Shown here: positions 1 through 64,000 of the stretch, in pieces
Layout of the letters: the number at the start of each line of letters is the position of its first letter
Position numbering within the stretch: position 1 is the stretch's first letter
DNA from: Sphingopyxis sp.
Lineage (GTDB): Bacteria; Pseudomonadota; Alphaproteobacteria; Sphingomonadales; Sphingomonadaceae
Length of the DNA: 64,000 nucleotides
Reading direction: 5' to 3'
NCBI GenBank assembly: GCA_016793775.1
Contig: JAEULK010000011.1
Coordinates: forward strand, 2,686 to 66,685
Translations under genes and position numbers: made by a program
Notes under the pieces: generated by a model
What the model saw: only the letters and a program-made list of their open reading frames with translations
What the model was told of the DNA's origin: nothing
The model's database searches: none

Positions 1-798
1 ATGCGGCAGCGTTTCGGCCTGTCTGGGATATACAACGCGACCTATCGACCGTTCTCGGTCGAACACGCGCCTCTTGGCTTCCTCAAGCGCGCGCGCGGGG
101 GCCTCGGTCCAGATGTGGGGTGCCTTCGCGTCGCCAATGGAGAAAAGCCAAAGGAAGGGAATGCAGGTCACTTCCATCGCGGGAAGCTTGCCAACGTTAG
201 TGACCTCGGCCCTCACATGAGCGCTGATAAAATCGCCATGGGTTTCACTATGCCTCAGTTCGTATCGATCAACATTTACGTTGTTTATCTTCACCCATGG
301 GCGCTGAGCCATGCGCGCAATATCGTTGGACTGAATAACGGCAAGCGCGTTTTTCTCAGCGATTCCCAGCGCATCCCCAGCCCCCTTGGCGGCCTCCTGA
401 GCGATTTCTACCGTTCTTTCAGTCGCCACGGCAGCGCGCTTCGCATACCAGGCGGCGGCAATGGCAGCGCCCATGGTGAAAGCGCCGAGGACGAGGCCGA
501 CGCCACCAAGCACGACTTGCCACCAAGACCAATGGGAACTGTCATAGGCAGCGTCAGCCGCTTTCCACTGGGCGCAAAGATCGGACTTGCGGTCATCGCG
601 GCCACGCTCGCAACCCTCATCTGGGCGCGGGGAAATTGGCTGTTCTGGGGCAGCAGGATCGGTGGGCGCGGCCTTGCTGGTTACGGCCTTGGCAGCTTGG
701 GGATTTTCGCTCTGAGCGCCGCCCTGTTTGCTTGGGCTAGCCCCTACTAAGGCTAGTCCCGCAACACCAATGAGGATGCACCTATAGCCTCTAAGCAT
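1..798 (-). CDS. Membrane-anchored hypothetical protein, 3'-truncated by the window edge (absent from the ORF track)
   Basis: Hand translation from ATG at 798 is open to base 1: MLRGYRCILIGVAGLALVGASP (signal-like)...DLCAQWKAADAA...WSWWQVVLGGVGLVLGAFTMGAAIAAAWYA (TM)...QRPWV...VTNVGKLPAMEV. The track's 1..750 + ORF is its antisense shadow. Confidence 0.75.
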   Translation of the reverse strand, partial: MLRGYRCILIGVAGLALVGASPSKQGGAQSENPQAAKAVTSKAAPTDPAAPEQPISPRPDEGCERGRDDRKSDLCAQWKAADAAYDSSHWSWWQVVLGGVGLVLGAFTMGAAIAAAWYAKRAAVATERTVEIAQEAAKGAGDALGIAEKNALAVIQSNDIARMAQRPWVKINNVNVDRYELRHSETHGDFISAHVRAEVTNVGKLPAMEVTCIPFLWLFSIGDAKAPHIWTEAPARALEEAKRRVFDRERSIGRVVYPRQAETLPH

Positions 799-992
799 TG
801 CAGCATGAACGCCGCTGAGAAGCCGCCCCGGCTGATCTTGTTGTTAAGGTTCCGCTCGTTCTCTGTGACGCCAACCGACGCCAGCTTTTCCGCAAGCTGC
901 GCATAGGTAACCCCCCGCCTTTTCAGCTCGCCTTTTAACAAGTTTTTGGCGCGAGTCTCATACTCAACGGTGGCAGGATCGGCCTTCGCCAT
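753..992 (-). CDS. DUF6471-like small HTH transcriptional regulator
   Basis: 79 aa, LLKGELKRRGVTYAQLAEKL...NLNNKISRGGFSAAF. XRE-like HTH, divergent from the transposase. Confidence 0.8.
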   Translation of the reverse strand: MAKADPATVEYETRAKNLLKGELKRRGVTYAQLAEKLASVGVTENERNLNNKISRGGFSAAFMLQCLEAIGASSLVLRD

Positions 993-1005
993 ATCAGCAT
1001 CCTTT

Positions 1006-1025
1006 TATCATCAAAAATGATGATA
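1006..1025. promoter_or_regulatory. Putative operator in the repressor/transposase divergent promoter
   Basis: Perfect inverted repeat TATCATCA-AAAA-TGATGATA, 13 bp from the HTH start; TTGACT at 1033-1038. Confidence 0.6.
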
Positions 1026-1085
1026 TAGACCCTTGACTTTGGTTATGTCTACCCTCATATCCGGTGCACAACATCACTGGATACG

Positions 1086-2060
1086 ATGACAATGACCACC
1101 AAAGGCCAACATTTCCTCCTCTCTGCCAAGGCTCGCACTCTGAGCCTCAAGGCTGTTTTCACCATGGGCGAAGAGGGCGCCTACAAGACGTTCTGCCAGA
1201 TGCGCTGGCCTGAGACGGACGGCGAGGCTGTGTGCCCGCGCTGCGGCTGTGTCGAAACCTACGACATTGCCACCCGCCGCAAGTTCAAGTGCGTTGCCTG
1301 TCACCACCAGTTCTCGGTCACCAGCGGCACGATCTTCGCCAGCCGCAAGCTGGGCTTCGTCGATCTTCTCGCCGCAATCGTCATCTTCGTGAACGGCGCC
1401 AAGGGCATTGCTGCCCTGCAACTGAGCCGCGATCTAGATTGCCAGTACAAGACCGCCTTCGTGCTTACCCACAAGCTGCGCGAAGCAATGGCGCGTGAGC
1501 AGATGGGTCGCCAGCTCGACGGCATTGTCGAAATCGACGGCGCCTATTTCGGCGGCTACGTGAAGCCGGAAAACCACAAGGACGACCGCAAGGACCGCCG
1601 TCTGGTCGCCAACCGTTCGGGCAAGCGCCAGTGCGTCGTCGTGATGCGCGAGCGCGGCGGTAAGTCGCTTCCCTTCGTCGTCGCCAACGAAGGCGACGCC
1701 GTTCCTTACGTCCGCGATCATGTCGCCAACCTTGCCGTTCTCCACGCCGACGAAGGCACCGGCTGGGATGCCCTCCACGCCGGTTGGATGACTGAGCGCG
1801 TCAATCACTCGGTCCAGTTCTTCGACAAGGGTGCATGCACCAATCAGGCCGAAAGCTATTTCAGCCGCCTTCGCCGGATGGAAGTCGGCACCCACCACCA
1901 TATCGCCGGTCCGTACATCGGCGCCTATGCCCGCGAAGCTTCATGGCGCGAAGATAACCGCCGCGTATCGAACGGCGATCAGGCTGCGATGGTAACGGCC
2001 GCGGCGATGGCCTCGCGCGTCAGCCGGGACTGGAAGGGCTACTGGCAGCGAACCAACTAA
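1086..2060 (+). CDS. IS1595-family DDE transposase with N-terminal Zn ribbon
   Basis: CPRCG...FKCVAC Zn ribbon, SVTSGTIF, EIDGAYFGG, ADE, NQAESYFSRLRR, YAREASWR; reading frame intact. Confidence 0.95.
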   Translation: MTMTTKGQHFLLSAKARTLSLKAVFTMGEEGAYKTFCQMRWPETDGEAVCPRCGCVETYDIATRRKFKCVACHHQFSVTSGTIFASRKLGFVDLLAAIVIFVNGAKGIAALQLSRDLDCQYKTAFVLTHKLREAMAREQMGRQLDGIVEIDGAYFGGYVKPENHKDDRKDRRLVANRSGKRQCVVVMRERGGKSLPFVVANEGDAVPYVRDHVANLAVLHADEGTGWDALHAGWMTERVNHSVQFFDKGACTNQAESYFSRLRRMEVGTHHHIAGPYIGAYAREASWREDNRRVSNGDQAAMVTAAAMASRVSRDWKGYWQRTN

Positions 2061-2455
2061 GAACAAGCGCCGAACACCATGGGAATCCGGGACACATAAA
2101 GCAGACCTTATATGCGCCTGTGCATAACGTGGTGTGCAAAATATGCTCTAAAATGCCCTCAGAGGGCACAGGAAGCGCGTTAACCAAGCGGAGTACTCCT
2201 CTTGGCATTTTTGCGATTGTCGCATCCACAGGGCTTTAAAACCGAAAATTTGGCACTCTCTTGCGACAAGTGCTTGCCTCTAAACCTGAACGGCCCTAAA
2301 CAGCAAAAGGCCCCGGACGGTGGAAACGTCCGAGGCCTCGAGAGCCCCGCGCTGGTGGCGGGGGATTTGCTATAGCGAGGGGGTTTTATACCCCGGGGAT
2401 AGCAAGGTCAACTGCCACCACGCGCATCAGAAGCGTTTTAATGGTGGAGTTCGAC

Positions 2456-2728
2456 ATGGCTACATACAACGTCACGATCTTGTGCGGCGCGTGCAAGTGC
2501 CCAGCGCAAACCGTCGCTAATCCGAAACCTCATGACAAGGTGACCTGTCCCAGGTGCAACCGAAGCGACCGTTTCGATAACGTCCATCGGACGGTGGGCG
2601 AGCATGTCCAATATGAGACTGCCCGCGCCCTCAATGAAAGCATGGCCCGCGCCACTCGCGGCAGCCGCTTCGTTAAGTTCAAGCCAAAGCACCTCCCCCA
2701 GCGGTCGTTCCGCTGGATTGCCGGCTAG
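2456..2728 (+). CDS. Small Zn-ribbon protein (90 aa)
   Basis: CGAC...CPRC pairs; GGTGGAG SD at 2443-2449 supports the ATG at 2456. Confidence 0.65.
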   Translation: MATYNVTILCGACKCPAQTVANPKPHDKVTCPRCNRSDRFDNVHRTVGEHVQYETARALNESMARATRGSRFVKFKPKHLPQRSFRWIAG

Positions 2729-2783
2729 AGCGATATTGAGTTTCTGAGTTTTCATTCGCCCAATCGGAAAGGGGGTGATTTCA

Positions 2784-2918
2784 TTGGCAAACAAGACCCA
2801 CGAACGTGGACGGGACGCTGGTAGCGGCCAGTTCATTCCCGTCCACGTCGCAGAACGTCGTCCTAAGACGACGGTGGTTGAGACCTATAAGGTCGGCAAG
2901 AAGGGACCGAAGAATTAA
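2784..2918 (+). CDS. 44-aa basic hypothetical protein (below the ORF-track cutoff)
   Basis: SD AAAGGGGGTGAT then TTG: MANKTHERGRDAGSGQFIPVHVAERRPKTTVVETYKVGKKGPKN, stop TAA, followed by a hairpin. Confidence 0.7.
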   Translation: MANKTHERGRDAGSGQFIPVHVAERRPKTTVVETYKVGKKGPKN

Positions 2919-2932
2919 TCGGTCCTAATATG

Positions 2933-2962
2933 GGTCGCCGGGGCTGCACGGTCCCGGCGACC
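2933..2962. terminator. Hairpin between convergent cargo units
   Basis: GGTCGCCGGG-N10-CCCGGCGACC, a 10-bp perfect stem; no clear U-tract. Confidence 0.55.
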
Positions 2963-2964
2963 AA

Positions 2965-3129
2965 TCAGGGACGAATGTTTGCGAGGCAATCCGCTGGCGG
3001 TTTTGATGCGGCCTTTTTGCGGTCCACGGACATCGACACGCCTTCGGCCTGACGATACTCGTATCGAGGCATCTTCAGATCAAAGACGACCTTAGGCCGT
3101 GCGTTCGCCCCGCTGCTCTTTTTAGACAT
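2965..3129 (-). CDS. 54-aa basic hypothetical protein coupled to the Ntn hydrolase
   Basis: GGAGG SD then ATG overlapping the last codons of the upstream gene; MSKKSSGANARPKVVFDLKMPRYEY. Confidence 0.5.
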   Translation of the reverse strand: MSKKSSGANARPKVVFDLKMPRYEYRQAEGVSMSVDRKKAASKPPADCLANIRP

Positions 3130-3970
3130 AATCTGCCTCCAAGGGGTTAAGCTTTCGATCAAAGTGATGCTTCCGTTTTATCCACTTAAAACCTTCGTGT
3201 TTCGTTACGACGCAAATGTCGGTTTCACCGCCGACGGTGTCAGCGCCGGGTAGGAAACGCACGTATGCCTTCGTTGTTTCAACCAAGAAATTTGCGAGCG
3301 CAATCGCGTCCTGTACAGGCATCGCGGGCGATATCAACGGGGCTCTGGTCCGACTTTCTATGTGGGTCAGCACCGCGTCTAAGTTTTCTGGCAACAATCC
3401 AATGTCTAAGAGCGCGTTCGGCAAAAATTGGCTGTAGCCGTTTACGATGCGGTTGATCGCTTCGGGTTGGCCGTCATAGAGGATATCAAATTCGTCCTTC
3501 CCCGCGAGGCATTCCGGCTCTGAGCACTCGCCATTCACGATCTGAATGCGCCATATTTCGCCGTGCATTTCCTTCGCGCAATTGCCCGCGATCCAGAACT
3601 GAAATTCGCTTTGCGGCTTGTCTTCCAGCTTCTGAAAATGCTCCTCAAAGAAGAACGTCCGCGCACGGTTGGCCACCTGTTCGATGGTGTAGTTTTTCGG
3701 GTCGATATGCCATTCGTCGTCTTCCGCGGTGAATCTCGCCCGAAGATCCTTGGCCAGCGTGCTAATGGAGATCGGACCGATGTTCCCCATGCCACACGTC
3801 ATCGCGGCAATTGGAAGACCCTTGCGCAGGTTGAACACCTTATTGCCGTGGGAATAGACATTGGCGATCAAGGGGCGGCCATCATCCAGCGAGGATTCAA
3901 TGAGTGATGACGCGCTATCGGCAGCAAACACGATACAGTCGTGTACTTTGACCGCGACGCAAACCGTCAT
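3122..3970 (-). CDS. Proteasome beta/HslV-like Ntn-hydrolase fold protein
   Basis: N-terminus M-TVCVAVKVHDCIVFAADS matches the Thr1...AAD pattern; GNKVF Lys; C-terminal DTVGGETDICVV; SD GAGGGGG. Confidence 0.7.
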   Translation of the reverse strand: MTVCVAVKVHDCIVFAADSASSLIESSLDDGRPLIANVYSHGNKVFNLRKGLPIAAMTCGMGNIGPISISTLAKDLRARFTAEDDEWHIDPKNYTIEQVANRARTFFFEEHFQKLEDKPQSEFQFWIAGNCAKEMHGEIWRIQIVNGECSEPECLAGKDEFDILYDGQPEAINRIVNGYSQFLPNALLDIGLLPENLDAVLTHIESRTRAPLISPAMPVQDAIALANFLVETTKAYVRFLPGADTVGGETDICVVTKHEGFKWIKRKHHFDRKLNPLEADYV

Positions 3971-4032
3971 AAATCCCCCTCACCGCCGATGAATCATAGT
4001 GTGCCGTTCATGTCAATCACTCGCGACGGCAA

Positions 4033-4467
4033 CTAACGTACCAGCTCCCATTCAAGATATTGACCGCCGCGAGTTTCAACGTTGCGAACCAATGATTGAT
4101 CGCGACGATCACGAAGGCACGTTGAGACGCGCTTGGTCATCAACCCGAGCAACTTGGGGGTCGCGGTCAATCCGCGCTGTACGATCATCTGAGCGGCAAT
4201 CTCACGCGACGTAAGCGGCTTGTTCGCAACGCGCATGATCGACAGGACGACGCGGGACATTTCGCCGCGCTTCGACCAGTCGTCGGGCGGGCGGACGAAC
4301 TTGGGGGCAATGGCGGGAATATCCAGATCGGGCGCGACCAGCTTTATCGCGGCGTCGAGCGTTTCCAGATCGCGCGCCATCTGAGCCAGCGCGTCCTGTG
4401 TCCGCGTCATCTCGCCCGCCAGTTCCGCGCGGCGCTTCACCAGCCCTGTCACCATGTAATCTGTCAT
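4033..4467 (-). CDS. Coiled-coil plus winged-helix hypothetical protein at the transposon end
   Basis: N-terminal heptads (LVKRRAELAGEM...LETLDAAIKL); C-terminal wHTH-like RVVLSIMR...PLTSREIA...LEWEL; starts 67 bp inside the terminus. Confidence 0.8.
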   Translation of the reverse strand: MTDYMVTGLVKRRAELAGEMTRTQDALAQMARDLETLDAAIKLVAPDLDIPAIAPKFVRPPDDWSKRGEMSRVVLSIMRVANKPLTSREIAAQMIVQRGLTATPKLLGLMTKRVSTCLRDRRDQSLVRNVETRGGQYLEWELVR

Positions 4468-4469
4468 GG

Positions 4470-4534
4470 TGCTACATTACGAAAAGTTCACTAGACAGGG
4501 CAGATGGTCGTTGGTGCGTTTGCTACATAATGCC
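4470..4534 (-). repeat. Transposon terminal sequence with subterminal repeat
   Basis: TGCTACATAA (4521-4530) and TGCTACATTA (4470-4479) are direct repeats 51 bp apart; terminus GGCATTATGTAGC on the - strand. Confidence 0.75.
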
Positions 4535-5260
4535 GAGCGCCTCGCCGGGATCGAGGTCGGGCAAGATGCCGGGCAGGCACGCCGCCATCAGCGACTTGCC
4601 CGCGCCGGGCGGGCCGACCATCAGCAGATTATGCCCGCCCGCCGCGGCGATTTCGAGCGCGCGCTTGGCGACCTCCTGCCCCTTGACCTGCGCGAGGTCG
4701 GCCATGCGGCGCGGCTCCTCGACCTCACCGGGGCGCGGCGGGGCGAGCAGTGCGCGGCCCTTGAAATGGTTGAGCAGCGAGAGGAGGTCGGGCGCCGCGA
4801 GCACCTCGACATTGCCCGCCCACGCCGCCTCAGGCCCCTGCGCGACGGGGCAGATCAGCCCGCGATCCTGGCTGCCCGCGTGAAGCGCCGCGAGCAGCAC
4901 CCCGGGCGAGGCGGCGACGCGGCCGTCGAGGCCGAGCTCGCCGACGACCACATAGGCGCCGATCGTTTCGGCATCGATGACGCCCATCGCGCCGAGCAGC
5001 GCCAGCGCGATGGGCAGGTCGTAGTGCGATCCCTCCTTGGGCAGGTCGGCGGGCGACAGGTTGACGGTGATGACCTTGGGCGGGAGCGACAGGCCGATCG
5101 CGGCGATCGCGGCGCGGACGCGCTCGCGGCTTTCGCCGACCGCCTTGTCGGGCAGGCCGACGACGACGAAGCGCGGCACGCCGGGGGTGATCTGGCACTG
5201 CACCTCGACCCCGCGCGCTTCGAGGCCGAGATAGGCGACGGTGGACACGATCGCGACCAT
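4535..5260 (-). pseudogene. comM: 5' half (242 codons) of comM/yifB Mg-chelatase-like AAA+ ATPase, interrupted
   Basis: GLPDKAVGESRERVRAA, VNLSPADLPKEGSHYDLPIA, VKGQEVAKRALEIAAAGGHNLLMVGPPGAGKS. After LDPGEAL it reads into the element (GIM-stop). Full ComM is about twice this length. Confidence 0.95.
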
Positions 5261-5409
5261 GGATATCCCCCAAAGCGGACCCCAAAACGGACGATGTGCC
5301 CGGTTTGTTCTCATGCCCTTTTAGGGCAAAGTCGCGCGAAGGCGAGTCTTTTCGGATGTTGGCGAAGGTGCCGCGCAGCGTGACGTTTGGGGCAAGCCCG
5401 ATTGTCGAT

Positions 5410-5438
5410 TTGACAACATACCGACTGGTCGGTATGGT
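5410..5438 (+). promoter_or_regulatory. Sigma70 promoter with TetR-type operator
   Basis: TTGACA-17 bp-TATGGT; perfect palindrome CATACCGAC-TG-GTCGGTATG (5417-5436) covers the spacer and the -10. Confidence 0.8.
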
Positions 5439-5445
5439 GATTCTT

Positions 5446-6114
5446 ATGACGACTCAGCCCCCTTGCCTTCCCTCCGCCGCGGGCGATGGCGCTGCGACGG
5501 GCAGCCGCACCCCGCGCGGCAGCGCGCGGGCGGCGTTGATCGCGGCGGCACACAGCACGGTGCGCAAGCAGGGCTATGCCGCGACGAGCGTCGACGAGAT
5601 TTGCGCCGCGGCGGGCGTCACCAAAGGCGCCTTTTTTCACCATTTTGCGTCGAAAGAGGCGCTCGCCGTCGCGGCCGCCGAGGGCTGGACCGAGCGCGCG
5701 CGGCCGATGTTCGAGCTGGCGCCGCACACCAGGCTGGACGACCCGCTCGACCGCTTGCTCGGCCATATCGATTTCCGGCTGGCGATGCTCGACGGCCCGA
5801 CCGAGGATTATACCTGCTTCGTCGGCACGATGGTGCAGGAGGCCTATTCGACCAACGACCGCATCCGCGCCGCGTGCGAGGCGAGCATCAACGCCTATTG
5901 CGAGGCGCTCGCCCCCGACATCCAGGCCGCCATGGATGTTTATGGCGCGCCCGAAGATGTCACCGCGATCGGACTCGCTCAGCATGTCCAGTCGGTGCTG
6001 CAGGGCGCCTTCGTCCTGGCGAAAACGACGAACGACCCGGCGATTGCGCGCGGCACCGTCACCCATCTGAAGCGTTATGTCCGGATGCTGTTCGGACGCG
6101 GAGGCGCGGCATGA
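5446..6114 (+). CDS. TetR/AcrR family regulator (NemR/LmrA-like)
   Basis: GYAATSVDEICAAAGVTKGAFFHHFASKEAL HTH; C-terminal CFVGTM, QGAFVLAK. Confidence 0.92.
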   Translation: MTTQPPCLPSAAGDGAATGSRTPRGSARAALIAAAHSTVRKQGYAATSVDEICAAAGVTKGAFFHHFASKEALAVAAAEGWTERARPMFELAPHTRLDDPLDRLLGHIDFRLAMLDGPTEDYTCFVGTMVQEAYSTNDRIRAACEASINAYCEALAPDIQAAMDVYGAPEDVTAIGLAQHVQSVLQGAFVLAKTTNDPAIARGTVTHLKRYVRMLFGRGGAA

Positions 6115-6184
6115 TGCGACAGGCAATTGCGGCCGCGTGCCGTCCCCGCCGACCGACGCCCCCCACCCCCGAAGGAGAGAGCAG

Positions 6185-6619
6185 ATGCCCCAGATGATTT
6201 TCGTGAACCTGCCGGTCACCGACCTTCCCAAGTCGAAAGCCTTTTACGAGGCGGTCGGCGCGGCCAACAACCCGGCCTTCACCGACGAGACCGCCGCGTG
6301 CATGGTGGTCGAGGAAGGATCGATCCACGTCATGCTGCTGACGCATGAAAAATGGGCGACCTTCACCTCGAAGGCGATCCCCGACGCCCACACGACCGCG
6401 CAGGTGCTGATCTGCGTGTCGGCCGACAGCCGCGAGGCGGTCGACGGCCAGGTCGACAAGGCGATCGCCGCGGGCGGCAAGGCCGACCCGACCCCGACGC
6501 AGGATCATGGCTTCATGTACGGCCGCAGCTTCGAGGATCCCGATGGCCATATCTGGGAAGTGATGTGGATGGACCCGGCCGCCATTCCGTTCGGCGCACC
6601 CGCCGAAGCCGAAGCCTGA
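6185..6619 (+). CDS. VOC/glyoxalase family protein
   Basis: MIFVNLPVTDLPKSKAFYEAVG...MYGRSFEDPDGHIWEVMWMD. Confidence 0.9.
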   Translation: MPQMIFVNLPVTDLPKSKAFYEAVGAANNPAFTDETAACMVVEEGSIHVMLLTHEKWATFTSKAIPDAHTTAQVLICVSADSREAVDGQVDKAIAAGGKADPTPTQDHGFMYGRSFEDPDGHIWEVMWMDPAAIPFGAPAEAEA

Positions 6620-6644
6620 CGCAGGATAGGAGAGGAGGAAGATC

Positions 6645-7061
6645 ATGGCCGACGCAGTCCCCTCCAAGGGTCAGACGATCGCCGGCCGCATCTTGGGCGG
6701 GCTGGTGATCCTCTTCCTCCTCTTCGACGCCGGCCTGAAGCTGATCGCGCCGCAAATCGCGATCATGCATAGCCCGTCCGGCCTCGGATGGCCGCTCGAC
6801 GGTCCGACAATGTATCTGCTCGGCCTCCTGCTGCTGATCCCGACGTTGCTCCATATCTGGCGGCCGACCGCGGTCCTCGGCGCGATCCTGATCACCGGCT
6901 ATCTCGGCGGCGCGATCGCGACGCACGTCCGGATCGGCAGCCCGTTGTTCAGCCACAGCCTGTTCGGGGTCTATCTGGGCCTGATGCTGTGGGGCGGGCT
7001 GTGGCTGCGCGACCCGCGCGTCCGCGCGCTGATCCCCTTTGCGAAAGGAGCCGCAGCATGA
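6645..7061 (+). CDS. DoxX-like membrane protein
   Basis: FLLFDAGLKL...LGAILITGYLGGAIATHVRIG. Confidence 0.85.
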   Translation: MADAVPSKGQTIAGRILGGLVILFLLFDAGLKLIAPQIAIMHSPSGLGWPLDGPTMYLLGLLLLIPTLLHIWRPTAVLGAILITGYLGGAIATHVRIGSPLFSHSLFGVYLGLMLWGGLWLRDPRVRALIPFAKGAAA

Positions 7062-7276
7062 GCTTCCAGGCCTATGTGGACAATGTCGCGGCCAAGACCG
7101 GCAAATCGCCCGAGGATCTGAAGGCGATCGCGATCGAAAAGGGACTCGCCGACGACGAGGGGCTGGCCCCCGGGGTCAAGGCCGGCACGATCATCGACTG
7201 GCTGAAGCAGGATTACGACCTCGGCCACGGCCACGCCATGTCGATCGTCGCCTATCTCAAAGGCAAACGGAGCTAG
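7058..7276 (+). CDS. DUF4287-like small protein
   Basis: MSFQAYVDNVAAKTGKSP...WLKQDYDLGHGHAMSIVAYLK; ATGA overlap with the DoxX stop. Confidence 0.85.
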   Translation: MSFQAYVDNVAAKTGKSPEDLKAIAIEKGLADDEGLAPGVKAGTIIDWLKQDYDLGHGHAMSIVAYLKGKRS

Positions 7277-7317
7277 ACTCCGTTTTCAACCAAACGACGC
7301 GATCAAAGGAGAGGATC

Positions 7318-7779
7318 ATGTCCATCGACTCCAGTGCCAGCATCGAGATCACCGCGCTCGACTGGGTCCCCGATTTCGCGCGCGCCTATGTCCGCGACAT
7401 TCGCCCGCGCTCGGCGTGCGAGGAGATCGGGCTCGATTATGCCGAGCATCTGATCAGCGCGATCAACCGCCCCGCCGACCATTTCCTGTTCCAGCCCTGG
7501 GGCCAGGTGCCCGTGCTGAAGGACGGCGGGATCCGCCTGTTCGAAAGCGGCGCGATCCTGCTCCACCTCGCCGAAAAGGACGCGCGCCTGATGCCGCGCA
7601 ACGCGCAGGCGCGCGCGCGAGCACGCTCGCCTGGCTGTTCGCCGCCTATAATAGCGTCGAGCCGATGTTTTTCGAGCTGGGCAATGTCGACCTCTTCTCG
7701 AAGGACGAGGAGTGGGCGAAATTGCGGCGGCCGAGCCTGATCGACGTCATCCACGGTCGGCTCGGACGCCTCGAGGACA
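7318..7779 (+). pseudogene. Glutathione S-transferase, frameshifted and 3'-truncated
   Basis: QPWGQVPVLKDGGIRLFESGAILLHLAEK, then a frame change in the GC run at 7609-7619, resuming STLAWLFAAYNSVEP. The usual C-terminal helices are missing. Confidence 0.8.
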
Positions 7780-8270
7780 ATGAACCGGTCACCATGTGCC
7801 TGTGGTTCGACAAGGATGCCGAAGCGGCGGCGAAATTCTATGCCGCGACCTTCCCGAACAGCGAGTTCCACGGCGCCGCGCAGTCCCCGAGCGACTATCC
7901 CGACGGCAAGGCGGGCGATGTGCTGACGGTGGAATTCACGGTGATGGGCATTCCCTTCATCGCGATCAACGGCGGGCCGGCGTTCAAGCAGGACGAGGCC
8001 TTTTCTATCGTCATCAACACCGACACGCAGGAAGAGACCGACCGTTACTGGAACGCGATCGTGGGTAACGGCGGGTCCGAGAGCATGTGCGGCTGGTGCA
8101 AGGACAAATGGGGGGTCAACTGGCAGATCAGCCCGCGCGTGCTGACCCGCGCGATGACCGACCCCGACCGCGCCGCGGCGAAGCGCGCGATGGACGCGAT
8201 GATGGGCATGAAGAAGATCGACATCGCCGCTATCGAGGCGGCGCTGAGGGGCGACACGGTTGACGCCTGA
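7780..8270 (+). CDS. PhnB-like VOC protein (3-demethylubiquinone-9 methyltransferase-like family); start region damaged
   Basis: MCLWFDKDAEAAAKFY...AFKQDEAFSI...CGWCKDKWGVNWQI...AMMGMKKIDIA. The ATG at 7780 with GAGGA is one base out of frame; the next in-frame ATG is 7794. Confidence 0.8.
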
Positions 8271-8709
8271 TCGTACGGTCCGCGCCTGGCTGCTCTGCGG
8301 CACGCTCGACATCGTCTATGCGGCGGTGTGGAGCGTGCTGGCGGGCGGCAGTGTCGGCGGCATGCTGCGCGGGGTGGCCAAGGGGCCGTTCGGCGACGGG
8401 GCGGGCGACTGGGGGATCGGCGGCGCGATCGCCGGGCTTGCAACGCATTATGCGATCATGGGCGCGATGGTCGCTTTCTGGTTCGGGGCGGTGCGCCGCG
8501 TGCCGGCCATCGCGAAGCAGCGCTGGTGGCTCAGCGGAACTCTTTATGGTTTCGGCCTTTATCTGGTGATGAACGCGATCGTGCTGCCGCTGCGCTTCGG
8601 CGCGCCCTTCCCGCCCCCCGACCTGGTCAAGGGCGTAGTGGCGCTGTTCCCGCACATATTTTTCATCGGCTGGCCGCTGGCCTGGCTGACCCGCAAGGAT
8701 GTTCGTTGA
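8260..8709 (+). CDS. Hypothetical 4-TM membrane protein
   Basis: TTG start overlapping the upstream stop; hydrophobic segments, GLATHYAIM. Confidence 0.75.
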   Translation: MTPDRTVRAWLLCGTLDIVYAAVWSVLAGGSVGGMLRGVAKGPFGDGAGDWGIGGAIAGLATHYAIMGAMVAFWFGAVRRVPAIAKQRWWLSGTLYGFGLYLVMNAIVLPLRFGAPFPPPDLVKGVVALFPHIFFIGWPLAWLTRKDVR

Positions 8710-9362
8710 TGCTGATCTTCTATGGCCACCCCTTTTCGAGCTACACATGGAAGGCGCTGATCGCGCTTCACGAAAAGGGCATCGATTTCGACTATCGCAA
8801 CGTCGATCCCGAATTTCCCGAACACGGCCCCGAACTCAAGGCGCATTGGCCGGTCGGGCAATTCCCGCTGATCGTCCACGACGGAGTGCCCTGGTTCGAA
8901 TCGTCGATCATCATCGAATATCTCGACCGGCTGGTACCCGAACCGCGGATGATCCCCGAGGATCCCGACGCGGCGCTGAAGGTCCGCTTCTTCGACCGCA
9001 TCTTCGACCATCATGTGATGGGACAGGGGCAGCATATCGTGAACGACGCGATCCGCGGTCCCGACGGCCATGTCCAATCGATCGTCGATGGCGCGAAGGC
9101 AAAGCTCGAGACGATCTACGCCTGGCTCGACAAGGAACTGGCGGGTGGCGGCTGGGCGACGCCCTATGGTTTCACGCTCGCCGATTGCGCCGCGGCGCCG
9201 GCGCTCTTCTACGCCGACTGGGTGCACCGGATCGACGAAAGATACGAGAATTTGCGCGGGTACCGCGCGCGATTGCTCGCCCACCCATCGGTGTCGCGGT
9301 GCATCGAGGACGCGCGACGCTATCGCCATTATTTCCCGCTGGGGGCGCCGGATCGGGATTGA
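8709..9362 (+). CDS. Glutathione S-transferase family protein
   Basis: YGHPFSSYTWKALIALHEKG, WPVGQFPL, ESSIIIEYLD, FTLADCAAAPALFYA. Confidence 0.92.
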   Translation: MLIFYGHPFSSYTWKALIALHEKGIDFDYRNVDPEFPEHGPELKAHWPVGQFPLIVHDGVPWFESSIIIEYLDRLVPEPRMIPEDPDAALKVRFFDRIFDHHVMGQGQHIVNDAIRGPDGHVQSIVDGAKAKLETIYAWLDKELAGGGWATPYGFTLADCAAAPALFYADWVHRIDERYENLRGYRARLLAHPSVSRCIEDARRYRHYFPLGAPDRD

Positions 9363-9469
9363 CCGGCGACGGGGCGCCGTCCCGAAACGGCACGGCGGGG
9401 CTCTGGTTAATGAACCGCTGACATTGCCGCTTTGCCTTTTGGCAAGCGCCCGCGCGCGAAAGCGGTGGC

Positions 9470-10276
9470 ATGATGTCGGCCGCCGCCCTGCTCCGCACCC
9501 TGATCGTCGCGTGCCTCGCGTCGGTGCTGGCGTTCGCGCCGGCGCACGCGCAGCAGGTCGTGACGACGACGGTGTCCTGGACCTACACGACGGGCGGCGA
9601 TGTCTTCGACGATGGCGACTTTGCCGACGAAGGCGATGTCATCGACGAGGATGCGGCGTTGCTCGACGACGAAGGGCTTGCCGCCGACGCGGGCGCCGAC
9701 GATTTTGGGCGCGCGACGCGGCGCTATGCGCCATCGGCACACCTCGCAACGCCCGGACGCGCGCAGGCCAAGTTCGGACCTTTTTCGGTGATCGACGCGA
9801 CCACGGTGCGCATGGCGGGCGATGTCGATAGCACGACGCCGCGCCAGTTCGCCGCGATGCTCGCCGCCTTTCCGACGCTGAAGCGGATCGAGATGGTCGA
9901 TTGCCCCGGCAGCCTCGACGAAGCCGCGAACCTTATCCTGGCCCGCGCGATCCGCCGGGCGGGCATGGAAACGGTGGTACCGCGCGGCGGGTCGGTACGC
10001 TCGGGCGCGGTCGAATTGTGGATGGCGGGGGTCAAGCGCAGCGCCGCCCCCGATGCCGAATTCGGCGTCCACAGCTGGGCCGACGAATATGGCCGCGAGG
10101 CGCGCGACTATCCCGCCAACGACCCGGTGCACGCCGAATATCTGGGCTATTATCATGAGATGGGGCTCGACGATGCGAAGGCGCGCGCCTTTTACGCGAT
10201 GACCAACGCGACGCCGTTCGACGATGTCACCTATCTGACGCGCGACGACATGGCGCGCTATGTGACGCTGAACTGA
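9470..10276 (+). CDS. Exported ClpP/crotonase-like fold protein with acidic linker
   Basis: Signal peptide AHA-Q; D-rich stretch; DCPGS...RSGAVELWMAG...FGVHSW. Confidence 0.6.
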   Translation: MMSAAALLRTLIVACLASVLAFAPAHAQQVVTTTVSWTYTTGGDVFDDGDFADEGDVIDEDAALLDDEGLAADAGADDFGRATRRYAPSAHLATPGRAQAKFGPFSVIDATTVRMAGDVDSTTPRQFAAMLAAFPTLKRIEMVDCPGSLDEAANLILARAIRRAGMETVVPRGGSVRSGAVELWMAGVKRSAAPDAEFGVHSWADEYGREARDYPANDPVHAEYLGYYHEMGLDDAKARAFYAMTNATPFDDVTYLTRDDMARYVTLN

Positions 10277-10319
10277 TTTAGCCTTGTAACACGGCTGGGC
10301 CTTCCCCACATCGGCCCGC

Positions 10320-10658
10320 ATGGCAAAGCGCAGCCTTTACCAGCGATTGCGGTCGACCGCGCAGGTGCGGCTGGCGCTGTTCGTGCTCGGGTGCCTGTTC
10401 ATGCTGCTTGCGCCGTTGCTCGGGCCGCTGCCCGGTCCGGGCTTCATCATCCTCTTTCCGCTCGGCCTGGCGCTCGCCTTGCAGAACAGCGCCTGGGCGA
10501 AGCGCATCTATGTGCGCTTCAAGCGGCGGCACCCCCGCTATGCCGGCTGGACCGACCGGCTGATGCGGCGGACGAGCGCGGCGCGAAAGCGCGAGCGCGA
10601 GGCGCTGGAGGCGAGCGTCAATGCGAAAGCCGCGGAACGGCGCCCAAATGACGATTGA
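10320..10658 (+). CDS. PGPGW-type small membrane protein
   Basis: LLGPLPGPGFIILFPLGLAL followed by a basic tail. Confidence 0.7.
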   Translation: MAKRSLYQRLRSTAQVRLALFVLGCLFMLLAPLLGPLPGPGFIILFPLGLALALQNSAWAKRIYVRFKRRHPRYAGWTDRLMRRTSAARKREREALEASVNAKAAERRPNDD

Positions 10659-10786
10659 TCGCTGAATGCGACCGGGGCCGATTGACTTTCGCCCGAATCC
10701 TGCTTATTCGCGCCCCCATCAGTGGCCGCCCACGTTTGGCGGCCCTTTTCTGTTAGAGCCTATTGAGCGAATTAGGGACAACCGCG

Positions 10787-10921
10787 ATGAAGCGTACCTT
10801 TCAACCGAGCAACCTCGTGCGCGCCCGTCGCCACGGTTTCCGCGCCCGCAAGGCAACGGTTGGCGGCCGCAAGGTTCTGGCCAATCGCCGCGCCCAGGGC
10901 CGCAAGAAGCTGTCGGCCTGA
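10787..10921 (+). CDS. rpmH: 50S ribosomal protein L34
   Basis: Hand translation [44 protein letters not shown]. Confidence 0.99.
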
Positions 10922-10947
10922 CCGCAGCCCGCGTGTCGGCTGGCCCG

Positions 10948-11313
10948 ATGCGCACGCTTAGCAAACGCAGCGAATTCCTGGCCGCCAACCGCGGCCTGCG
11001 CTTTCCCATGCCCGGGTTCGTTTTGCTTGTGCATCCGCGCGGCGACGCGGATGCCGGAATCGGCATCGGTTACACCGTCAGCAAGAAGGTCGGCAACGCC
11101 GTCACCCGCAACCGGATGAAGCGCCGGCTGCGCGCGCTGTGCCGTGCAGTGCTGCCCGTCGCGGGAATCGCCGGCGCCGACCATGTGCTGATCGGGCGCC
11201 CCGGCGGCAACGACATCGTCTTTGCCGAGCTTGGCGAGCAGCTGGCGGGCGCCCTTGCTCGCGCCGCGAAGAAGCTGGCGAAACAGGCCGCGGTGGAAGC
11301 GCCCGCCGCATGA
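10948..11313 (+). CDS. rnpA: Ribonuclease P protein component
   Basis: GYTVSKKVGNAVTRNRMKRRLR. Confidence 0.96.
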   Translation: MRTLSKRSEFLAANRGLRFPMPGFVLLVHPRGDADAGIGIGYTVSKKVGNAVTRNRMKRRLRALCRAVLPVAGIAGADHVLIGRPGGNDIVFAELGEQLAGALARAAKKLAKQAAVEAPAA

Positions 11314-11522
11314 TCGCCAAGCTGATGATCCTGATCGCGCGCGGCTGGCAGATGGGTCCGTCGCGCATCCTGCCCCCCACCTGTCGTTATGCCCCGTCAT
11401 GCAGCGCCTATGCGATCGAGGCGGTGCAGAAATATGGCGCGATCAAGGGTGGCTGGATCGCGACAAAGCGGCTATTGCGCTGCCATCCTTGGGGCGGCCA
11501 TGGCTACGACCCGGTTCCGTGA
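11310..11522 (+). CDS. yidD: Membrane protein insertion efficiency factor
   Basis: CRYAPSCSAYAIEA...RLLRCHPWGGHGYDPVP. Confidence 0.96.
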   Translation: MIAKLMILIARGWQMGPSRILPPTCRYAPSCSAYAIEAVQKYGAIKGGWIATKRLLRCHPWGGHGYDPVP

Positions 11523-11566
11523 CACCGCATTTCCCCGACATCAGACGATAAGAGAGACCGAAGAGC

Positions 11567-13321
11567 GTGGACGACAAGCGTAACTGGATCACGGCATTAT
11601 TGCTGTCGGCGGCCATCCTGCTGAGCTGGAGTTTCATCTCCAACCGCTTTTTCCCGACCCCGGACAAGCCCGATGTGACCAAGACGGTCGCGGGCACCAC
11701 GGCGGCGGCCGCGCCCGCCGCAGGCAGCGCCGAACCCGCGCTGCCCGGCCAACCCCCCGCGCCGGTCGCCGCCGCCCCCGAAACGACGACGCTGCGCCCG
11801 ATCGAAACGGTGCTTGCCGAGGGGCAGCGCGTGCGAATCGAAACGCCGAAGCTGGCGGGGTCGATCAACCTGGTCGGCGCACGCATCGACGACATCACGC
11901 TCACCAAATATCGCCAGACGATCCGGAAGGATTCGCCGCCGGTTCGCCTGTTCGCGCCCGCGGGCACCAAAGCCGCCTATTTCGCGAGCCCGGTGTGGTC
12001 GGGCCAGGGCGTCGCGGTGCCCGGCGCGACGACGGTCTGGACCGCAAGCGGTGCCAAGCTGACCCCGACGACCCCGGTGACGCTGAGCTGGGCGAATGGC
12101 GCGGGCCAGACGTTCCGCATCGTCTATAGCATCGACAACGACTATCTGATCACCGCCAAGCAGACCGTCGCCAACAGCGGCACTGCCCCGGTGCAGGTGC
12201 GCAGCGGCGCCTATATCGACCGCACCGGCAAGCCGACCGACCCGCACGAGCAGGACAGCTGGACGATCCATGTCGGTCCGACCGGCTATCTCGATGCCAA
12301 GTCGAACTTCACCAATTATGACGAGGTCGCGGAGGCATCGGGCGAGACCCTGTCTTATATGGCGGCGGGCTGGCTCGGCTTTACCGACAAATATTGGCTG
12401 GCCGCGGTCATCCCCGCGAGCGGGGAAAAAGTGTCGGCGGCGTTCAACGCGCTGCCGGGCGAGCGCTATCGCGCCGCCTTTGCCGGCAACCAGGTGCAGG
12501 TCGCGCCGGGCCGCCAGGTGACGACGACGAGCCGCATCTTCGCCGGCGCCAAGGAAGTCCGCACGCTGTCGGCCTATCAGAACGACCAGGGTATCACCCG
12601 CCTGTCGAACGCGATCGATTGGGGCTGGTTCGAATTTTTCGAGGTGCCGATCTTCAAACTGCTCGACTGGCTGTTCAAGCAGGTCGGCAATTTCGGCGTC
12701 GCGATCATGGCGCTGACCCTGATCATCCGCCTGCTGATGTTCCCGATCGCGCAGCGCCAGTTCCATTCGATGGCGCAGATGCGCATCGTCCAGCCGAAGA
12801 TGAAGGCGCTGCAGGAAAAATATAAGGACGACAAGCCGAAGCAGCAGCAGGAGCTGATGAAGCTCTACAAGGACGAGAAGATCAATCCGCTGGCCGGCTG
12901 TCTGCCGATCCTGATCCAGATCCCGATCTTCTATGCCTTGTACAAGGTGCTGATGCTGACGATCGAAATGCGGCACCAGCCGTTCATCCTGTGGATCAAG
13001 GATCTGTCGGCGCCCGATCCGTTGCACATACTGAACCTGTTCGGGCTGCTGCCCTTCACCCCGCCGTCGATCCTGGGGATCGGCGTGATGGCGGTGATCC
13101 TGGGCATCACCATGTGGTTGCAGTTCCGCCTGAACCCGCCGCCGGCCGACCCGGTGCAGGCGCAGGTGTTCAAGATCATGCCGTGGATGTTCATGTTCAT
13201 CATGGCGCCCTTCGCCGCGGGCCTGCTGCTCTACTGGATCACCAACAACTGCCTGTCGATCGCGCAGCAGCAGTGGATGTACCGCAAGTTCCCGGCGCTG
13301 AGGACGGCAGCGGCGAAGTGA
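11567..13321 (+). CDS. yidC: Membrane protein insertase YidC
   Basis: [45 protein letters not shown]. Confidence 0.98.
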
Positions 13322-13992
13322 GCGACGTTGGTTCTGGAATGGGCGAGCCTGCACCGGGCGCCGACCCCGAGCGCCCCGAACGCGCGCGCAAGCTGTTTTC
13401 GGGGCCGATCGCGTTCCTGAAATCCGCGCCGGCGCTGGAGCATCTGCCCGCGCCGGGCGCGCCCGAGATCGCGTTCGCGGGCCGGTCGAACGTCGGCAAA
13501 TCGTCGCTGCTCAACGCGCTGACCAACCGCAACAGCCTGGCGCGCACCTCGGTGACGCCGGGGCGGACGCAGGAGCTCAATTATTTCGACGTCGGATCGC
13601 CTTTGGTGTTCCGGCTGGTCGATATGCCGGGCTATGGTTTCGCCAAGGCGCCGAAGGATGTCGTCAAGAAGTGGCGTTTCCTGATCAACGATTATCTGCG
13701 CGGGCGGCAGGTGCTGAAGCGCACGCTGGTGCTGATCGACAGCCGCCACGGGATCAAGGACGTCGACCGCGACGTGCTCGAAATGCTCGACACCGCGGCG
13801 GTGAGTTACCGCATCGTGCTGACCAAGGCCGACAAGGTGAAGGCGACCGAACTGGCGAAAGTGTTGGCCGAGACCGAAGTCGAGGCGCGCAAGCATCCCG
13901 CCGCGCATCCCGAAGTGATCGTGACGAGCAGCGAAAAGGGCATGGGGATTGCGGAGCTGCGTACCGCGGTGCTGGAGGCGGTCGAGGTATAA
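13318..13992 (+). CDS. engB: Ribosome biogenesis GTPase YihA/YsxC
   Basis: [31 protein letters not shown]; GTG start overlaps the yidC stop. Confidence 0.96.
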
Positions 13993-13995
13993 TAT

Positions 13996-14095
13996 CTCCC
14001 CTCCTGCTTGCGGGAGGGGTCGGGGGAGGGCATGTACCGACCCGACCGTGGCCTTACAGGCCCTCCCCTAGCCCCTCCCGCAAGCGGGAGGGGAA
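13996..14095. repeat. Palindromic intergenic repeat, family A
   Basis: CCCCTCCTGCTTGCGGGAGGGG ... CCCTCCCCTAGCCCCTCCCGCAAGCGGGAGGGG; related copies at 30398 and 40179. Confidence 0.9.
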
Positions 14096-14107
14096 TCCGG
14101 AGATCGC

Positions 14108-14779
14108 ATGAAACTGTTTATCGGCAATAAGGCGTACTCGAGTTGGAGCCTGCGCGGCTGGCTGGCGGCCAAGCATAGCGGGCTGCCCTTCGAGGAGGTC
14201 ACCGTCCCGCTGTATGACGAGGATTGGTCGAACCGCCGCGAGGGCGACGAGTTCGCGCCGTCGGGGGGCAAGGTGCCGATATTGTGGGACGGCGAGGATA
14301 TCGTCGTCTGGGATAGCCTCGCGATCATCGACTATCTCAACGAAAAGACCGGCGGGACGCGCGGCTTTTGGCCCGAGGACATGGCGGCGCGCGCGATGGC
14401 GCGGTCGATGGCCGCCGAGATGCACAGCAGTTTCGCGGCGCTGCGCCGCAACCACAGCATGAACATCCGCCGCATCTATCCCGCCGCCGAACTGCTGCCC
14501 GAGGTGCAGGCCGATGTCGTGCGCATCCTGCAGATCTGGGCCGAGGCGCGCGCCCGTTTCGGCGGCGAGGGCGACTATCTGTTCGGCGACTGGTCGGCGG
14601 CGGACATCATGTTCGCGCCGGTGGTGACGCGCTTCGTCACCTATTCGATTCCCCTGCCGCGCTTTGCCGTCCCCTATTGCCAGAGGGTGATCAGCCATCC
14701 GTGCATGCAGGAATGGATCGGCGGCGCGCAGGCCGAGGATTGGGTGATCGAGAAATTCGAGGGGCCGACCGCCGACTGA
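14108..14779 (+). CDS. Glutathione S-transferase family protein
   Basis: GNKAYSSWSLRGWL, SGGKVPIL, WDSLAIIDYL, AEMHSSF, SAADIMFAPVVTRF. Confidence 0.93.
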   Translation: MKLFIGNKAYSSWSLRGWLAAKHSGLPFEEVTVPLYDEDWSNRREGDEFAPSGGKVPILWDGEDIVVWDSLAIIDYLNEKTGGTRGFWPEDMAARAMARSMAAEMHSSFAALRRNHSMNIRRIYPAAELLPEVQADVVRILQIWAEARARFGGEGDYLFGDWSAADIMFAPVVTRFVTYSIPLPRFAVPYCQRVISHPCMQEWIGGAQAEDWVIEKFEGPTAD

Positions 14780-14841
14780 GATGGCGCGGCGATGAACGGG
14801 GCGTTCAGCGCGCGATGGGACGGCGGCGCTAGAAGGACGGC

Positions 14842-15480
14842 ATGAAGAAGATTCTCCTCGCCTCCGCCCTTGCGCTCGGCGCGGCCGTGGTTGCCGCCGC
14901 GGCGGCGCCCGCATCCGACTGGGAAATCGGGCCGGTCATTCGCGGCAAGAATTATTCGGTCGGCATGCCGCCCGCGCCGCGGGCCGAGCGCGGCGGCTGG
15001 TCGTTCGACTTTCCCGTCGGCAGCAAGGCCGCGGGGCATGTCCATTATGTGACCTTTCGCCCCGAATCGCTGGCGGGCAAGTCGCGGATCGTGGTGCGCT
15101 ACCGCGTCGATGCGCGGGCGGGCACGCGCTTCGTGCCGCAGGCGAACCCCGATCGCGCGGGCACCGTCTCACTCTATCTCCAGCGGCGCGGCGACAACTG
15201 GAATGCACGCGGGAATTATCAATATTATCGCTGGTACGCCCCCGCCGCGACGGTACGCGAACTGGCGCCGGGCGTCGGCGAGATCAGCGTGGACCTCGAC
15301 GATCCGCAGTGGATTTCGGTGCTGGGTCGGCCCGCGGCGAACAGCCCCGAAGCGCTCGAAGACGCGCTGGCCGATGTCGAACGGGTCGGGCTGGTGTTCG
15401 GATCGTCGAACGCGCGCGGCCACGGCGTCTATGCGACCGCGCCGGCGAAATTCGTGCTGACGGGTTTTCGGATCGAGTAA
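14842..15480 (+). CDS. Secreted hypothetical protein (beta-rich, aromatic)
   Basis: Signal peptide; W/Y-rich; no family recognised. Confidence 0.75.
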   Translation: MKKILLASALALGAAVVAAAAAPASDWEIGPVIRGKNYSVGMPPAPRAERGGWSFDFPVGSKAAGHVHYVTFRPESLAGKSRIVVRYRVDARAGTRFVPQANPDRAGTVSLYLQRRGDNWNARGNYQYYRWYAPAATVRELAPGVGEISVDLDDPQWISVLGRPAANSPEALEDALADVERVGLVFGSSNARGHGVYATAPAKFVLTGFRIE

Positions 15481-15485
15481 TCCTT

Positions 15486-15581
15486 CGTCATTGCGAGCGA
15501 AGCGAAGCAATCTCCAGCCACCAGTCTCGCGCAAAGTCGGGGCTGGAGATTGCCGCGTCGCCTTCGGCTCCTCGCAATGAC
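15486..15581. repeat. Palindromic repeat, family D
   Basis: GTCATTGCGAG...GCAATCTCCAGCC / GGCTGGAGATTGC...CTCGCAATGAC nested inverted arms between convergent genes. Confidence 0.88.
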
Positions 15582-15586
15582 ACGGT

Positions 15587-16054
15587 TCAGGGAATCCGTT
15601 TGGCCGGATAGGGCGTGCCGTCCTTGTGGAAATAGCCGTCGGGCGTGAACAGCATGTCGATGTCCGAATAGCCGCCGCCGGTGTCATATTTCTTGCCGCC
15701 GCCGAGCGCGACGAGGATGCAGTCGACATCGCTCTCGTTGATCAGGTGATGGCCGTTGGTGCTGCCCTTGGGCCACACCGCGATATCGCCAGGGCGCATC
15801 GGATATCGTCCATCATCCTCGACGAGTATCGCCTCGCCCGCGATCAGGACCACCATCTCGTCCTCGCCGTCGTGCCAGTGGCGCTGCGACGACATCGCAC
15901 CGGGCTTGAGCGTGACATGCGTTGCGGCAAAATCGCTGAGACCCGTGACGGGGGCGAGGCGGCGGTACCAGCGCCCCTCTACCGCCGTATTATAGGGCGC
16001 GGGATAGCCGGTCGCGTTGGTTTGCGGGATGGCGTCGAGATCGAGCTTGGGCAT
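15587..16054 (-). CDS. Cupin domain protein
   Basis: LKPGAMSSQRHWHDGEDEMVV...GHHLINES. Confidence 0.9.
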   Translation of the reverse strand: MPKLDLDAIPQTNATGYPAPYNTAVEGRWYRRLAPVTGLSDFAATHVTLKPGAMSSQRHWHDGEDEMVVLIAGEAILVEDDGRYPMRPGDIAVWPKGSTNGHHLINESDVDCILVALGGGKKYDTGGGYSDIDMLFTPDGYFHKDGTPYPAKRIP

Positions 16055-16101
16055 GGCGCGGTCCTCTTGCGGCGCGTGTCGAGGCGCCGTCGTGTCGATT
16101 G

Positions 16102-16251
16102 TTTCGCACAAAGCCGCGAAGCCACAAAGGGGGATGCTCATGCATGATGGCAGGCCGGTCCCGCGAAGCGCTTTCAAATGATTGCCTGCGGCGGCAAGCC
16201 AACCGGGCGACCGGGCGCGGCCTCTTCGTGGCTTTGTGGCTTTGTGCGAAA
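16102..16251. repeat. Inverted-repeat element, family E
   Basis: TTTCGCACAAAGCCGCGAAGCCACAAAG ... CTTCGTGGCTTTGTGGCTTTGTGCGAAA. Confidence 0.85.
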
Positions 16252-16299
16252 TATTTCTCCATCTCGACTAAGCACCGCGCCAGAGCGTATGGCGCGACC

Positions 16300-17430
16300 A
16301 TGAGCACCGACCCCGTGGACCTCGCCAAGGCGCTGATCGCCGCCCCATCCGTCACCCCCGCTACGGGCGCGGTATTCGATGTGCTCGAGGCGGCGCTCAC
16401 CCCGCTCGGCTTCACCGTCGAGCGTTTCATCGACGGAATCGAGCCCGACGGGCCGGTCGAGAATCTGCTCGCGGTGCGCACCGGCAAGGGGCCGAGGCAT
16501 TTCGGTTTCGCGGGGCATCTCGACGTCGTGCCGCCGGGGGTGGGCTGGACGGGCGATGCCTTTGCCCCCGAGGTCCGCGGCGAGCTGCTTTATGGCCGCG
16601 GGGCGGTCGACATGAAGGGGTCGATCGCGGCCTTCGTCGCGGCGGCGGCGGCGACCCCCGTCGAGGCGGGAACGATCAGCCTGATCATCACCGGCGACGA
16701 GGAAGGCCCGGCAATTTTCGGCACCCGCGCGCTGATGGAGCATATGGCGGGGCGCGGGGTACAGCCCGACATGATCGTCGTCGGCGAGCCCACGTCGGTC
16801 AACAAGCTGGGCGACATGGTGAAGATCGGGCGGCGCGGGTCGGTCAATATCTGGATCGACGTGCCGGGGACGCAGGGGCATGTCGCTTACCCGCACCTTG
16901 CCGACAATCCGATCCCCAAGCTGGTCCGGATCATGGCGGCGATCGACGCGGTGGTGCTGGACACCGGCAACGACTGGTTCCAGCCGTCGAACATCGAATT
17001 CACCGACATCGAGGTCGGCAATGGCGCGACCAACGTCATCCCGGCGTCGGCGCGCGCGCGATTGTCGATCCGTTTCAACGACCAGCACAAGGGCGCCGAA
17101 CTGGTCGCGATGATCGAGCGGATCGCGCATGGCGTCGAGCCCGCCGCCAAGGTGCTGGGCAAGATATCGGGCGAAGCCTTCCTGACCCCGCCGGGCGATT
17201 TGTCAGGGCTGGTCGCCGAGGCGATCCATGCCGAGACCGATATCATGCCCGAAATGTCGACGACGGGCGGCACGTCCGACGCGCGCTTCCTGCACGCCTT
17301 GTGCCCGGTGGTCGAATTCGGGCTGACCAATGCGACGATGCACAAGCTCGACGAGGCGGTCGCGGTTGCGGATGTGCACAAGCTGGCGGCGATCTATCGC
17401 GGGATATTGGTGCGGGCGCTGGCGGGCTGA
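16300..17430 (+). CDS. dapE: Succinyl-diaminopimelate desuccinylase
   Basis: FAGHLDVVPPG, GRGAVDMKG, GDEEG, VGEPT, GGTSDARF, HKLDE. Confidence 0.95.
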   Translation: MSTDPVDLAKALIAAPSVTPATGAVFDVLEAALTPLGFTVERFIDGIEPDGPVENLLAVRTGKGPRHFGFAGHLDVVPPGVGWTGDAFAPEVRGELLYGRGAVDMKGSIAAFVAAAAATPVEAGTISLIITGDEEGPAIFGTRALMEHMAGRGVQPDMIVVGEPTSVNKLGDMVKIGRRGSVNIWIDVPGTQGHVAYPHLADNPIPKLVRIMAAIDAVVLDTGNDWFQPSNIEFTDIEVGNGATNVIPASARARLSIRFNDQHKGAELVAMIERIAHGVEPAAKVLGKISGEAFLTPPGDLSGLVAEAIHAETDIMPEMSTTGGTSDARFLHALCPVVEFGLTNATMHKLDEAVAVADVHKLAAIYRGILVRALAG

Positions 17431-17432
17431 GA

Positions 17433-17659
17433 TTTTTCGCGCGAAGACGCGAAGACGCCAAGAAAAGGAAAAAGATGGACTCGCACAAAGGCACGAAGGC
17501 ACAAAGGGGTGCCGTGCCGGAAGGCTGGCGCGTCGCCGCAGGCGAATAGGATAATGCGCTGCGCGCAATCCTGAAGCGCCGCCGCCGGTCTCTTCCCTCT
17601 TTGTGCCTTCGTGCCTTCGTGCGAGACATTTTTGCGCGTCTTCGCGTCTTTGCGCGAAA
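17433..17659. repeat. Nested pair of family-E-like inverted-repeat elements
   Basis: Outer arms TTCGCGCGAAGACGCGAAGACG / CGTCTTCGCGTCTTTGCGCGAAA; inner arms TCGCACAAAGGCACGAAGGCACAAAG / CTTTGTGCCTTCGTGCCTTCGTGCGA. Confidence 0.85.
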
Positions 17660-17661
17660 CC

Positions 17662-18246
17662 CTATTCCTCGCGCCCCCGACGCAAGATCACATAGACCGC
17701 CCCTGCCCCGCCATGGCTGATATGCGCGGGGCGGAGCGCGACGATGTGGTCGGCATAGGGCGAATAGGCGAGCCAGTCGGGGAGCGAGGCGCGGATCGCG
17801 CCGCGCGGACGGGGGTCGCCGTGCATCGTCGGGAGCCGGTCGGCGCCGGGGCGGAGGCGGCCCGCGACGACAAGCAGCACGCGCGCGCCGCGGATCAGCG
17901 CGCGATGGATGCTCTCGTCGAGCAAGGCCTGCGCCGAGGCCAGCGTGTGACCATGAAGATCGATGCTCATGTCGGGGCGGACGAGCCCCTTGCGTAGGCG
18001 GCGGTCCCAATGGCCGTCGAGCGTCGCATTGCCGTGCGTGCGGCGCGGCGGCGGCAGCGGTGACGGCGCCAAGGACGGACGCGCGGCGGCGGGAGGCGCG
18101 GCGAGGCGCGGCTGCGGCCTGGGCGGTTTGATCGTCGGCGGCGCGGCAATGGGCGCGAGCGGGGCGGGCGCCCTGGCGAGCGGCTTTACCGTCGCCGCGA
18201 CCCTTTTCCAGAGCGCGGCTTCGTCGGGATCGAGGCGCCGCGGCAT
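17662..18246 (-). CDS. Smr/MutS2 domain protein
   Basis: IDLHGHTLASA...VLLVVAG...HGGAGAVYVILRR. Confidence 0.9.
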   Translation of the reverse strand: MPRRLDPDEAALWKRVAATVKPLARAPAPLAPIAAPPTIKPPRPQPRLAAPPAAARPSLAPSPLPPPRRTHGNATLDGHWDRRLRKGLVRPDMSIDLHGHTLASAQALLDESIHRALIRGARVLLVVAGRLRPGADRLPTMHGDPRPRGAIRASLPDWLAYSPYADHIVALRPAHISHGGAGAVYVILRRGREE

Positions 18247-18253
18247 CGCGCGA

Positions 18254-19588
18254 TCAGCGGATGAGCCGCGCGATGCTGGTGCGCGGCAGCAGCAGCAGCG
18301 CCGAGCCGCGCCCCGCCATGCCGCCGGCGATCGCGCGCGCGTCGTTGCCCGCGCCCCAGAAGCTGTCGAAGCGGTTGGCGCCGCGGATCGCGCCGCCGGT
18401 GTCCTGCGCGATCCACAGCCCATTGGGTTCGGCGCGGTCGAGCGACAGGAATACGGGGGCGCCCAAGGGCACATATTTGGGATCGGCGGCGACGCTGGCG
18501 CGGCTGGTGACGGGCACACCCAGAGCGCCGAGCGGGCCGGGGCCGGTGATCTCGCGGAAAAAGACCCAGCTGGGATTCTCGTTCATCACCGCGGCGCCGC
18601 GCACCGGGTCGGCGCGCAGATAATCGAGGATGCCCTGCATCGAGGTCTGGCCGGCTTTGAGTTCGCCGCGGTCGGCGAGCAATTTGCCGATGCCGACATA
18701 GTCGCGGCCGTTCTGCGTATCGTAACCGATACGCATCACCTCGCCGTCGGGCAGGCGCAGGCGGCCCGAGCCCTGGATCTGGAGGAAGAAGAATTCGGCG
18801 GCGTCGGCGGCCCAGGCGATTTCGAGTCCGCGCCCTTCGAGCGCGCCGCGTTCGATCGTGGCGCGGTCATAATAGCGCACCAGATTGCTGCCCTCGACGC
18901 GGCCGCGGATCTTCTTGCCCTTCAGCTCGTCGGAAAATTGGCCGAGGTCGACATCGACGAGATCGGCGGGCCGGCGGTAGACGGGGACGTCGTAACCCGC
19001 GCGCTTGGTCCGCGATCCGGCGATTTCGGGTTCATAATAGCCGGTGACGAAGGCGGTGCCCGCGCCGACCTGCACCGTGCCGAAATAGCGGGTGAAGAAG
19101 GCGGCGGCATCGCTGTCGCGCCAGTTTTTCGCGGCGGTGCAGCTGTCGGCCCAGTCGGCATTCTGGGTCAGGCCGCTGGTGTCGGCGCGGCGGGTGACCG
19201 AGGGGCAGCTGAGCCGGAAGGCGGCGAGCGCGGCGCTCGCCTGCGACGCCGAAACGCCGAGGTCGGCGAATTCGGGACCCGCGACGACCCCGGCTTCGGC
19301 GGCGGTCGTCGCGCTCGCGGGCACCGCCGGCGCGGCGAGCACCGGATTGGGGGTCGCGGGAATCGGCTTCGCCGCGACCGAGCCGCTTTCGGAGGGGCGC
19401 GGGGTATAGGGGCGCGTCGAACCCGAGGGGGTCGGCGTCGGGGCGGGGGTCTGCGCAGGGGTCGGGCGCGGCGCGGTTTCGACGCGGCCGCCACCTGCAT
19501 CGGGAATCACCGACGAACAGGCCGACAGCGCGGGCGTGAGGGCAAAGAGGGCGAATCCCAGCGCCCGGGTGGAGACGGGGCCGGGCAT
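18254..19588 (-). CDS. mltA: Membrane-bound lytic murein transglycosylase A
   Basis: Lipobox LSAC; FVTGYYEP, FFLQIQGSG, AQDTGGAIRG, DSFWG. Confidence 0.95.
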   Translation of the reverse strand: MPGPVSTRALGFALFALTPALSACSSVIPDAGGGRVETAPRPTPAQTPAPTPTPSGSTRPYTPRPSESGSVAAKPIPATPNPVLAAPAVPASATTAAEAGVVAGPEFADLGVSASQASAALAAFRLSCPSVTRRADTSGLTQNADWADSCTAAKNWRDSDAAAFFTRYFGTVQVGAGTAFVTGYYEPEIAGSRTKRAGYDVPVYRRPADLVDVDLGQFSDELKGKKIRGRVEGSNLVRYYDRATIERGALEGRGLEIAWAADAAEFFFLQIQGSGRLRLPDGEVMRIGYDTQNGRDYVGIGKLLADRGELKAGQTSMQGILDYLRADPVRGAAVMNENPSWVFFREITGPGPLGALGVPVTSRASVAADPKYVPLGAPVFLSLDRAEPNGLWIAQDTGGAIRGANRFDSFWGAGNDARAIAGGMAGRGSALLLLPRTSIARLIR

Positions 19589-19593
19589 CGGGA

Positions 19594-20256
19594 TCAGGCG
19601 ACGTCGGCTTCGTCGAGCAGCCAGTTGGGATCGTTGCTGCCGATCGCGCGGCGGAAGGTCCACAGATCGTTGGTCTCGCGCGCGTCGATCATCGACCCCG
19701 CGATCATATTGCCCTCGCCGTCGCGGGTGATCGCGCTGATGTCGGCACGGTAGCGCACGGTGATCCGCGCTTCGCCGCCCGCCAGTTCGACGTCGGTGAT
19801 CTTCGAAGAATCGATGCGAACGAGGCGGTTGTCGAGCCGTTCGCCGCGCGCTTCGCGCGCCGCGATCGCTTCGACGAAGCCGTCATAGCTGTCCTGATCG
19901 CAGAGATCGCGCAGCGTGTCGCGATCGCCCGCCCAGAAGGCTTCGAGGATCATCCGGTACGCGGCCTCCGCCCCTTCCATGAAGCGACCGGCGTCGAAGC
20001 TGCGATCGGTCGCGAGCAGGGCGCGCAGGCCCGCTTCGGCGCCGGATTCGTAAACGAGGCCCGAGGTATCGGCGGCCCCGCCCTGCGGCGCCGGAGCTTC
20101 GTCGTCGAGGCGGACCGGTGCGGGGGCGGCGCGATCGTCGCGGCGCGGTAGCACGGGTTCCTGTTCATGCCCCGTGCGCTTGCCGAGCACCGAATAGAGC
20201 CGCATGCCGAGGAAGGCGGCGATCATGGCGAGCAGGACGATCGAAATGGCTGTCAC
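19594..20256 (-). CDS. Tim44/TimA family protein
   Basis: N-terminal TM, VLGKRTGHE, F..GA..AY..I, WTF...NWLL. Confidence 0.9.
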   Translation of the reverse strand: MTAISIVLLAMIAAFLGMRLYSVLGKRTGHEQEPVLPRRDDRAAPAPVRLDDEAPAPQGGAADTSGLVYESGAEAGLRALLATDRSFDAGRFMEGAEAAYRMILEAFWAGDRDTLRDLCDQDSYDGFVEAIAAREARGERLDNRLVRIDSSKITDVELAGGEARITVRYRADISAITRDGEGNMIAGSMIDARETNDLWTFRRAIGSNDPNWLLDEADVA

Positions 20257-20520
20257 GGGCTGAAGTCCAATATGGTTCTTGTGAATAGTTCGGACCGATA
20301 CATAGGCTATCGGCGGCCATGTTTCAAATCACCATGGCCGCAGCCAGCGGGCAGGTCAACGCTGGCGCAACGCGGGATCGGCCGATCGGGTTGCCGGATA
20401 CGGCCATTGTGCCGCCCGTCCGCCGCTGCTAAGCGCCGCCGCAACCGCTCGCGGAGGTCCGGTCGTCCGATCGCGACGCCGCGGGAGACTTTATCAGACG
20501 ACAGGGAAAGCAAGACCGAC

Positions 20521-21033
20521 ATGGCCGACGAAACGACGCCCGAATTCACCCCCGAAACGCTGCCCAACGGCGAAGACAACAGCCCGGCGATCGGCCTGAT
20601 CTCGCAATATGTGAAGGATTTGTCGTTCGAAAACCCGAACGCGCCGGCCATCTATCAGGTCCAGGACGCGCCGCAGATCGACGTGCAGTTCAACATCGGC
20701 GCCGACCAGGTCGGCGACGGCCTGTTTGAAGTCGCGCTGAAGGTCGACATCACCTCGAAGGCGGGCGAGCTGACCGCGTTCGTCGTCGAGCTGAAATATG
20801 CCGGCCTGTTCGGGGTGCGCAATGTGCCCGACGACCAGTTGCAGCCTTTCTTCCTGGCCGAAGCGCCGCGCATCCTGTTCCCCTTCGCGCGCCGCATCGT
20901 CGCCGACGTCGTGCGCGACGGCGGTTTCCCGCCGCTGCTGCTCGAGCCGATCGATTTCATGGGCCTGTTCCAGCAGCAGCTGCAGGCGCGCGACGCCGAG
21001 CAGGCGGGCGACGTCCTGGTCGGCCAGGCCTGA
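20521..21033 (+). CDS. secB: Protein-export chaperone SecB
   Basis: QYVKDLSFENPNAP...LFPFARRIV...GGFPPLLLEPIDF. Confidence 0.97.
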   Translation: MADETTPEFTPETLPNGEDNSPAIGLISQYVKDLSFENPNAPAIYQVQDAPQIDVQFNIGADQVGDGLFEVALKVDITSKAGELTAFVVELKYAGLFGVRNVPDDQLQPFFLAEAPRILFPFARRIVADVVRDGGFPPLLLEPIDFMGLFQQQLQARDAEQAGDVLVGQA

Positions 21034-21060
21034 TCGACATAATGGGGGCGGGCTGACGGG

Positions 21061-22665
21061 GTGAGCAGCCTGGTCAAGAGCGTCGGGACGATCGGCGGTC
21101 TGACGATGGTCAGCCGCCTGTTCGGTTTCGCGCGCGACATGCTGCTGGCCCGCGTGCTCGGCGCGGGGCTGGCGGCCGACGCCTTCCAGCTCGCCTTCAC
21201 CCTGCCCAACACCTTTCGCCGGCTGTTCGCCGAGGGCGCCTTTTCGGTCGCCTTCGTGCCGATGTACAGCCGCGCGCTGCATGGCGCCGACGACCTTGGG
21301 GGCGGCGAGGAAGCCGCCGCGAAATTCGCCGACGATGTGCTCGGCATCTTCCTGTGGGTGCTGCTGGTCTTCTCCGCCATCGCGATGATCGCGATGCCCG
21401 GCATCGTGTGGATCCTCGCGCGCGAATATCAAGCGGTGCCGGGCAAGTTCGAGCTCGCGGTGTTTTTGAGCCGCATCACCTTTCCCTATCTGGGGCTGGT
21501 CAGTCTGGTCGCGATGCTGTCGGGGCTGCTCAATGCGCGCTCGCGCTTCGCGCCGGGCGCGGCGGCGCCGGTGCTGCTCAACATCGTGCTGATCACCGGC
21601 ATATTGATCGGCGCCGAAATACGCGGCGACCATGGCGACGACCGCATCGTCGCGCTGGCGCTGGCGATCTCGGTCGCGGCGGCGGGGGTGGTGCAGCTTG
21701 CCTATCTATGGTGGTCGGTGCGGCGCGCGGGGCTGAAGCTGCACATCCGCCTGCCCAAGGTCACGCCCGAGGTGAAGAAGCTGGGCCTGCTGATCCTGCC
21801 CGCGACCTTCGGCGCCGGGATTTACCAGATCAGCCAGTTCGTCGACACCTTCTTCGCCACGAGCCTGCCGCAGGGGTCGCTGACCCTGCTCAAGCTCGCC
21901 GACCGGCTGAACCAGCTGCCGCTCGGTATCGTCGGCATCGCGCTCGGCACCGCGATCCTGCCGATGCTGGCGCGCCATATCCACAGCGACGACGGCGCCG
22001 AGGCGCAAAGGTTGCAGGCCAATGCGTTCGAGATCGCGACCCTGCTGACGCTGCCCGCCGCCGCCGCGCTGGCGATCTGCGCGCCCGCCTTTACCGCCGC
22101 CTTTTTCGTCGGGGGCAAGTTTACCGCCGCCGACGGGGCGCTGATGGCGCAGATCGTCGTCGCGCTGGTCGCGGGCCTGCCCGCCTACGTCATCGTGAAA
22201 ATCCTGAATCCCGGCTTTTTCGCGCGCGAGGATACGCGCACCCCGGTGTGGACCGCGCTTGCCTCGCTGATCGTCAATGTGGCGATCAACCTCTATGTCG
22301 TCGAACGCTATGGCATCGTCGGTCTGGCCGGGGCGACCGCGGTGTCGGCCTCGATCAACTGCCTCTTGCTCTATATCATCCTGCACCGGCGCGGCTGGTT
22401 CCATTTCACCGCCAAGCTGGGCGGACGCATCCTGCGCCAGATCGTCGCGGTCGCCGCGATGGCGGGGATGCTGTGGTGGCTGATGCCGCAGATGGCGGCC
22501 TATTATGCGGGATCGGTGATCGAGCGGATCGCCTCGCTCGGCGCACTGTGCGCGGCCGGCGGCGCGGTGTTCTTCGCCGCCGCTTTCCTCGTCGGTGCGC
22601 TTGACAAGGATCTGATCGCCATGCTGACGCGGCGGCGCGCCAAACCGGCGCCAACAGAGGAATAG
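21061..22665 (+). CDS. murJ: Lipid II flippase MurJ
   Basis: SRLFGFARD, LPNTFRRLFAEGAFSVAFVP, YQISQFVD, ADRLNQLPLG. Confidence 0.97.
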   Translation: MSSLVKSVGTIGGLTMVSRLFGFARDMLLARVLGAGLAADAFQLAFTLPNTFRRLFAEGAFSVAFVPMYSRALHGADDLGGGEEAAAKFADDVLGIFLWVLLVFSAIAMIAMPGIVWILAREYQAVPGKFELAVFLSRITFPYLGLVSLVAMLSGLLNARSRFAPGAAAPVLLNIVLITGILIGAEIRGDHGDDRIVALALAISVAAAGVVQLAYLWWSVRRAGLKLHIRLPKVTPEVKKLGLLILPATFGAGIYQISQFVDTFFATSLPQGSLTLLKLADRLNQLPLGIVGIALGTAILPMLARHIHSDDGAEAQRLQANAFEIATLLTLPAAAALAICAPAFTAAFFVGGKFTAADGALMAQIVVALVAGLPAYVIVKILNPGFFAREDTRTPVWTALASLIVNVAINLYVVERYGIVGLAGATAVSASINCLLLYIILHRRGWFHFTAKLGGRILRQIVAVAAMAGMLWWLMPQMAAYYAGSVIERIASLGALCAAGGAVFFAAAFLVGALDKDLIAMLTRRRAKPAPTEE

Positions 22666-22668
22666 ATC

Positions 22669-23667
22669 ATGCGGACCTTGTCGGGCATCCAGCCCACCGG
22701 AAATTTGCACCTGGGCAATTATCTGGGTGCGATCCGCAACTGGGTGCGCATGCAGGACGAGATGGAGGGCGAGAAGCTCTATTTCCTCGCCGACCTGCAC
22801 GCGATCACCGTCTATAACGACCCCGCCGAGCTGACCGCGAACACGCGCGAGATGGCGGCGGCGCTGATGGCGGCGGGGATCGACCCCGCCCGCTCGATCC
22901 TGTTCAACCAGGCGCGCGTGCCCGCGCATGCCGAACTCGCCTGGCTCTTGTTCTGCACCGCGCGGATCGGCTGGCTGAACCGGATGACCCAGTTCAAGGA
23001 AAAGTCGGGCAAGAACCGCGAGGGCGCGAGCGTCGGCCTCTATGCCTATCCCGTGCTGCAGGCGGCCGACGTGCTGCTGTACCAGACGACGCATGTTCCC
23101 GTCGGCGACGACCAGAAACAGCATCTCGAGCTGGCGCGCGATATCGCGACCAAGTTCAACCTCGACACCGGGACCGAGACCTTCGCTTTGCCGGAACCGA
23201 CGATCCCGCCGGCGGCGGCGCGGATCATGAGCCTGCGCGACGGGTCGGCAAAAATGTCGAAATCGGACCCGAGCGATGCGAGCCGGATCAACCTGATCGA
23301 CGATGCCGACACGATCATGGCCAAGATCCGCAAGGCGAAGACCGACGCCGAACCGCTGCCGTCCGAGGCGGCGGGGCTGGAAGGGCGGGCCGAGGCGAAG
23401 AATTTGGTGTCGATCTATGCCGCGATGGCCGACGAGAGCGTCGATGCGGTGCTGGCGCGCTTTGGCGGACAGGGTTTCGGCGCGTTCAAGCCCGCGCTCG
23501 GCGAGTTGCTGGTCGAGACGCTGACCCCCATCGCGACGCGGCTGAATGCGCTCAAGGCCGACACCGCGGCGATCGACGCTGCGCTCGAGGATGGCGCCGC
23601 GCGCGCCAAGGCACTGGCGCAGCCGACGCTCGACGCCGCTTATGCCGCGCTGGGGCTGTGCCGCTGA
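22669..23667 (+). CDS. trpS: Tryptophan--tRNA ligase
   Basis: [31 protein letters not shown]. Confidence 0.98.
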
Positions 23668-23729
23668 AAGTCGATGGGCCGAGCGGCGAATCGGCTTGCG
23701 CACCTGTGGGGGTGCGATATGCTCGCCCC

Positions 23730-24605
23730 ATGCGGGGGCTGTGGGGGATATTGGTCGCGCTGAGCGCATTGCTGCCGGGGGCGACTCCGGCGCGCGCGGG
23801 CGACCGCGTCCAGGACGCCTATTATTATGCCCGCGGCTGCGAGGACGGCCGCGCCGATGCCTGTTCGAGCCTGGGCTGGATGTTCGAGAATGGCGACGGC
23901 GTCAGCCGCGATTATGGGCAATCGGCGCGGCTCTATGCGCGCGGCTGCGAACTGGCCGACACCTATAGCTGCTATAATCTCGCCAATCTCTACCTCGACG
24001 GGCGCGGGGTGAAGCGCAGCCCGTCGGCGTTCATGATGATGCAGCGCCAGGCATGCGAAAAGGGTCTGGCCGACGGATGCACCAGCTATGGCTATGCGCT
24101 GGCCGAGGGTGTCGGGGTGAGCGTCGACGAGGTGGCGGCGGCCAAATATTTCACCATCGCCTGCAACAGGAAGAATGCGGTCGGATGCCGCAACCTCGGC
24201 ATGCTCGCCTATAACGGACGCGGTCGACCGGTCGATTATGCCGCGGCGTGGAAATATTGGCGGCTCGGCTGCGCGGGCAACAATGCCGACGCGTGCAACG
24301 ACATGGGGGTCGCCTATGAGCGCGGCCATGGCGTCGCGGCGAGCCGGACGCTGGCGCTGCAGATGTACGACAAGGCCTGCAATATGGGCGACAGCCTGGC
24401 GTGCGGCAACGCCCGCAGCCTGCGCGCGCCGCCGGTGACCTATTCGGGGGGTTATGATTCGGGCTATCGCGGCAGCGGGCCCGAGCCCGTCGATCTGCGC
24501 GATTATGAGCGCCCGCCGACGCCGAGCCCGCCGCTGCCGCCACCGATACCGGTGACGCCGATCGGCGGCTGGAACGGGCTGTACGGATGCGGACCCGCAT
24601 GTTGA
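23730..24605 (+). CDS. Secreted cysteine-rich Sel1-like repeat protein with Pro-rich tail
   Basis: Signal peptide; about six 36-aa repeats with C-x7-C and G.GV..D; PTPSPPLPPPIP tail. Confidence 0.88.
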   Translation: MRGLWGILVALSALLPGATPARAGDRVQDAYYYARGCEDGRADACSSLGWMFENGDGVSRDYGQSARLYARGCELADTYSCYNLANLYLDGRGVKRSPSAFMMMQRQACEKGLADGCTSYGYALAEGVGVSVDEVAAAKYFTIACNRKNAVGCRNLGMLAYNGRGRPVDYAAAWKYWRLGCAGNNADACNDMGVAYERGHGVAASRTLALQMYDKACNMGDSLACGNARSLRAPPVTYSGGYDSGYRGSGPEPVDLRDYERPPTPSPPLPPPIPVTPIGGWNGLYGCGPAC

Positions 24606-24622
24606 TGCCAAGGGGGACCAGG

Positions 24623-25312
24623 ATGAAGCGGTGGATGATGGCGGCGATACCGGTCGCGGCGCTGGCGGCGATGGTGCCGGGCGGCGGCGCCGCGGCGGCC
24701 GAATGCAAGGGCGTCAAGCTGCCCGACGGATCGACCGAGCAATATTGCAAGGATCCCGCCGGCAAATGGGTGCCCGCCGCCTCTCTGTCCCGCGCGTTGC
24801 TGCCCGCCAAGGCCGAGGCGCAATATGATGGGACCTATGTGCTGACCGTGTCGAAACCGCAGCGCCGCAAATCGAAGATCACGCTGGGCGATCTGATCGC
24901 CAGCGCCGCGGAAAAGGGCGATCGGTATGAGGGCGCGATGACGATGAAGCTGGTCATCAACGGCGCCTCGGTGACCGGGCAGGTGTCGGGCACCGGCGGC
25001 ATCAGCACGCTGCGCGTGTCGGGGCTGGTCCAGAACGGCCGCTGCCGCCTGATCGACGACCGCAACATGTTCGTTTACGAAGGCGCGTGCAACGCCGAGG
25101 GGTTCAGCGGCACGGTGAACAGCACGTCGAACAGCCGGACGGTGCAGAAGGCCGACTTCGCCCTGACCCTATCGAGCCTGGTCGATGTCGTCGCGCGCGA
25201 CGCGCAGGCGCAGCAGGCGGGCGCCGAGCTGGCGGCGAAGCGCGCGCAGCTGAAGGCACAGTGCGACGCCGGCAAGATCACCGCCTGCGTCGAGATGGAC
25301 CAATTGCGCTGA
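24623..25312 (+). CDS. Secreted hypothetical protein
   Basis: Signal peptide; Cys pairs; C-terminal QCDAGKITAC. Confidence 0.78.
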   Translation: MKRWMMAAIPVAALAAMVPGGGAAAAECKGVKLPDGSTEQYCKDPAGKWVPAASLSRALLPAKAEAQYDGTYVLTVSKPQRRKSKITLGDLIASAAEKGDRYEGAMTMKLVINGASVTGQVSGTGGISTLRVSGLVQNGRCRLIDDRNMFVYEGACNAEGFSGTVNSTSNSRTVQKADFALTLSSLVDVVARDAQAQQAGAELAAKRAQLKAQCDAGKITACVEMDQLR

Positions 25313-25480
25313 AGCGGCGAACCCCTGTTCGGTCCGCGTTATTCTTGTTTTTCCGGGCCGCGCCCCCATATCGGGACATGGAACCGCCGTGCGATGAAGC
25401 GAGTTCAACCAAGGTTAAGTCGCTTTGGCATAGTCATGTTATAAAGAGCGGCCTTTGCGTGCACGACTCACGGAGCCAAG

Positions 25481-26179
25481 ATGATGATGAACAAGACCTC
25501 TATTCGCCGGTTGAGCCTCGCAGCACTGACCGCCGCGACGCTGGCGATCACCGGCTGCGCCACCCCCTTCAAGGCCGATGTGGCGCGCTTCCAGACCCAG
25601 CTGCCCGCGCCGCAGGGCCAGAGCTTCGTCGTCGAGGCGGGCAATCCGCAGCTCGCCGGCGGGATCGAGTTCGGCCAATATGCGAGCCTGGTCGCGGGCG
25701 AGCTGACGCGCTTCGGCTATCGCCCCGCGGCGCCGGGCGAACGCGCCGACATGGTCGTGCGCATGGCCTATGACGTCGACAAAGGCCGCGAGCGCGTGCG
25801 CAGCACCGGTTTCGGCGACCCCTGGTACGGCGGCTATTATGGCCGCGGTTTCCATGGCCCGCCGGTGATCGTGCGCGGCCACGGCGGTCGCCGCTTCGTC
25901 TATGGCTATCGCGATCCCTTCCTTTGGGGCGGCTTCGGCCCGGGCTTCGGCGGCTATAACGATGTCCAGAGCTTCACCGTCTATACCAGCGGCCTCGACC
26001 TGCAAATCAGCCGCGCTTCGGACGGCTACCGCCTGTTCGAAGGCCGCGCCGAGGCGCAGTCGCGCGACAACAATCTCCAGGCGATCGTCCCGAACCTGGT
26101 CGAGGCGATGTTCACCGGCTTTCCGGGCAATTCGGGCGAAAAGGTGCGGATCACCTTGGCGCCGCCCGAAAAGAGCTGA
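25481..26179 (+). CDS. DUF4136-like lipoprotein
   Basis: Lipobox ITGC; G/Y-rich middle; LFEGRAE...LVEAMFTGFPG. Confidence 0.8.
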   Translation: MMMNKTSIRRLSLAALTAATLAITGCATPFKADVARFQTQLPAPQGQSFVVEAGNPQLAGGIEFGQYASLVAGELTRFGYRPAAPGERADMVVRMAYDVDKGRERVRSTGFGDPWYGGYYGRGFHGPPVIVRGHGGRRFVYGYRDPFLWGGFGPGFGGYNDVQSFTVYTSGLDLQISRASDGYRLFEGRAEAQSRDNNLQAIVPNLVEAMFTGFPGNSGEKVRITLAPPEKS

Positions 26180-26200
26180 GCGCGCTGTCATCCGCCTGAC

Positions 26201-26237
26201 AAAAGGCCCGCTTTCCGAGAGGACTGCGGGCCTTTTT
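26201..26237. terminator. Bidirectional intrinsic terminator
   Basis: AAAAGGCCCGC...GCGGGCCTTTTT between convergent genes. Confidence 0.85.
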
Positions 26238-26244
26238 CATATCG

Positions 26245-26319
26245 GTCGCCCCCGCGAAGGCGGGGCCGCAAGCCATCTGGCGCTAAGCCGACAGCAGCCC
26301 CCGCCTTCGCGGGAACGAC
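26245..26319. repeat. Palindromic repeat, family B
   Basis: GTCGCCCCCGCGAAGGCGGGG ... CCCCCGCCTTCGCGGGAACGAC; related copies at 35585 and 63231. Confidence 0.88.
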
Positions 26320-26375
26320 GGTGTATAAGTCAGTGGACAAGTCCTGGGACAACCCCGGCAGAAGCCTGTGGATCA
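26320..26375 (-). promoter_or_regulatory. Cluster of DnaA-box-like 9-mers at the dnaA 3' end
   Basis: - strand: TGATCCACA (26367-75), TTGTCCCAG (26344-52), TTGTCCACT (26332-40), TTATACACC (26320-28). Confidence 0.55.
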
Positions 26376-27734
26376 GCTGTTCAGGCTGCGCCGGATCGCG
26401 GCGATTTCGGCGTCGAGTTCGCTGTCGCTGACGCGCAATGCCTCGACCGTGCGCACCGCGTGAATCACCGTCGAGTGATCGCGCCCGCCGAAGCGGCGCC
26501 CGATTTCGGGATAGGAGCGCGGCGTGAGTTCCTTCGCCAGATACATGGCGACCTGGCGCGGGCGCGCGATCGCGCGGACGCGGCGCTTGGACGCCATTTC
26601 CGATTTGTCGAGGCGATAATGGGCGCAGACCGCGCGCTGGATCTCGTCGATCGTGATGCGCGGGCGCGCGCTGCGGACATTTTCCGCCAGCCGGTCCTCG
26701 GCGAGCGCGAGGTCGAGCCGCGCGCCGGTGAGCGCCGCATAGGCGAGCAATTTGTTGAGCGCGCCTTCGAGTTCGCGGATGTTGCGGGTGAAATGCTTGA
26801 CCAGATAAGCGACGACGTCGTCCGGCACCTCGACCATCGGCATCGCGGCGAGCCGCTGACGGATGATGCGTTCGCGCAAATCGTCCTCGGGCGCCTCGAT
26901 ATCGGCGACGAGGCCGCCCGACAGCCGCGACAGCAGCCGCGCCTCGACCCCGTCGAGCATCGCCGGCGGGCGGTCGGCGGTGACCACCAGCCGCTTGCCC
27001 GCTGTCATCAGGTCGTCGATCGTGTGGAGCAATTCCTCCTGCGTCGAATTCTTGCCGATCACGAATTGCAGATCGTCGAGCAGCAGCAGGTCGGCGGCGC
27101 GCAGCCGCGCCTTGAACGCCATCATGTCGCCACCGCGCATCGCGCCGACGAATTCGAGCATGAACTTTTCGGCCGACATCAGGATGATGGTGGCGGTCGG
27201 GTGCGCTGCGGCATGGTCCTGCGCGATCGCCTGGAGCAGGTGCGTCTTGCCCTGGCCGGTGCCCGAGCAGAGGTAGAGCGGGTTGAACTGCGGCGCTTCG
27301 ATCATCGCCATACGGCGCGCGGCGTTGGCGGCGAGGATGTTGCTGCGCGCGACGACGAAGCGGTCGAACGACTGGCGCGGGTCGAAGCCGAGCAGCGCGG
27401 GGTTCGCGGCGGGCGCCGGCGGCGTCTCGAAAGCGGGCAGCGGCGGCTGCGCGAGGATCGCGGCGCGCTCGGCGCCCGCGCTGGCGCCGCGCACGCTGAC
27501 GCTGCGCACGGCGGGCAGATGCTGGCGCCAGGCGAGCTCGAGCCGGTCGCCGAAGCGTTCGTTGATCCAGTTGGCCGAGAAGCGGCTCGCGGCCTCGAGG
27601 GTGACGACGCCCGACAGGCTGCAATAGTCGGCGAAGCGCACCGGCTTCAGCCAATGGTCGAAGGTGCGCGCGCCGAGGTCGCGGCGGAGCCCTTCGGCCA
27701 CGCGCGGCCACAGCGTCGCGGCATCGCCGCTCAT
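26373..27734 (-). CDS. dnaA: Chromosomal replication initiator DnaA
   Basis: FNPLYL.SGTGQGKTHLL, LLLDDLQF, NIRELEGAL, RPRQVAMYL, FGGRDHSTVIHA; start may be slightly further upstream. Confidence 0.98.
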   Translation of the reverse strand: MSGDAATLWPRVAEGLRRDLGARTFDHWLKPVRFADYCSLSGVVTLEAASRFSANWINERFGDRLELAWRQHLPAVRSVSVRGASAGAERAAILAQPPLPAFETPPAPAANPALLGFDPRQSFDRFVVARSNILAANAARRMAMIEAPQFNPLYLCSGTGQGKTHLLQAIAQDHAAAHPTATIILMSAEKFMLEFVGAMRGGDMMAFKARLRAADLLLLDDLQFVIGKNSTQEELLHTIDDLMTAGKRLVVTADRPPAMLDGVEARLLSRLSGGLVADIEAPEDDLRERIIRQRLAAMPMVEVPDDVVAYLVKHFTRNIRELEGALNKLLAYAALTGARLDLALAEDRLAENVRSARPRITIDEIQRAVCAHYRLDKSEMASKRRVRAIARPRQVAMYLAKELTPRSYPEIGRRFGGRDHSTVIHAVRTVEALRVSDSELDAEIAAIRRSLNS

Positions 27735-28199
27735 CGCCGTTTCTCCGCCACGCTGGCCATAGCTCTCCCCGCTTGAAATCACGCCTGTCCCCCGCCTTGC
27801 TCGGTCATCGGTATGCCCCCCGGCATCGCCGCTGCCGCACAGCATCCCTCGCGCCCCGGTCGCAGGACGCAGCTTCCCGTTCCGCGCAAGCAGCGAAGGA
27901 CGGCGAATCATGTGATGTGGCGGCCAGCGGCGAAGGCCGATGACACCCCTGTCTAGGCAGGCGAGCGCGAGTCTATCAAGAGCGGCCCGTGTAAAAATAT
28001 TGAAATAAAAATCTTGACTCGCCAAGCATGCCGGATTCGCGCGAAATGGCATATTTTTCGTTATTTTTCAGCCATTTAATTGTGACAACCATGTCGGCAA
28101 GCAACGAATCGCGGTAAATCCGCGACTTACCGCGTTGCAACACTATTGCCATGGCGCTGTCACAAAAGCGGTCGCAAAGCGGCGTCCCGAAACGGGCAC

Positions 28200-28239
28200 A
28201 AAAAAGGACCCGCGGGCGGTGCGCCGACGGGTCCTTTTT
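28200..28239. terminator. Intrinsic terminator of rpsT
   Basis: AAAAAAGGACCCG...CGGGTCCTTTTT. Confidence 0.85.
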
Positions 28240-28274
28240 GCGTCTGACCGGCCAAAGGCCGAATCGACCGGCGA

Positions 28275-28538
28275 TCAGGCGATCGCGTTGACGCTCTTGG
28301 TCAGGCGCGAATATTTGCGCGCGACGGTATTCTTGTGGAGCACGCCCTTGGCGACACCGCGGGCCATTTCGGGCTGCGCGGCCTTCAGCGCGGCGGCGGC
28401 GGCATCCTTGTCACCGGCGGCGACGGCATTCTCGACCTTCTTGACCAGCGTGCGAATGCGCGAGACGCGATTCTTGTTCACGACGGTGCGCGCGGTGTTG
28501 CGGCGGATGCGCTTTTTTGCCTGGGGCGTGTTGGCCAT
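28275..28538 (-). CDS. rpsT: 30S ribosomal protein S20
   Basis: [12 protein letters not shown]...[16 protein letters not shown]. Confidence 0.98.
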
Positions 28539-28736
28539 AAATTCCTCGGTTTTTCAAACGGTCAAAGTCGGTCGGAGCACAGCGTCACCGGAGCAGCCGA
28601 ATCGCGCGCAATGTGCGAATCAATGTCCGGATACGGCCGGTTCCGGAACACCGGACCCTGCTCGAAGGGTGCGCCCATAGCCAGCAAGGCCGCTTTGGTC
28701 AATGGGTTTGCGGCACATCTGCCGCATTATGCCGCA

Positions 28737-29549
28737 TCAACGCTGGCATTTGGGGCAATAGAAAGTCGAGCGGCCCGACTGGACGATGCGGGCGATCGGG
28801 CCGCCGCATTCGCACGCCTCGCCCTCGCGACCATAGACGCGCCAGTCCTTGGCGAAATAGCCGAGGTCGCCCTCGGGGCTCAGGAAATCGCGCAGGGTCG
28901 AACCGCCCGCAGCGATCGCGGCGGTGAGTACAGCCTTGATCGCGGGCACGAGCAGCGCGAGTTTCGCCTTCGACACGTCGGCGGCGGGCTTGGCGGGATG
29001 GATACGCGCCATGTTGAGCGCCTCGCACACATAGATGTTGCCGAGCCCCGCGACCACGGTCTGGTCGAGCAGCATCGCCTTGATCGGGGCGCGGCGACCG
29101 GCGAGCGCTTTGGCCAGATAGGCGGCGTCGAAAGCGTCCGACAAGGGTTCGGGGCCGAGCGTCACAAAGGCGGGGAAGGCGGTGAGCGGATCGCCCGCGA
29201 CGAGATCGACCGAGCCGAAGCGACGCGGGTCGTGCAGGAAGAGGCGGTGCCCCGATCCGGTTTCGAGCAGCAGATGGTCGTGTTTGCCCGCCTCGCCGCC
29301 CTCGGTCCGCCAACGCCCCGACATGCCGAGGTGGAAGATCATATGATCGTCGCGGTCGGTCGAGACGATGCCATATTTGGCACGCCGCGACAGGGCGATG
29401 ACCGTCGCGCCGGTCAGCCGCTGCGCGAGATCGGCGGGAAAGGCGCGGCGCAGGTCGGGGCGGAAGGTGATGACCGAGGTCAGGCGCTGCCCTTCGAGGA
29501 AGGGCGCGAGGCCGCGGACGGTGGTTTCGACTTCGGGTAACTCTGGCAT
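28737..29549 (-). CDS. mutM: Formamidopyrimidine-DNA glycosylase
   Basis: MPELPEVET, HLGMSG, DPRRFG, GLGNIY, C-terminal Zn finger. Confidence 0.98.
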   Translation of the reverse strand: MPELPEVETTVRGLAPFLEGQRLTSVITFRPDLRRAFPADLAQRLTGATVIALSRRAKYGIVSTDRDDHMIFHLGMSGRWRTEGGEAGKHDHLLLETGSGHRLFLHDPRRFGSVDLVAGDPLTAFPAFVTLGPEPLSDAFDAAYLAKALAGRRAPIKAMLLDQTVVAGLGNIYVCEALNMARIHPAKPAADVSKAKLALLVPAIKAVLTAAIAAGGSTLRDFLSPEGDLGYFAKDWRVYGREGEACECGGPIARIVQSGRSTFYCPKCQR

Positions 29550-29643
29550 CAGGCTTCAGCCGCTACGCGCCATTTGCGCGGGCGGCAAGGCCCCGCTAAA
29601 GGCCGGTCAGACTTCGGCATCTCCCCCGCAAAGGCGCGACCCC

Positions 29644-30381
29644 ATGACCACCCCCGACACCGTCAGCTTCGGCTATGAGCAGGTCCCCGCGGGCGACAAG
29701 ACCGCGATGGTCGGCGAGGTGTTCAGCCGCGTCGCGCGCAAATATGACATCATGAACGATGCGATGTCGGGGGGCCTGCACCGGCTGTGGAAGGACCGCT
29801 TCGTGCGCCGCGTCAAGCCGCGCGCCGGCGAGGCGATCCTCGACATGGCGGGCGGCACCGGCGACATCGCGTTCCGCATGGAAAAGTCGGGCGCGAGCAT
29901 CACCGTCGCCGACATCAACCCCGACATGCTGGGCGTCGGCGTCGAGCGGGCGGCGGAGCGCGGTATCGACACCTTGGTATGGTCCGAACAGAATGCCGAG
30001 AAGCTCAGCTTCCCCGGCCAGTTTTTCGACGCCTATACGATCGCCTTCGGCATCCGCAACGTCACCGATATCCCGGCGGCGCTGAAAGAAGCGCATCGCG
30101 TGCTGCGCTATGGCGGGCGTTTCTTCTGCCTCGAATTTTCGACCAACGAATGGCCGGGCTTCGCCCAGGCCTATGACGCTTATTCGCACCACCTCGTCCC
30201 CAAGCTCGGCAAGCTGATCGCCGACGACGAGGACAGCTATCGCTATCTGATCGAATCGATCCGCCGCTTTCCGCCGATGCCCGAATTCGCGAAGATGATC
30301 GGCGCGGCGGGCTTCACCGCGGTGAAGGTCGAGCCGATCATGGGCGGGCTGGTCGCGATCCACAGCGGGTGGAAGGCGTGA
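29644..30381 (+). CDS. ubiE: Ubiquinone/menaquinone C-methyltransferase
   Basis: VARKYDIMNDAMSGGLHRLWK, LDMAGGTGDIA, AFGIRNVT. Confidence 0.96.
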   Translation: MTTPDTVSFGYEQVPAGDKTAMVGEVFSRVARKYDIMNDAMSGGLHRLWKDRFVRRVKPRAGEAILDMAGGTGDIAFRMEKSGASITVADINPDMLGVGVERAAERGIDTLVWSEQNAEKLSFPGQFFDAYTIAFGIRNVTDIPAALKEAHRVLRYGGRFFCLEFSTNEWPGFAQAYDAYSHHLVPKLGKLIADDEDSYRYLIESIRRFPPMPEFAKMIGAAGFTAVKVEPIMGGLVAIHSGWKA

Positions 30382-30397
30382 GCGAAAGGCATTTCTA

Positions 30398-30533
30398 CCC
30401 CCTCCCGCAAGCGGGAGGGGCAGCGAGACTTACGAACTTGTTCGTTAGTCGCAGCGGGGTGGGCAAGCCCGCAGCGTCGGATGCTCGCCGCGCTCGCGCC
30501 CACCCCCAACCCCTCCCGCCTGCGGGAGGGGAG
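30398..30533. repeat. Palindromic repeat, family A (longer variant)
   Basis: CCCCTCCCGCAAGCGGGAGGGG ... CCCCTCCCGCCTGCGGGAGGGG with an internal hairpin. Confidence 0.88.
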
Positions 30534-30538
30534 ACAGA

Positions 30539-32083
30539 ATGACCCGTCCGATCGTCCATATTGCCCGCCTGCTGAAATGGGGCCGCATTCTCGCGCGCCA
30601 CGGGGCGCTGCGCGGGATCGAGAGAGCACCTCAGACGCCGATCATCGTCAAAAGGCTGTGCCGCATCGCGCGCTTCGGGACCTCGCAGCCGGTCGTGCCC
30701 GACTATGCCGCGGCCTTTCAGGCGATCGGCCCCGCGGCGGTGAAGCTGGGCCAGACGCTCGCGACGCGCCCCGACCTGGTCGGCGAGGAGGCGGCGCGCA
30801 ACCTGCTGACCTTGCAGGACGCGCTGGCACCGGTAGCATTCGAGCGCATCCGCCAAGAAATCGAGTTCACCTTCGAGGTGCCGCTGGAAACGCTGTACAG
30901 CGACTTCGATCCTGTTCCGGTCGGATCGGCGTCGATCGCGCAGGTCCACCGCGCGGTGACGACCGACGGGCGCACCGTAGCGGTCAAAGTCCGCCGCCCC
31001 GGCATCGACAAGCAATTCGCGCGCGACATCGACACCTATGAATGGGCGGCGGCGCATCTCGAAGCCTTTGGCGGCGAGGCGACGCGGTTGCGCCCGCGCG
31101 AGGTGATCGCCAATTTCCGCCGCTGGACCTTGCGCGAACTGGATTTGCGGCGCGAGGCGGCGTCGGCATCGGAGCTGGCCGATGCGATGGCGGCGGTGCC
31201 GCATTATGAGGTGCCCGCGATCGATTGGGACCGCACTGCCAGCCGCGTGATGACGATGAGCTGGATCGACGGGATCAAGATCTCGCACCGCGACAGACTG
31301 GTCGCCGCGGGGCACGACATGGAGGCTTTGTCGGCGAACCTCGTCAACGCCTTCCTGCGCCAGGCGATCGCCGAGGGTTTCTTCCACGCCGACATGCACC
31401 AGGGCAATTTGTTCGTGAAGGCCGACGGCACGATCGCCGCCGTGGACTTTGGCATCATGGGGCGGATCAACCGGCAGGCGCGCTACTGGCTCGCCGAGAT
31501 CCTCTATGGCCTGACCACGGGCAATTACCGCCGCGTTGCCGAAATCCATTTCGAGGCGCAATATGTGCCCGACTATCACAATGTCGAGGAATTCGCGACG
31601 GCGCTGCGCGCGGTGGGCGAGCCGATGCGCGGCAAACCGGTGAGCGAACTCAGCGTCGGCCAGATGCTCGACGGGCTGTTCGCGATCACGCGCGATTTCG
31701 ACATGCAGACCCAGCCGCATCTTTTGCTGTTGCAAAAGACGATGGTGATGGTCGAGGGCGTCGCGACGATGCTGAATCCCAGGATCAACATGTGGGACGT
31801 GTCGGGGCCGTTCGTCAGCGAATGGATCCGCGACGAGCTTGGACCCGAGGCGGCGCTCGCCGACGGCCTGCGCCAGCAGGGCAAGACGTTGGCGTTGATC
31901 CCCGACATCATCCGGCGGTTGGACGAGCAATTGCCGAAGAAGGGCGCCGCGCCGCCGGCGCCGCCGCTGCCGGAGATTTCACTGATTATCGGCAATGGCG
32001 CGCGATCGATGTGGTGGCGATATGCGCTGACGGCACTGGTGGGCGCGGCCGCTGGCGCAGCGGCGCTGAACTGGCTTGCTTGA
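30539..32083 (+). CDS. ubiB: UbiB atypical kinase (ubiquinone biosynthesis)
   Basis: VKLGQTLATRPD, ASIAQVH, VAVKVRRP, FHADMHQGN, DFGIMG. Confidence 0.96.
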   Translation: MTRPIVHIARLLKWGRILARHGALRGIERAPQTPIIVKRLCRIARFGTSQPVVPDYAAAFQAIGPAAVKLGQTLATRPDLVGEEAARNLLTLQDALAPVAFERIRQEIEFTFEVPLETLYSDFDPVPVGSASIAQVHRAVTTDGRTVAVKVRRPGIDKQFARDIDTYEWAAAHLEAFGGEATRLRPREVIANFRRWTLRELDLRREAASASELADAMAAVPHYEVPAIDWDRTASRVMTMSWIDGIKISHRDRLVAAGHDMEALSANLVNAFLRQAIAEGFFHADMHQGNLFVKADGTIAAVDFGIMGRINRQARYWLAEILYGLTTGNYRRVAEIHFEAQYVPDYHNVEEFATALRAVGEPMRGKPVSELSVGQMLDGLFAITRDFDMQTQPHLLLLQKTMVMVEGVATMLNPRINMWDVSGPFVSEWIRDELGPEAALADGLRQQGKTLALIPDIIRRLDEQLPKKGAAPPAPPLPEISLIIGNGARSMWWRYALTALVGAAAGAAALNWLA

Positions 32084-32096
32084 ACCGACTCTCTAA

Positions 32097-32115
32097 TGCG
32101 CATAATATATGCGCA
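32097..32115. promoter_or_regulatory. Putative CcdA operator
   Basis: TGCGCATA-ATA-TATGCGCA inverted repeat just before the SD AGGAG. Confidence 0.65.
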
Positions 32116-32127
32116 AGGAGAATGGCG

Positions 32128-32373
32128 ATGAACCGTCCGGCGCGATTCGAGGGACCCAAGAAGCCGACCAATGTGTCGCTCAGTGCCGAACTGGTCGAAG
32201 AGGCAAAGCGCCTCGGCATCAACGTCAGCGAAGCGTGCCAGTCGGGGCTAGCGGCCGAGGTCAAGAAGGCGCGCGAGGCGGCGTGGAGGGAAGAGAATCG
32301 GGCCGCGATCGAAAGCTGGAACGATTATACGCGCAGGAACGGGCTGCCGCTTGCCAAATACCGGCGGTTCTGA
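32128..32373 (+). CDS. ccdA: CcdA-family antitoxin
   Basis: KKPTNVSL...AKRLGINVSEAC...WREENRAAIESWN...NGLPLAKYRRF. Confidence 0.92.
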   Translation: MNRPARFEGPKKPTNVSLSAELVEEAKRLGINVSEACQSGLAAEVKKAREAAWREENRAAIESWNDYTRRNGLPLAKYRRF

Positions 32374-32669
32374 TGGCGCAGTTCGACGTGCATGAAGGTC
32401 GGGTCGGCAAGGAGCTTTTGCTCGATTGCCAGAGCGACCTGCTCGATCATTTCGACACGCGCCTGGTCGTTCCGCTGGTTCCGACCCAGACGGCGCAGAC
32501 CTTGCCACGATTGCACCCGACTTTCGAGATTGCAGGCACACCGCATATCATGGCAACCCAACTCGCCTCGGCGGTCGGCGTCGAGGAACTCGGCCCGACG
32601 GTGGCTTCGCTTGCCGATCGGCGCTATGATATATTGAACGCGCTCGACATACTGATCACGGGGTTTTGA
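32373..32669 (+). CDS. ccdB: CcdB-family toxin
   Basis: MAQFDV...LLDCQSDLLDHFDTRLVVPL...RLHPTF...ALDILITGF; TGATG coupling to the antitoxin. Confidence 0.9.
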   Translation: MAQFDVHEGRVGKELLLDCQSDLLDHFDTRLVVPLVPTQTAQTLPRLHPTFEIAGTPHIMATQLASAVGVEELGPTVASLADRRYDILNALDILITGF

Positions 32670-32673
32670 GACC

Positions 32674-33930
32674 ATGACCAAGCCCCGCATCCTCCTTATC
32701 ATCGGCGGCGGGATTGCCGCGTACAAGAGCATCGAGCTCGTCCGGCTGCTGCGCAAGGCGGGCTATGTTGTGCGCTGCGTCATCACGCGCGCGGGCGAGC
32801 AGTTCGTGACGCCGCTGACGCTCGCGGCGCTGAGCGAGAACAAGGTCTATACCAGCCTCTTCGACCTCAAGGACGAGGTCGAGATGGGGCATATCCAGCT
32901 GAGCCGCGAGGCCGACCTGGTCGTCGTCGCGCCGGCCACCGCCGACCTGATGGCGAAAATGGCGAACGGGATCGCCGACGATCTGGCGACCACCTTGCTG
33001 CTTGCGACCGACAAGCCGGTGCTCGCGGCGCCCGCGATGAATGTGCGCATGTGGCTGCACGCCGCGACGCGGCGCAATGTCGCGACCTTGCGCGGCGACG
33101 GCGTGACCGTGATGGCGCCCGACGAGGGCGAGATGGCGTGCGGCGAATATGGGCCGGGGCGGCTGCCCGAGCCGGCCGCGATCTTCGATGCGATCAAGGA
33201 TGCGCTCGCCAAGGCGCCCGCGCCATCGCTCCTGGTCGGCCAGCCCGACTTTGCGCCCGCCAACCACCGCCCGATGCACGGGCGCCGCATCCTCATCACC
33301 GCGGGGCCGACGCACGAGCCCATCGACCCGGTGCGCTATATCGCCAACCGCTCGAGCGGGAAGCAGGGCTTTGCGATCGCCGCCGCCGCCGCCGAGGCCG
33401 GCGCCGAGGTGCTGCTGATTGCCGGCCCCGTGCCGCTGCCGACCCCGCCCGGGGTAATTCGCGTCGACGTGGAAACCGCGCGCGAGATGGCGGCCGAGGT
33501 CGCGGCGGGCCTGCCCGTCGATGCCGCGATCATGGTCGCCGCGGTCGCCGACTGGCGCGCCGCCGACACATCGGCGCAGAAGATCAAGAAGGATGGCAGC
33601 GGCCAAGTGCCGCCGCTCGCGCTCGCCGAAAATCCCGACATCCTCGTCGGCGTCGCGAAAAGTGTGCAGCGCCCGCCGCTGCTGATCGGCTTTGCCGCCG
33701 AGACCAATGATGTGCTCGCGCATGCGCGGGCGAAGCTGGCGCGCAAGGGGTGCGACTGGATCGTCGCCAACGATGTCGCCGCCGACCCGATGGGGGGCGA
33801 GACGAATCGGGTACATATCGTTAGCAAAGACGGCGTAGACAGCTGGGATCGGCTGCCCAAACAGGCCGTCGCCCGCAAATTGATGGAAAAGATCGCCGAT
33901 GAGCTCGATGCGCGTGTCCCCCCAGAATAG
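32674..33930 (+). CDS. coaBC: Bifunctional PPC decarboxylase/synthetase
   Basis: [52 protein letters not shown]. Confidence 0.98.
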
Positions 33931-34477
33931 TCCGGCAAGTCCGATTGAAATCCGGATCCAGCGCCTGCCCAATGGCGGCGGCCTGCCGCTGCCCGCCTAT
34001 GCGTCGGACGGTGCGGCGGGGATGGATGTGGTCGCGGCCGAATCGCTGACGATCCGCCCCGGCACGCGCCACGCGGTCGCGACGGGCTTCGCGATGGCGA
34101 TCCCGCCGGGTTACGAGGTGCAGGTGCGCCCACGCTCCGGCCTCGCGCTCAAGCATGGCATCACCTGCCTCAACACGCCGGGCACGATCGACAGCGACTA
34201 TCGCGGCGAGGTGAAGGTGATCCTCGCCAACCTCGGCGACGACAATTTCGAGATCAAGCGCGGCGACCGCATCGCGCAGCTGGTGCCCGCGCCGGTGCAG
34301 CGCGCGAGCTTTGCCGAGGTCGAGACGCTGGACGACACCGCGCGCGGAGCGGGCGGCTTCGGCTCGACCGGGGTGACGAGCGCAAGCGGCGACGGTGAGG
34401 ACGAGCCGGTCGACGACAATGTCCCCGACAATGTCGGCTCGCTGTCCGGGATCAAGCTGCGGCGGCCGGGGGAGTAA
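33899..34477 (+). CDS. dut: dUTP diphosphatase with acidic C-terminal extension (start uncertain, possibly GTG at 33914)
   Basis: [38 protein letters not shown]. Confidence 0.96.
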
Positions 34478-35227
34478 TTGCTCTTAGACGCGGAACTCGA
34501 CCGCTATGCCCGCCAGATCGTCCTGCCGCAGTTCGGCGGCGCGGGGCAGGCCAGGCTGAAGGCGGCGCATGTCGCGGTGATCGGCGCGGGCGGGATCGGC
34601 TGTCCGGCGATCACCTATCTGGCGGCGGCGGGCGTGGGCCGGCTGACGATCGTGGATCACGACCATGTCGAATTGTCGAATTTGCAGCGCCAGCCCTTGT
34701 TTACCGATGCCGATATCGGCGCGGCCAAGGCCGAGGTCGCGGCGGCGGCGACGCGGCGGATCAATCCGCATGTCGAAGCGGTGCCGGTGGTGCAGCGGAT
34801 CGACGGCGGCAATGCGGCGACGGTGCTGGCGGGCGCGAGCCTGATCCTCGACGGGTGCGACAATTTCGATACGCGGCTCGCGGTCAATGCTGCTGCGGTG
34901 GCGCTGCACATCCCTTTGCTCTCCGCCGCGATCGGGGCGTTCGAGGGGCAGGTCGCACTGTATGAGGGGTGGCGCGCCGATGCCCCCTGCTACCAGTGCC
35001 TCGTCGGCGCCGATCCCGACCGCGAGGGGATCAATTGCGCCGAGACCGGGGTGATGGGCGCGCTGGCCGGCATGGTCGGGACGATGGCGGCGCTGGAAGC
35101 CGTGCGCGCGCTGACCGGCTGGGGATCGGGCCTGACGGGGCGGCTGGCGATCATCGACATGCTCGACCGGCGCTGGCGCGAGGTCGGCATTGCCAAGGAC
35201 CCGGGGTGCCCGACATGCCAAGCCTGA
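34478..35227 (+). CDS. MoeB/ThiF family adenylyltransferase
   Basis: RYARQIVL, GAGGIG, DHDHVELSNLQRQ, DGCDNFDTR, CYQC...CPTC. Confidence 0.92.
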   Translation: MLLDAELDRYARQIVLPQFGGAGQARLKAAHVAVIGAGGIGCPAITYLAAAGVGRLTIVDHDHVELSNLQRQPLFTDADIGAAKAEVAAAATRRINPHVEAVPVVQRIDGGNAATVLAGASLILDGCDNFDTRLAVNAAAVALHIPLLSAAIGAFEGQVALYEGWRADAPCYQCLVGADPDREGINCAETGVMGALAGMVGTMAALEAVRALTGWGSGLTGRLAIIDMLDRRWREVGIAKDPGCPTCQA

Positions 35228-35580
35228 ACATCATCGTCGCGGGCGCCGACGGGCAACGGCTCTATGGCGCGATCGAAACCGCGATGGCGGCGGCGGCGCT
35301 GGGATCGACGGCGCGGATATTCCTGCAGGGCGAGGCGGTCGGCTTGCTCCGCGAGCCCGTGTCGGCCGCGGGCGACATGGCGCGCAAGGCGGCGGGGCTG
35401 CCCGAACTCGCCTGGATGATCGGCGAAGCGGCGGCGATGGAGGTCGGCCTGTTCGTGTGCCAGACGGGCATGGCGCTGGTCGGGCTGACCGCGGCGGACA
35501 TGGCGCCGCAGGTGCGGTCGGCGGGGTTGGTCAGTTTCCTGCGCGACGTCGGCGATGAGGATCGGTTGGTGGTCTATTGA
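35215..35580 (+). CDS. DsrE/DsrF-like small protein
   Basis: AAALG...IFLQGEAV...LFVCQTGM; overlaps the MoeB stop. Confidence 0.7.
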   Translation: MPSLNIIVAGADGQRLYGAIETAMAAAALGSTARIFLQGEAVGLLREPVSAAGDMARKAAGLPELAWMIGEAAAMEVGLFVCQTGMALVGLTAADMAPQVRSAGLVSFLRDVGDEDRLVVY

Positions 35581-35584
35581 CCAT

Positions 35585-35674
35585 CGCCGCCCCCGCGAAG
35601 GCGGGGGCCGCCGCCCGTTTACGCAGCGGCAAAGAACAAGGCCGCCAACGGCCCCCGCCTTCGCGGGGGCGGCG
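35585..35674. repeat. Palindromic repeat, family B
   Basis: CGCCGCCCCCGCGAAGGCGGGGGCC ... GGCCCCCGCCTTCGCGGGGGCGGCG. Confidence 0.9.
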
Positions 35675-35679
35675 GGGAC

Positions 35680-36405
35680 TCACGGATTCTCGCAGACCTT
35701 GATATCTTCGGGCTTGGGCTGTTTGCCCTGGGGCACGAAGCGCGCGAGGTAGCCGCCGGCGTGCTGCTTGTCGTCGTAGGACAGCAATTTATACCCCACC
35801 GCCTGGAACTCGCAGACGAGCAGGCGGAACGGCGTGCCATGGTCGGCGATCGGGCGGTCACCATCGACGACGAGCACCTGCCCGCCCTTGCGCAGCGCCG
35901 GACGCAGCCGCCACAGGAAGGCGTAAGGCTCGCCGATCTCGTGATACATATGGACCATGAAGACGCGGTCGAAGCTGGCGGCGGGAAGCCGCGGATCGTC
36001 GACCGCGCCGAGTTTCACCGAGACATTGTCGAGCCGTTCGCGCGTGACGCGGTCGGCGAGGCGCTCGATCACCTCGGGCATGATGTCCTGCGCGAGCACG
36101 CGCCCGCCGGCGCCGACGCGCTGCGCGAGGCGGACGGTATAATAGCCGTCGCCCGCGCCGATATCGGCGACGGTCATGCCCGGGCGGACGTCGGCGGAGT
36201 CCATGACATCCTCGGCCTCGTTCAGCCGGTCGCGCGCTTCCTCGGTCGACCATTTGGTCGAGACGGTCGGCGCGACGGGGCGGTCGGCGGGCGGGAAGTC
36301 GCGCGCGGTTTCGGCGCGGTCGCCCTCGCCGCTCCACGGCGCGTCGCAGCCCGACAGCAGCGGCAGAGCCGCCAACGCAAGGAGGATCGCCGCGCGGGTC
36401 ATCAA
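35680..36405 (-). CDS. Class I SAM-dependent methyltransferase, lipoprotein signal
   Basis: LSGC lipobox; VADIGAGDGYY; MYHEI. Confidence 0.88.
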   Translation of the reverse strand: MMTRAAILLALAALPLLSGCDAPWSGEGDRAETARDFPPADRPVAPTVSTKWSTEEARDRLNEAEDVMDSADVRPGMTVADIGAGDGYYTVRLAQRVGAGGRVLAQDIMPEVIERLADRVTRERLDNVSVKLGAVDDPRLPAASFDRVFMVHMYHEIGEPYAFLWRLRPALRKGGQVLVVDGDRPIADHGTPFRLLVCEFQAVGYKLLSYDDKQHAGGYLARFVPQGKQPKPEDIKVCENP

Positions 36406-37529
36406 TCGATATCCTCGACCTCGACCTTTTCGCCGGTCACCTTCTGCGACAGCGCGGCGGCCATGAAGGGATCGAGCGCGCCGTCGAGCACGTCGCCGGG
36501 GGCGGTCGAGGTGACGCCGGTGCGCAGGTCCTTCACCAGCTGATAGGGCTGGAGGACGTACGACCGGATCTGGTGGCCCCAGCCGATTTCGGTCTTGGCC
36601 TGATATTCGCCCGATGCCGCGGCCTCGCGCTTCTGGAGCTCGGCCTCGTACATGCGCGCCTTCAGCATGCCCATCGCGGTGGCGCGGTTCTTGTGCTGCG
36701 AGCGGTCGTTCTGCGACGCGACGACGATGCCTGTCGGGATGTGCGTGATGCGCACCGCCGAATCGGTGGTGTTGACGTGCTGGCCGCCCGCGCCCGAGGC
36801 GCGATAGGTGTCGATCTTGAGGTCGCCTTCGTTGATCTCGATATCGATATTATCGTCGATCACCGGATAGACCCAGACGCTGGAGAAGCTGGTGTGGCGG
36901 CGCGCCGAACTGTCGTAAGGCGAGATGCGGACGAGGCGGTGGACGCCGCTTTCGGTCTTTGAATAGCCATAGGCATTCTCGCCCTTCACGAGCATCGTCG
37001 CCGATTTGATGCCCGCCTGCTCGCCCGCCTGATATTCGACCAGCTCGACCTTGAAGCCGCGCTTTTCGGCCCAGCGGCTGTACATGCGCTGGAGCATTTC
37101 GGCCCAGTCCTGGCTCTCGGTGCCGCCGGCGCCGGCATGAACCTCGATATAGGCGTCGTTCGCGTCGGCCTCGCCCGCGAGCAGGGCTTTGATCTTGTCT
37201 TCCTCGGCGCGCGCGGCGAGCGCCGCGAGGCTGGCCACCGCTTCGTCGCCCAGCGCGGTGTCGCCTTCCATGTCGGCGAGTTCGATCAGTTCGGCGGTGT
37301 CGGCGCATTCCTGCTCGATCGCGCGCGTCGCGGTGATCGCCTCGTCGAGGCGGCGACGCTCGCGCATCACCTCCTGTGCCGCCTTGGCGTTGTTCCACAG
37401 GGTCGGATCCTCGACCTTGGCATTGAGTTCGTCGAGACGCCGCACCGCGCGGTCCCAGTCTAGGAAGCGGCGCAGCAGCGCCAGCGCGGCGCCAATCTTG
37501 TCGATATGATCCTGCGCTTCGGCGCGCAT
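36402..37529 (-). CDS. prfB: Peptide chain release factor 2 (no internal frameshift)
   Basis: GAGGTESQDW, GVHRLVRISPY (SPF-like), ASGAGGQHVN, WGHQIRSYV. Confidence 0.98.
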   Translation of the reverse strand: MRAEAQDHIDKIGAALALLRRFLDWDRAVRRLDELNAKVEDPTLWNNAKAAQEVMRERRRLDEAITATRAIEQECADTAELIELADMEGDTALGDEAVASLAALAARAEEDKIKALLAGEADANDAYIEVHAGAGGTESQDWAEMLQRMYSRWAEKRGFKVELVEYQAGEQAGIKSATMLVKGENAYGYSKTESGVHRLVRISPYDSSARRHTSFSSVWVYPVIDDNIDIEINEGDLKIDTYRASGAGGQHVNTTDSAVRITHIPTGIVVASQNDRSQHKNRATAMGMLKARMYEAELQKREAAASGEYQAKTEIGWGHQIRSYVLQPYQLVKDLRTGVTSTAPGDVLDGALDPFMAAALSQKVTGEKVEVEDID

Positions 37530-37602
37530 GGTCTTGCTCCTGAAAATATGCTGGTCATGCCCTTACGGCCTGGGACGCCGAAGGGGAAGAAGGCGCGGCG
37601 CG

Positions 37603-40116
37603 TCAGATGATGCCGCCGCGATCCTCCAGGAAGTCGTTGTCGCTGCGCCCGCCCTTGCCCTGTTGCACCGGCGCGTCCTGGCGCTTGGCGGCCTTGGCGG
37701 GTTTGATTTCCTCCTCGCGGATCGTCCGCCGGGGTTCGCTCTCGGGCTTGAACGCTTCCCAGATGATCGAAGCCTTGGGATCGGTGCCCGGCCAGCTGCC
37801 ATAAACGCGGCGGCCCGACTGGCGGTCGATGCGCACCATACGGATGCCCCTGGGGGCGCTGAACGGGATCGGCTGGCGATCGTCGAGCGCGACGAGCGCG
37901 AAATCCTTGAAGATCGGTGCCGCGAGGCTGCCGCCCTGGGCATAGCCGCCCATGTTCCGCGGCTGGTCGTACCCGATATAAACGCCCGCGATGACGTCCG
38001 GCGAACCGCCGACGAACCAGACGTCCTTGGGCCCCGAGGTGGTGCCGGTCTTGCCGAACAGGGGCACGCCCAGATCGCGCAGCCGCACCGCGGTGCCGCG
38101 CTGGACGACGCCTTCGAGCATATGGACGACCTGATAGGCGGTGAGCGGGTCCATCAGCTGCTTGCCGGTCTTGGCGAAGCGCGGCATCGGGCGCCCGTCC
38201 CAATCCTTCTTGTTGCAGCCCTCGCACGCTTTCCACTTCACCGGGAAGATCACCTTGCCGCGGCGGTCCTGGACATAGTCGATGACGCGCGGCTTGAGCT
38301 CGCGGCCATGATTGGCGAGCATGGCGTAGGCGTTGGTGATCTTTTCGACCGTGGTCGATCCGGCGCCGAGCGCGGTCGAGAGATAGGGTTCATGCTCGCC
38401 GATGCCCATGGTGCGGATGGTGTCGACGATCGGTTCCATGCCGACCTGGCTCGCGGTGCGCACCGTCATCAGGTTGCGCGACTGTTCGAGGCCCCAGCGC
38501 ATCGTATGTTCGCCCGACCCGCCGCCGCCGCCGAAGTTGCGGAAACATTTATTGCCGAAACGCGCGCCCTGATAGACGCAGAAGCTGCCGTCCACGATCA
38601 TCGTCGCGGGGGTCATGCCATTGTCAAGCGCGGTCGCATAGACGAAGGGCTTGATCGTCGAGCCCGGCTGGCGTTCGGCCTGGGTCGCGCGGTTGAAGGG
38701 CGACAGCTTGACGTCGAAACCGCCCTGCATCGCATAGATGCGTCCCGAATGCGGGCTTTCGACGATCATGCCGCCCGACACCTCGGGAATGTTGCGCAGC
38801 GCATAGACGCCGCCGCTGCCCTTGACTGCGATCAGGTCGCCGGGGCGCATCGCCGAGAAAGCGCTGCCGCCGGTCTTGCGATAGCCCAGCGTCGCGGACC
38901 CCGCGGGCAGCGAGCCGGTGGTGCCGTCGGCGAAACCGATGCGCGCCGCGGCGGCGCTTTTCGACAGCACCGCGGCGACGCGCCAGCCGTCGTAATCGAT
39001 GCCGATGAAGCTCGAGGCGAGGCGGCTCTGCCACTGGTCGTCGGCCTCGATCGTCGCGATCGGCCCCGACCAGCCCTTGCCCGCATCGTAGCGGATCAGG
39101 CCCTTGCGCAGCGCGCTGGTCGTCGCCCCCTGCATCTTGCCGTCATAGGCGGTGCGCACCCACAGACCGCCGGCATAGACGCTGTGCGGTCCGTCCTCGG
39201 CGGTTTCGCCGAACTCGGCCATCAGCTGGCGCCGCACCTCTTCCATATAATAGCCGCCGACCTGCGCGATCGCGCGGTTGCCGGTTTCGGACAGGCCGAG
39301 TGGCATCGCGCGCGCGGCGTCGCGCTGCGCGGCGGTGATCCATTCGTTGCGGTACATTTCCCCGAGCACGAAATTGCGCCGTGCCAGCCCTTCGGCGGCG
39401 AAACGCGACCGGCCGTATTTTTCGGGCGCCTTGGGCAGGATGGCGAGAAATGCCATTTCGTGGAGCGCAAGCTGATCGACATCCTTGTCGAAATAGGCGC
39501 GCGCCGCGGCCTGGATCCCGAAGCTGCGGCGGCCGAGCGGAATCTCGTTGAGATAGAGTTCGAGAATCTGTTCCTTGGTCAGCGCCGCCTCGATGCGGCG
39601 GGCGAGGATCAGCTCGCGAATCTTGCGGCGATAGCTGAGCTCGTTGGTCAGCAGCAGGTTCTTGGCCACCTGCTGGGTGATCGTCGAGGCGCCGACCGGG
39701 CGCCCGCTGTTCGTCATATTGGTGACGATCGCGGTCGCGATGCCCGGATAGTCGATGCCGCCATGGCTGAAGAAGGTGCGGTCCTCGGCGGCGAGGAAGG
39801 CGCGGACGAGCAATTGCGGATATTCGCTATATTCGAGCTGGACGCGGCGTTCGCGCGCATAGCTGTGCACCGGCTTGCCCTCGGCATCGCGGACCATCGT
39901 CGGCAGCGGCGGTTCGTAATCGCGCAATTGTTCGACCGAGGGCAGATCGCGCGCGAAAATCAGCCAGATCAGGAAGAGGCCGAGCAGCGCTGTGAGGACG
40001 AGATAGCCGAGCCAGCGGAACCAGCGGCGCGTCCACATGGTACGGAACCAGCCGAAAACGGCATTGCTGTCGCGGCGCAGGCGCAGGCGGAAATCGGGCG
40101 GGCTGTCGGCGACCAT
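37603..40116 (-). CDS. mrcA: Class A penicillin-binding protein 1A
   Basis: AAEDRTFF, GASTITQQVAKN, RK..E; transpeptidase motifs STIK, SRN, KTGT. Confidence 0.95.
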   Translation of the reverse strand: MVADSPPDFRLRLRRDSNAVFGWFRTMWTRRWFRWLGYLVLTALLGLFLIWLIFARDLPSVEQLRDYEPPLPTMVRDAEGKPVHSYARERRVQLEYSEYPQLLVRAFLAAEDRTFFSHGGIDYPGIATAIVTNMTNSGRPVGASTITQQVAKNLLLTNELSYRRKIRELILARRIEAALTKEQILELYLNEIPLGRRSFGIQAAARAYFDKDVDQLALHEMAFLAILPKAPEKYGRSRFAAEGLARRNFVLGEMYRNEWITAAQRDAARAMPLGLSETGNRAIAQVGGYYMEEVRRQLMAEFGETAEDGPHSVYAGGLWVRTAYDGKMQGATTSALRKGLIRYDAGKGWSGPIATIEADDQWQSRLASSFIGIDYDGWRVAAVLSKSAAAARIGFADGTTGSLPAGSATLGYRKTGGSAFSAMRPGDLIAVKGSGGVYALRNIPEVSGGMIVESPHSGRIYAMQGGFDVKLSPFNRATQAERQPGSTIKPFVYATALDNGMTPATMIVDGSFCVYQGARFGNKCFRNFGGGGGSGEHTMRWGLEQSRNLMTVRTASQVGMEPIVDTIRTMGIGEHEPYLSTALGAGSTTVEKITNAYAMLANHGRELKPRVIDYVQDRRGKVIFPVKWKACEGCNKKDWDGRPMPRFAKTGKQLMDPLTAYQVVHMLEGVVQRGTAVRLRDLGVPLFGKTGTTSGPKDVWFVGGSPDVIAGVYIGYDQPRNMGGYAQGGSLAAPIFKDFALVALDDRQPIPFSAPRGIRMVRIDRQSGRRVYGSWPGTDPKASIIWEAFKPESEPRRTIREEEIKPAKAAKRQDAPVQQGKGGRSDNDFLEDRGGII

Positions 40117-40178
40117 CGTGATGAGCCTCTAAAGCGTGTCCCGGCGAAAGGGAAGTATGGTTGCGGTGGCGTGCGAGA

Positions 40179-40277
40179 CTCCCCTCCCGCTGGCGGGAGG
40201 GGTCGGGGGAGGGACTGTTTGTTAGGCCCTAGTCTCGACAGGCCCTCCCCTAGCCCCTCCCGCCAGCGGGAGGGAGA
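40179..40277. repeat. Palindromic repeat, family A
   Basis: Shares GGGGTCGGGGGAGGG and ACAGGCCCTCCCCTAGCCCCTCCCGC with the 13996 copy. Confidence 0.9.
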
Positions 40278-41414
40278 CTACCGCGCCCGGCCGCGCGCGC
40301 TGACCGGCCAGATCGCGACCAGAGTCTCGCCCTCGACGACATGATAATGGTCATAGAGGTTCACCGTCGGGTCGCAGTGCGGGACCGTGAGCGTGACCGG
40401 ATCGCCGGGAGCGAGCGCGTTACCGATGCCCGGCGCGATCAGCGCGGCATGTTCGTCGCCCATGAAAGCGAAGAAGGCGGTCTCCGGCGCGCCCCGCCGC
40501 ACGACCGCGACGCCGCCGTCGGTCGAGAGCGACTTGATGCCGGCATCGATGGTGACGAGGCCGCTGTGGTTGGCGCTGACGACGCGGGTATCGACGCCGA
40601 GCGATGTCTCGAACGGGATGGAGCCGTCGCCGGTCAGGTCGCAGTCGCCATATTGCTTGTCCATGAAGACATAGCTGCCGGCCTGCAGTTCGGTGAAGAT
40701 ACCGAGGTCGAGGTCGATGCGGTGGGTGCCGGTGCCCGACCCGGTGACGATTTCGGGCTTGTGGCCGGCTTCGGTGAGCGCGGCGATGACGCTCTGCAGA
40801 TAGGCGGTACGCTCCTCGATCACGGCGCGGCGCTCGGCAAAGCTTTCGATATGCTGTTGCGAGCCGCAATAATATTGCACGCCGCGATAGTGGAGGTTCG
40901 GAAGGGCGGCGATCGTCTCGGCCAGCGCCACCGCCGCTTCGGGCGAGGCGACGCCGGTACGGGCGATGCCGGGATCGATGTCGATGATGACATCGAGGCT
41001 GGTTTCGAGCGTCGCGGCGATTCGCGTGGCGACCGCCGGGTGATCGACGACCGCCATCAGGCCTTCGGCGCTGTTCGCCAATGCAGCGAGCCGTTCGATC
41101 GCCTGCGGTGCGGCGACAGGCGAGGTGATCAGGATGCCGGTGACGCCGCCACCCGCCAGCACCTCGGCCTCGCCGATCTTGGCGCAGCAGACGCCGGCGG
41201 CGCCCGCGGCGAGCTGGCGCTTGGCGATATCGACGCTTTTGTGGGTCTTGGCGTGCGGGCGAAGGCCAACGCCGCGCGCCGCGACCAGCTCCGCCATCGC
41301 GGCGATATTGCGGTCGAGCGCGTCCGCATCGAGGACGAGAACCGGGGTATTGAGGTCGGCGCGGCTGCCTTGCTGCCCGATCAAATGGCGGTGCAGCGTC
41401 GGATCGTCGGTCAT
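40278..41414 (-). CDS. DSD1/D-threonine aldolase-like fold-III PLP enzyme
   Basis: TPVLVLD, RPHAKTHKS, GSGTGT, ELQAGSYVFMD, EH, HCDPTVNL. Confidence 0.9.
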   Translation of the reverse strand: MTDDPTLHRHLIGQQGSRADLNTPVLVLDADALDRNIAAMAELVAARGVGLRPHAKTHKSVDIAKRQLAAGAAGVCCAKIGEAEVLAGGGVTGILITSPVAAPQAIERLAALANSAEGLMAVVDHPAVATRIAATLETSLDVIIDIDPGIARTGVASPEAAVALAETIAALPNLHYRGVQYYCGSQQHIESFAERRAVIEERTAYLQSVIAALTEAGHKPEIVTGSGTGTHRIDLDLGIFTELQAGSYVFMDKQYGDCDLTGDGSIPFETSLGVDTRVVSANHSGLVTIDAGIKSLSTDGGVAVVRRGAPETAFFAFMGDEHAALIAPGIGNALAPGDPVTLTVPHCDPTVNLYDHYHVVEGETLVAIWPVSARGRAR

Positions 41415-42664
41415 GCGAAAAGGTCTTCCAGATGCGGGTTGAGGAATTTGCCGCCCGGATCGGCGGCGCGGCGGACGGCGCGATAGCGCTCGGCCATCGG
41501 GTAGAGGCTGTCAACGTCGGCACGGGTCAGCGTGTGGCGCTTGGCCCAATGCGGCCGGCCGCCCGCGCTGCGGAAAATCGCCTCGGCATCGGCGAACAGG
41601 CCGACCCACGGCATCTTGGCATATTGGTGCATCGAGATCGCCGCGACCGGCCCCGCGTTCATCGGGCTCATCCAGATGTCGTCGGCGGCGACGGTGCGAT
41701 ATTCGAAGGGGAAGGTGACGGGCAGGCGTTTTTTTCGGATCCAGCCGACGACCTCGGCCAGCGCATCGATCCCTGCCGCGCGCGGCAATTCATATTCCAT
41801 CTCCTCGAAGCGGATGGTGCGATCCGACGGGAAGATTGTGTGGGCGGGGCCGCGGCGGTGGCCGTTGAAGCCGGTCTTCATCATGCCGCGCTGGAGCCAG
41901 GGGGTGAGGAACGGCAGGCGCGCCGCGCTGTCGAGCACGCGGCGAAAGGCGGTTTCCTCCATGTCGGTGGTGGTCGGCGGCGGGTCGCAGGGATCGCAAA
42001 GGTCGAGCGTTTTCAGGATCACATGATCGGCGTGAGGGAAGAACCAATATTCGATATGCCTGTGCTGCGCGGCGAGATCGTCATAGCTTTCGCGCACCTC
42101 ATCCCAGCGGCGTTTTTCGATGCGTTCGGACAGGTGGAAGGCGGGTACCACCGCCGCTTCGATTTCGGTCGCGATGCCGAACATGCCGAGCGACACGCGC
42201 TGCGCTTGATACAGATCGGGATGGGCGTCGGCGTCGCACCATCGCGCCTCGCCGTCGGCGCCGACCAGGCGAAACCCGCGTGCCATCGTCGCGAGGCTGC
42301 CGAGGTCGACCCCGGTGCCATGGGTACCCGTCGCCATCGCGCCCGCGAGCGACTGTGGGTTGACGTCGCCTTGATTGGCGAGCGCCAGCCCTTCGTCCCA
42401 CAGCGCGGCGGTCAGCCGCTTGATGCTCCAGCCCGCGGGGATGCGGGCGGTGGCGCGATCGGGTGCGATGGCGATCTGGCCCGGCAGATCCTCGAGGCCG
42501 AGAATCAGTTCGTGCGATTCGCACAGCGGCATGAAGCTGTGCCCGGCGCCCGTGGCGCGCACCTTTCGGGCTTTGCGGACGAGGCTCGCGAGTTCGTCCT
42601 CGCTTTGCGGGCGGGTGACGGCGACGGGCGCAGCGACGCTGCCCGACCAGTTGCTCCAAGACAT
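41411..42664 (-). CDS. D-arabinono-1,4-lactone oxidase-like FAD oxidoreductase
   Basis: WSNW, GAGHSF, GAMATGTHG, FEEMEY, GGRPHWAK. Confidence 0.9.
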   Translation of the reverse strand: MSWSNWSGSVAAPVAVTRPQSEDELASLVRKARKVRATGAGHSFMPLCESHELILGLEDLPGQIAIAPDRATARIPAGWSIKRLTAALWDEGLALANQGDVNPQSLAGAMATGTHGTGVDLGSLATMARGFRLVGADGEARWCDADAHPDLYQAQRVSLGMFGIATEIEAAVVPAFHLSERIEKRRWDEVRESYDDLAAQHRHIEYWFFPHADHVILKTLDLCDPCDPPPTTTDMEETAFRRVLDSAARLPFLTPWLQRGMMKTGFNGHRRGPAHTIFPSDRTIRFEEMEYELPRAAGIDALAEVVGWIRKKRLPVTFPFEYRTVAADDIWMSPMNAGPVAAISMHQYAKMPWVGLFADAEAIFRSAGGRPHWAKRHTLTRADVDSLYPMAERYRAVRRAADPGGKFLNPHLEDLFA

Positions 42665-42676
42665 GCCGCTCTCCCT

Positions 42677-42750
42677 CGTCATCCCGGACTTGATCCGGGA
42701 TCCGCCTTTTCCTTCAAGAAGGCAGGCCCCGGGTCAAGCCCGGGGTGACG
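42677..42750. repeat. Palindromic repeat, family C
   Basis: CGTCATCCCGGACTTGATCCGGGATCC ... CCCCGGGTCAAGCCCGGGGTGACG. Confidence 0.88.
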
Positions 42751-42769
42751 AGGGTGGATCCACGCAGGG

Positions 42770-44032
42770 TCAGTTCGATGCGATCTGGCGCGCGAAATGG
42801 ATCTGCACCGCGTCGCGGACGCCGCGCGCGAGCTTTTTCTGCCCCGCCGCCGAGGCGAGGAATTCGGAATCGCTTTCGTTCGAGATGAAGCCGGTTTCGA
42901 ACAGGACCGACGGCGTATCAGGCGCCTTCAGCACCACGAAGGAGGCGAAGCGGTGCGCGGTGGTGCGGAACTTGACGTCGTCGGCCGCCTCGCGCTGGAG
43001 CAGCCGGGCGAAGTCGGAGGCGACATTCATCGTTTCGCGCTGGGTCAGGTCGAGCAGGATCGAAGACACCTCGCTGCTGTGCGCGCCGAGATCCACGCCG
43101 TTGATGATGTTGGCCTTGTTCTCGCGCGCCGCGAGCCGGGCGGCTTCGCGGTCGGAGGCGACTTCGGAGAGGGTGTAGATCGACGCGCCGCTCGCCTGCT
43201 GATTCTCGGCGGCGTCGGCGTGGACCGAAATGAACAGGTCGGCCTTCAGCCGGCGCGCGATGCCATAGCGTTCCTCGAGCACCAGATAGCGGTCGTCGCC
43301 GCGCGTCAGCGCGACGCGGACGCGCCCCGAGGCGATCAGGTCGTCGCGAATCGCGCGCGCGATGCCCAGCGTGATGTCTTTTTCGCGCTTGCCGCTGTGC
43401 GGGCTGATCGCGCCCGGATCATGCCCGCCATGCCCGGCGTCGATGACGACGAGCGGAAGGCGCGCATTGTTCGGCCCCTCGATGCGCGGCAGCGAGACCG
43501 CGGGCTTGGGTTTGCCGATCGGCACCGTCACAGAATAGCGTTTTTCGGGCGGTTTGGCGCGGAATTCGGCGGGCGGTTGCAGCTGGAGCCGGGGGCCACG
43601 CGAGGCGCGCTGGAATTCGTCGGCCGACACCGGATGGAGCTTGAACGACAGGCTGCGCCCGTCGGCGGCGAAATGGGCGTTGGACACGAGCGCCGGCTGG
43701 TCGAGGTCGAGCACGACGCGCGCGGTCCCCGGCCCCTGCTGGCCCTGGCGCACCGCGCGGACGAGCCCGGCGCCCCGCGGCGAATGGCCGGCGTCGGCGC
43801 CCGCAATATCGAGTGCGATCCGGTCGGGACCCGCGAGCAGCAGGGTCGAGGCACCCGCGACAAAATCGTCGAACCGCACCGTCACATCGCCACCCTCGAT
43901 CTCGATCGCGCCGATATTGCCCGCGAGCACGGCGGGTCCGGCCATCAGCCACGAGAGGAAGAGCGAAGCGAGAAGCACGGAACGATTATGCCGTCGGGCG
44001 GGACGGTTGGTCCAGTCTTTATCCGAAAACAT
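42770..44032 (-). CDS. amiC: N-acetylmuramoyl-L-alanine amidase (AMIN plus Amidase_3); start uncertain
   Basis: VVIDAGHGGHDPGA, EK, FISVHAD, VLKAPDTPSVLFETGFISN. Confidence 0.93.
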   Translation of the reverse strand: MFSDKDWTNRPARRHNRSVLLASLFLSWLMAGPAVLAGNIGAIEIEGGDVTVRFDDFVAGASTLLLAGPDRIALDIAGADAGHSPRGAGLVRAVRQGQQGPGTARVVLDLDQPALVSNAHFAADGRSLSFKLHPVSADEFQRASRGPRLQLQPPAEFRAKPPEKRYSVTVPIGKPKPAVSLPRIEGPNNARLPLVVIDAGHGGHDPGAISPHSGKREKDITLGIARAIRDDLIASGRVRVALTRGDDRYLVLEERYGIARRLKADLFISVHADAAENQQASGASIYTLSEVASDREAARLAARENKANIINGVDLGAHSSEVSSILLDLTQRETMNVASDFARLLQREAADDVKFRTTAHRFASFVVLKAPDTPSVLFETGFISNESDSEFLASAAGQKKLARGVRDAVQIHFARQIASN

Positions 44033-44656
44033 CCAAGGCCACCTGCGGGTCATCACGATGAACCGGTCATTAGGGATGGCGCGTCAAGTCGCGGTGAAAG
44101 GTCAGGGTTAACCGGCAGTTCAGCATGATGCGGCGAACGGCACCCCTTGCCGCCGTCATCGTCATACCCATATTTTTCCGGTGCTTGCTGTTGCCGTTCG
44201 ATGACGCCGATGCTAGCACCCGCAACGCTGACGGTGTCATTGCCTGACCCGTCGGGCCTTATGCGGGGAACGCGCCCAACCGGCACCGGAATGACGGACC
44301 GAACGGCAGCTCTCCCCCGGTGCCCGACAATCCAGGCCTGGCAACCTGCCGTCGGCCCACCCGGATGCCCGGGCAGCGAAGGAAGATCAGCCGCTGGTCG
44401 ATTCGCGCTGGCCGGTCATCCCGCTAAACAGGTTGATGCCGCATGAGGCTTGCCATGCCCTCTTCTCTCCGCGACGCAGGCGCTTTCGCGCGCGCTGTCG
44501 GCCGGGCGGAAGACCGCATGCGCGTCCAGGACAGGACGCAGGCTCCCCGCGGCAATAACGTCTTTTTTCGTTTGAACCCTATCGACCGCAGCCATCCCGA
44601 CCGGATGTCCGCGGCCTTTTTTGTTGGCGCGCCACGGCGTGCCTGGAGTGATAATA

Positions 44657-47293
44657 ATGACCACGCGCATGTTGATCGACGCGCGGCACCGGGAAGAAAC
44701 CCGTGTCGCCGTCACCCAGGGAAACCGCATCGAGGAGTTTGATTTCGAGTCCGCCGAGCACAAGCAGCTCAAGGGCAATATCTATCTGGCCAAGGTGACC
44801 CGCGTCGAACCGTCGTTGCAGGCGGCGTTCGTCGAATATGGCGGCAATCGCCACGGTTTCCTGGCGTTCAGCGAAATCCACCCCGACTATTACCAGATTC
44901 CGAAGGAAGATCGCGAAGCGCTGCTTCGCGAGGAGGCCGAGCATGCCGCCGAAGCGGCGATGCGCGCCGAAGAGGATCTCGACGAGCTGGAAGGCGATAT
45001 CGCCGAGGTCGAGCGTCCCGACGAGGACGAGAATGGCGACGTCCCCGCCCCCGAAACCGTCGGCGAAGAGCAGGACGGCGACGACGGCGATGAGGATAAT
45101 GGCGATGCCGAGGGCGAGACCGAAGAGGGCGGCGAAGAATCGAAGGACGGCCGCGGCGATCGCAAGGGCCGTGGGCGTGGCCGCGACGGCCGCAACGGCA
45201 AGGGCGGCCGGGGCCGCGGGCGCCGCCGCGATGAGGACGAGGACGGCGAGAGCCGCATGTCGCTGCGCCGCCGTTACAAGATTCAGGACGTCATCCGCCG
45301 CCGCCAGGTGATGCTGGTGCAGGTCGTCAAGGAAGAACGCGGCAACAAGGGCGCCGCCCTCACCACCTATCTGAGCCTCGCCGGCCGCTATTGCGTGCTG
45401 ATGCCCAACACGATGCACGGCGGCGGCATCAGCCGCAAGATTTCGAACGGCGCCGACCGCCGCAAACTCAAAGCCATGGTCGACGAGCTCAACCTGCCGC
45501 CGACGATGGGCTGCATCGTCCGCACCGCGGGCATGAGCCGCACCAAGGTCGAGATCAAGCGCGACTTCGATTATCTGGCGCGCGTCTGGGATGAGATTCG
45601 CGAAAAGACCCTGGGGTCGAGCGCCCCGGCGCTGATCCATTCGGACAGCGACCTGGTCAAGCGCGCGATCCGCGATATCTATCACAAGGATATCGAGGAA
45701 GTGATCGTCGAGGGCGAGGAGGGCTATAAGGCCGCCAAGCAGTTCATGAAGCTGCTGATGCCGAGCCACGCCAAGCGCGTCCAGCAATATGCCGACCCGG
45801 TCTCGCTGTATCAGCGTTACGGCGTCGAGGACCAGCTCGCCGGGATGCTCAATCCGGTCGTCCAGCTGAAATCGGGCGGTTATCTGGTGATCAACCCGAC
45901 CGAGGCCTTGGTGTCGATCGACATCAACTCGGGCCGGTCGACGCGCGAGCATAATATCGAGCAGACCGCGCTCAGCACCAACCTCGAGGCCGCGCACGAG
46001 ATCGCCCGCCAGCTGCGCCTGCGCGACATGGCCGGACTGATCGTGATCGACTTCATCGACATGGATCATGGCTCGAACGTCCGCAAGGTCGAGCGCGCGA
46101 TGAAAGACGCGCTGAAGAACGACCGTGCGCGCATCCAGATCGGCCGCATCTCGGGCTTCGGCCTGATGGAGATGAGCCGCCAGCGGCTGCGCACCGGCGT
46201 GCTCGAAGCCTCGACGCGCCCCTGCCCGCATTGCGAAGGCACCGGGCTGGTCCGCACCGCATCGTCGGCGGGCCTTTCCGCGCTGCGCATGATCGAAGAG
46301 GAAGCCGCACGCGGCAAGGGCAGCAAGATCATCCTGCGCGCGAGCCAGGAAGCGACCTTCTACCTGCTCAACGAAAAGCGCCGCGAACTGCGCGAGATCG
46401 AGGAACTGTACGGCGTCAGTGTCGAAATCCTGCCCGACGGCGAGACCGAAGGCGCGCGCATGGCGATCGAGGTCGGCGGTCCGCCGCCGGTCGCGCGCCG
46501 CAGCTTCGCCCCGATCGCGCCGATCGAGGATGACGACGACGAGGATTATTTCGAAGAAGAGGAAGAAAAGGCCGAAGCCGAGGTCGAGAAGGCCGAGCGC
46601 CCGGCGCGCCGCGAACGCGAAGAGGGCGAGGGCGACACCGATGGGGATGGCCGCAAGCGCCGCCGCCGCCGCCGCCGCGGCCGCCGCGGTCGCCGCGACG
46701 AGGACGGCAACGAGATCGCCGAGGGCGGCGAAGGCGAAGCGCCCGAGGGCGACGATTCCGAAACCGGCGCCGGCGAGAACGACAATGAGCCGGTGACGGC
46801 CGAAGCCGACGCCGAAGCCGCCGAAGTCGAGGCCGAAGCGGGCGCCAAGCCACGCCGCCGTCGTGGCGGTCGTGGCCGCAAGCCGCGCGATGAAGGCGCC
46901 GAGGGCGCGGAAGCCGAGGCTGTCGAAGCCGAAGCCCCCGTCGCGGTCGAAATCGCCGCCGAGCCGGTGATCGAGGAAGCGCCCGCCGCAGAGGAAAAGC
47001 CGAAGCGCAAGCCGCGCCGGACCAAGGCGCAGATCGCCGCCGAAGAGGCCGCGGCCGCCGAGGCACCGGTCGAAAGCGTCATCGAAGCCGAACCCGAGGC
47101 CGAACCCGCCAAGCCCGCGCCCAAAAAGCGCGCGCCGCGCAAGACCAAGGCCGCAGCCGCGGCGGCGGCCGACGAGGCAGCCACGGCATCCACCGAGGCC
47201 ACCGCAAAGGAAGGCGAACCGGCCATGGCCGGCGACGAGACCAGCGATGGCGAACCGCGCCGCGGCTGGTGGCAGCGCACCTTTGGCAATTGA
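44657..47293 (+). CDS. rne: Ribonuclease E
   Basis: KGNIYLAKVTRVEPSLQAAFVEYG, acidic S1 insert, IDINSG, IDFIDM, CPHC, R/E-rich disordered tail ending RRGWWQR. Confidence 0.98.
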   Translation: MTTRMLIDARHREETRVAVTQGNRIEEFDFESAEHKQLKGNIYLAKVTRVEPSLQAAFVEYGGNRHGFLAFSEIHPDYYQIPKEDREALLREEAEHAAEAAMRAEEDLDELEGDIAEVERPDEDENGDVPAPETVGEEQDGDDGDEDNGDAEGETEEGGEESKDGRGDRKGRGRGRDGRNGKGGRGRGRRRDEDEDGESRMSLRRRYKIQDVIRRRQVMLVQVVKEERGNKGAALTTYLSLAGRYCVLMPNTMHGGGISRKISNGADRRKLKAMVDELNLPPTMGCIVRTAGMSRTKVEIKRDFDYLARVWDEIREKTLGSSAPALIHSDSDLVKRAIRDIYHKDIEEVIVEGEEGYKAAKQFMKLLMPSHAKRVQQYADPVSLYQRYGVEDQLAGMLNPVVQLKSGGYLVINPTEALVSIDINSGRSTREHNIEQTALSTNLEAAHEIARQLRLRDMAGLIVIDFIDMDHGSNVRKVERAMKDALKNDRARIQIGRISGFGLMEMSRQRLRTGVLEASTRPCPHCEGTGLVRTASSAGLSALRMIEEEAARGKGSKIILRASQEATFYLLNEKRRELREIEELYGVSVEILPDGETEGARMAIEVGGPPPVARRSFAPIAPIEDDDDEDYFEEEEEKAEAEVEKAERPARREREEGEGDTDGDGRKRRRRRRRGRRGRRDEDGNEIAEGGEGEAPEGDDSETGAGENDNEPVTAEADAEAAEVEAEAGAKPRRRRGGRGRKPRDEGAEGAEAEAVEAEAPVAVEIAAEPVIEEAPAAEEKPKRKPRRTKAQIAAEEAAAAEAPVESVIEAEPEAEPAKPAPKKRAPRKTKAAAAAAADEAATASTEATAKEGEPAMAGDETSDGEPRRGWWQRTFGN

Positions 47294-47417
47294 TCGGCGG
47301 CCACGCTGCGACTGATCGCATCGTGGCCCCTGCGGCCTTGCCACCGAGCGTCCCGAACCCCACAAGGCCATCATGGCTTCAGTTGAGGTTCAGGCGCTCG
47401 GCGCAAGGACGCACCCG

Positions 47418-48821
47418 ATGAGTTTTTCCCTGCCGCCGTCCGCACATCGGGCCGAAGCGTGGCGTTCGCTGGGGCGGCTGCTGCTGACCTTCGTCGTCCT
47501 GCTCGCGGTCGCCGTCCGCCCGGCCGCAGCGCAGTCGATCCTGCGCGATGCCGAGACCGAAGCCCTGTTCCAGGACATGATGGACCCGCTGCTCGTCGCC
47601 GCCGGGCTCCAGCCCGGACAGGTGCGCGTCCATCTGCTCGGCGACCGCAGCGTCAACGCCTTTGTCGCGGGCAGCCAGGACATCTATGTCTTCAGTGGGC
47701 TGATCGAGGCCGCCGACAGCGCCGAAGAGGTGCAGGGCGTGCTCGCGCACGAACTGGGCCATGTCATGGGCGGCCATGCGATCCGCGTCAACGATGGCGC
47801 CAAGGCGGCGACCGGCATCTCCCTGCTCAGCCTGCTCTTGGGCGCCGCGGCGATCGCCGCGGGCGGCGGCGAAGCGGGTATGGGCATCATGATGGCGGGG
47901 CAGCAGGCCGCGCTCGGAAAATTCCTGGCGTTCAGCCGCGTGCAGGAATCGACCGCCGATGCGGCGGGCGCGCAATATCTGTCGAAGGCGGGGATCAGCG
48001 GCCGCGGCAGCCTGGCCTTTTTCAAGAAGCTCCAGAATCTGGAGTTCCGTTATGGCGTCAAGCAGGACGACGATCAGGCCTATGGCCGCACCCACCCGAT
48101 GTCGGGCGACCGCATCCAGGCGCTGCGCGAGGTTTATGTGATCGATCCGGCCTGGGAAAAAACCGCCGATGCCGCGATCGAAGCGCGCTTTCAGCGTATC
48201 AAGGCCAAGCTGTCGGGCTATATCGCCGAACCCGAACGCACGCTGCGCAAATATCCCGAAAGCAATAGCAGCATCCCTGCGCGCTATGCCCGCGCCTATG
48301 CCTGGCACAAGAGCGCCTATCCCGAAAAGGCGCTGACCGAGGTCGAAGGGCTGCTCAAGACCAATCCCGACGATCCCTATTTCCTCGAACTCGAAGGCCA
48401 GGTGCTGCTCGAATCGGGGCGGCCTAAGGAAGCGATCCCGGCGCTGCGCAAGGCGGTGAACGGATCGCGGTCGCAGCCGCTGATCGCCGCGACGCTGGGC
48501 CATGCGCTGATCGCGACCGAAGACCCTGCCAATTTCCCAGAGGCCGAGGAGGTGCTGAAGACCGCGGTCGCGCTCGACAACCAGAATCCGTTCGCGTGGT
48601 ATCAGCTCGGTATCGTCTATGCGAACAAGGGCGACCAGGCGCGCGCCGCGCTCGCCTCGGCGGAACGCTATAGCCTGGAGGGTGGACAGGCGGGGCTCGC
48701 GCTGCGTAACGCCGACATGGCGATGCAGGGCCTGCGCGAAGGGTCCCCCGACTGGATTCGTGCACAGGATATTTCGCTGGTCGCGCGCGCCGAGGTGGAA
48801 CGCGAGCGGAAACGGCGCTAG
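47418..48821 (+). CDS. M48 metalloprotease with TPRs (BepA/YfgC-like)
   Basis: VNAFV, VLAHELGH, FSRVQESTAD, RTHP. Confidence 0.92.
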   Translation: MSFSLPPSAHRAEAWRSLGRLLLTFVVLLAVAVRPAAAQSILRDAETEALFQDMMDPLLVAAGLQPGQVRVHLLGDRSVNAFVAGSQDIYVFSGLIEAADSAEEVQGVLAHELGHVMGGHAIRVNDGAKAATGISLLSLLLGAAAIAAGGGEAGMGIMMAGQQAALGKFLAFSRVQESTADAAGAQYLSKAGISGRGSLAFFKKLQNLEFRYGVKQDDDQAYGRTHPMSGDRIQALREVYVIDPAWEKTADAAIEARFQRIKAKLSGYIAEPERTLRKYPESNSSIPARYARAYAWHKSAYPEKALTEVEGLLKTNPDDPYFLELEGQVLLESGRPKEAIPALRKAVNGSRSQPLIAATLGHALIATEDPANFPEAEEVLKTAVALDNQNPFAWYQLGIVYANKGDQARAALASAERYSLEGGQAGLALRNADMAMQGLREGSPDWIRAQDISLVARAEVERERKRR

Positions 48822-48888
48822 ATTCGCCAAATTGACTGGGATACGAAGTGGGGAACGCATCGAACCGATCGATGCGCAAGGGCAACAA

Positions 48889-50526
48889 GTGACGGATAAA
48901 AAAGACGATTATTACCAGCCATGGCTGCGCGACCCAGCACCGACATCGGTGCCCGCCGAAGCGGACACGCGCCCGGCGCAGACCAGCACGCCCGACGACG
49001 GCGGCCTTGCCAAGCCGCGCGCGGTGCCGCCGGTCGGGCTCGACGTGTCGCGCTATCCCGCCGAGGAGCGCATCCCCGCCAAGCCGATCGTCGACAGCGA
49101 GCGACTGAAGGCCGGCGCGAGCGGGCTGTGGCGGGCGATCCGCGATGGCAGCAGCGCCTTTGCCGAGTGGACGATCCGCGTCGGTGAACGCGCCGACATT
49201 CCCGCGCGCGTCGAGGCGATGGAAATCCCGCGCCGCTCGCGCGAACTGGCCGGGCGCGCAGCCAATGCCACCGCGCGCGCCGCGAAAGCCGCCGGACGCG
49301 GGACCGCGCGCGGCAGCGCCGCCGCTGCGGAAGCCAGCGCGAGGGCGTGGGACAAGATGGCGCTCGGCGAAAAGGTCGGCAAATTGTCGAGCGACGCGCA
49401 GCGCGGGCTGGGCGAGGTCGCGGGCAAGGCCGGCGACGCGCTGGGCCAGGCGGCGAAGGCCGGTAAGGACAGCCTGGGCGAGGCAGCGACCAAGCTGCGC
49501 CCGGCGCCGCGCGAAGAGGCCGCGCCGCCCCCTTCGGGGCTCGAACAATTGCTCGCGCGCGAGGCCCGCGAAGAGGCAGAGGGGACAACGAGTGCGGCGC
49601 CAGCAAAGCCCGCCGCGCCCGACCTGCCGCTCTTTGCGAGCGAACCCGGCCTCGACCTCGCCGCGCCCAAGGCGGTCCCGGCGAAGACGACCAGGGCGGC
49701 CTCCGCCACCCCGCCCCCGTCGGTTTCGGCACCCGCCCCCGACGAGCGCATGCCGCACCGTCCGACCCCGCCGCGCACTGGCGCGGGCGGCAGCGGATTC
49801 GCCCTGCCCGCGCCCGGCTGGCTGGTCACGCTCGGCGCTGTGTTCCTGCTCGGTGCCGCCTTCTGGCTCGGCGGACGCTTCGGCGGCGGCCTGTCGAAGA
49901 GTGAGGTCGAGACCGTCGTCGCGGACTATATCGCCGCGAACCCCGAAATCATCCCCGCGGCGTTCGAGGCGCAGCGCGGCCGCGAAATGGCGAAAGCGAT
50001 CGACGCGATCCGCCCGGCGCTCGAAAAACCCTATGCCGGGGCTTGGGCGGGCAATGCCGACGGCGATGTGACGCTGACGGTGTTCACCGATTATGCCTGT
50101 GGCTATTGCCGCGCCAGCCTGCCCGATCTCGACCGGCTGATCCGCAGCGACCGGCGCGTGAAAGTGGTGTTCCGCGAACTGCCGATCATCTCGCCGCAAA
50201 GCCGCGACGCCGCGATCATGGCGCTCGCCGCCGCGCGGCAGGGCAAATATGACGCCTTCCACCATGCGATGTTCGCCGCCCCCTCGCTCGACCGGGGCGC
50301 AATCGCCGCGGCGGCCGAAAAGGCCGGTGTGGTCACCGACGGCAGCGCCGATGCGACCGCCAACGAAGCACTGTTCCAGCGCGAGATCGACAGCAACCTG
50401 GCGATCGCCAGCCAGTTGCAGCTGAACGCCACCCCGACCTGGGTCATCGGCGACCAGTTGCTGCAGGGGCAGATCGGCTACGACGGCCTGCGCACCGCGG
50501 TCGCCAAGGCGCGGGCGAAGGGTTGA
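48889..50526 (+). CDS. DsbA-family thioredoxin with long N-terminal low-complexity extension
   Basis: FTDYACGYC, ELPII, ATPT (cis-Pro); TM segment preceded by more than 300 A/P-rich residues; GTG start inferred. Confidence 0.85.
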   Translation: MTDKKDDYYQPWLRDPAPTSVPAEADTRPAQTSTPDDGGLAKPRAVPPVGLDVSRYPAEERIPAKPIVDSERLKAGASGLWRAIRDGSSAFAEWTIRVGERADIPARVEAMEIPRRSRELAGRAANATARAAKAAGRGTARGSAAAAEASARAWDKMALGEKVGKLSSDAQRGLGEVAGKAGDALGQAAKAGKDSLGEAATKLRPAPREEAAPPPSGLEQLLAREAREEAEGTTSAAPAKPAAPDLPLFASEPGLDLAAPKAVPAKTTRAASATPPPSVSAPAPDERMPHRPTPPRTGAGGSGFALPAPGWLVTLGAVFLLGAAFWLGGRFGGGLSKSEVETVVADYIAANPEIIPAAFEAQRGREMAKAIDAIRPALEKPYAGAWAGNADGDVTLTVFTDYACGYCRASLPDLDRLIRSDRRVKVVFRELPIISPQSRDAAIMALAAARQGKYDAFHHAMFAAPSLDRGAIAAAAEKAGVVTDGSADATANEALFQREIDSNLAIASQLQLNATPTWVIGDQLLQGQIGYDGLRTAVAKARAKG

Positions 50527-52352
50527 GCGGCGCGGGCATGGCGACGGTTACCCATGACGAAGCGCTCGCCAATGCCCGCCGCCTGCTGAGCGAACAGCCC
50601 GGCGCGGCGCTGGCGCAGGCGCTGGCGATCCTCGAGGCCGTGCCGACCTCAGCCGACGCGCACCGGCTCGCGGCGCATGCGTTGCGCGTGCTCGGACGCG
50701 AGGAGGAAGCACAGGCGGCGTCGCTCGAGGCCGTCGCGGCGACGATCCACGACGAGGCGATGATCGACGCCGCGCTCGCGCTCGCCGAAAACCGCCTATC
50801 CGACGCCGAGGGTGCGCTGCGCGCGCGGTTGAAGGCCGACGCGACCGACGTCGCGGCGATCCGCATGCTCGCCGAGGTCGCGGGGCGGATCGGGCGTTAC
50901 GCCGACGCCGAAAAATTGCTGCACCGGGCGCTCGAACTGGCGCCGGGATTCGGCGCGGCACGCGCCAATCTGGCGACCGTTCAATATAAGCAGAACCGCT
51001 TCGCCGACGCCGTGGCGACATTGAGCGACGTACTCGGCGAGGATCCCGACAATCCGGCGCATGCCAATCTGAAGGCCGCGGCGCTCGGGCGGATCGGCGG
51101 GTATGACGAGGCGCTGAGCCTTTATGCCGAATTGACGCGGCGTTTCCCCGACCATGGCAAATTGTGGATGAGTTATGGCCATATGCTGAAGACCGTTGGA
51201 CGGCAAGATGACGGCATCGCCGCCTATCGCCACGCGCTGGCCAGCGAGCCGGGGCTCGGCGAGGTGTGGTGGAGCCTTGCGAACCTCAAGACGATCCGTT
51301 TCGGCGCCGACGACCGCGCCGCGATGGAGGCGGCGCTGGACGCGATCGGCGCCGCCGATGCAGCGCGCGACGACGACCGACTGCACCTGCATTTTGCGCT
51401 CGGCAAGGCGTATGACGACGCCGGCGAGGCCGAAGCGGCGTTCCGCCATTATGCCGCGGGCAACAGGATCCGTGCCGGCCAGCTCGGTTATGAGGCGAGC
51501 GACACGACCGCGCTGGTCGATGCGACGATCGCGACCTGCACCGCCGATTTTTTCGCGGCGCGCGCCGGCAGCGGCGATCCCAGCCCCGACCCGATCTTCA
51601 TCCTCGGGATGCCACGCGCCGGATCGACGCTGGTCGAACAAATCCTGGCGAGTCACTCCGCTATCGAAGGCACGATGGAATTACCCGACATTCCGGCGCT
51701 CGCACTCGGACTCGGGCGCGCCGCGAAAGAGGACGGGCGGCGCTGGGTCGAGGCGCTCGCCGGGCAGCCGCGCGAAAAGCTTGCCGAACTCGGGGCTAAA
51801 TTCCTTCACGACACCGCGGTGCAGCGCAAGACGGACAAGCCCTTCTATATCGACAAGCTGCCGAACAACTGGCTCTATCTGCCGCTGATCCGGCTGATCC
51901 TGCCCAATGCCAGGATCATCGACGCGCGGCGCCATCCGCTCGACTGCGGCTTTTCCAATTTTCGCCAGCATTATGCCAAGGGACAGGCGTTCAGCTATGG
52001 CTTGGCGGACATGGGCGCCTATTACCGCGATTATGTGCGGCTGATGGCGCATATCGACGCGGTCCAGCCGGGCGCCGTGCACCGCGTGATCCACGAAAGG
52101 CTGCTCGACGATCCCGAGGGCGAGGTGCGCGCGCTGCTGGCCTTTCTGGGCCAGCCGTTCGAGGCGGCGTGCATGGATTTTCATCGCAACGCCCGCGCGG
52201 TGCGCACCGCGTCGAGCGAGCAGGTGCGCCGCCCGATCAACCGCGAGGGGGTCGACCAGTGGCGGCCCTATGACGCCTGGCTCGGCCCGCTGAAGGAGGC
52301 GCTCGGTCCGGTGCTGGACGCCTATCCGGCAGCCCCGCCGCGGTTCGGATAA
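50523..52352 (+). CDS. TPR-repeat sulfotransferase
   Basis: N-terminal TPRs; IFILGMPRAGSTLVEQILASHS (5'-PSB loop), DKLPNN, RHPLDCGFS (3'-PB), TASSEQVR. Confidence 0.92.
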   Translation: MSGAGMATVTHDEALANARRLLSEQPGAALAQALAILEAVPTSADAHRLAAHALRVLGREEEAQAASLEAVAATIHDEAMIDAALALAENRLSDAEGALRARLKADATDVAAIRMLAEVAGRIGRYADAEKLLHRALELAPGFGAARANLATVQYKQNRFADAVATLSDVLGEDPDNPAHANLKAAALGRIGGYDEALSLYAELTRRFPDHGKLWMSYGHMLKTVGRQDDGIAAYRHALASEPGLGEVWWSLANLKTIRFGADDRAAMEAALDAIGAADAARDDDRLHLHFALGKAYDDAGEAEAAFRHYAAGNRIRAGQLGYEASDTTALVDATIATCTADFFAARAGSGDPSPDPIFILGMPRAGSTLVEQILASHSAIEGTMELPDIPALALGLGRAAKEDGRRWVEALAGQPREKLAELGAKFLHDTAVQRKTDKPFYIDKLPNNWLYLPLIRLILPNARIIDARRHPLDCGFSNFRQHYAKGQAFSYGLADMGAYYRDYVRLMAHIDAVQPGAVHRVIHERLLDDPEGEVRALLAFLGQPFEAACMDFHRNARAVRTASSEQVRRPINREGVDQWRPYDAWLGPLKEALGPVLDAYPAAPPRFG

Positions 52353-52493
52353 GGGTTTCAGGACAAAACGTTGCCTTTGGGCAACAGGGCGCGACATTTT
52401 CGACCAACAGTCGGCCCGCGTGGCCAACAAGGCTTGCGCTTGCGCTGCACCGCGTCATTCTCCGTCACATAGCTGTCATTTGTGGGGGGTCAC

Positions 52494-54881
52494 ATGCGTA
52501 ACGTTCATACCGTATTGGCACGCGCCAGCGGTGCTTTGCTGGCAACAACGATCCTGTGCACGTCGGGAACGGCGCTGGCGCAGGAAGCGAGCGACACCAA
52601 CGACGACAACGACATCGTCGTCACCGCGTCGAAGCGCGAGGAAAATCTGCAGGATGTGCCGCTGGCGATCACGGCGATCGGCAACGAGCGGCTGAACGAA
52701 CTGCAAGTCAAGGAATTCCAGGACGTCGTCAAATTCCTGCCGTCGGTGACGATCCAGACGCTCGCCCCCGGTTTCAGCCAGGTCTATTTCCGCGGCGTCG
52801 CGAGCGGCGAAAATGCCAACCACTCGGCGTCGCTGCCGACTGTCGGCACCTATCTGGACGAAATGCCGATCACGACGATCCAGGGCGCGCTCGACATCCA
52901 CGCTTACGACTTCGCCCGCGTCGAAGCGCTCGCGGGGCCGCAGGGCACGCTTTATGGCGCCAGCTCGATGGCGGGCACGATCAAGCTGATCACCAACAAG
53001 CCCGACACCAGCGGCACCTATGGCTCGGCGGGGCTGGAGCTCAACAGCGTGTCGCGCGGCGGCATCGGCGGCGTCGCCGAAGGCTTTGTCAACGCTCCGC
53101 TGGGCGAGAGAGCGGCGCTGCGCCTCGTCGCCTGGTACCGCCGCGACGCGGGCTATATCGACAATATCGCGGGCAGCCGCACCTATCCGTCGAGCGGCAT
53201 AACCCAGAACAACAGCGCGCTGGTCGAAAAGGACTATAACGACGTCGATACCTATGGCGCTCGCCTCGCGCTCGGCATCGACCTCAACGACGACTGGACG
53301 ATCCGCCCTACCCTCATGGGCCAGATCCAGAAAGCGAACGGCAGCTTTGCGCAGGAACGCTCGGCGGCGGTTACCCGCTCGCTCCAGACCGTCCAGTACA
53401 ACCCCGAGGGCAGCAAGGACAAATGGCTCCAGGCGGCGATGACCATCGAGGGCAAGATCGGCAATTGGGACCTGACGCTGACCGGCGGCCATCTGCGGCG
53501 CAAGACGACCACCGAAAGCGACTATTCGGATTACGCCTATTTCTACGACGCGCTCTACGGGTCGGGCGCCTTTCTGTACGACAATGCGAACAATCTGGTT
53601 TCGCCGAACCAATATATCCAGGGCATCGACCGCTATAAGCGGACCTTCGGCGAAGCGCGTATCGCCTCGCCGGCCGACGCCCGCATCCGCTTTATCGGCG
53701 GGCTTTTCTATCAGCGCCAGGCGCATAATATCGAACAGAATTACATCATCGACAATATCGCCGACGTCATCACGGTCACCGGCACCGACAGCAATATCTG
53801 GCTGACCAAGCAGCTGCGCGTCGATCGCGATTATGCGGCGTTCGGTGAAATCAGCCTCGACATCACCGACCAGCTGACGCTGACCGGCGGCGGGCGCGTC
53901 TATAAGTTCGACAACAGCCTGGTCGGCTTTTTCGGCTATTCCGCCGGCTATTCGAGCCGCACCGGCGAGGCGGCCTGTTTCGGGCCGGCGATCGTGACAG
54001 GATCGCCCTGTACCAACCTCGACAAAAGGACAAACGACACCGGCTTCATCCACAAGCTCAACCTCAACTACAAGATCAACGACGATGTCATGCTCTATGG
54101 CACCTGGTCGCGCGGTTTCCGCCCCGGCGGCATCAACAGGCGCGGCACGCTGCCGCCCTATAGCCCCGACACGCTCGACAATTACGAGTTCGGCTGGAAG
54201 ACCAGTTTTGGCCCGCTGCGCTTCAACGGCGCGGTCTATCAGGAGGATTGGAAGAATATCCAGCTGTCCTTCCTGGGCGAGAACGGCCTGACCGAGATCC
54301 GCAGCGCCGGCATCGCGCGTATTCGCGGTTTCGAGGTCGACCTGGGCTATCGCGCCGGCGGCTTCTCGCTCAACCTTGGCGGCAGCTATAACGACGCGAC
54401 GATCCGCCGCGATTTCTGTGCGATCGCCAATCCGCAGTTCGACTGCACGATCAACCCGCCGAGCCAGACCAATGCCCTGCTCGCCCCCGCGGGCACGCGC
54501 CTCCCGGTCACCGCGAAGTTCAAGGGCAATGCCGTCGCGCGCTATGAATTCCCGATCAGCGGGATGGACGGCCATGTCCAGTTCGCGGTCAACCATATCG
54601 GCAAGCGGCGGTCGGACCTGCGTATCGTCGAGAACGACATCGTCGGCAATTTCGGCGGTTATACCACTGCCGATTTCAGCATGGGGGTGAAGGGCGAAGG
54701 CTGGAGCGCCGAGCTGTTCGCAACCAATTTGTTCGACAGTCGCGGCGTCATCAACAGCGCGGTGCAATGCGGCGAGAGGATCTGCGGCGATGCCGGCGGC
54801 GGCACCGCCAACGGCGGCGTCTTTTACGATAATGTCATCCGGCCGCGCCTGATCGGGATCAAGGTCAGCAAGGATTTCTGA
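52494..54881 (+). CDS. TonB-dependent receptor
   Basis: Signal peptide; IVVTASKREENLQDVP, RVEALAGPQGTLYGASSMAG, C-terminal F. Confidence 0.96.
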   Translation: MRNVHTVLARASGALLATTILCTSGTALAQEASDTNDDNDIVVTASKREENLQDVPLAITAIGNERLNELQVKEFQDVVKFLPSVTIQTLAPGFSQVYFRGVASGENANHSASLPTVGTYLDEMPITTIQGALDIHAYDFARVEALAGPQGTLYGASSMAGTIKLITNKPDTSGTYGSAGLELNSVSRGGIGGVAEGFVNAPLGERAALRLVAWYRRDAGYIDNIAGSRTYPSSGITQNNSALVEKDYNDVDTYGARLALGIDLNDDWTIRPTLMGQIQKANGSFAQERSAAVTRSLQTVQYNPEGSKDKWLQAAMTIEGKIGNWDLTLTGGHLRRKTTTESDYSDYAYFYDALYGSGAFLYDNANNLVSPNQYIQGIDRYKRTFGEARIASPADARIRFIGGLFYQRQAHNIEQNYIIDNIADVITVTGTDSNIWLTKQLRVDRDYAAFGEISLDITDQLTLTGGGRVYKFDNSLVGFFGYSAGYSSRTGEAACFGPAIVTGSPCTNLDKRTNDTGFIHKLNLNYKINDDVMLYGTWSRGFRPGGINRRGTLPPYSPDTLDNYEFGWKTSFGPLRFNGAVYQEDWKNIQLSFLGENGLTEIRSAGIARIRGFEVDLGYRAGGFSLNLGGSYNDATIRRDFCAIANPQFDCTINPPSQTNALLAPAGTRLPVTAKFKGNAVARYEFPISGMDGHVQFAVNHIGKRRSDLRIVENDIVGNFGGYTTADFSMGVKGEGWSAELFATNLFDSRGVINSAVQCGERICGDAGGGTANGGVFYDNVIRPRLIGIKVSKDF

Positions 54882-54885
54882 TCGG

Positions 54886-56214
54886 GTGACCGACGTCAGC
54901 ACCAACCACGAAAGGCCGGGCCAAAAGCTCGGCCTTTTGATGTGCGTCGCGCTGGGCATGGGCAATATGATCGGGTCGGGGGTGTTCCTGCTGCCGCGAT
55001 CGCTCGCGCCGCTCGGGTGGAACGCGGTCATCGGGTGGGGATTGTCGATCGCCGGTACCCTCTGCCTCGCGGTCGCGCTTGCGCGGCTTGCCAAAAAGCT
55101 GCCCGGCGGCAGTGCGACCTATACCTATGCGGCGACCGCCTTTGGTCCGGGCGTCGGGTTCCTCGTCGCGTGGAGTTACTGGATCAGTTGCTGGACCGTT
55201 GTCTCGACGCTGGCCGTCGCGGCGATCAGCAATTTTTCGATTCTCGCGCCCTCCCTGGCCGGCGGCGGCCACACCGCGGCGCTGATCGCGATCAGCTTCA
55301 TCTGGCTCTTCACCCTGGTGAACCTGATGGGCGTGCGCCGCGCCGGCCGCGCGCAATTGGTCACGCTGGGCCTCAAGTTGATCCCCATACTCGGCGCGGT
55401 AGTCGTCGCATTGTGGTTGTACGGCACCGGCGACGCCCCGACCCCGACGATGGCGCAGACCAAACCCGTCAGCCTCCATAACATCGGCAATGCGGCGACG
55501 CTGACCCTCTTCGCGCTGCTCGGCTTTGAAAGCAGCTGCGTTGTCGGCAACCGCGTGCACGACCCCGAACGCACCATCCCGCGCGCAACGATAATCGCCG
55601 CTGCCGCGACAGGGCTGCTTTATCTTCTCTCATGTACGACGGTCACCTTGCTGCTCCCGCTCGAAACTCTCGAAGCATCGAACTCCCCCTATGCGACTTT
55701 TTTCGGCACGCTCGTCAGCCCATCGGCGGGACAGGCGGTGGCGCTGTTCGCGGCGATCGCGGCGCTCGGCGCGCTCAACGGCTTTGTCCTGTTGCAGGGG
55801 GAAATTCCGCGCGATCTTGCGCATCGGGGACTTTTGCCGCCCATTTTCGCGCGCGATAACCGTTTCGCTGTACCCTGGTTCACCCAGATCTTGTCGAGCG
55901 CCCTTGCCAGCATCGTCGTCTACGCCAATTATTCGCGCGGCCTCGCCAAATTGTTCGAGTTCATGGTGCTGGTGACGACCTCCACCGCGATCATCTTTTA
56001 TATCGTCAGCGCGCTTGCCGCTTTGAAGCTCGAGCATGACGGCACGATCAAGGCGTCACCCGCCTTCGTGACGGTGACGATCCTTGGTTTTCTTTACAGC
56101 TGCTGGGCGTTTTACGGCGCCGAGCTGGAGCCCGGGCTTTGGAGCATCGGCCTGACCGCCGCCGGACTGCCGATCTACCTCGCGATGCGTCGCGCCAGAC
56201 CCGCCATCGCCTGA
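54886..56214 (+). CDS. APC-family amino acid/polyamine permease
   Basis: KLGL...GNMIGSGVFLLP, GFES, PERTIPRA; about 12 TM segments. Confidence 0.93.
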   Translation: MTDVSTNHERPGQKLGLLMCVALGMGNMIGSGVFLLPRSLAPLGWNAVIGWGLSIAGTLCLAVALARLAKKLPGGSATYTYAATAFGPGVGFLVAWSYWISCWTVVSTLAVAAISNFSILAPSLAGGGHTAALIAISFIWLFTLVNLMGVRRAGRAQLVTLGLKLIPILGAVVVALWLYGTGDAPTPTMAQTKPVSLHNIGNAATLTLFALLGFESSCVVGNRVHDPERTIPRATIIAAAATGLLYLLSCTTVTLLLPLETLEASNSPYATFFGTLVSPSAGQAVALFAAIAALGALNGFVLLQGEIPRDLAHRGLLPPIFARDNRFAVPWFTQILSSALASIVVYANYSRGLAKLFEFMVLVTTSTAIIFYIVSALAALKLEHDGTIKASPAFVTVTILGFLYSCWAFYGAELEPGLWSIGLTAAGLPIYLAMRRARPAIA

Positions 56215-56258
56215 TACTTGCCCCAATGGGCAAAAGCGCCTATCGGCCTGTTCCCGTT

Positions 56259-56280
56259 GGCCCGGAACCGGGCCTTTTTG
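56259..56280 (+). terminator. Intrinsic terminator after the permease
   Basis: GGCCCGG-AA-CCGGGCC-TTTTT. Confidence 0.8.
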
Positions 56281-56460
56281 GAGACGTGACGTGTCGGACC
56301 GCCGAATAATTCAGGGTTTGAATCTCTGCGGCATCCGCCCGCTGTCGTAGCGCGTTTTTCCCGACGCGGTGCGCTTCGGGCGCTGCCGCAATTTCTCCAA
56401 CCCGCCCATCATACTTCTGCCGCCGGGCGCCGTGCGTCCGCCGGCCGCAGGCAGGACTTT

Positions 56461-58452
56461 ATGTTGTACGACAGCCATTGGGCGCGTGCGCTGGCGCGCG
56501 CCATCGCCACGGATCATCCGGGCAAGAGCAAGACCGGGCGAGCCCTGCTCGCCTGGGTCCGCGCGCGCGCCGCCGCGCTCGGGCTGGACGAGAAGAATAT
56601 CTCGCGCGCCGCGCTGCTGGGGGACCCCGTGGTTCCGTCCGCGGACGCGCGCGAGGACGAGAGCCTGGTGCAGGCCAGCCGGCTGGCCGACGCGCTCGAG
56701 TTGCCCGGCACCGAACGCGCGTTGCTGCTGCTCGCGACGGCGCTCGATCGCGCCCCGCTGACCCGTAGTCTGGAACAGCTGATCGGGACCGAAAAGCTCG
56801 ACATGGAGACGCTGGCGGGCGCGGTCGCCGGGATCGCGCCGCACGCGCTGCGCCGCGCCGAGGTGGTGCGGCTCGACCTCGTGGGACGCTGGACCGACAA
56901 GAGCGGCGCGGTCGAACTCGGCCTGTGCTGGGCCTTCGAGCGGCTGCTCGACGCACCGCCTGGGCGCCACGACAGTCTGCTCGACGGGCTGCTGGGGGCG
57001 CGGCAGGTCGCGCGGCACGGCCTCGACGATTTCCCGGCCTACCGTAGCGAGGCCGAGTTGGCGACGCGGCTGCTGCGCGGGGCGATCGATCGCGGGGCGC
57101 GCGGAATCAACATCCTGATCCACGGGCCGCCGGGCACGGGCAAGACCGAGCTGGCGCGCAGCCTGGCCGCCGCGGTCGGCGAACCGCTGCACGGGGTTGG
57201 CGAGGCCGACAGCGACGGCGACGAACCGGCGCGGCACGACCGCGTCGCGGCGCTGAAGCTCGCGCTGCGCACGCTCGAAAAGCGCGGGCGCGCGCTGCTG
57301 CTGTTCGACGAAATGGAGGATCTGCTCGGCAACACGCAGGTCGAACAGGATGGCCGGGTGCGCCAGCGCGCCGGCTCGAAGCTGTTCGTCAACCGCCTGC
57401 TCGAAGAGAATGTCGTGCCGGTGATCTGGACGTCGAACGCCGTTGCCGACGTCGATCCCGCAATCCTGCGGCGCTTCAGCCTGTCGATCCGCATGGACTT
57501 CCCCGGCTCCGCGCACAGCCCCGCGATGCTCGAACGGGTGAGCGCCGAGGAGAGCGTCGCGGTCGATCCGGCGCTGCAGGCGCTGGCGGCGACCGCGCCC
57601 GAGGCCGCGTCGCTGTTCCGCGTCGCGGCGCGCGCCGCCGCGCTGGCGGGCGACGCCGCGAGCGCCAGCCGCTTCGCGGGGTCGGTGTTGGGCACGCTGC
57701 ACGGCCGCGAGGTCGCGCCGCGACCGCCGCGTGCGTTCGACGAGACGCTGCTGACCGCCGACACCGACCTGCCTGCGCTGTTCGCGAGCCTGGCGCGCGT
57801 CGACGCGCCCGCCGATGTCTCGCTGCTGCTCACCGGCGAGCCTGGGACGGGCAAGACCGAGGCGGTACAGGCGCTGGCGCGGCGGCTGGGCCGGCCGCTG
57901 CATATCAAGCGGGCGTCGGACCTGATGTCGAAATGGGTCGGCGAGACCGAGAAGGCGATCGTACGCGCCTTTGCCGACGCCAGGCGGCAGGGCGCGATGC
58001 TGTTCTTCGACGAGGTCGATTCGCTGCTCGCCGACCGGCAGGGCGCGTCGCAGAGCTGGGAGGTCAGCCAGGTCAACGAACTGTTGACCTGGATGGAGGA
58101 TCATCCTTTGCCCTTCGCCGCAGCGACCAACCATGTCGCGAAGCTCGACCCCGCGTCGGCGAGGCGCTTCGTGTTCAAGGTCGAGATGCGGGCGCTCGAT
58201 GCCGAACGCGCGCGGCGGGCGTTCGTCCATTTCTTCGGCCGCGAGGCGCCGGCGACGCTCGACCGGATCGGCGCGCTGACGCTCGGCGACTTTGCGGTCG
58301 TCGCGCGGCAGATGCGCTTTGTCGGAGGGATCGACGATCGGGCGTTGATCGATCGGCTGCGGCGCGAGCGCGCGGCGCGCCCGGCGCTGCCGCAGCCGAT
58401 CGGTTTCGGGTCAGACGCGCCACTTCGGCGCGAAGAAACCCCGGTCGCGTAA
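56461..58452 (+). CDS. Tandem (double) AAA+ ATPase
   Basis: GPPGTGKT / LLLFDE and GEPGTGKT / MLFFDE; SKWVGE pore loop; AATN. Confidence 0.9.
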   Translation: MLYDSHWARALARAIATDHPGKSKTGRALLAWVRARAAALGLDEKNISRAALLGDPVVPSADAREDESLVQASRLADALELPGTERALLLLATALDRAPLTRSLEQLIGTEKLDMETLAGAVAGIAPHALRRAEVVRLDLVGRWTDKSGAVELGLCWAFERLLDAPPGRHDSLLDGLLGARQVARHGLDDFPAYRSEAELATRLLRGAIDRGARGINILIHGPPGTGKTELARSLAAAVGEPLHGVGEADSDGDEPARHDRVAALKLALRTLEKRGRALLLFDEMEDLLGNTQVEQDGRVRQRAGSKLFVNRLLEENVVPVIWTSNAVADVDPAILRRFSLSIRMDFPGSAHSPAMLERVSAEESVAVDPALQALAATAPEAASLFRVAARAAALAGDAASASRFAGSVLGTLHGREVAPRPPRAFDETLLTADTDLPALFASLARVDAPADVSLLLTGEPGTGKTEAVQALARRLGRPLHIKRASDLMSKWVGETEKAIVRAFADARRQGAMLFFDEVDSLLADRQGASQSWEVSQVNELLTWMEDHPLPFAAATNHVAKLDPASARRFVFKVEMRALDAERARRAFVHFFGREAPATLDRIGALTLGDFAVVARQMRFVGGIDDRALIDRLRRERAARPALPQPIGFGSDAPLRREETPVA

Positions 58453-60018
58453 CACCACCTCGGCGGCGTTGTGCCCCGGCGCGCCGGTGACGCCGCCGCC
58501 GGGGTGGGCGCCCGCGCCGCACATATAGAGGTTCTTCACCGGCCCGCGATAACCGCCATTGCCGAGCACGGGGCGCGCGGCCCAGAGCTGGTCGAGCGTC
58601 ATATTGCCGTGCATGATGTCGCCGTCGATCAGGCCGAACTTGCGTTCGAGGCCCTTGGGCGACAGGCGCGTCTGGCCGACGATGCTGGCGCGAAAGCCGG
58701 GGGCATGTTGCTCGACGGTATCGATGATCGCGTCGGCGGCGGCGCCTTCCTCCTCGTCCCAGTCCCGACCGTCCGGCAGCTCGGGCGCGAATTGCTGGCA
58801 GAAGAGGCTGGCGACGTGGCTACCGGGAGGGGCGAGGCTGGCGTCGACGGTCGAGGGGATGAGCATCTCGACGATCGGCTTCTTCGACCAGCCATATTGT
58901 TTCGCGTCGAGGAAGGCGCGGTCCATATAATCGAGTGTCGGCGCGAGGATGATGCCCGACTGGTGATGCTCGCCGGGTTCGGGGAGACAGGTGAATTTGG
59001 GGAGTTCGCTGAGCGCGACGTTCATGCGGAAGGTGCCGCTGCCGGCCTTGAAGCCGCGGATACGGCGCTGGAAATCGCCCGGCAGATCGGAGGCGTCCAT
59101 CAGCCGTTCGTAGAGCAGTTTCGGCCCGACATTAGCGATGACGCGCGCGGCGGCGATCTCCTCGCCGCCGACGAGCTTCACCCCAACCGTCTTGTCGCCG
59201 TCGACGAGCACCTTCTCTACCGGGCTTTCGAGGCTGATCTCGACGCCGAGGTCGCGGCAGACCTTGGCCATGATCTCGGTGATCTTGCCCATGCCGCCGA
59301 CGCTGTGGCCCCAGGCGCCCTTCTTGCCGTTCACTTCGCCGAAGACGTGGTGGAGCAGCACATAGGCGCTGCCCGGGGTGTCGGGGCTCGCATAATTGCC
59401 GACGACGGCGTCGAAGCCGAAGGCGGCCTTGACCGCCTCACTCTCGAACCAAGCGTCCAGCATCGTGCGCGCGGACTTGGTGAACAGGTCCAGCACGTCG
59501 CGCTGCTGTTCGAGGCTGAGCCCCGCAAAGCGCCGCCCCTGCCGCGCGCCGTCGATCAGGGTGCGGAAGCCTTCGCCCACATTGGGCGGCACGCGCAGCG
59601 CGAGGTCGCGGAGCAGTTCGGCGACATTTTCGAGCGCATCATAATATTGGGGCAGCACGTCGGCGTCGTGGTTGCTGAACTTACGGAACTCAGCCTGGGT
59701 GCGTTCGAGCCCGCCACCCAGCTTCAAATAGCCGCCATCCTCCTGCGGCAGGAAGTTGCTGATCGGCCGCTCGATGACGCGATAGCCATGATCGGCGAGC
59801 TTCATGTCGGCGATCACCTTGGGCTGGAGCAGGCTGACCGTGTAGCTGGCGACCGAATTGCGGAAACCCGGTGCGAATTCCTCGGTCACTGCGGCACCGC
59901 CGACGACGTCGCGCGCCTCGACGATGCGCACCTTGAGCCCCGCCCTCGCGAGATAGAAGGCGCAAACGAGGCCATTGTGGCCGGCGCCGATAATCAGGGC
60001 GTCATAAGCTTTGGTCAT
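58411..60018 (-). CDS. Phytoene-desaturase-like FAD-dependent oxidoreductase
   Basis: IIGAGHNGL, EARDVVGGAA, LYMCGAGAHPGGGVTGAPG. Confidence 0.9.
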   Translation of the reverse strand: MTKAYDALIIGAGHNGLVCAFYLARAGLKVRIVEARDVVGGAAVTEEFAPGFRNSVASYTVSLLQPKVIADMKLADHGYRVIERPISNFLPQEDGGYLKLGGGLERTQAEFRKFSNHDADVLPQYYDALENVAELLRDLALRVPPNVGEGFRTLIDGARQGRRFAGLSLEQQRDVLDLFTKSARTMLDAWFESEAVKAAFGFDAVVGNYASPDTPGSAYVLLHHVFGEVNGKKGAWGHSVGGMGKITEIMAKVCRDLGVEISLESPVEKVLVDGDKTVGVKLVGGEEIAAARVIANVGPKLLYERLMDASDLPGDFQRRIRGFKAGSGTFRMNVALSELPKFTCLPEPGEHHQSGIILAPTLDYMDRAFLDAKQYGWSKKPIVEMLIPSTVDASLAPPGSHVASLFCQQFAPELPDGRDWDEEEGAAADAIIDTVEQHAPGFRASIVGQTRLSPKGLERKFGLIDGDIMHGNMTLDQLWAARPVLGNGGYRGPVKNLYMCGAGAHPGGGVTGAPGHNAAEVVLRDRGFFAPKWRV

Positions 60019-61181
60019 TTTCGGCTCCATCCCGCACGCGGGGCTTGTTCGAGGCGGGATTCGGGAATCAGGTCGCGCATGCGCGAACAGAAATGCTTGA
60101 GGCAGACTTCCTTGTCGCTGAGCGGGCCCATGGTGAAGGTCTTGGACTGCATACCCGCCTGCACGCGCGTGATCAGTTCGGTATCCTCGGCGTTGACCTG
60201 GCGGTTGATGCGCCAGTTCAAATAACGCGCGGCCTTCATCTCGCGGCGCTCATCGGGAAGCACATAGGAAATTTCGCGGATCAGGCACGTCGTCGGCCCG
60301 GTCGGCAGCCATTGCATGAAATCGACCTGGTCGGGATAGATGTCGAACGCGACATTGGGCCAGAGCTTGAAATAGAGCCAGTGGCGCTGGCGGTCTTCGG
60401 GCAGGTGCGGGACCGGCGGCAGCAGCCGCTGATACATGCGTTCGGACCAATTGGCCGAGGGCCGGTCGATCAGATCGCCCCACATGCGATCGACATCATC
60501 CTCCGCCTCGACGCCATAGCTTTTGCCGAACAGGCGCGTGAGGCCGGGGTGCGCGACGGGGATGTGGAGGCCATCGGAATAATTGTCGCCGACATTCTTC
60601 CAGTTCACCTCGCGCGGGCGCAGCGTGACGCGGCCGAGAGCGCCGAGGCCCTCGAAGCGGTACGGCTCCACTATCGCCTCATATGGCGCCATCATCGACG
60701 CCACCGTAGGTCCGCCGTCATCCTCGAGCCGGACGAACCAGAAGCCACGCCATTGTTCGAGGCCGACCGGGACGAGCCCCGCCTTGCCCTTATCGAGCGT
60801 GGGGTAGCTCATACTGTCGGGCACGCCGGTGAGGCGTCCGTCGAGGTCGTAGGTCCAGGCGTGATAGGGGCAGACGAGTTTCTTGGCGCAGCCCGCCGCG
60901 CCGTCGACGAGGCGCGAGCCGCGGTGGCGGCAGACGTTGGTGAAGGCGCGCACGACGCGGTCGGCACCGCGCACGACGAGGACGCTCTCGCCGCAATAAT
61001 CGATGCTGTGCCAGTCGCCGGAGTTCGGGATGTCGCTGTCGTGGCAGACGACCTGCCAGCTCGGGCGGAAGATGCGCGCAATTTCGGCGGCGTGGAAGTC
61101 GGGGTCGCTGTAGGTCCAGGCGGGCAGCGACCAGCCGTCGAGCGGGTCGATGTTGGTGAAAGTGTCGCGCAGCGTTGCCAT
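60015..61181 (-). CDS. Rieske non-heme iron oxygenase alpha subunit
   Basis: NVCRHRG...CPYHAW Rieske motif; NWK...DGLHIPVAH iron site; ED. Confidence 0.93.
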   Translation of the reverse strand: MATLRDTFTNIDPLDGWSLPAWTYSDPDFHAAEIARIFRPSWQVVCHDSDIPNSGDWHSIDYCGESVLVVRGADRVVRAFTNVCRHRGSRLVDGAAGCAKKLVCPYHAWTYDLDGRLTGVPDSMSYPTLDKGKAGLVPVGLEQWRGFWFVRLEDDGGPTVASMMAPYEAIVEPYRFEGLGALGRVTLRPREVNWKNVGDNYSDGLHIPVAHPGLTRLFGKSYGVEAEDDVDRMWGDLIDRPSANWSERMYQRLLPPVPHLPEDRQRHWLYFKLWPNVAFDIYPDQVDFMQWLPTGPTTCLIREISYVLPDERREMKAARYLNWRINRQVNAEDTELITRVQAGMQSKTFTMGPLSDKEVCLKHFCSRMRDLIPESRLEQAPRAGWSRK

Positions 61182-61190
61182 GAGTCGATC

Positions 61191-61214
61191 CTTGTTGTAC
61201 AGACGTATAACAAG
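61191..61214. promoter_or_regulatory. Putative TetR operator filling a 33-bp divergent gap
   Basis: CTTGTTGTAC-AGAC-GTATAACAAG (9 of 10 arm positions match). Confidence 0.75.
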
Positions 61215-61808
61215 ATGCAGCCCGCTCGCCAAGCCTTTACGCGCGAAAGCGCCGATGCCCGGAGGGCCGACCTGATCGAGGCGACCGCCGCGGTGCTCGC
61301 CGAAGCTGGCCTGGTCGGCACCAATGTGCGCGCGATCTGCGCGCGGGCCGGGGTGTCACCCGGCCTTTTGCGCCATTATTTCGGCGGCATCGACGATCTG
61401 GTCGCCGCCACCTACCAGGCGACGAGCGACCGGATGGACGCGATCTTCGCCGCCGCGGTCGAGCGCGCGGGGCCCGACCCGCGCGCCCGGCTGAACGCCT
61501 ATCTGACCGCGAGCTTTCGCCCGCCGGTGACCGATCCCGAGCTGCTCGGCGCCTGGACCGCCTTTTGGGCCTTGGCCAGAAGCGACGCGCGCATGACGTG
61601 CATCCACGCGGAAAGCTATGCCGGTTACCGCGCGCGGCTGGCCGACCTGCTCGCAGCGTGCGGGGCGCAGGACGCCGGGCGGCTGGCGATCATACTGACC
61701 GCGATGGTCGACGGGCTGTGGCTCGAACTATCGCTCGACGCCGACAGCTTCGGCGCCGCGGCGGCGACGGCGATGATCGAACAGGCGGTGGCGGCGCTGC
61801 TGCCCTGA
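61215..61808 (+). CDS. TetR family regulator with BetI-type C-terminus
   Basis: RRADLIEA...GVSPGLLRHYF; WTAFW; MVDGLWL. Confidence 0.9.
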   Translation: MQPARQAFTRESADARRADLIEATAAVLAEAGLVGTNVRAICARAGVSPGLLRHYFGGIDDLVAATYQATSDRMDAIFAAAVERAGPDPRARLNAYLTASFRPPVTDPELLGAWTAFWALARSDARMTCIHAESYAGYRARLADLLAACGAQDAGRLAIILTAMVDGLWLELSLDADSFGAAAATAMIEQAVAALLP

Positions 61809-61811
61809 CCC

Positions 61812-63185
61812 TCATTTCGACAGGTCGCGCAGCAAGCTGTCCCAATGCGCGAGCGCGGGGGCGATGGCGGCGACGGGGACACGCTCGTTCAGGCCGTGCG
61901 CGAAGCTGTCGCTCGCCTTGCTGAACAGCCCGGCGACGCCGTAGCTCGGCACGCCCTGGATGCGGAAATGATAGCTGTCGGTCGCGCCCGCGCTCATCGA
62001 CGGGATGATCGGCAGGCCGGGGGCGCGGGCGTGGACCGCCTTGGTTACCGCCGCCATGACGTCGGGGCGCAGCGGCGAGGCGTCGCTGGCGCTGGCGTCG
62101 GGATCGGGGTTCACCTTGACCGCGGGGTCGGCGATCACCTTTTCGAGTTCGGCGCGCACGGTCTCGACCGGCACGCCGGGGAAGATGCGGCAGTTGATGT
62201 TCGCGGTCGCGCGCTGGGGCAGCGCATTTTCGGCGTGGCCGCCCTTGACCAGCGTGGGCACACAGGTGGTACCGATCTGGCCGATATATTCGGGGTCGGC
62301 GCGGATCGCGGCGATCGCCTTGGCATCGGTCGGATCGGCGGCAAAGGCTTTCAGCGCCGCGCCGATCCCGCCGCCGACCTGGTCGGCGACGATCGGCATG
62401 CCGACCTTGGTCAGCTCGTTCTGCCGCGGCGTGAAACGATAGGCGCCGACCTTCGCCAGCGCGTTCGACAGTTGCACGATGGCATTGGTATCCGACGGGC
62501 GCGAGCTGTGGCCGCCGGGATTGGTGACCTCGAGCGCGAAGTCGGCATAGGTCTTCTCGCCGGCCTGCAGCCCATAATATTTGGGCTTGCCGTCCTCGCC
62601 GATCAGGCCGCCGCCGCCGTCGCCGTTGAGCGCGAATTCGGCGCCCTTATATTTGGCGGCGAGCGCGCGCGTCGTCGTCATCGAGGTTTCCTCGTCGCCC
62701 GAGAGCAGCAGGATGATCGTGCGTTTGGGCTTGAACCCGTCCTTCTTGAGCTGTGCCATGGTGGCGACCATCATCGCGACGTCGAACTTGTTGTCGTCCG
62801 ACCCGCGGCCGAAGATATAGCCATCTTCCTCGACCGGCACGAAGGGATCGCGGGTCCAGTCCTTCGCATCGGCCTCGACCACGTCCATATGGCCGAGCAG
62901 CACGATCGGCTTGCCCGTGCCCGTGCCGTGCAGCGTCGCGGCGAAGGTCGCGGTTTCGCCCATCGGGGTGATCTCGATATCGGCGTCGGCATAACCCGCC
63001 GCCTTGAGGATGCCGGCAAAATAAGCGGCGAGTTCGGGCACCTTGCCGCGCCCCATGACGGTCGGGATCGCGACGCTGTCCATCAATATCTTCTTCGCCG
63101 TGTCGGCATCGGCGGGCTTGGCGTGGACGGGCGCGGCGGCAACGAGGGCGGCGGCGAGGGCGAGGGGGGCGGTAAGGTTTCGCAT
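61812..63185 (-). CDS. Exported M20-family metallopeptidase
   Basis: Signal peptide; GHMDVV, GRGSDDNK, GDEE, HGLNE. Confidence 0.92.
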   Translation of the reverse strand: MRNLTAPLALAAALVAAAPVHAKPADADTAKKILMDSVAIPTVMGRGKVPELAAYFAGILKAAGYADADIEITPMGETATFAATLHGTGTGKPIVLLGHMDVVEADAKDWTRDPFVPVEEDGYIFGRGSDDNKFDVAMMVATMAQLKKDGFKPKRTIILLLSGDEETSMTTTRALAAKYKGAEFALNGDGGGGLIGEDGKPKYYGLQAGEKTYADFALEVTNPGGHSSRPSDTNAIVQLSNALAKVGAYRFTPRQNELTKVGMPIVADQVGGGIGAALKAFAADPTDAKAIAAIRADPEYIGQIGTTCVPTLVKGGHAENALPQRATANINCRIFPGVPVETVRAELEKVIADPAVKVNPDPDASASDASPLRPDVMAAVTKAVHARAPGLPIIPSMSAGATDSYHFRIQGVPSYGVAGLFSKASDSFAHGLNERVPVAAIAPALAHWDSLLRDLSK

Positions 63186-63230
63186 GGCAACGGGTTATGG
63201 CGCGTTGATTGCGCGCGGCAAGTGTCATTT

Positions 63231-63321
63231 CGTCGCCCCCGCACAGGCGGGGGCCGCAGTCGGTCTGTCTCTGTCGCCGATGCATAATCCGATGGCGGCC
63301 CCCGCCTTCGCGGGGGCGACG
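63231..63321. repeat. Palindromic repeat, family B
   Basis: CGTCGCCCCCGCACAGGCGGGGGCC ... GGCCCCCGCCTTCGCGGGGGCGACG. Confidence 0.9.
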
Positions 63322-63322
63322 A

Positions 63323-63979
63323 CTACGACGCCTTTTTGGCCTTCAGCGCCGGGGTCTTCGGCTTGAACCGGCACAAATCGTCGACCGGGCAGCGCCAGCA
63401 CTCCGGGGTGCGCGCCTTGCAGATGTAGCGGCCGTGGAGGATCAGCCAGTGGTGGGCGCCGACGCGAAACGGCTGCGGGGTTTCCTTGTCGAGCTTTTTT
63501 TCGACCGCGAGCACGGTCTTGCCGGGGGCGAGGCCGGTGCGGTTGCCGACGCGGAAGATATGGGTGTCGACCGCGAAAGTCTCTGCCCCGAAGGCGCAAT
63601 TCATCACGACATTGGCGGTCTTGCGCCCGACGCCGGGCAGCTCGACGAGGGTGTCGCGGTCGGCGGGCACGTCGCCGCCGAAGTCGCGGACGAGGATTTC
63701 GCTGAGCGCGATGACATTCTTCGCCTTGGCATTGAACAGCCCGATGGTCTTGATGTGCTGCTTGAGGCCCGCTTCGCCGAGATCGACCATTTGCTGCGGG
63801 GTCTTCACCTCCTGGAACAGCAGCCGCGTCGCCTTGTTCACGCCGACGTCGGTCGCCTGCGCCGAGAGTAGGACCGCGACGAGCAACTGGTAGGTGTTGC
63901 CATAGCGCAGCTCGGTCTCCGGGCTGGGGTTCAGTTCGGCGAGGCGGCGGTAGAATTCAAAGATATCGGCCTTCTTCAT
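63323..63979 (-). CDS. nth: Endonuclease III
   Basis: LLSAQATD, LPGVGRKTAN, VDTH, C-x6-C-x2-C-x5-C. Confidence 0.98.
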   Translation of the reverse strand: MKKADIFEFYRRLAELNPSPETELRYGNTYQLLVAVLLSAQATDVGVNKATRLLFQEVKTPQQMVDLGEAGLKQHIKTIGLFNAKAKNVIALSEILVRDFGGDVPADRDTLVELPGVGRKTANVVMNCAFGAETFAVDTHIFRVGNRTGLAPGKTVLAVEKKLDKETPQPFRVGAHHWLILHGRYICKARTPECWRCPVDDLCRFKPKTPALKAKKAS

Positions 63980-64000
63980 TTCGGCGCGGGCGGCTTTCCG

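What the first reader, a model, noticed from the sequence alone, without database searches (positions are those of the whole stretch)
1..5260. Cargo-carrying IS1595 transposon inserted in comM: a possible site-specific DDE element
Seen: comM is intact for 242 codons, then breaks 17 codons after Walker A (GPPGAGKS) at ...GAGGCGCTC|GGCATTATGTAGC. The DDE transposase sits in the middle of the element with passengers on both sides, and no integrase, serine recombinase or Tns gene is visible. Known: comM is a recurrent target of unrelated elements (e.g. AbaR/Tn6022-type Tn7-like transposons), and ComM supports recombination of incoming DNA in natural transformation and GTA uptake. Inference: this IS1595 lineage may target comM deliberately, protecting itself from being cured by incoming DNA. 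I do not know of a described targeting mechanism for IS1595 elements, but one insertion cannot show specificity.
Basis: partly seen in the sequence, partly recalled or inferred. Interest (0 to 1): 0.85.

Follow-up and report, generated by a model that had tools for sequence, protein, structure and literature searches.

The report
Site-specific IS1595 transposon splitting comM
A 4.8-kb jumping gene with an ordinary insertion-sequence transposase has split the DNA-uptake gene comM at an exact spot that its relatives hit again and again, and the choice of spot tracks a small DNA-binding protein encoded at the element's tip rather than the transposase.

Summary
The element is G000:C53:2396-7220, 4,825 bp; its first 289 bp lie left of the window. 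It has perfect 24-bp terminal inverted repeats and an 8-bp duplication, AGCGCCTC.

I delimited 81 related elements in Alphaproteobacteria. Of these, 58 sit at recurrent exact positions:
- comM codon 245, which is this site: 19 elements.
- comM Walker B: 10.
- Two positions in an NfrB-type glycosyltransferase gene: 16.
- A REP-like palindrome: 6.
- The mnmE stop codon: 3.

Orientation is random (22:23).

The site tracks a 140-160-aa helix plus winged-helix protein (here window 4033-4467, minus strand), not the transposase. Site changes on its tree number 8, against 30 on the transposase tree and about 34 when labels are shuffled. Elements whose transposases are 98% identical but whose small proteins differ land at different sites. 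Four held-out homologues of the small protein all lie in comM.

Best reading: an ISNha5-like IS1595 "transporter IS" guided by a swappable protein target selector. DNA binding and recruitment of the transposase are inferred, not shown. The benefit of blocking curing by incoming DNA is untested.

This scan found the same family before on other DNA (e1-4142586, e1-4142587, e1-4231121). I found no paper describing it.

The parts
1..4535 (.). Window part of the IS1595-family transposon. The full element is G000:C53:2396-7220, 4,825 bp; its first 289 bp, including the left inverted repeat, lie before window position 1 (held as L147:2396-2685).
   Evidence: Perfect 24-bp terminal inverted repeats and an identical 8-bp duplication found by exact search; single copy in the genome.
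4512..4535 (.). Right terminal inverted repeat. Read inward it begins CGGCATTATGTAGC...
   Evidence: 24/24 match to C53:2396-2419 in inverse orientation. The same terminus is kept in about 70 related elements.
4536..4543 (.). Right copy of the 8-bp target-site duplication, AGCGCCTC. On the comM sense strand this is GAGGCGCT, codons E-A-L.
   Evidence: Identical to C53:2388-2395 at the left end. The same comM position is duplicated in 19 elements.
4536..5260 (-). comM 5' fragment: 242 codons with the ChlI domain and Walker A.
   Evidence: Pfam ChlI and Mg_chelatase. tblastn to a full-length Sphingopyxis comM; the middle fragment is at C53:1973-2395 and the 3' fragment at C66:2354-2743.
4033..4467 (-). 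p144, the candidate target selector: 144 aa, a long N-terminal helix plus a C-terminal winged helix. Its start codon lies 68 bp inside the right end.
   Evidence: AlphaFold2 pLDDT 88. Foldseek gives weak MarR/Fur/PadR-type winged-helix hits. A p144-like ORF was found at this end in 80 of 81 elements, at about 68 bp from the end in most. Its lineage tracks the insertion site and passed a hold-out test.
1086..2060 (+). IS1595-family DDE transposase, 324 aa, intact.
   Evidence: Pfam PF12762 and PF12760; NCBIfam NF033547. The zinc-ribbon cysteines C50/C53/C69/C72 and acidic residues D151, D222 and E256 are invariant in 77 homologues.
753..992 (-). DUF6471 small helix-turn-helix protein, divergent from the transposase gene. 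It is common in the family but does not track the site.
   Evidence: Pfam PF20075, E 6e-32. Found in 77 of 81 elements and absent from the 1.6-kb minimal elements. Site changes on its tree number 31, against 32 when shuffled.
1..798 (-). Cargo ORF, about 300 aa and running off the window's left edge. It has an N-terminal hydrophobic stretch. Function unknown.
   Evidence: No Pfam, PADLOC or PHROG match. It is shared at 94% DNA identity with L068, an element at a different target.
2441..2728 (+). Cargo ORF, 95 aa, a CxxC zinc-binding protein.
   Evidence: Weak NCBIfam ECs_2282_CxxC match (E 1.5e-4, below the cut-off) and phrog_23920.
2965..3970 (-). Cargo pair: a 282-aa ORF (3122-3970) and a 65-aa ORF (2965-3162). 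Function unknown.
   Evidence: No Pfam, NCBIfam, PADLOC or PDB sequence match. The C-terminal 60 residues match phrog_5990. Not shared with other comM elements.

Best explanation
This is an intact, passenger-carrying insertion sequence of the IS1595 family: a "transporter IS" of the ISNha5 kind, in a Sphingopyxis genome.

Its single DDE transposase cuts at the 24-bp inverted repeats and joins the element to a target cut with an 8-bp stagger.

The target is not chosen by the transposase alone. A 144-aa protein encoded 68 bp inside one end (p144, a long helix plus a winged helix) most likely binds a conserved stretch of DNA beside the insertion point and recruits the transposase-end complex. Integration then falls at a fixed distance from that stretch, in either orientation because the two ends are identical.

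This element's p144 belongs to the lineage that homes to comM codon 245, between Walker A and Walker B. Other p144 lineages home to other sites:
- the comM Walker B codons;
- two positions flanking the GPTTKADCLN-coding motif of an NfrB-type glycosyltransferase gene;
- a REP-like palindrome;
- the mnmE stop codon;
- another IS's integrase-core gene.

What is shown: the boundaries, the recurrent exact sites, and the mapping of specificity to the p144 segment.

What is inferred: DNA binding by p144, its contact with the transposase, and any benefit from knocking out comM.
For: Boundaries and empty site:
- The repeats, the duplication and the comM continuation are established.
- comM is uninterrupted in two same-genus genomes.

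Recurrence:
- 81 distinct elements were delimited by inverted repeats plus an exact 8-bp duplication.
- 58 of them fall into 8 exact-site classes.
- All 19 comM-1 insertions map to codon 245 and all 10 comM-2 insertions to codon 309.
- Orientation is 22:23.

Recognition lies beside the duplication, not in it:
- At the GT2-B site the 8 duplicated bases are not conserved at all.
- A conserved 30-bp motif nevertheless starts 4 bp away in all nine cases.

Independent transposition events:
- Six insertions in the REP-like palindrome lie in unrelated flanks; 13 of 15 flank pairs share 0 bp.
- The comM and nfrB-like hosts are as little as 44-60% identical in protein.

The site tracks p144:
- AUC for same-site pairs is 0.95 by p144 identity, 0.61 by transposase identity and 0.57 by DUF6471 identity.
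- Site changes on trees: p144 8 (the minimum possible is 7; shuffles average 34), transposase 30, DUF6471 31.
- Natural swaps: this element and L068 share the left 2.3 kb at 94% DNA identity, but not p144, and differ in site. This element and five other comM-1 elements share only the transposase gene and the p144/right-end segment.
- A 3-bp shift of the GT2-A insertion point follows a p144 sub-lineage.

Hold-out test: four further p144 homologues (69-84% identical) all lie in IS1595 elements that split comM after a 245-aa N-terminal part, in both orientations.

p144 is core, not cargo:
- Its predicted fold is a winged helix.
- The 1.6-kb minimal elements carry only the transposase and a p144-like gene.
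Against: - There is no biochemical evidence that p144 binds DNA or the transposase.
- Foldseek hits are weak (best E 7e-4, TM 0.34-0.42).
- The whole of p144 varies with the site, so no recognition surface could be singled out.
- Random orientation is unusual for one-sided protein-guided targeting; Tn7 inserts in a fixed orientation.
- Four elements whose p144 resembles a known class sit elsewhere: L044 in a TraI-like gene, L114 in hsdR, plus L141 and L082.
- Related sequences are not independent, so the pairwise statistics overstate the effect.
- p144 is physically the gene nearest one flank, so some linkage to the site could arise without function.
Confidence: 0.72

Rival explanations
1. The transposase itself recognises the target sequence. 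p144 would only be a regulator, for example a repressor of transposition acting at the element end.
For: - Many insertion sequences have intrinsic target preferences.
Against: - Transposases 94-98% identical to this one sit at three different sites.
- Site labels are almost random on the transposase tree: 30 changes against 34 when shuffled.
- The duplicated 8 bp share no consensus across classes and are unconserved within GT2-B.
Confidence: 0.06
2. Insertion is essentially random. The recurrent sites would reflect survival of harmless or useful insertions, plus spread of each old insertion between genomes by homologous recombination in the flanks. p144 would then be merely a lineage marker linked to one flank.
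For: - comM, nfrB-like genes and REP copies are dispensable.
- AbaR islands do spread by transformation with flanking homology (PMC11441513).
- Transposase identity follows host genus, as concerted evolution would give.
Against: - The nucleotide position is identical in 19 and in 10 cases, in both orientations, including near-identical elements in opposite orientation (L074 and L075).
- REP-class insertions lie in unrelated flanks.
- The same position is used in genes only 44-60% identical in protein, too diverged for homologous exchange.
- p144 abuts the 5' half of comM in some genomes and the 3' half in others, so it is not linked to one flank.
Confidence: 0.08
3. The determinant is a nucleic-acid feature inside the roughly 500-bp right-end segment, not the p144 protein. 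An example would be a guide-like RNA transcribed from the p144 region.
For: - The mapping by natural swaps resolves only to the segment holding the p144 ORF plus 68 bp.
- RNA-guided targeting exists in other IS families.
Against: - The longest exact matches between each element and its own target (mean 9.6 nt, maximum 13) equal those to targets of other classes.
- The 43-bp non-coding stretch next to the repeat does not track the site. For example, L036 at comM-1 resembles the REP-class elements there.
- The ORF is kept open, with a conserved fold, across 6,435 clusters.
- This test would miss split recognition of 4-7 nt.
Confidence: 0.06

Closest known systems
IS1595 family, passenger-carrying "transporter IS" of the ISNha5 type (Siguier, Gagnevin and Chandler 2009, as cited in PMC11891212 and PMC12561309)
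   Same: - A single DDE transposase with an N-terminal zinc ribbon.
- Short terminal inverted repeats and an 8-bp duplication.
- Extra genes inside the repeats.
- ISNha5's passengers are described as transcription regulators, which fits DUF6471 and p144.
   Different: - The papers I could search describe no target specificity for IS1595 elements.
- A typical member, ISApl4, has 39 copies at AT-rich sites (PMC12561309).
- These elements have one close copy per genome at exact conserved sites.
- One of the supposed passenger regulators appears to be the targeting component.
Tn6022/AbaR-type Tn7-like transposons with the selector TnsF (Faure et al. 2023, PMC10293859)
   Same: - A dedicated, exchangeable protein selector directs a DDE transposon into comM.
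- TnsF recognises a conserved 10-bp region in the Walker B motif, the region hit by the comM-2 class here.
- Disruption of comM is proposed to limit incoming DNA.
   Different: - There is no TnsA, TnsB, TnsC, TniQ or TnsF here.
- The selector is a 140-160-aa winged-helix protein, not a dead tyrosine recombinase.
- The duplication is 8 bp and orientation is random.
- The minimal system is two genes in 1.6 kb.
- This window's element uses a different comM position, codon 245.
Tsy, a tyrosine-recombinase transposon that also inserts in comM (PMC10293859)
   Same: An unrelated element family that converges on comM through a DNA-binding selector.
   Different: Tsy recombines through tyrosine recombinases, has no inverted repeats and makes no duplication. 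This element is a DDE element with both.
Tn7 TnsD and attTn7 at glmS (established knowledge; compared in PMC10293859)
   Same: - Recognition of a highly conserved coding sequence, with insertion at a fixed offset from it.
- The mnmE-stop class here likewise leaves the recognised gene intact.
   Different: - Tn7 needs TnsC as an adaptor and inserts in one orientation downstream of the gene.
- Most classes here insert inside the recognised gene and inactivate it.

Membership tests
IS1595 family (ISfinder) | Transposase with the IS1595/ISXO2-type DDE domain and an N-terminal zinc ribbon | tested here: met
   PF12762 (E 1.5e-35), PF12760 (E 1e-13) and NCBIfam NF033547 at 143 bits against a cut-off of 75. 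The four Cys and D151/D222/E256 are invariant.
IS1595 family (ISfinder) | Terminal inverted repeats and an 8-bp target duplication | tested here: met
   24/24-bp repeats and AGCGCCTC on both sides. An 8-bp duplication is found in 81 relatives. The 8-bp direct repeat is reported for the family in PMC12561309.
ISNha5 subgroup / transporter IS | Passenger genes between the inverted repeats | tested here: met
   Six non-transposase ORFs lie inside the 4,825-bp element. tIS are defined this way in PMC11891212.
ISNha5 subgroup / transporter IS | Sequence relationship to ISNha5 itself, and the subgroup's terminal consensus | not testable with these tools
   No ISfinder copy was available. From memory the subgroup's ends read CGGnnTT, which CGGCATT fits, but that is a recollection and not a test.
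Tn7-like transposons (Tn6022/AbaR) | tnsA/tnsB/tnsC core with a TniQ, TnsD or TnsF selector | tested here: not met
   Pfam and NCBIfam scans of the ORFs of 65 aa or more inside the element found none of these.
Tn7-like transposons (Tn6022/AbaR) | 5-bp target duplication and fixed orientation at the attachment site | tested here: not met
   The duplication is 8 bp. Orientation is 11:8 at this comM site.
Serine- or tyrosine-recombinase integrative elements | A recombinase gene inside the element and no target duplication | tested here: not met
   There is no recombinase between the repeats. The nearby large serine recombinase (L147:78-1736) lies outside the left repeat, in a separate element with its own junctions.

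The most novel reading that the evidence does not exclude
These ISNha5-like elements may be a minimal two-protein homing system: one DDE transposase plus one exchangeable 140-160-aa winged-helix selector, with no ATPase adaptor and no guide RNA.

The selector family has diversified into thousands of lineages (6,435 clusters at 50% identity). Each would direct single-copy integration to a different conserved DNA motif. The motifs include DNA-uptake and phage-receptor genes and rival transposons, whose inactivation may serve the element.
Probability: 0.5. Interest if true: 0.88.

Novelty: new variant of a known kind. Interest (0 to 1): 0.76.

Why it matters
Protein-guided, site-specific DDE transposition is known almost only from Tn7-like elements, which need three to five proteins. 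Here the same outcome seems to be reached by an insertion-sequence transposase and one small winged-helix protein. The natural minimal elements are 1.6 kb and carry nothing else.

If p144 is the selector, three things follow:
- A gene long read as a passenger regulator of IS1595 elements becomes a core targeting component.
- The one-close-copy-per-genome pattern of these elements is explained.
- A large natural library of selectors with readable specificities becomes available, useful for studying how transposases are recruited and for compact site-specific integration tools.

It also adds a third, unrelated element family that converges on comM. One class hits the Walker B codons already known as the TnsF target, which strengthens the idea that mobile elements gain from disabling recombination of incoming DNA.

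In this genome comM is cut twice by unrelated elements, while dprA and comEC remain intact.

Tried and rejected
- **Guide-RNA idea.** I looked for exact complementarity between each element and its own target and found no excess over other-class targets.
- **Recognition surface in p144.** I looked for a single variable region. All five segments differ between classes to a similar degree, with ratios of 1.8-2.2.
- **Cargo function.** PADLOC, PHROGs, NCBIfam, Pfam and a PDB sequence search gave nothing usable for the 266-, 95-, 282- and 65-aa ORFs. I do not call them defence genes.
- **Longest-ORF classification of target genes.** In this G+C-rich DNA it picked wrong frames. I replaced it with tblastx and blastx mapping of the empty sites.
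- **Vertical inheritance of one old comM insertion.** Rejected because of both orientations, different cargo, empty sites in same-genus genomes, and transposase identity that does not follow the site.
- **Element at the comM Walker A codons.** Pfam on the third kind of element there (L152) found no recombinase, and I left it.
- **Literature.** Searches for IS1595 with comM, ISNha5, target selectors and comM hot spots found no description of this system. Subscription journals are not covered.
Full report
**Where the window lies and what is at the coordinates.** The window is G000:C53:2686-66685, in a 3.9-Mb draft genome of 106 contigs. The genus is Sphingopyxis: the same-genus handle G054 is the record of Sphingopyxis microcysteis. 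On the minus strand, window 4536-5260 encodes the first 242 codons of comM (Pfam ChlI and Mg_chelatase, with Walker A GPPGAGKS). The reading frame then runs into foreign sequence. To the left lie six other ORFs and one IS1595-family transposase gene (1086-2060; Pfam PF12762 and PF12760, NCBIfam NF033547).

**The predicted left end exists.** The 2,685 bases of the contig that precede the window hold the inverted copy of the terminus at C53:2396-2419. The same 8 bases, AGCGCCTC, lie just outside it at 2388-2395, and comM continues in frame (...EALEVSMIASVAG...). The element is therefore C53:2396-7220: 4,825 bp, 24 of 24 matching terminal bases, an exact 8-bp duplication, and a single copy in the genome. 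The outermost C/G belongs to the repeat. In L043 one end has mutated there while the 8-bp duplication stays exact. Two same-genus genomes (G401, G438) have an unbroken comM across both positions, so the insertion is not ancestral to the genus.

**Relatives.**
- A protein search of 400 genomes of the family found a transposase at least 62% identical in 29 of them, one close copy each.
- I fetched 17.5 kb around each and 79 further named loci from the species-representative collection.
- Requiring inverted repeats plus an exact 8-bp duplication around the transposase gene delimited 81 distinct elements of 1.5-6.8 kb.
- The hosts are Sphingopyxis, Sphingobium, Novosphingobium, Croceicoccus, Citromicrobium, Parerythrobacter and Allosphingosinicella. 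Beyond the order they include Dongiaceae, Rhizobiaceae, Hyphomicrobiales, Rhodobacterales and Maricaulis.
- The termini are nearly invariant.

**Insertion sites recur at exact positions.** I joined the two flanks of each element and mapped the junctions onto each other by tblastx with a tolerance of 4 bp. This gave eight recurrent classes holding 58 of the 81 elements.
- Mapping onto one comM and one glycosyltransferase reference placed all 19 comM-1 insertions at codon 245 (duplication GAR-GCN-CT, residues E-A-L). It placed all 10 comM-2 insertions at codon 309, two codons after the Walker B DE in ...LFLDELPE|FQ....
- Sixteen elements lie in a gene of the NfrB glycosyltransferase family (NCBIfam NF011307 and NF008411; Pfam Glyco_trans_2_3). 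Nine of them are 4 bp upstream of the DNA encoding GPTTKADCLN. Seven are 24 or 27 bp downstream of it.
- Six lie in the centre of a REP-like palindrome in Sphingopyxis.
- Three lie on the stop codon of mnmE, leaving ...FCIGK-stop intact.
- Two lie in a second glycosyltransferase-like gene.
- Two 1.6-kb minimal elements lie in an integrase-core (rve_3) gene of another IS.
- Orientation relative to the target gene is 22:23 over the four large classes.

**These are independent, sequence-directed events.**
- Thirteen of 15 pairs of REP-class insertions share no flanking sequence, so they lie at different loci.
- The occupied comM and nfrB-like genes are as little as 60% and 44% identical in protein to the references. 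That is too diverged for spread by flanking homology.
- Near-identical elements occur in opposite orientation at the same 8 bp, for example L074 and L075.
- At the GT2-B site the duplicated 8 bp have no conserved base, yet the neighbouring 30-bp motif starts at the same distance in all nine cases. What is recognised therefore lies beside the cut, not in it.

**What carries the specificity.** All but one of the elements have an ORF of mostly 130-170 codons at the end away from DUF6471, in most cases starting about 68 bp inside it. The three minimal elements consist of the transposase gene and this ORF alone.
- Among pairs of elements with transposases at least 88% identical, same-site pairs have p144 at least 50% identical. 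Different-site pairs have p144 at most 37% identical, with one exception.
- Over the 58 recurrent-site elements, p144 identity predicts a shared site with AUC 0.95, the transposase with 0.61 and DUF6471 with 0.57.
- On maximum-likelihood trees the site label changes 8 times on the p144 tree. The minimum possible is 7; 200 shuffles gave a mean of 34 and a minimum of 28. It changes 30 times on the transposase tree and 31 on the DUF6471 tree.
- DNA comparison gives natural swaps. This element and L068 share their left 2.3 kb (left end, membrane ORF, DUF6471 and transposase) at 94%, but nothing to the right. L068 sits in the palindrome.
- This element and five other comM-1 elements share only the transposase gene and the p144/right-end segment.
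- The 43 non-coding bases between repeat and ORF do not follow the site.
- Within GT2-A, a 3-bp shift of the insertion point separates L035 and L051, which are each other's nearest p144 relatives, from the other five.

**Hold-out test.** A database search with p144 found 278 homologues. All are labelled hypothetical except one UniRef label, "HTH HARE-type". I looked up four that I had not used, 69-84% identical to this p144. All four lie in IS1595 elements flanked by a 245-aa comM N-terminal product and the C-terminal remainder, with p144 next to the N-terminal half in two and next to the C-terminal half in two. The ten places returned for P0049 share neighbours and count as one event.

**What p144 looks like.** AlphaFold2 on a 45-sequence alignment gives pLDDT 88. 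It predicts one helix over residues 2-44, a linker, then three helices and a beta hairpin. Foldseek finds winged-helix DNA-binding domains (ZitR/MarR, Fur/PerR, PadR) at weak scores. No Pfam, NCBIfam or PADLOC family matches, and PHROGs gives only one weak hit (phrog_10175, E 8e-4, function unknown). A profile search of 1.84 billion cluster representatives finds 6,435 clusters at E of 0.001 or better and 2,782 at 1e-10. All parts of the protein differ between classes to a similar degree.

**Mechanism proposed.** The transposase (zinc ribbon and acidic residues intact) makes the 8-bp staggered insertion. p144, probably as a dimer through its long helix, binds a conserved coding or repeat motif next to the site and brings in the transposase-end complex. 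Because the two ends are identical, either orientation results. The DNA binding, the protein contact and the dimer are inferences.

**Rivals.**
- An intrinsic transposase preference is contradicted by the near-identical transposases at different sites.
- Random insertion with selection and homologous spread is contradicted by the exact positions, both orientations, the unrelated flanks and the diverged hosts.
- A nucleic-acid determinant in the same segment is not excluded. No complementarity to the target was found, though split short recognition would escape that test.
- Four elements whose p144 resembles a known class sit elsewhere: L044 in a TraI-like gene, L114 in hsdR, plus L141 and L082. 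I read these as off-target or diverged specificities, but they are unexplained.

**Comparison with what is known.**
- Passenger-carrying IS1595 elements (tIS, ISNha5) were described in 2009, with the passengers read as transcription regulators (PMC11891212). An ordinary family member has many copies at AT-rich sites (PMC12561309).
- Faure et al. showed that Tn6022 and the recombinase element Tsy use TnsF to target a 10-bp region of the comM Walker B motif (PMC10293859). The comM-2 class here lands two codons after that motif, by different means.
- Tuffet et al. showed that comM disruption by AbaR islands protects them from removal by transformation (PMC11441513).
- In this genome dprA and comEC are intact.
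- I found no paper on site-specific IS1595 elements.

**Earlier notes of this scan.** Follow-up agents reported comM-homing IS1595 transposons in other genomes and suggested a small DNA-binding protein as the selector. I tested that claim independently here. I extended it to a second comM site, the nfrB-like, mnmE, REP and IS targets, the natural swaps and the hold-out test.

**Verdict.** This is a well-formed member of an apparently undescribed, site-specific branch of a known IS family. Its probable targeting mechanism is a new variant of protein-guided transposition.

Noticed in passing
L147:78-1973 (G000:C53, left of the window) and L148:1-2354 (G000:C66): comM is cut a second time, after ...PLLDRI, by a separate element. 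At one end it carries a 553-aa large serine recombinase (Resolvase, Recombinase and Zn_ribbon_recom domains). At the other it carries an HTH plus Dam-like methyltransferase gene. The junctions show imperfect inverted half-sites. The element's interior is on other contigs.
   Followed up: partly
L152:1846-6269; also L153, L154, L155, L156: Five other Sphingopyxis genomes carry a third kind of insert, 4.4-13 kb, in comM at ...GGHNLLM|VGPPG, just before Walker A. It has no IS1595 ends and no recombinase recognisable by Pfam in L152. In L153 the same comM also carries an IS1595 element at codon 245.
   Followed up: partly
L132:6625-6632, L108, L095: One selector class inserts on the stop codon of mnmE, between mnmE and mnmG. 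The duplication keeps the FCIGK-stop ending, so the recognised gene stays intact, like Tn7 at glmS.
   Followed up: partly
L130:9875-11471, L131, L135: The 1.6-kb minimal elements consist only of convergent transposase and p144-like genes. One genome holds three identical copies. Two of the elements lie at the same conserved motif of an rve_3 integrase-core gene of another IS.
   Followed up: partly
window 4468-4480 and the equivalent place in about 40 relatives: A -10-like TAATGT or TATGTA hexamer lies 6-12 nt before the p144 start codon, with no Shine-Dalgarno sequence. This suggests a leaderless or very short-leader transcript starting next to the inverted repeat.
   Followed up: no
L044, L114, L141, L082: These elements carry a p144 66-86% identical to a known class but sit at other places: a TraI-like helicase gene, the type I restriction gene hsdR, and two unannotated sites. 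They may be off-target events or shifted specificities.
   Followed up: partly
L139:742-7580: A distant relative at the comM Walker B position abuts another element's inverted repeat on one side, which suggests tandem or nested insertions at the same site.
   Followed up: no
L094 (record titled as a Synechococcus MAG): This contig carries a sphingomonad-type element in an nfrB-like gene, with a transposase 96% identical to that of an Erythrobacter MAG element. It is probably a binning contaminant in the public MAG.
   Followed up: no
window 3122-3970: The C-terminal 60 residues of the 282-aa cargo ORF match phrog_5990 (E 2.4e-14, function unknown). Nothing else matches.
   Followed up: no

What the first reader, a model, noticed from the sequence alone, without database searches (positions are those of the whole stretch)
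1..5260. Cargo-carrying IS1595 transposon inserted in comM: a possible site-specific DDE element
Seen: comM is intact for 242 codons, then breaks 17 codons after Walker A (GPPGAGKS) at ...GAGGCGCTC|GGCATTATGTAGC. The DDE transposase sits in the middle of the element with passengers on both sides, and no integrase, serine recombinase or Tns gene is visible. Known: comM is a recurrent target of unrelated elements (e.g. AbaR/Tn6022-type Tn7-like transposons), and ComM supports recombination of incoming DNA in natural transformation and GTA uptake. Inference: this IS1595 lineage may target comM deliberately, protecting itself from being cured by incoming DNA. I do not know of a described targeting mechanism for IS1595 elements, but one insertion cannot show specificity.
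Basis: partly seen in the sequence, partly recalled or inferred. Interest (0 to 1): 0.85.

Follow-up and report, generated by a model that had tools for sequence, protein, structure and literature searches.

The report
comM-targeting IS1595 cargo transposon
A 4.8-kb cargo-carrying IS1595-family transposon has split comM, a gene that helps recombine incoming DNA, and relatives in dozens of other alphaproteobacteria sit at exactly the same two base positions in comM, so this transposon family has a real target preference that I found no published report of.

Summary
comM (minus strand, window 4536-5260) breaks after codon 242 at the right end of a 4825-bp element. The left end lies 289 bp outside the window. 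The element has perfect 25-bp inverted repeats (CGGCATTATGTAGCAAACGCACCAA) and an 8-bp target duplication (AGCGCCTC). Removing it in silico restores the comM frame, and the closest relatives carry the empty site.

It is an IS1595-family "transporter IS". By remembered features it resembles the ISNha5 subgroup. Its conserved core is a membrane protein, DUF6471, the transposase and a coiled-coil winged-helix protein, plus variable cargo.

Among 87 distinct homologous elements from different species, 21 sit at this same 8-bp position in comM. Eight sit at a second position just after Walker B. Both orientations occur at both positions. These insertions are scattered across the transposase tree, so they are many independent events. 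comM is therefore a true hot spot, though not an obligatory one: 58 elements lie elsewhere, including a second recurrent target, an NfrB-like glycosyltransferase gene.

How the sites are recognised is unexplained. The proposed benefit (protection from curing by incoming DNA) fits the literature on other comM-targeting elements but was not tested here. comM in this genome is also broken a second time by a separate element carrying a large serine recombinase.

The parts
1..798 (-). F4: a ~300-aa predicted membrane protein and the first gene inside the left end. It runs off the window; the full ORF is contig C53:2584-3483.
   Evidence: ORF. Present in 14 of the first 20 elements at the same position. 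Very divergent (16-33% identity). The AF2 model shows an N-terminal helix, a long helix and a beta domain at pLDDT 66. No Pfam, PADLOC or PHROG match.
753..992 (-). DUF6471 protein of 79 aa, probably helix-turn-helix. Conserved accessory gene, divergent from the transposase gene.
   Evidence: Pfam PF20075, E 6e-32. Present in 18 of 20 elements. 72% mean column identity. The helix-turn-helix assignment is inferred from the sequence pattern; a PDB profile search found nothing significant.
1086..2060 (+). IS1595-family DDE transposase of 324 aa, with an N-terminal CxxC...CxxC zinc ribbon.
   Evidence: Pfam DDE_Tnp_IS1595 (1.5e-35) and Zn_ribbon_IS1595 (1e-13). NCBIfam transpos_IS1595. Invariant residues C50, C53, C69, C72, D151, D222, E256 and R263 in 16 homologues. 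One copy in the genome.
2441..2728 (+). Variable cargo: a 95-aa CxxC zinc-ribbon ORF. An overlapping 132-aa ORF on the minus strand (2438-2836) is an alternative reading.
   Evidence: Weak matches to NCBIfam ECs_2282_CxxC (1.5e-4) and DUF5817. Shared only with L038 (families F13/F14).
3122..3970 (-). Variable cargo: a 282-aa protein of unknown function, found only in this element among those compared.
   Evidence: No Pfam, NCBIfam, PADLOC or PDB match. Only a C-terminal match to phrog_5990, of unknown function. Lower G+C (0.53-0.54) than the flanks.
4033..4467 (-). F2: a 144-aa protein with a long N-terminal helix and a C-terminal winged helix. Conserved accessory gene and the last gene before the right end.
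   Evidence: Present in 19 of 20 elements. AF2 pLDDT 88.9. Foldseek hits to MarR/PadR/Fur-type winged-helix DNA-binding domains, best E 5.8e-4.
4511..4535 (.). Right terminal inverted repeat (TTGGTGCGTTTGCTACATAATGCC-G). Its partner lies at contig C53:2396-2420, outside the window.
   Evidence: Perfect 25-bp inverted repeat. The same ends are conserved in all 87 elements.
4536..4543 (.). Right copy of the 8-bp target-site duplication AGCGCCTC. The left copy lies at contig C53:2388-2395.
   Evidence: 8-bp duplications are perfect in nearly all elements.
4536..5260 (-). comM 5' fragment: codons 1-242, covering the ChlI domain and Walker A.
   Evidence: Pfam ChlI and Mg_chelatase; NCBIfam YifB. 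It continues in frame at contig C53:2395 downwards once the element is removed.

Best explanation
The feature is one copy of a 4825-bp transporter IS of the IS1595 family. By remembered features it is of the ISNha5 type.

Shown:
- A single DDE transposase with an N-terminal zinc ribbon lies between 25-bp terminal inverted repeats.
- The element is flanked by an 8-bp target duplication.
- It carries three conserved accessory genes (a membrane protein, a DUF6471 small protein and a coiled-coil winged-helix protein) plus variable cargo.
- It landed in comM after codon 242 and inactivated the gene.
- This family re-uses a small set of target positions. The two most used are base-exact sites in comM. 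One lies at the E-A-L codons about 19 residues after Walker A. The other lies at the E-F codons just after Walker B. The family enters them in either orientation, and has done so many times independently in different genera.

Inferred:
- Target choice is made by the transposition machinery, not by selection alone. It probably reads features outside the 8-bp duplication.
- The conserved DNA-binding accessory proteins are the best candidates for selecting the target or regulating transposition.
- Loss of ComM lowers recombination of DNA that arrives by transformation or by gene transfer agents. This would make the element harder to delete by an incoming empty allele.
For: Anatomy.

The empty site exists in the closest relatives.

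Site use among 87 distinct elements, each from a different species and nearly always one per genome:
- 21 elements at the window's site, TSD AGYGCYTC or its reverse complement: 12 in one orientation, 9 in the other.
- 8 elements at the second comM site, TSD GARTTYNN: 6 and 2.
- Hosts include Sphingomonadales, Rhodospirillales-type, Parvularculales, Hyphomicrobiales and Rhodobacterales.

Independence of the insertions:
- On the transposase tree the site-A label needs 19 changes for 21 rows, at least 14 of them forced by well-supported branches.
- Sister elements in one genus sit in different targets.
- Flanking comM DNA differs at synonymous positions between carriers.
- After in-silico excision comM is a full-length open frame in about 23 of 26 assessable loci, so the insertions are recent.

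Accessory proteins: a winged-helix fold for F2, DUF6471, and conservation of both across elements.

Background from the literature:
- ISNha5 is an IS1595-family transporter IS with regulator-type passengers.
- comM is a frequent target of other mobile elements.
- ComM acts in recombination of transformed and GTA-delivered DNA.
- AbaR islands gain from disrupting comM.
Against: - comM is not obligatory. 58 of 87 elements are elsewhere. The window element's closest kin are in an intergenic palindrome. In 5 of 5 genomes tested, an element elsewhere coexists with an intact, empty comM.
- I found no sequence rule that unites the hot spots. The TSD consensus is weak and the comM sites fit it poorly. 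There is no shared flank motif, no end-like sequence in the flanks, no complementarity between an element and its own target, and no unusual hairpin potential.
- A role for the accessory proteins in targeting is inference only. Elements lacking F4 are still found in comM.
- No experiment or population data here bear on the anti-curing benefit.
- It is not shown that these bacteria use ComM for transformation or GTA uptake.
Confidence: 0.82

Rival explanations
1. The transposase inserts more or less at random. comM insertions are common only because losing comM is favoured by selection or by survivorship (elements elsewhere get cured).
For: Selection for comM loss is documented for other elements. 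Many elements of this family are at unrelated loci.
Against: Selection on gene loss cannot place 29 insertions on two exact 8-bp positions within a 1.5-kb gene, in the same codon register, in both orientations. Some other recurrent targets are intergenic and not obviously selectable, for example the mnmE-mnmG spacer and the Sphingopyxis palindrome.
Confidence: 0.03
2. There were one or a few ancient insertions in comM. They were then inherited vertically, or passed between species by homologous recombination of the flanking comM sequence, so the recurrence is not target specificity.
For: comM flanks are conserved enough to recombine. An allele carrying the element could in principle move by transformation or GTA.
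Against: - Site-A elements are scattered through the transposase tree, with sister elements in other targets.
- Both orientations occur at both sites.
- comM flanks differ between carriers at synonymous sites.
- comM fragments are undecayed.
- Most congeners lack the element and have an intact comM.
Confidence: 0.04
3. The element works as a reversible switch. It excises precisely in some cells and restores comM, as some prophages do in competence or sporulation genes. On this view the intact comM halves are kept by selection.
For: comM is intact apart from the insertion in about 23 of 26 loci. The element carries putative regulators.
Against: - DDE cut-and-paste excision leaves the 8-bp duplication, which would shift the comM frame by 8 nt unless it is repaired precisely.
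- No excised or empty alleles were looked for in reads.
- In the window genome comM is broken a second time, so it cannot be restored by this excision alone.
Confidence: 0.08
4. Targeting is real, but it is read from a host feature at these sites (a bound host protein or local DNA shape) by the transposase itself. The conserved accessory proteins only regulate expression or serve the host-element relationship.
For: No sequence motif was found. Several non-comM targets lie next to palindromes or GC hairpins. Elements without F4 still occur in comM.
Against: Nothing here distinguishes this from accessory-protein-guided targeting. Hairpin potential at the comM sites is unremarkable.
Confidence: 0.35

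Closest known systems
ISNha5-type transporter IS of the IS1595 family (Siguier, Gagnevin and Chandler 2009; ISfinder)
   Same: - IS1595-type DDE transposase with a zinc ribbon.
- Terminal inverted repeats starting CGGnnTT.
- 8-bp target duplication.
- Several kilobases long.
- Passenger genes that include regulator-like proteins (for the passenger genes; ends and size ranges are from my memory of ISfinder).
   Different: I found no report of target specificity for this subgroup or family. Here two base-exact comM sites and other recurrent targets are documented. The element was not compared directly with the ISNha5 sequence.
AbaR/Tn6022-type Tn7-like transposons of Acinetobacter baumannii, which insert in comM
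   Same: They interrupt comM at a fixed position and carry cargo. The proposed benefit is reduced curing by transformation.
   Different: Those elements use a multi-protein Tn7-type machinery with a dedicated target selector, have a single orientation and give a 5-bp duplication (my knowledge). This element has one IS1595 transposase, no Tns homologues, an 8-bp duplication, both orientations, two sites, and many insertions outside comM.
Insertion sequences with hot-spot or repeat-directed insertion (for example IS30 hot spots and REP-targeting IS such as IS1397; my knowledge)
   Same: A single-transposase element with strong regional or site preference, while still inserting elsewhere.
   Different: Those preferences are explained by recognisable palindromic or REP sequences. 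Here the preferred sites lie within conserved coding sequence and share no motif that I could find.
Elements driven by large serine recombinases that integrate into competence or other conserved genes
   Same: The second insertion in this same comM, and one in Sphingomonas aracearum, is of this kind.
   Different: It is a different element with a different mechanism and a different position in comM (LLDRI|DLHVEV). It is not part of the IS1595 element.

Membership tests
IS1595 family | Transposase with the DDE_Tnp_IS1595 catalytic domain and an N-terminal zinc ribbon | tested here: met
   Pfam PF12762 (1.5e-35) and PF12760 (1e-13); NCBIfam NF033547 (1.1e-41). The CxxC...CxxC cysteines and the D, D, E residues are invariant in 16 homologues.
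IS1595 family | Terminal inverted repeats and an 8-bp target-site duplication | tested here: met
   Perfect 25-bp repeats and the duplication AGCGCCTC. The same holds in the other 86 elements.
ISNha5 subgroup (transporter IS) | Passenger genes inside the inverted repeats, with a length of several kilobases | tested here: met
   Elements are 1.9-8.5 kb (median 3.6 kb) with 3 conserved accessory genes and variable cargo. ISNha5 is described as carrying regulator passengers.
ISNha5 subgroup (transporter IS) | Ends of the form CGGnnTT and a DDER/K catalytic signature (as I recall from ISfinder) | tested here: inconclusive
   Ends are CGG[CT][AC]TTATGTA. D151, D222, E256 and R263 are invariant. The defining values are from memory and no ISNha5 sequence was available to compare.
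Tn7-like transposons (including the comM-targeting AbaR/Tn6022 type) | TnsA/TnsB/TnsC core and a TnsD- or TniQ-type target selector | tested here: not met
   No such domains were found in any ORF of the element (Pfam and NCBIfam scans). The DDE transposase is of IS1595 type.
Composite (compound) transposon | Cargo flanked by two IS copies | tested here: not met
   There is a single transposase gene in the middle, 25-bp repeats only at the outer ends, and one copy in the genome.
Integrase- or recombinase-driven genomic island | A tyrosine or serine recombinase inside the element and att-type junctions | tested here: not met
   None lies inside the element. The large serine recombinase at contig C53:75-1745 lies beyond the comM middle fragment and belongs to a second insertion.

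The most novel reading that the evidence does not exclude
A single-transposase IS1595 element has evolved a Tn7-like targeted pathway. Its conserved DNA-binding accessory proteins (DUF6471 and the coiled-coil winged-helix protein) would direct insertion to conserved codons of genes that recipient cells need to take in foreign DNA. These genes are comM and perhaps the NfrB-like surface-polysaccharide glycosyltransferase. The element would thereby disable transformation- or GTA-mediated curing while keeping a low-specificity mode for other sites.
Probability: 0.22. Interest if true: 0.85.

Novelty: new variant of a known kind. Interest (0 to 1): 0.72.

Why it matters
IS1595-family elements are treated as ordinary insertion sequences with no known target choice. 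This subgroup returns again and again to two exact positions in a conserved recombination gene, across several orders of Alphaproteobacteria.

- It gives a simple, single-transposase system for studying how a DDE transposase, or small accessory DNA-binding proteins, can pick a target without Tn7-type machinery or a guide RNA.
- It extends the pattern "mobile elements disable comM" from Gammaproteobacteria to Alphaproteobacteria. The review read lists only Gammaproteobacteria. In Alphaproteobacteria ComM also serves DNA delivered by gene transfer agents.
- It makes the anti-curing hypothesis testable in a new group.
- For annotation, split comM genes in sphingomonads should be read as insertions of this element, not as decay.

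Tried and rejected
1. Guide-RNA-like targeting. The longest exact match between each element's interior and its own target (mean 9.3 nt) is no better than to other elements' targets (9.2 nt). Rfam finds no RNA family in the locus. The smallest elements have no spare non-coding space.
2. Targets resembling the element's ends. There is no positional enrichment of end-like sequence in the flanks.
3. A strong target consensus. Only about 2.5 bits, S-A-N-A-T-N-T-S within the duplication. The comM sites fit it poorly.
4. A shared flank motif between site classes at fixed register, or anywhere within 40 bp. Only marginal k-mers (AAATA, GCCTCA) were found.
5. Hairpin or cruciform potential at the empty comM sites. 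z-scores range from -1.0 to +1.8.
6. Defence-system cargo. No PADLOC hits.
7. Function of the 282-aa cargo, F4 and DUF6471. No informative Pfam, NCBIfam, PHROG or PDB match. The F4 model was too weak (pLDDT 66) to search by fold.
8. A name for the element from annotated plasmid records. They give only a generic "IS1595 family transposase", and relatives on plasmids are at most 60% identical.
9. My first longest-open-frame approach to naming non-comM targets was misleading in high-G+C DNA. I replaced it with GC3-filtered ORFs and Pfam.
Full report
**What is in the window.**
ORF listing and domain scans show a comM/YifB gene on the minus strand. It starts at window 5260 and has the ChlI domain and the start of the Mg_chelatase AAA+ domain. 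It reads ...GPPGAGKSLMAACLPGILPDLDPGEAL and then runs into GGCATTATGTAGC.... To its left lie, in order:
- a 144-aa ORF (4033-4467, minus);
- a 282-aa ORF (3122-3970, minus);
- a small zinc-ribbon ORF;
- an IS1595-family transposase (1086-2060, plus; Pfam DDE_Tnp_IS1595 and Zn_ribbon_IS1595);
- a DUF6471 ORF (753-992, minus);
- an ORF that runs off the window start.

G+C drops from about 0.67-0.74 in comM to 0.53-0.60 in the element.

**The left end, outside the window.**
The window is contig C53:2686-66685 of a 106-contig assembly. The same genus includes Sphingopyxis microcysteis, as shown by record titles. The 2685 bases to the left contain the reverse complement of the right end. The element is bounded by a perfect 25-bp inverted repeat, CGGCATTATGTAGCAAACGCACCAA, at C53:2396-2420 and 7196-7220. 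It is flanked by the 8-bp direct repeat AGCGCCTC. Its length is 4825 bp.

Left of it comM continues in frame (EALEVSMIASVAGQLEGG...LFLDELPEF...LLDRI, 141 codons). Removing the element and one repeat copy gives ...LDPGEALEVSMIASV. The three closest Sphingopyxis genomes (comM 95-98% identical in protein) have exactly this uninterrupted sequence with one copy of the target. The only correction is a one-base shift in the duplication.

**A second, unrelated insertion in the same gene.**
comM breaks again after ...SGPLLDRI at about C53:1985. Next to this break is a 556-aa large serine recombinase (Resolvase + Recombinase + Zn_ribbon_recom). The comM 3' remainder (RDRIDLHVEV...EALSYRRQAPRS) is on contig C66, preceded by AT-rich foreign DNA. 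The contig starts in a repeat that is also found at other contig ends.

So the statement that no serine recombinase is visible is true for the window. However, comM in this genome carries two different elements. Sphingomonas aracearum shows the same pair. It has the IS1595 element at the same site and a 35%-identical serine recombinase at the same downstream comM position.

**Relatives and their flanks.**
I gathered relatives in two searches:
- A transposase search of 401 genomes drawn evenly from the order found 41 genomes with a match, nearly always one per genome.
- A scan of one genome per species found 560 relatives, of which the best 80 were fetched.

In all loci with enough flank I could map the same inverted repeats (CGG[CT][AC]TTATGTA[GT]C...) and a perfect or near-perfect 8-bp duplication. 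After removing 3 identical duplicates there are 87 distinct elements, 1.9-8.5 kb long with a median of 3.6 kb.

They share a four-gene core in fixed order and orientation:
- membrane protein F4 (14 of the first 20);
- DUF6471 (18 of 20);
- transposase (20 of 20);
- F2 at the right end (19 of 20).

Variable cargo sits between the transposase and F2. The smallest elements have no spare space beyond this core. F2 is predicted with confidence (pLDDT 89) to be a long helix followed by a winged helix of the MarR/PadR/Fur kind. F4 is fast-evolving and poorly modelled.

**Target sites.**
tblastn with the three comM pieces shows two sites.
- Site A is the window's position. 21 elements lie exactly there. 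The duplication is AGYGCYTC in 12 and its reverse complement GARGCRCT in 9 (the Parvularculaceae element L121 reads GAGATGCT). It always covers the E-A-L codons.
- Site B holds 8 elements, 65 codons downstream. The duplication is GARTTYNN and covers the E-F codons of LFLDELPEF just after Walker B. The orientations split 6 and 2.

Carriers span at least 15 (site A) and 6 (site B) genera or genus-level groups. They include non-sphingomonads: Dongiaceae, Pelagibius, Parvularculaceae, Parvibaculum and a Rhodobacteraceae bacterium. Within Sphingomonadales 22 of 52 elements are in comM. Within Rhodobacterales only 1 of 22 is.

**Are these independent events?**
- On a transposase tree of 82 elements the site-A label needs 19 changes for 21 rows, at least 14 forced by well-supported branches. 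Site B needs 6 (at least 4).
- Sister elements in one genus use different targets. Examples are two Blastomonas species, two Sphingomonas species, and a Pelagibius versus a Kiloniellaceae genome.
- The window element's nearest kin (95-98% identical transposase, three other Sphingopyxis species) are not in comM. They sit in a near-perfect intergenic palindrome (GACTTACGAAC-TT-GTTCGTTAGTC), again in both orientations.
- comM flanks differ between carriers at synonymous positions.
- After in-silico excision comM is a full-length frame ending ...EALSYRR in about 23 of 26 assessable loci. The insertions are therefore young relative to gene decay.

A single old insertion spread vertically or by flank recombination does not fit these data. 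Selection for comM loss alone cannot explain base-exact recurrence.

**comM is preferred, not required.**
58 of 87 elements are elsewhere. Five genomes with the element elsewhere all have an intact, unoccupied comM.

Other recurrent targets exist:
- An NfrB-like family-2 glycosyltransferase gene (NCBIfam NF011307; 9 elements at four or more positions within about 70 bp around the GPTTKADCLN-coding block).
- The mnmE-mnmG spacer, 3 nt upstream of the mnmG start and beside the palindrome TGTTCCACGTGGAACA (3 elements).
- The 3' end of upp (2 elements).
- One position in an unidentified gene in three Rhodobacterales.
- In Rhodobacterales generally, AT-rich GAAATAYC-like octamers next to GC-rich hairpins.

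**What determines the sites.**
This is not resolved. Every sequence- or structure-based test came back negative: TSD consensus, shared flank motifs, end-like sequences, element-target complementarity, known RNA families and hairpin potential. Details are under "tried and rejected".

My working model is that the transposase, or the two conserved small DNA-binding accessory proteins, read features outside the duplication. This is inference.

**Comparison with what is known.**
Cargo-carrying IS1595 elements (transporter IS, with ISNha5 as the example carrying regulator genes) were described in 2009. The ends CGGnnTT, the 8-bp duplication and the size range match what I remember of the ISNha5 subgroup in ISfinder. 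I could not compare sequences directly.

Full-text searches found no paper linking IS1595 or ISNha5 to comM or to any target specificity. A 2025 review lists comM as disrupted by various mobile elements in Gammaproteobacteria only. The same review notes that ComM helps integrate heterologous DNA and is needed for GTA-delivered DNA in Rhodobacter capsulatus. It also suggests that ComM may act directly in removing mobile elements. AbaR islands have been shown to profit from disrupting comM.

**Verdict.**
I add three things: two sites rather than one, a preference rather than an exclusive site, and a known family with a new property. I rate it a new variant of a known kind, of fairly high interest.

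Noticed in passing
Left of the window: contig C53:75-1985 (locus L001), and contig C66:~2000-2960 (locus L002): comM in this genome is broken a second time, after ...LLDRI, by an element carrying a 556-aa large serine recombinase. The comM 3' end lies on another contig behind AT-rich DNA. Sphingomonas aracearum (L088) has a 35%-identical serine recombinase at the same comM position together with the IS1595 element at site A.
   Followed up: partly
Loci L145 (G408), L146 (G407), L147 (G406), all Sphingopyxis: A third interruption point in comM, just before Walker A (NLLM|VGPPGAGKS), holds inserts of about 4.4, 7.5 and 12.4 kb in three other Sphingopyxis species. No recombinase domain was recognised in the 4.4-kb insert. 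It carries an Excalibur-domain protein and a 149-nt tandem repeat.
   Followed up: partly
Loci L047, L049, L062, L064, L069, L074, L076, L082, L085: An NfrB-like family-2 glycosyltransferase gene (NCBIfam NF011307) is the second most frequent target of this element family. Insertions lie at several positions on both sides of the block coding GPTTKADCLN. Relatives of this enzyme make surface polysaccharide used as a phage receptor, so a link to uptake of foreign DNA is conceivable but untested.
   Followed up: partly
Loci L052, L086, L094: Three independent insertions lie 3 nt upstream of the mnmG start codon in the mnmE-mnmG spacer, next to the perfect palindrome TGTTCCACGTGGAACA. The 3' end of mnmE (trmE) is a known attachment region for other islands (my knowledge).
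   Followed up: no
Loci L037, L057, L058 (three Sphingopyxis species): The window element's nearest relatives all sit in the same intergenic near-perfect 24-bp palindrome (GACTTACGAAC-TT-GTTCGTTAGTC), centred on the duplication, in both orientations. Its left half (CGAGACTT.CG) resembles the left flank of comM site A.
   Followed up: partly
Contig C53:1-135 and L145:5366-5662: A GC-rich palindromic repeat (CTTGCGCTGCGCGCGCCTCCGGTCGGGCTACGCCCGCCCTCCGCCGCACGCAGCGCAAG...) occurs at several contig ends of this assembly and as a 149-nt tandem in another Sphingopyxis. It probably explains the contig break and overlaps the 3' end of the serine recombinase ORF.
   Followed up: no
Loci L096, L103, L105, L110, L116, L117, L122, L124, L126, L130 (Rhodobacterales): The Rhodobacterales branch of the family (ends CGGCCTTATGTATC) rarely uses comM (1 of 22). 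It mostly sits in AT-rich octamers of the type GAAATAYC directly beside GC-rich hairpin-like sequences. This suggests a different preferred target class in that branch.
   Followed up: no
Window 5296-6114: A TetR-family regulator gene lies divergently next to the comM start. It is ordinary neighbourhood and not part of the element.
   Followed up: no

What the first reader, a model, noticed from the sequence alone, without database searches (positions are those of the whole stretch)
1..5260. Cargo-carrying IS1595 transposon inserted in comM: a possible site-specific DDE element
Seen: comM is intact for 242 codons, then breaks 17 codons after Walker A (GPPGAGKS) at ...GAGGCGCTC|GGCATTATGTAGC. 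The DDE transposase sits in the middle of the element with passengers on both sides, and no integrase, serine recombinase or Tns gene is visible. Known: comM is a recurrent target of unrelated elements (e.g. AbaR/Tn6022-type Tn7-like transposons), and ComM supports recombination of incoming DNA in natural transformation and GTA uptake. Inference: this IS1595 lineage may target comM deliberately, protecting itself from being cured by incoming DNA. I do not know of a described targeting mechanism for IS1595 elements, but one insertion cannot show specificity.
Basis: partly seen in the sequence, partly recalled or inferred. Interest (0 to 1): 0.85.

Follow-up and report, generated by a model that had tools for sequence, protein, structure and literature searches.

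The report
Site-specific IS1595 transposon splitting comM
A 4.8-kb cargo-carrying IS1595-family transposon sits at exactly the same nucleotide of the DNA-uptake helicase gene comM in dozens of alphaproteobacterial genomes. A small winged-helix protein encoded at its right end appears to choose the target, which would give a simple insertion sequence a swappable homing device.

Summary
The element is C53:2396-7220 (window -289..4535, 4825 bp). It has perfect 25-bp inverted repeats and an 8-bp duplication, AGCGCCTC, inside comM codon 242.

The insertion is not a chance hit. Sixteen of 52 delimited relatives in genomes occupy the identical comM position, as do 42 of about 56 metagenome contigs fetched with the element's 144-aa end protein ("P144"). 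Both orientations occur. Other relatives sit at a second comM site (Walker B), at two sites in an NfrB-family glycosyltransferase gene, or at the centre of a REP-like palindrome.

Target class follows the P144 tree, not the transposase tree. The window's element and L003 share 94%-identical DNA over left end, cargo, DUF6471 and transposase. They differ in P144 (36% identity) and in target. P144 is under purifying selection and is predicted to be a coiled-coil plus winged-helix DNA binder. It has no Pfam or NCBIfam family.

Best reading: a DDE transposon guided by an exchangeable target-selector protein, working like Tn7 but not a member of that family. Binding and recruitment are inferred, not shown. 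The "anti-curing" motive is untested. comM here also carries a second, serine-recombinase island.

The parts
1..4535 (+). In-window part of the transposon. The whole element is C53:2396-7220 (window -289..4535, 4825 bp). The left IR and left copy of the duplication lie 265-297 bp left of the window.
   Evidence: Perfect 25-bp IR pair and 8-bp direct repeat. Single copy in the genome.
1..798 (-). Left-end gene 'P300': a 300-aa membrane-anchored protein (full gene L001 2581-3483). It lies downstream of DUF6471 on the same strand. Function unknown.
   Evidence: An HMM of this family hits 32 of 52 relatives, always at the left end. No Pfam, NCBIfam or PADLOC family. The AF2 model is poor, pLDDT 63.
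753..992 (-). DUF6471 protein, 79 aa. It is a core gene transcribed divergently from the transposase. I infer it is a small HTH-type regulator of transposase expression.
   Evidence: Pfam PF20075, E 6e-32. Present next to the transposase in all complete relatives except the truncated L047 and in L177. dN/dS 0.19. The regulatory role is inference only.
1086..2060 (+). IS1595-family DDE transposase, 324 aa, with an N-terminal zinc ribbon.
   Evidence: PF12762 E 1.5e-35 and PF12760 E 1e-13. NF033547 scores 143 bits against a cut-off of 75. C50/C53/C69/C72, D151, D222 and E256 are invariant in 37 relatives. dN/dS 0.18.
2441..2728 (+). Passenger ORF, 95 aa, CxxC zinc-ribbon-like. It belongs to the variable region.
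   Evidence: Sub-threshold hits only: NF047912 at 21.6 bits against a cut-off of 37, and DUF5817. Not shared with other comM-site elements.
3122..3970 (-). Passenger ORF, 282 aa, function unknown. It belongs to the variable region.
   Evidence: No Pfam, NCBIfam, PADLOC or PDB match. Not shared with L003, L005, L010 or L035.
4033..4467 (-). 'P144': a 144-aa core protein abutting the right end. It has an N-terminal long helix and a C-terminal winged helix. It is the proposed target selector.
   Evidence: Present in 50 of 52 relatives. Its clades match the target classes. Apart from the transposase gene, it is the only segment shared by comM-site elements. AF2 pLDDT 84. The fold resembles Fur/PerR/MarR/ArsR DNA-binding domains. 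dN/dS about 0.1-0.3.
4511..4535 (-). Right terminal inverted repeat, 25 bp.
   Evidence: 100% complementary to L001 2396-2420. The tip CGGCATTATGTAGC is conserved in nearly all relatives.
4536..4543 (.). Right copy of the 8-bp target duplication, AGCGCCTC. On the comM strand it reads GAGGCGCT (codons E-A-L).
   Evidence: Identical to L001 2388-2395.
4536..5260 (-). comM 5' fragment, codons 1-242 (ChlI domain and Walker A). It is cut between Walker A and Walker B.
   Evidence: PF01078 positions 1-59 here, 52-193 at C53:1973-2398.
30425..30452 (+). Unoccupied copy of the REP-like palindrome that sister elements (class C) use as their target. It is not part of this element and is listed as a specificity control.
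   Evidence: (2 mismatches to the class C site consensus, 0 expected by chance). Further copies in this genome.

Best explanation
This is a transporter insertion sequence of the IS1595 family: a DDE transposase, 25-bp inverted repeats and an 8-bp duplication. It transposes site-specifically.

Its core is three genes:
- DUF6471, a probable small regulator, transcribed divergently from the transposase gene.
- The transposase.
- P144, a 144-aa protein encoded against the right end.

I propose that P144 is a sequence-specific DNA-binding target selector. Its winged-helix domain would recognise a short conserved sequence. Here that sequence is in comM around codons E-A-L-E-V-S-M, between Walker A and Walker B. 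Its conserved N-terminal helix would dimerise and/or recruit the transposase. The symmetric transpososome would then insert at one fixed 8-bp position in either orientation.

Exchanging the P144 gene retargets the element to comM Walker B, to an NfrB-family glycosyltransferase gene, or to a REP-like repeat.

Shown here:
- The anatomy of the element.
- Recurrent insertion at identical positions.
- Co-variation of P144, and of no other part, with the target.
- Purifying selection on P144.
- A DNA-binding-type predicted fold.

Inferred, not shown:
- That P144 binds the target.
- That P144 contacts the transposase.

The consequence here is a comM gene split within its AAA+ core, so ComM-dependent recombination of incoming DNA should be lost.
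For: Site specificity:
- There are 52 delimited relatives, and 51 have perfect 8-bp duplications.
- Sixteen sit at the same comM nucleotide. Six (plus 4 partial loci) sit at a second comM site, LFLDELPE|FQR.
- Seven and two sit at two sites about 20 codons apart in one NfrB-family GT2 gene (NF011307 above cut-off).
- Six sit at the centre of a multi-copy REP-like palindrome, and at least four of these loci have unrelated flanks, so they are unambiguously independent events.

Independent test: a metagenome scan with P144 gave about 56 contigs with a readable flank. Forty-two abut comM site 1, down to 46% P144 identity.

Determinant mapping:
- Target labels need 10 changes on the P144 tree (minimum 6; shuffled 30.6). 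The clades have 97-100% support.
- On the transposase tree they need 24 changes (shuffled 30.1), and that tree follows host genus.
- The window's element and L003 share nt 1-2366 at 93-94% identity but have different P144 (36%) and different targets. The window's element shares only the transposase gene plus the last ~490 nt with L005, L010 and L035.
- The 43-bp spacer between the right IR and the P144 start is not class-specific.
- No transposase column separates comM-site from other-site elements in the Sphingopyxis clade.
- There is no excess complementarity between the right module and its own target (8.24 vs 8.20 nt).

Within-genome controls:
- This genome holds unoccupied class C, class F and comM-site-2 sequences.
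- Same-genus G054 carries a 95%-identical transposase but has an intact comM. I infer, but did not check, that its element is the REP-site (class C) element L008.

Protein evidence:
- P144 dN/dS is 0.09-0.28.
- The AF2 model has pLDDT 84: helix 2-44, a linker, and a winged helix at 69-142.
- The best PDB folds are Fur, PerR, MarR, ArsR and PadR DNA-binding domains.
- Class-specific divergence is strongest in the HTH helices (within/between identity ratio 2.2-2.6, against 1.7 for the N-helix).

Lifestyle: one copy per genome in all 37 of the 401 species genomes that carry it, as expected of a site-specific element.
Against: - No binding or transposition data exist. The link between P144 and target is correlational, and related sequences are not independent.
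- The fold matches are weak (Foldseek E about 1e-2, TM about 0.4). A winged helix would equally suit a repressor.
- P144 lies next to the flank. Some co-inheritance of the end module with the target locus through homologous recombination cannot be fully excluded.
- Orientation is random with respect to the P144 tree (16 changes, shuffled 16.2). This is unlike Tn7 and needs the ad hoc assumption of a symmetric transpososome. Orientation flips could also arise by in-situ inversion between the IRs rather than by re-insertion.
- About 14% of comM-type elements sit elsewhere, often in T-rich octamers. L076, L049 and L017 carry a P144 of one clade at a different site.
- Two relatives (L058, L061) lack a detectable P144.
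Confidence: 0.68

Rival explanations
1. The transposase itself, or its ends, carries the site specificity. P144 is only a linked regulator (for example a repressor of transposition or of cargo) that happens to co-segregate with the target.
For: - IS1595 transposases have an N-terminal zinc ribbon that could read DNA.
- A winged-helix protein at an element end is a classic repressor layout.
- Off-target insertions share T-rich octamers, which suggests an intrinsic transposase preference.
Against: - Transposases 95-98% identical occur at three different target classes. No residue column distinguishes comM-site from other-site elements.
- The IRs are identical across classes, and the subterminal spacer is not class-specific.
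- Apart from the transposase gene, the only shared segment among comM-site elements is the P144 gene.
Confidence: 0.12
2. There is no ongoing targeting. One or a few ancient insertions in comM were inherited vertically or spread with comM flanks by homologous recombination (transformation or gene transfer agents). In-situ inversions would explain the two orientations.
For: - Transposase and P144 trees both broadly follow host taxonomy within a class.
- Transposase dS between hosts (median 1.1) is similar to comM dS (0.87).
- The element is about the size a gene transfer agent could carry (GTA capacity from PMC12378983).
- Inversion between IRs is known for IS elements (title of PMC3004938, seen).
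Against: - The comM halves have no stop codons in 13 of 13 genomes, and dN/dS is about 0.2. This does not fit old pseudogenes.
- The duplications are perfect and match each host's own comM codons.
- The element occurs in only about 9% of species, with intact comM in congeners.
- The same site is hit in other alphaproteobacterial orders (L044 is a Dongiaceae genome; metagenome contigs down to 46% P144 identity).
- Class C elements occupy the same repeat sequence at different loci, which only transposition explains.
Confidence: 0.06
3. Targeting is guided by an RNA or DNA sequence encoded in the right-end module (as with IS110 bridge RNAs or ωRNA-type guides), not by the P144 protein.
For: The determinant maps to a ~490-nt stretch at one end. 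Guide RNAs of other IS families are encoded at element ends (from my own knowledge).
Against: - The stretch is almost entirely the P144 ORF, which evolves with dN/dS 0.1-0.3 and saturated dS.
- The longest exact matches between the module and its own target are no longer than matches to the targets of other classes (8.24 vs 8.20 nt).
- The non-coding 43-bp spacer is shared between classes.
Confidence: 0.03
4. It is a chance insertion of an ordinary, non-specific IS into comM. It might have been tolerated because comM was already dead from the serine-recombinase island.
For: comM in this genome does carry a second insertion. One insertion alone cannot show specificity.
Against: There are 58 occurrences at the identical nucleotide in different genomes and contigs. 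Most occupied comM genes have no second insertion.
Confidence: 0.01

Closest known systems
Transporter IS of the IS1595 family (ISNha5 / ISNwi1+ subgroups of ISfinder; MTnSag1, tISCpe8)
   Same: - IS1595-type DDE transposase with a zinc ribbon, 25-bp IRs, an 8-bp duplication and extra genes inside the IRs. PMC5704250 describes exactly these features for MTnSag1 and tISCpe8.
- PMC11891212, citing Siguier 2009, says ISNha5 carries 'transcription regulators' as passengers.
- The IR tip CGGCATT and the 3.1-6.8 kb size range fit my memory of the ISNha5 subgroup (CGGnnTT, 3.4-7.9 kb). I could not check this against ISfinder.
   Different: - No target specificity or selector protein is described for this family in the literature I could search.
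- Here the 'regulator passengers' (DUF6471, P144) are universal core genes, and one of them tracks the target.
Tn7 and Tn7-like elements (TnsD/TniQ-directed insertion at attTn7), including AbaR/Tn6022 in Acinetobacter comM
   Same: - A DDE transposon that uses a dedicated, exchangeable DNA-binding protein to home to one conserved chromosomal sequence.
- One copy per genome.
- An occasional off-target pathway.
- AbaR islands also disrupt comM and thereby alter transformation (PMC11441513, PMC12378983).
   Different: - No TnsA, TnsB, TnsC or TniQ homologues.
- No AAA+ adaptor.
- The selector is a 144-aa coiled-coil plus winged helix.
- Insertion is inside the recognised gene and inactivates it.
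- Both orientations are used about equally.
REP/BIME-targeting insertion sequences (e.g. IS1397, ISKpn1, some IS110 members). This comparison is from my own knowledge.
   Same: Class C sister elements insert at the centre of a multi-copy palindromic intergenic repeat.
   Different: Different transposase families. In those elements specificity is attributed to the transposase or a guide RNA, not to a separate selector protein.
Homing endonuclease genes, inteins and group I introns (functional analogy)
   Same: Targets are the most conserved coding motifs of widespread genes: the P-loop/Walker B region of ComM, and the GPTTKADCLN and D-x-D region of a GT2 enzyme. This guarantees a site in any new host.
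   Different: The mechanism is transposition with a target duplication. The host gene is destroyed, not restored by splicing.
Large-serine-recombinase islands in comM
   Same: They use the same host gene. This genome has one at codon 380. Relatives of its recombinase abut comM broken at about codon 214 in 6 of 7 genomes.
   Different: Unrelated recombination chemistry, different positions, much larger islands.

Membership tests
IS1595 family of insertion sequences | Transposase with a DDE_Tnp_IS1595 (ISXO2-like) catalytic domain | tested here: met
   PF12762 E 1.5e-35 (122.9 bits, cut-off 27). NF033547 scores 143.1 bits against a cut-off of 75. D151, D222 and E256 are invariant in 37 relatives.
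IS1595 family of insertion sequences | N-terminal zinc-ribbon domain | tested here: met
   PF12760 E 1e-13. Four invariant cysteines, C50/C53/C69/C72.
IS1595 family of insertion sequences | Terminal inverted repeats and an 8-bp target duplication | tested here: met
   Perfect 25-bp IRs. A perfect 8-bp duplication here and in 51 of 52 relatives.
Transporter IS (tIS) | Additional genes unrelated to the transposase inside the IRs | tested here: met
   Five further ORFs lie between the IRs. Relatives carry Panacea/SocA, Fic and KilA-N genes in the variable region.
ISNha5 / ISNwi1 subgroup (ISfinder) | Subgroup-specific IR tip and catalytic signature | not tested
   ISfinder was not available. The tip CGGCATT fits the ISNha5 consensus as I remember it. 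No reference ISNha5 sequence was compared.
Tn7-like transposons (including AbaR/Tn6022) | TnsA/TnsB heteromeric transposase, TnsC AAA+ regulator and a TnsD/TniQ selector | tested here: not met
   No such domains in any ORF of the element with Pfam or NCBIfam.
Tn7-like transposons (including AbaR/Tn6022) | Single orientation at a fixed distance from the selector's binding site | tested here: not met
   Orientation at comM site 1 is 19:23 in the metagenome contigs and 21:32 in the 53-element subset used for the tree. It is random on the P144 tree.
Integrase- or serine-recombinase-driven genomic islands | Tyrosine or serine recombinase encoded within the element and att-site recombination without a duplication | tested here: not met
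   None lies between the IRs. The nearby serine recombinase (L001 75-1745) belongs to a separate insertion at comM codon 380.
RNA-guided IS (IS110 bridge-RNA type) | Element-encoded sequence complementary to the target | tested here: not met
   There is no excess match between the right module and its own target compared with other classes' targets.
ComM/YifB (identity of the host target gene) | ChlI N-domain, Mg_chelatase AAA+ domain and Mg_chelatase_C | tested here: met
   PF13541 and PF01078 on the 5' fragment. PF01078 positions 52-193 on the middle fragment. PF13335 on C66. Intact 502-aa orthologues at 91-95% identity in congeners.

The most novel reading that the evidence does not exclude
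P144 would represent a very large unannotated family (5,870 clusters at 50% identity) of exchangeable homing proteins that program IS1595-type transposons to chosen conserved sequences.

Selection would repeatedly steer them to genes whose loss closes the cell to incoming DNA or phage. The examples are comM (needed for recombination of transforming and GTA DNA) and an NfrB-family exopolysaccharide synthase. On this reading the element entrenches itself by disabling the host's means of curing it.

If the selector really acts alone with a one-protein transposase, it would be the simplest protein-programmable DNA-insertion system known.
Probability: 0.3. Interest if true: 0.9.

Novelty: new variant of a known kind. 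Interest (0 to 1): 0.82.

Why it matters
Site-specific DDE transposition has been tied to elaborate machines (Tn7: five proteins) or to guide RNAs. This element suggests that a plain one-transposase IS can become site-specific by adding a 144-aa DNA-binding protein, and that nature swaps this module freely.

- **A directly testable system.** It has only two or three small genes and defined 25-bp ends. The natural "swap experiments" are already visible in genomes.
- **comM as an MGE hotspot beyond Gammaproteobacteria.** comM is known as a hotspot for mobile elements in Gammaproteobacteria. This work extends that to Alphaproteobacteria, where ComM also serves gene-transfer-agent reception. The "MGEs sabotage chromosomal curing" hypothesis (PMC4774983) thus becomes testable in a new clade.
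- **Annotation.** About 9% of species genomes sampled in this family carry such an element, so comM and similar genes will often be miscalled as pseudogenes with "hypothetical" neighbours.

Tried and rejected
- **Complex prediction.** Complex prediction of transposase plus P144 with my own alignments scored 0.01. This is no verdict and says nothing for or against binding.
- **P300 structure.** AF2 of the left-end 300-aa protein gave pLDDT 63, too poor for a fold search. Its function is left unknown.
- **Own cargo, P144 and DUF6471.** PADLOC found nothing. A PDB sequence search with DUF6471, the 282-aa ORF and the P144 profile gave only chance or coiled-coil hits.
- **Plasmids.** Only distant transposase relatives (at most 60% identity) were found, so no plasmid vehicle was identified.
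- **Order-wide search with a class D P144.** It gave only 5 hits. One new genome confirmed the GT2 site and one the comM Walker B site. This is too few for a second independent test.
- **Guide-RNA idea.** No complementarity was found.
- **Transposase-borne specificity.** No discriminating residue was found.
- **Orientation as proof of independent insertions.** I weakened this argument myself, because in-situ inversion between the IRs could flip an element.
- **L069 and L042 glycosyltransferases.** I first thought they were the same gene as classes D and E. They are only 25% identical, so they are different GT2 genes.
- **L100 flank.** It is a Nextera adapter, an assembly artefact, and was excluded.
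- **Literature.** Searches for IS1595 with comM, DUF6471, ISNwi1, ISNha5 and site-specific IS1595 found no description of targeting.
- **Short contigs.** Two of three look-ups of distant P144 representatives landed on contigs too short to read.

Full report
**1. What is in the sequence**

The window is C53:2686-66685 of a 3.9-Mb, 106-contig assembly, so 2.7 kb to its left could be read (L001 = C53:1-9000; window = L001 - 2685).

comM lies on the minus strand. From its start at window 5260 it is intact for 242 codons (ChlI domain, Walker A GPPGAGKS...PGEAL) and then runs into foreign DNA. It resumes at L001 2395 with EVSMIAS....

Between the two parts lies a 4825-bp element (L001 2396-7220; window -289..4535). 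It is bounded by a perfect 25-bp inverted repeat and flanked by a perfect 8-bp direct repeat, AGCGCCTC. The element is single-copy in this genome.

**2. Gene content**

From left to right:
- A 300-aa membrane-anchored protein (minus strand).
- DUF6471, 79 aa (minus strand).
- An IS1595-family transposase with a zinc ribbon (plus strand; PF12762/PF12760; NF033547 above its cut-off).
- A 95-aa CxxC ORF.
- A 282-aa ORF.
- A 144-aa ORF (minus strand) that ends 68 bp from the right tip. I call it P144.

No integrase, serine recombinase or Tns protein lies inside the IRs.

**3. Relatives and their insertion sites**

The transposase has thousands of homologues. The top 120 are 81-100% identical and come from Sphingomonadales.

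A scan of one genome per species returned 79 loci. In 52 of them both ends could be placed. All have the same IR tip with a terminal C...G, and 51 have a perfect 8-bp duplication. Sizes range from 1.9 to 6.8 kb, so all carry extra genes.

The insertion sites fall into classes, each at one nucleotide position:
- **comM site 1** (...P-x-E|A-L-E-V-S): 16 genomes including this one.
- **comM site 2** (LFLDELPE|FQR, at Walker B): 6 complete and 4 partial loci.
- **Two sites about 20 codons apart in one NfrB-family GT2 gene** (NF011307 above cut-off): 7 and 2 genomes.
- **One site near the start of an unknown gene:** 3 genomes.
- **The centre of a ~60-bp REP-like palindrome:** 6 Sphingopyxis loci. 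At least four have unrelated flanks and so lie at different places in the genome.
- **Single cases:** an HsdR gene, a YadA-like adhesin gene and two other GT2 genes.

**4. Which part of the element goes with the target**

All relatives share three genes in the same layout: DUF6471, the transposase and P144. The regions left of DUF6471 and between the transposase and P144 vary. Variable genes include Panacea/SocA-like, Fic/DOC and KilA-N genes. The 300-aa left-end protein occurs in 32 of 52.

The trees give the key result:
- On a P144 tree the target classes are clades with 97-100% support. The labels need 10 changes, against a minimum of 6 and a shuffled mean of 30.6.
- The transposase tree follows host genus, and the target labels are scattered on it: 24 changes against a shuffled mean of 30.1.

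Natural "swaps" make the point directly:
- The window's element and L003 are 93-94% identical in DNA from the left tip through the transposase gene. Their P144 proteins are only 36% identical. One sits in comM and the other in the palindrome.
- The window's element shares only the transposase gene and the last ~490 nt with the comM-site elements L005, L010 and L035.

Other candidate determinants are excluded:
- The 43-bp spacer between the right IR and the P144 start is not class-specific.
- No transposase residue separates comM-site from other-site elements within the Sphingopyxis clade.
- The right module is not more complementary to its own target than to foreign ones.

**5. An independent test**

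I scanned metagenome contigs with the window's P144 alone. Of about 56 contigs in which the tip and flank are readable, 42 abut comM at exactly site 1. This holds down to 46% P144 identity. The P144 end faces the 5' half of comM in 19 contigs and the 3' half in 23.

The other contigs are scattered singletons inside the comM-type clade. They look like off-target events, often in T-rich octamers, rather than separate specificities.

Within this genome, perfect or near-perfect sites for class C (window 30425-30452 and four others), class F and comM site 2 are all unoccupied. A same-genus genome, G054, has a 95%-identical transposase but an intact comM. I infer, without checking, that its element is the REP-site element L008.

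**6. Are these repeated insertions or one old one?**

- The comM halves of occupied genomes contain no stop codons and differ with dN/dS of about 0.2.
- The duplications are perfect and use each host's own codons.
- Only 37 of 401 species genomes in the family carry the transposase, always as one copy.
- Congeners have an intact comM.
- Orientation is random on the P144 tree: 16 changes against a shuffled mean of 16.2. In-situ inversion between the IRs could contribute to this, so I do not lean on it.
- The class C insertions at different loci can only be transposition.

I conclude that site-specific transposition is recurrent and ongoing.

**7. What P144 looks like**

- It has no Pfam, NCBIfam, PADLOC or PDB-sequence relative.
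- With a 42-sequence alignment, AF2 gives pLDDT 84. The model has one long helix (2-44), a flexible linker and a winged helix-turn-helix (69-142).
- The best structural matches are the DNA-binding domains of Fur, PerR, MarR, ArsR and PadR regulators. The scores are weak (E about 1e-2).
- AFDB neighbours are uncharacterised.
- The gene is under purifying selection, with dN/dS 0.09-0.28.
- Divergence between classes is strongest in the two HTH helices.
- A profile search finds 5,870 clusters at 50% identity. One sampled member shows the same P144 – cargo – transposase – DUF6471 layout.

**8. Mechanism proposed**

Shown: a DDE transposon with fixed ends that repeatedly lands on one octamer, and whose target class tracks one small predicted DNA-binding protein.

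Inferred: P144 binds the target, probably as a dimer through its N-helix, and brings in or activates the transposase. Because the two ends are identical, the orientation is free. DUF6471 is a small HTH-like protein transcribed divergently from the transposase and probably regulates it.

Untested: binding, contact with the transposase, and any role for the 300-aa membrane protein.

**9. Comparison with known systems**

The element passes every test I could apply for the IS1595 family and for "transporter IS". PMC5704250 describes 25-bp IRs and 8-bp repeats for MTnSag1 and tISCpe8. PMC11891212 notes that ISNha5 carries "transcription regulators" as passengers. The IR tip and size fit my memory of the ISNha5 subgroup, but this is unverified.

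It works like Tn7 (TnsD/TniQ) but is not a member of that family. It has no TnsABC or TniQ, it inserts inside the gene, and it uses both orientations.

I found no report of target selection in IS1595 elements, or of such elements in comM. Reviews list comM disruption by "various MGEs" only in Gammaproteobacteria (PMC12378983).

**10. Why comM?**

Site 1 and site 2 split the AAA+ core, so ComM should be inactive. ComM promotes branch migration of incoming DNA and is needed for GTA-mediated recombination (PMC12378983, quoting Nero 2018 and Brimacombe 2015).

Three P144 clades converge on comM. So do unrelated serine-recombinase islands:
- This genome has one at codon 380.
- Relatives of its recombinase (34% identity) abut comM broken near codon 214 in 6 of 7 genomes.
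- L009 has both an insertion near codon 214 and the IS1595-type element.

However, sister selectors aim at a REP repeat and other genes. The simpler rule, "pick a conserved sequence present in every host", is therefore not excluded. I rate the adaptive reading at about 0.3.

**11. Verdict**

comM targeting is strongly supported. A candidate selector protein is identified by comparative evidence only. The anti-curing motive remains open.

Noticed in passing
L001 (C53) 75-1975, left of the window; C66:1-2746: comM is broken a second time at codon 380 (LLDRI|DLHVEV) by an island that carries a 556-aa large serine recombinase next to the junction. The island spans a contig break, and the comM tail lies on C66 after AT-rich DNA.
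   Followed up: partly
L165-L170 (genome-search loci); L009 629-1276 and 8725-8892: Relatives of that serine recombinase (about 34% identity) lie beside comM broken at about codon 213-216 in 6 of 7 genomes of the family. This is a third recurrent comM insertion point, used by an unrelated recombinase. L009 carries such a break as well as the IS1595-type element.
   Followed up: partly
window 30425-30452 (also C35:1293, C101:17776 and 22657, C18:6672): A REP-like palindromic repeat family (core CTTACGAACTTGTTCGTTAG between GC-rich arms) is present in several copies. It is the exact target of the closest sister elements but is unoccupied here.
   Followed up: yes
L074 700-760: The left flank of this comM-site-2 element is itself an IR-like tip of a second related element. 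This suggests tandem or nested copies, and the 'element' measures 6.8 kb.
   Followed up: no
L086, L089, L097, L106, L116, L124, L136, L146, L150 (flanks): Off-target insertions of comM-type elements have T/A-run-rich duplications (GACATTTT, CGCTTTTG, GGCCTTTT, CAAATTTT, CATTTTAC). This may reflect a default preference of the transposase.
   Followed up: no
G386 (same genus): No full-length Mg_chelatase/ComM match was found in this complete-looking congener, only weak AAA+ hits. comM may be lost or heavily disrupted there.
   Followed up: no
L025 8393-8986, L018 11025-11495, L081 11335-11940, L003 10079-10915: The variable cargo of relatives includes Panacea/SocA-type antitoxin domains, a Fic/DOC protein matching the SoFic defence model, and a KilA-N protein. 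This resembles the toxin-antitoxin and defence content typical of small mobile elements.
   Followed up: partly
L100 1-55: The contig flank next to the element tip is a Nextera adapter sequence, an assembly artefact in a public metagenome contig.
   Followed up: yes
L069 7315-8658, L042 6865-8802, L049 6885-13308, L028 8061-12972: Single elements with other P144 types interrupt two further processive GT2 (PgaC/EpsU-like) genes, a type I restriction HsdR gene and a YadA-like adhesin gene. Several of these are surface-polysaccharide or defence functions.
   Followed up: partly
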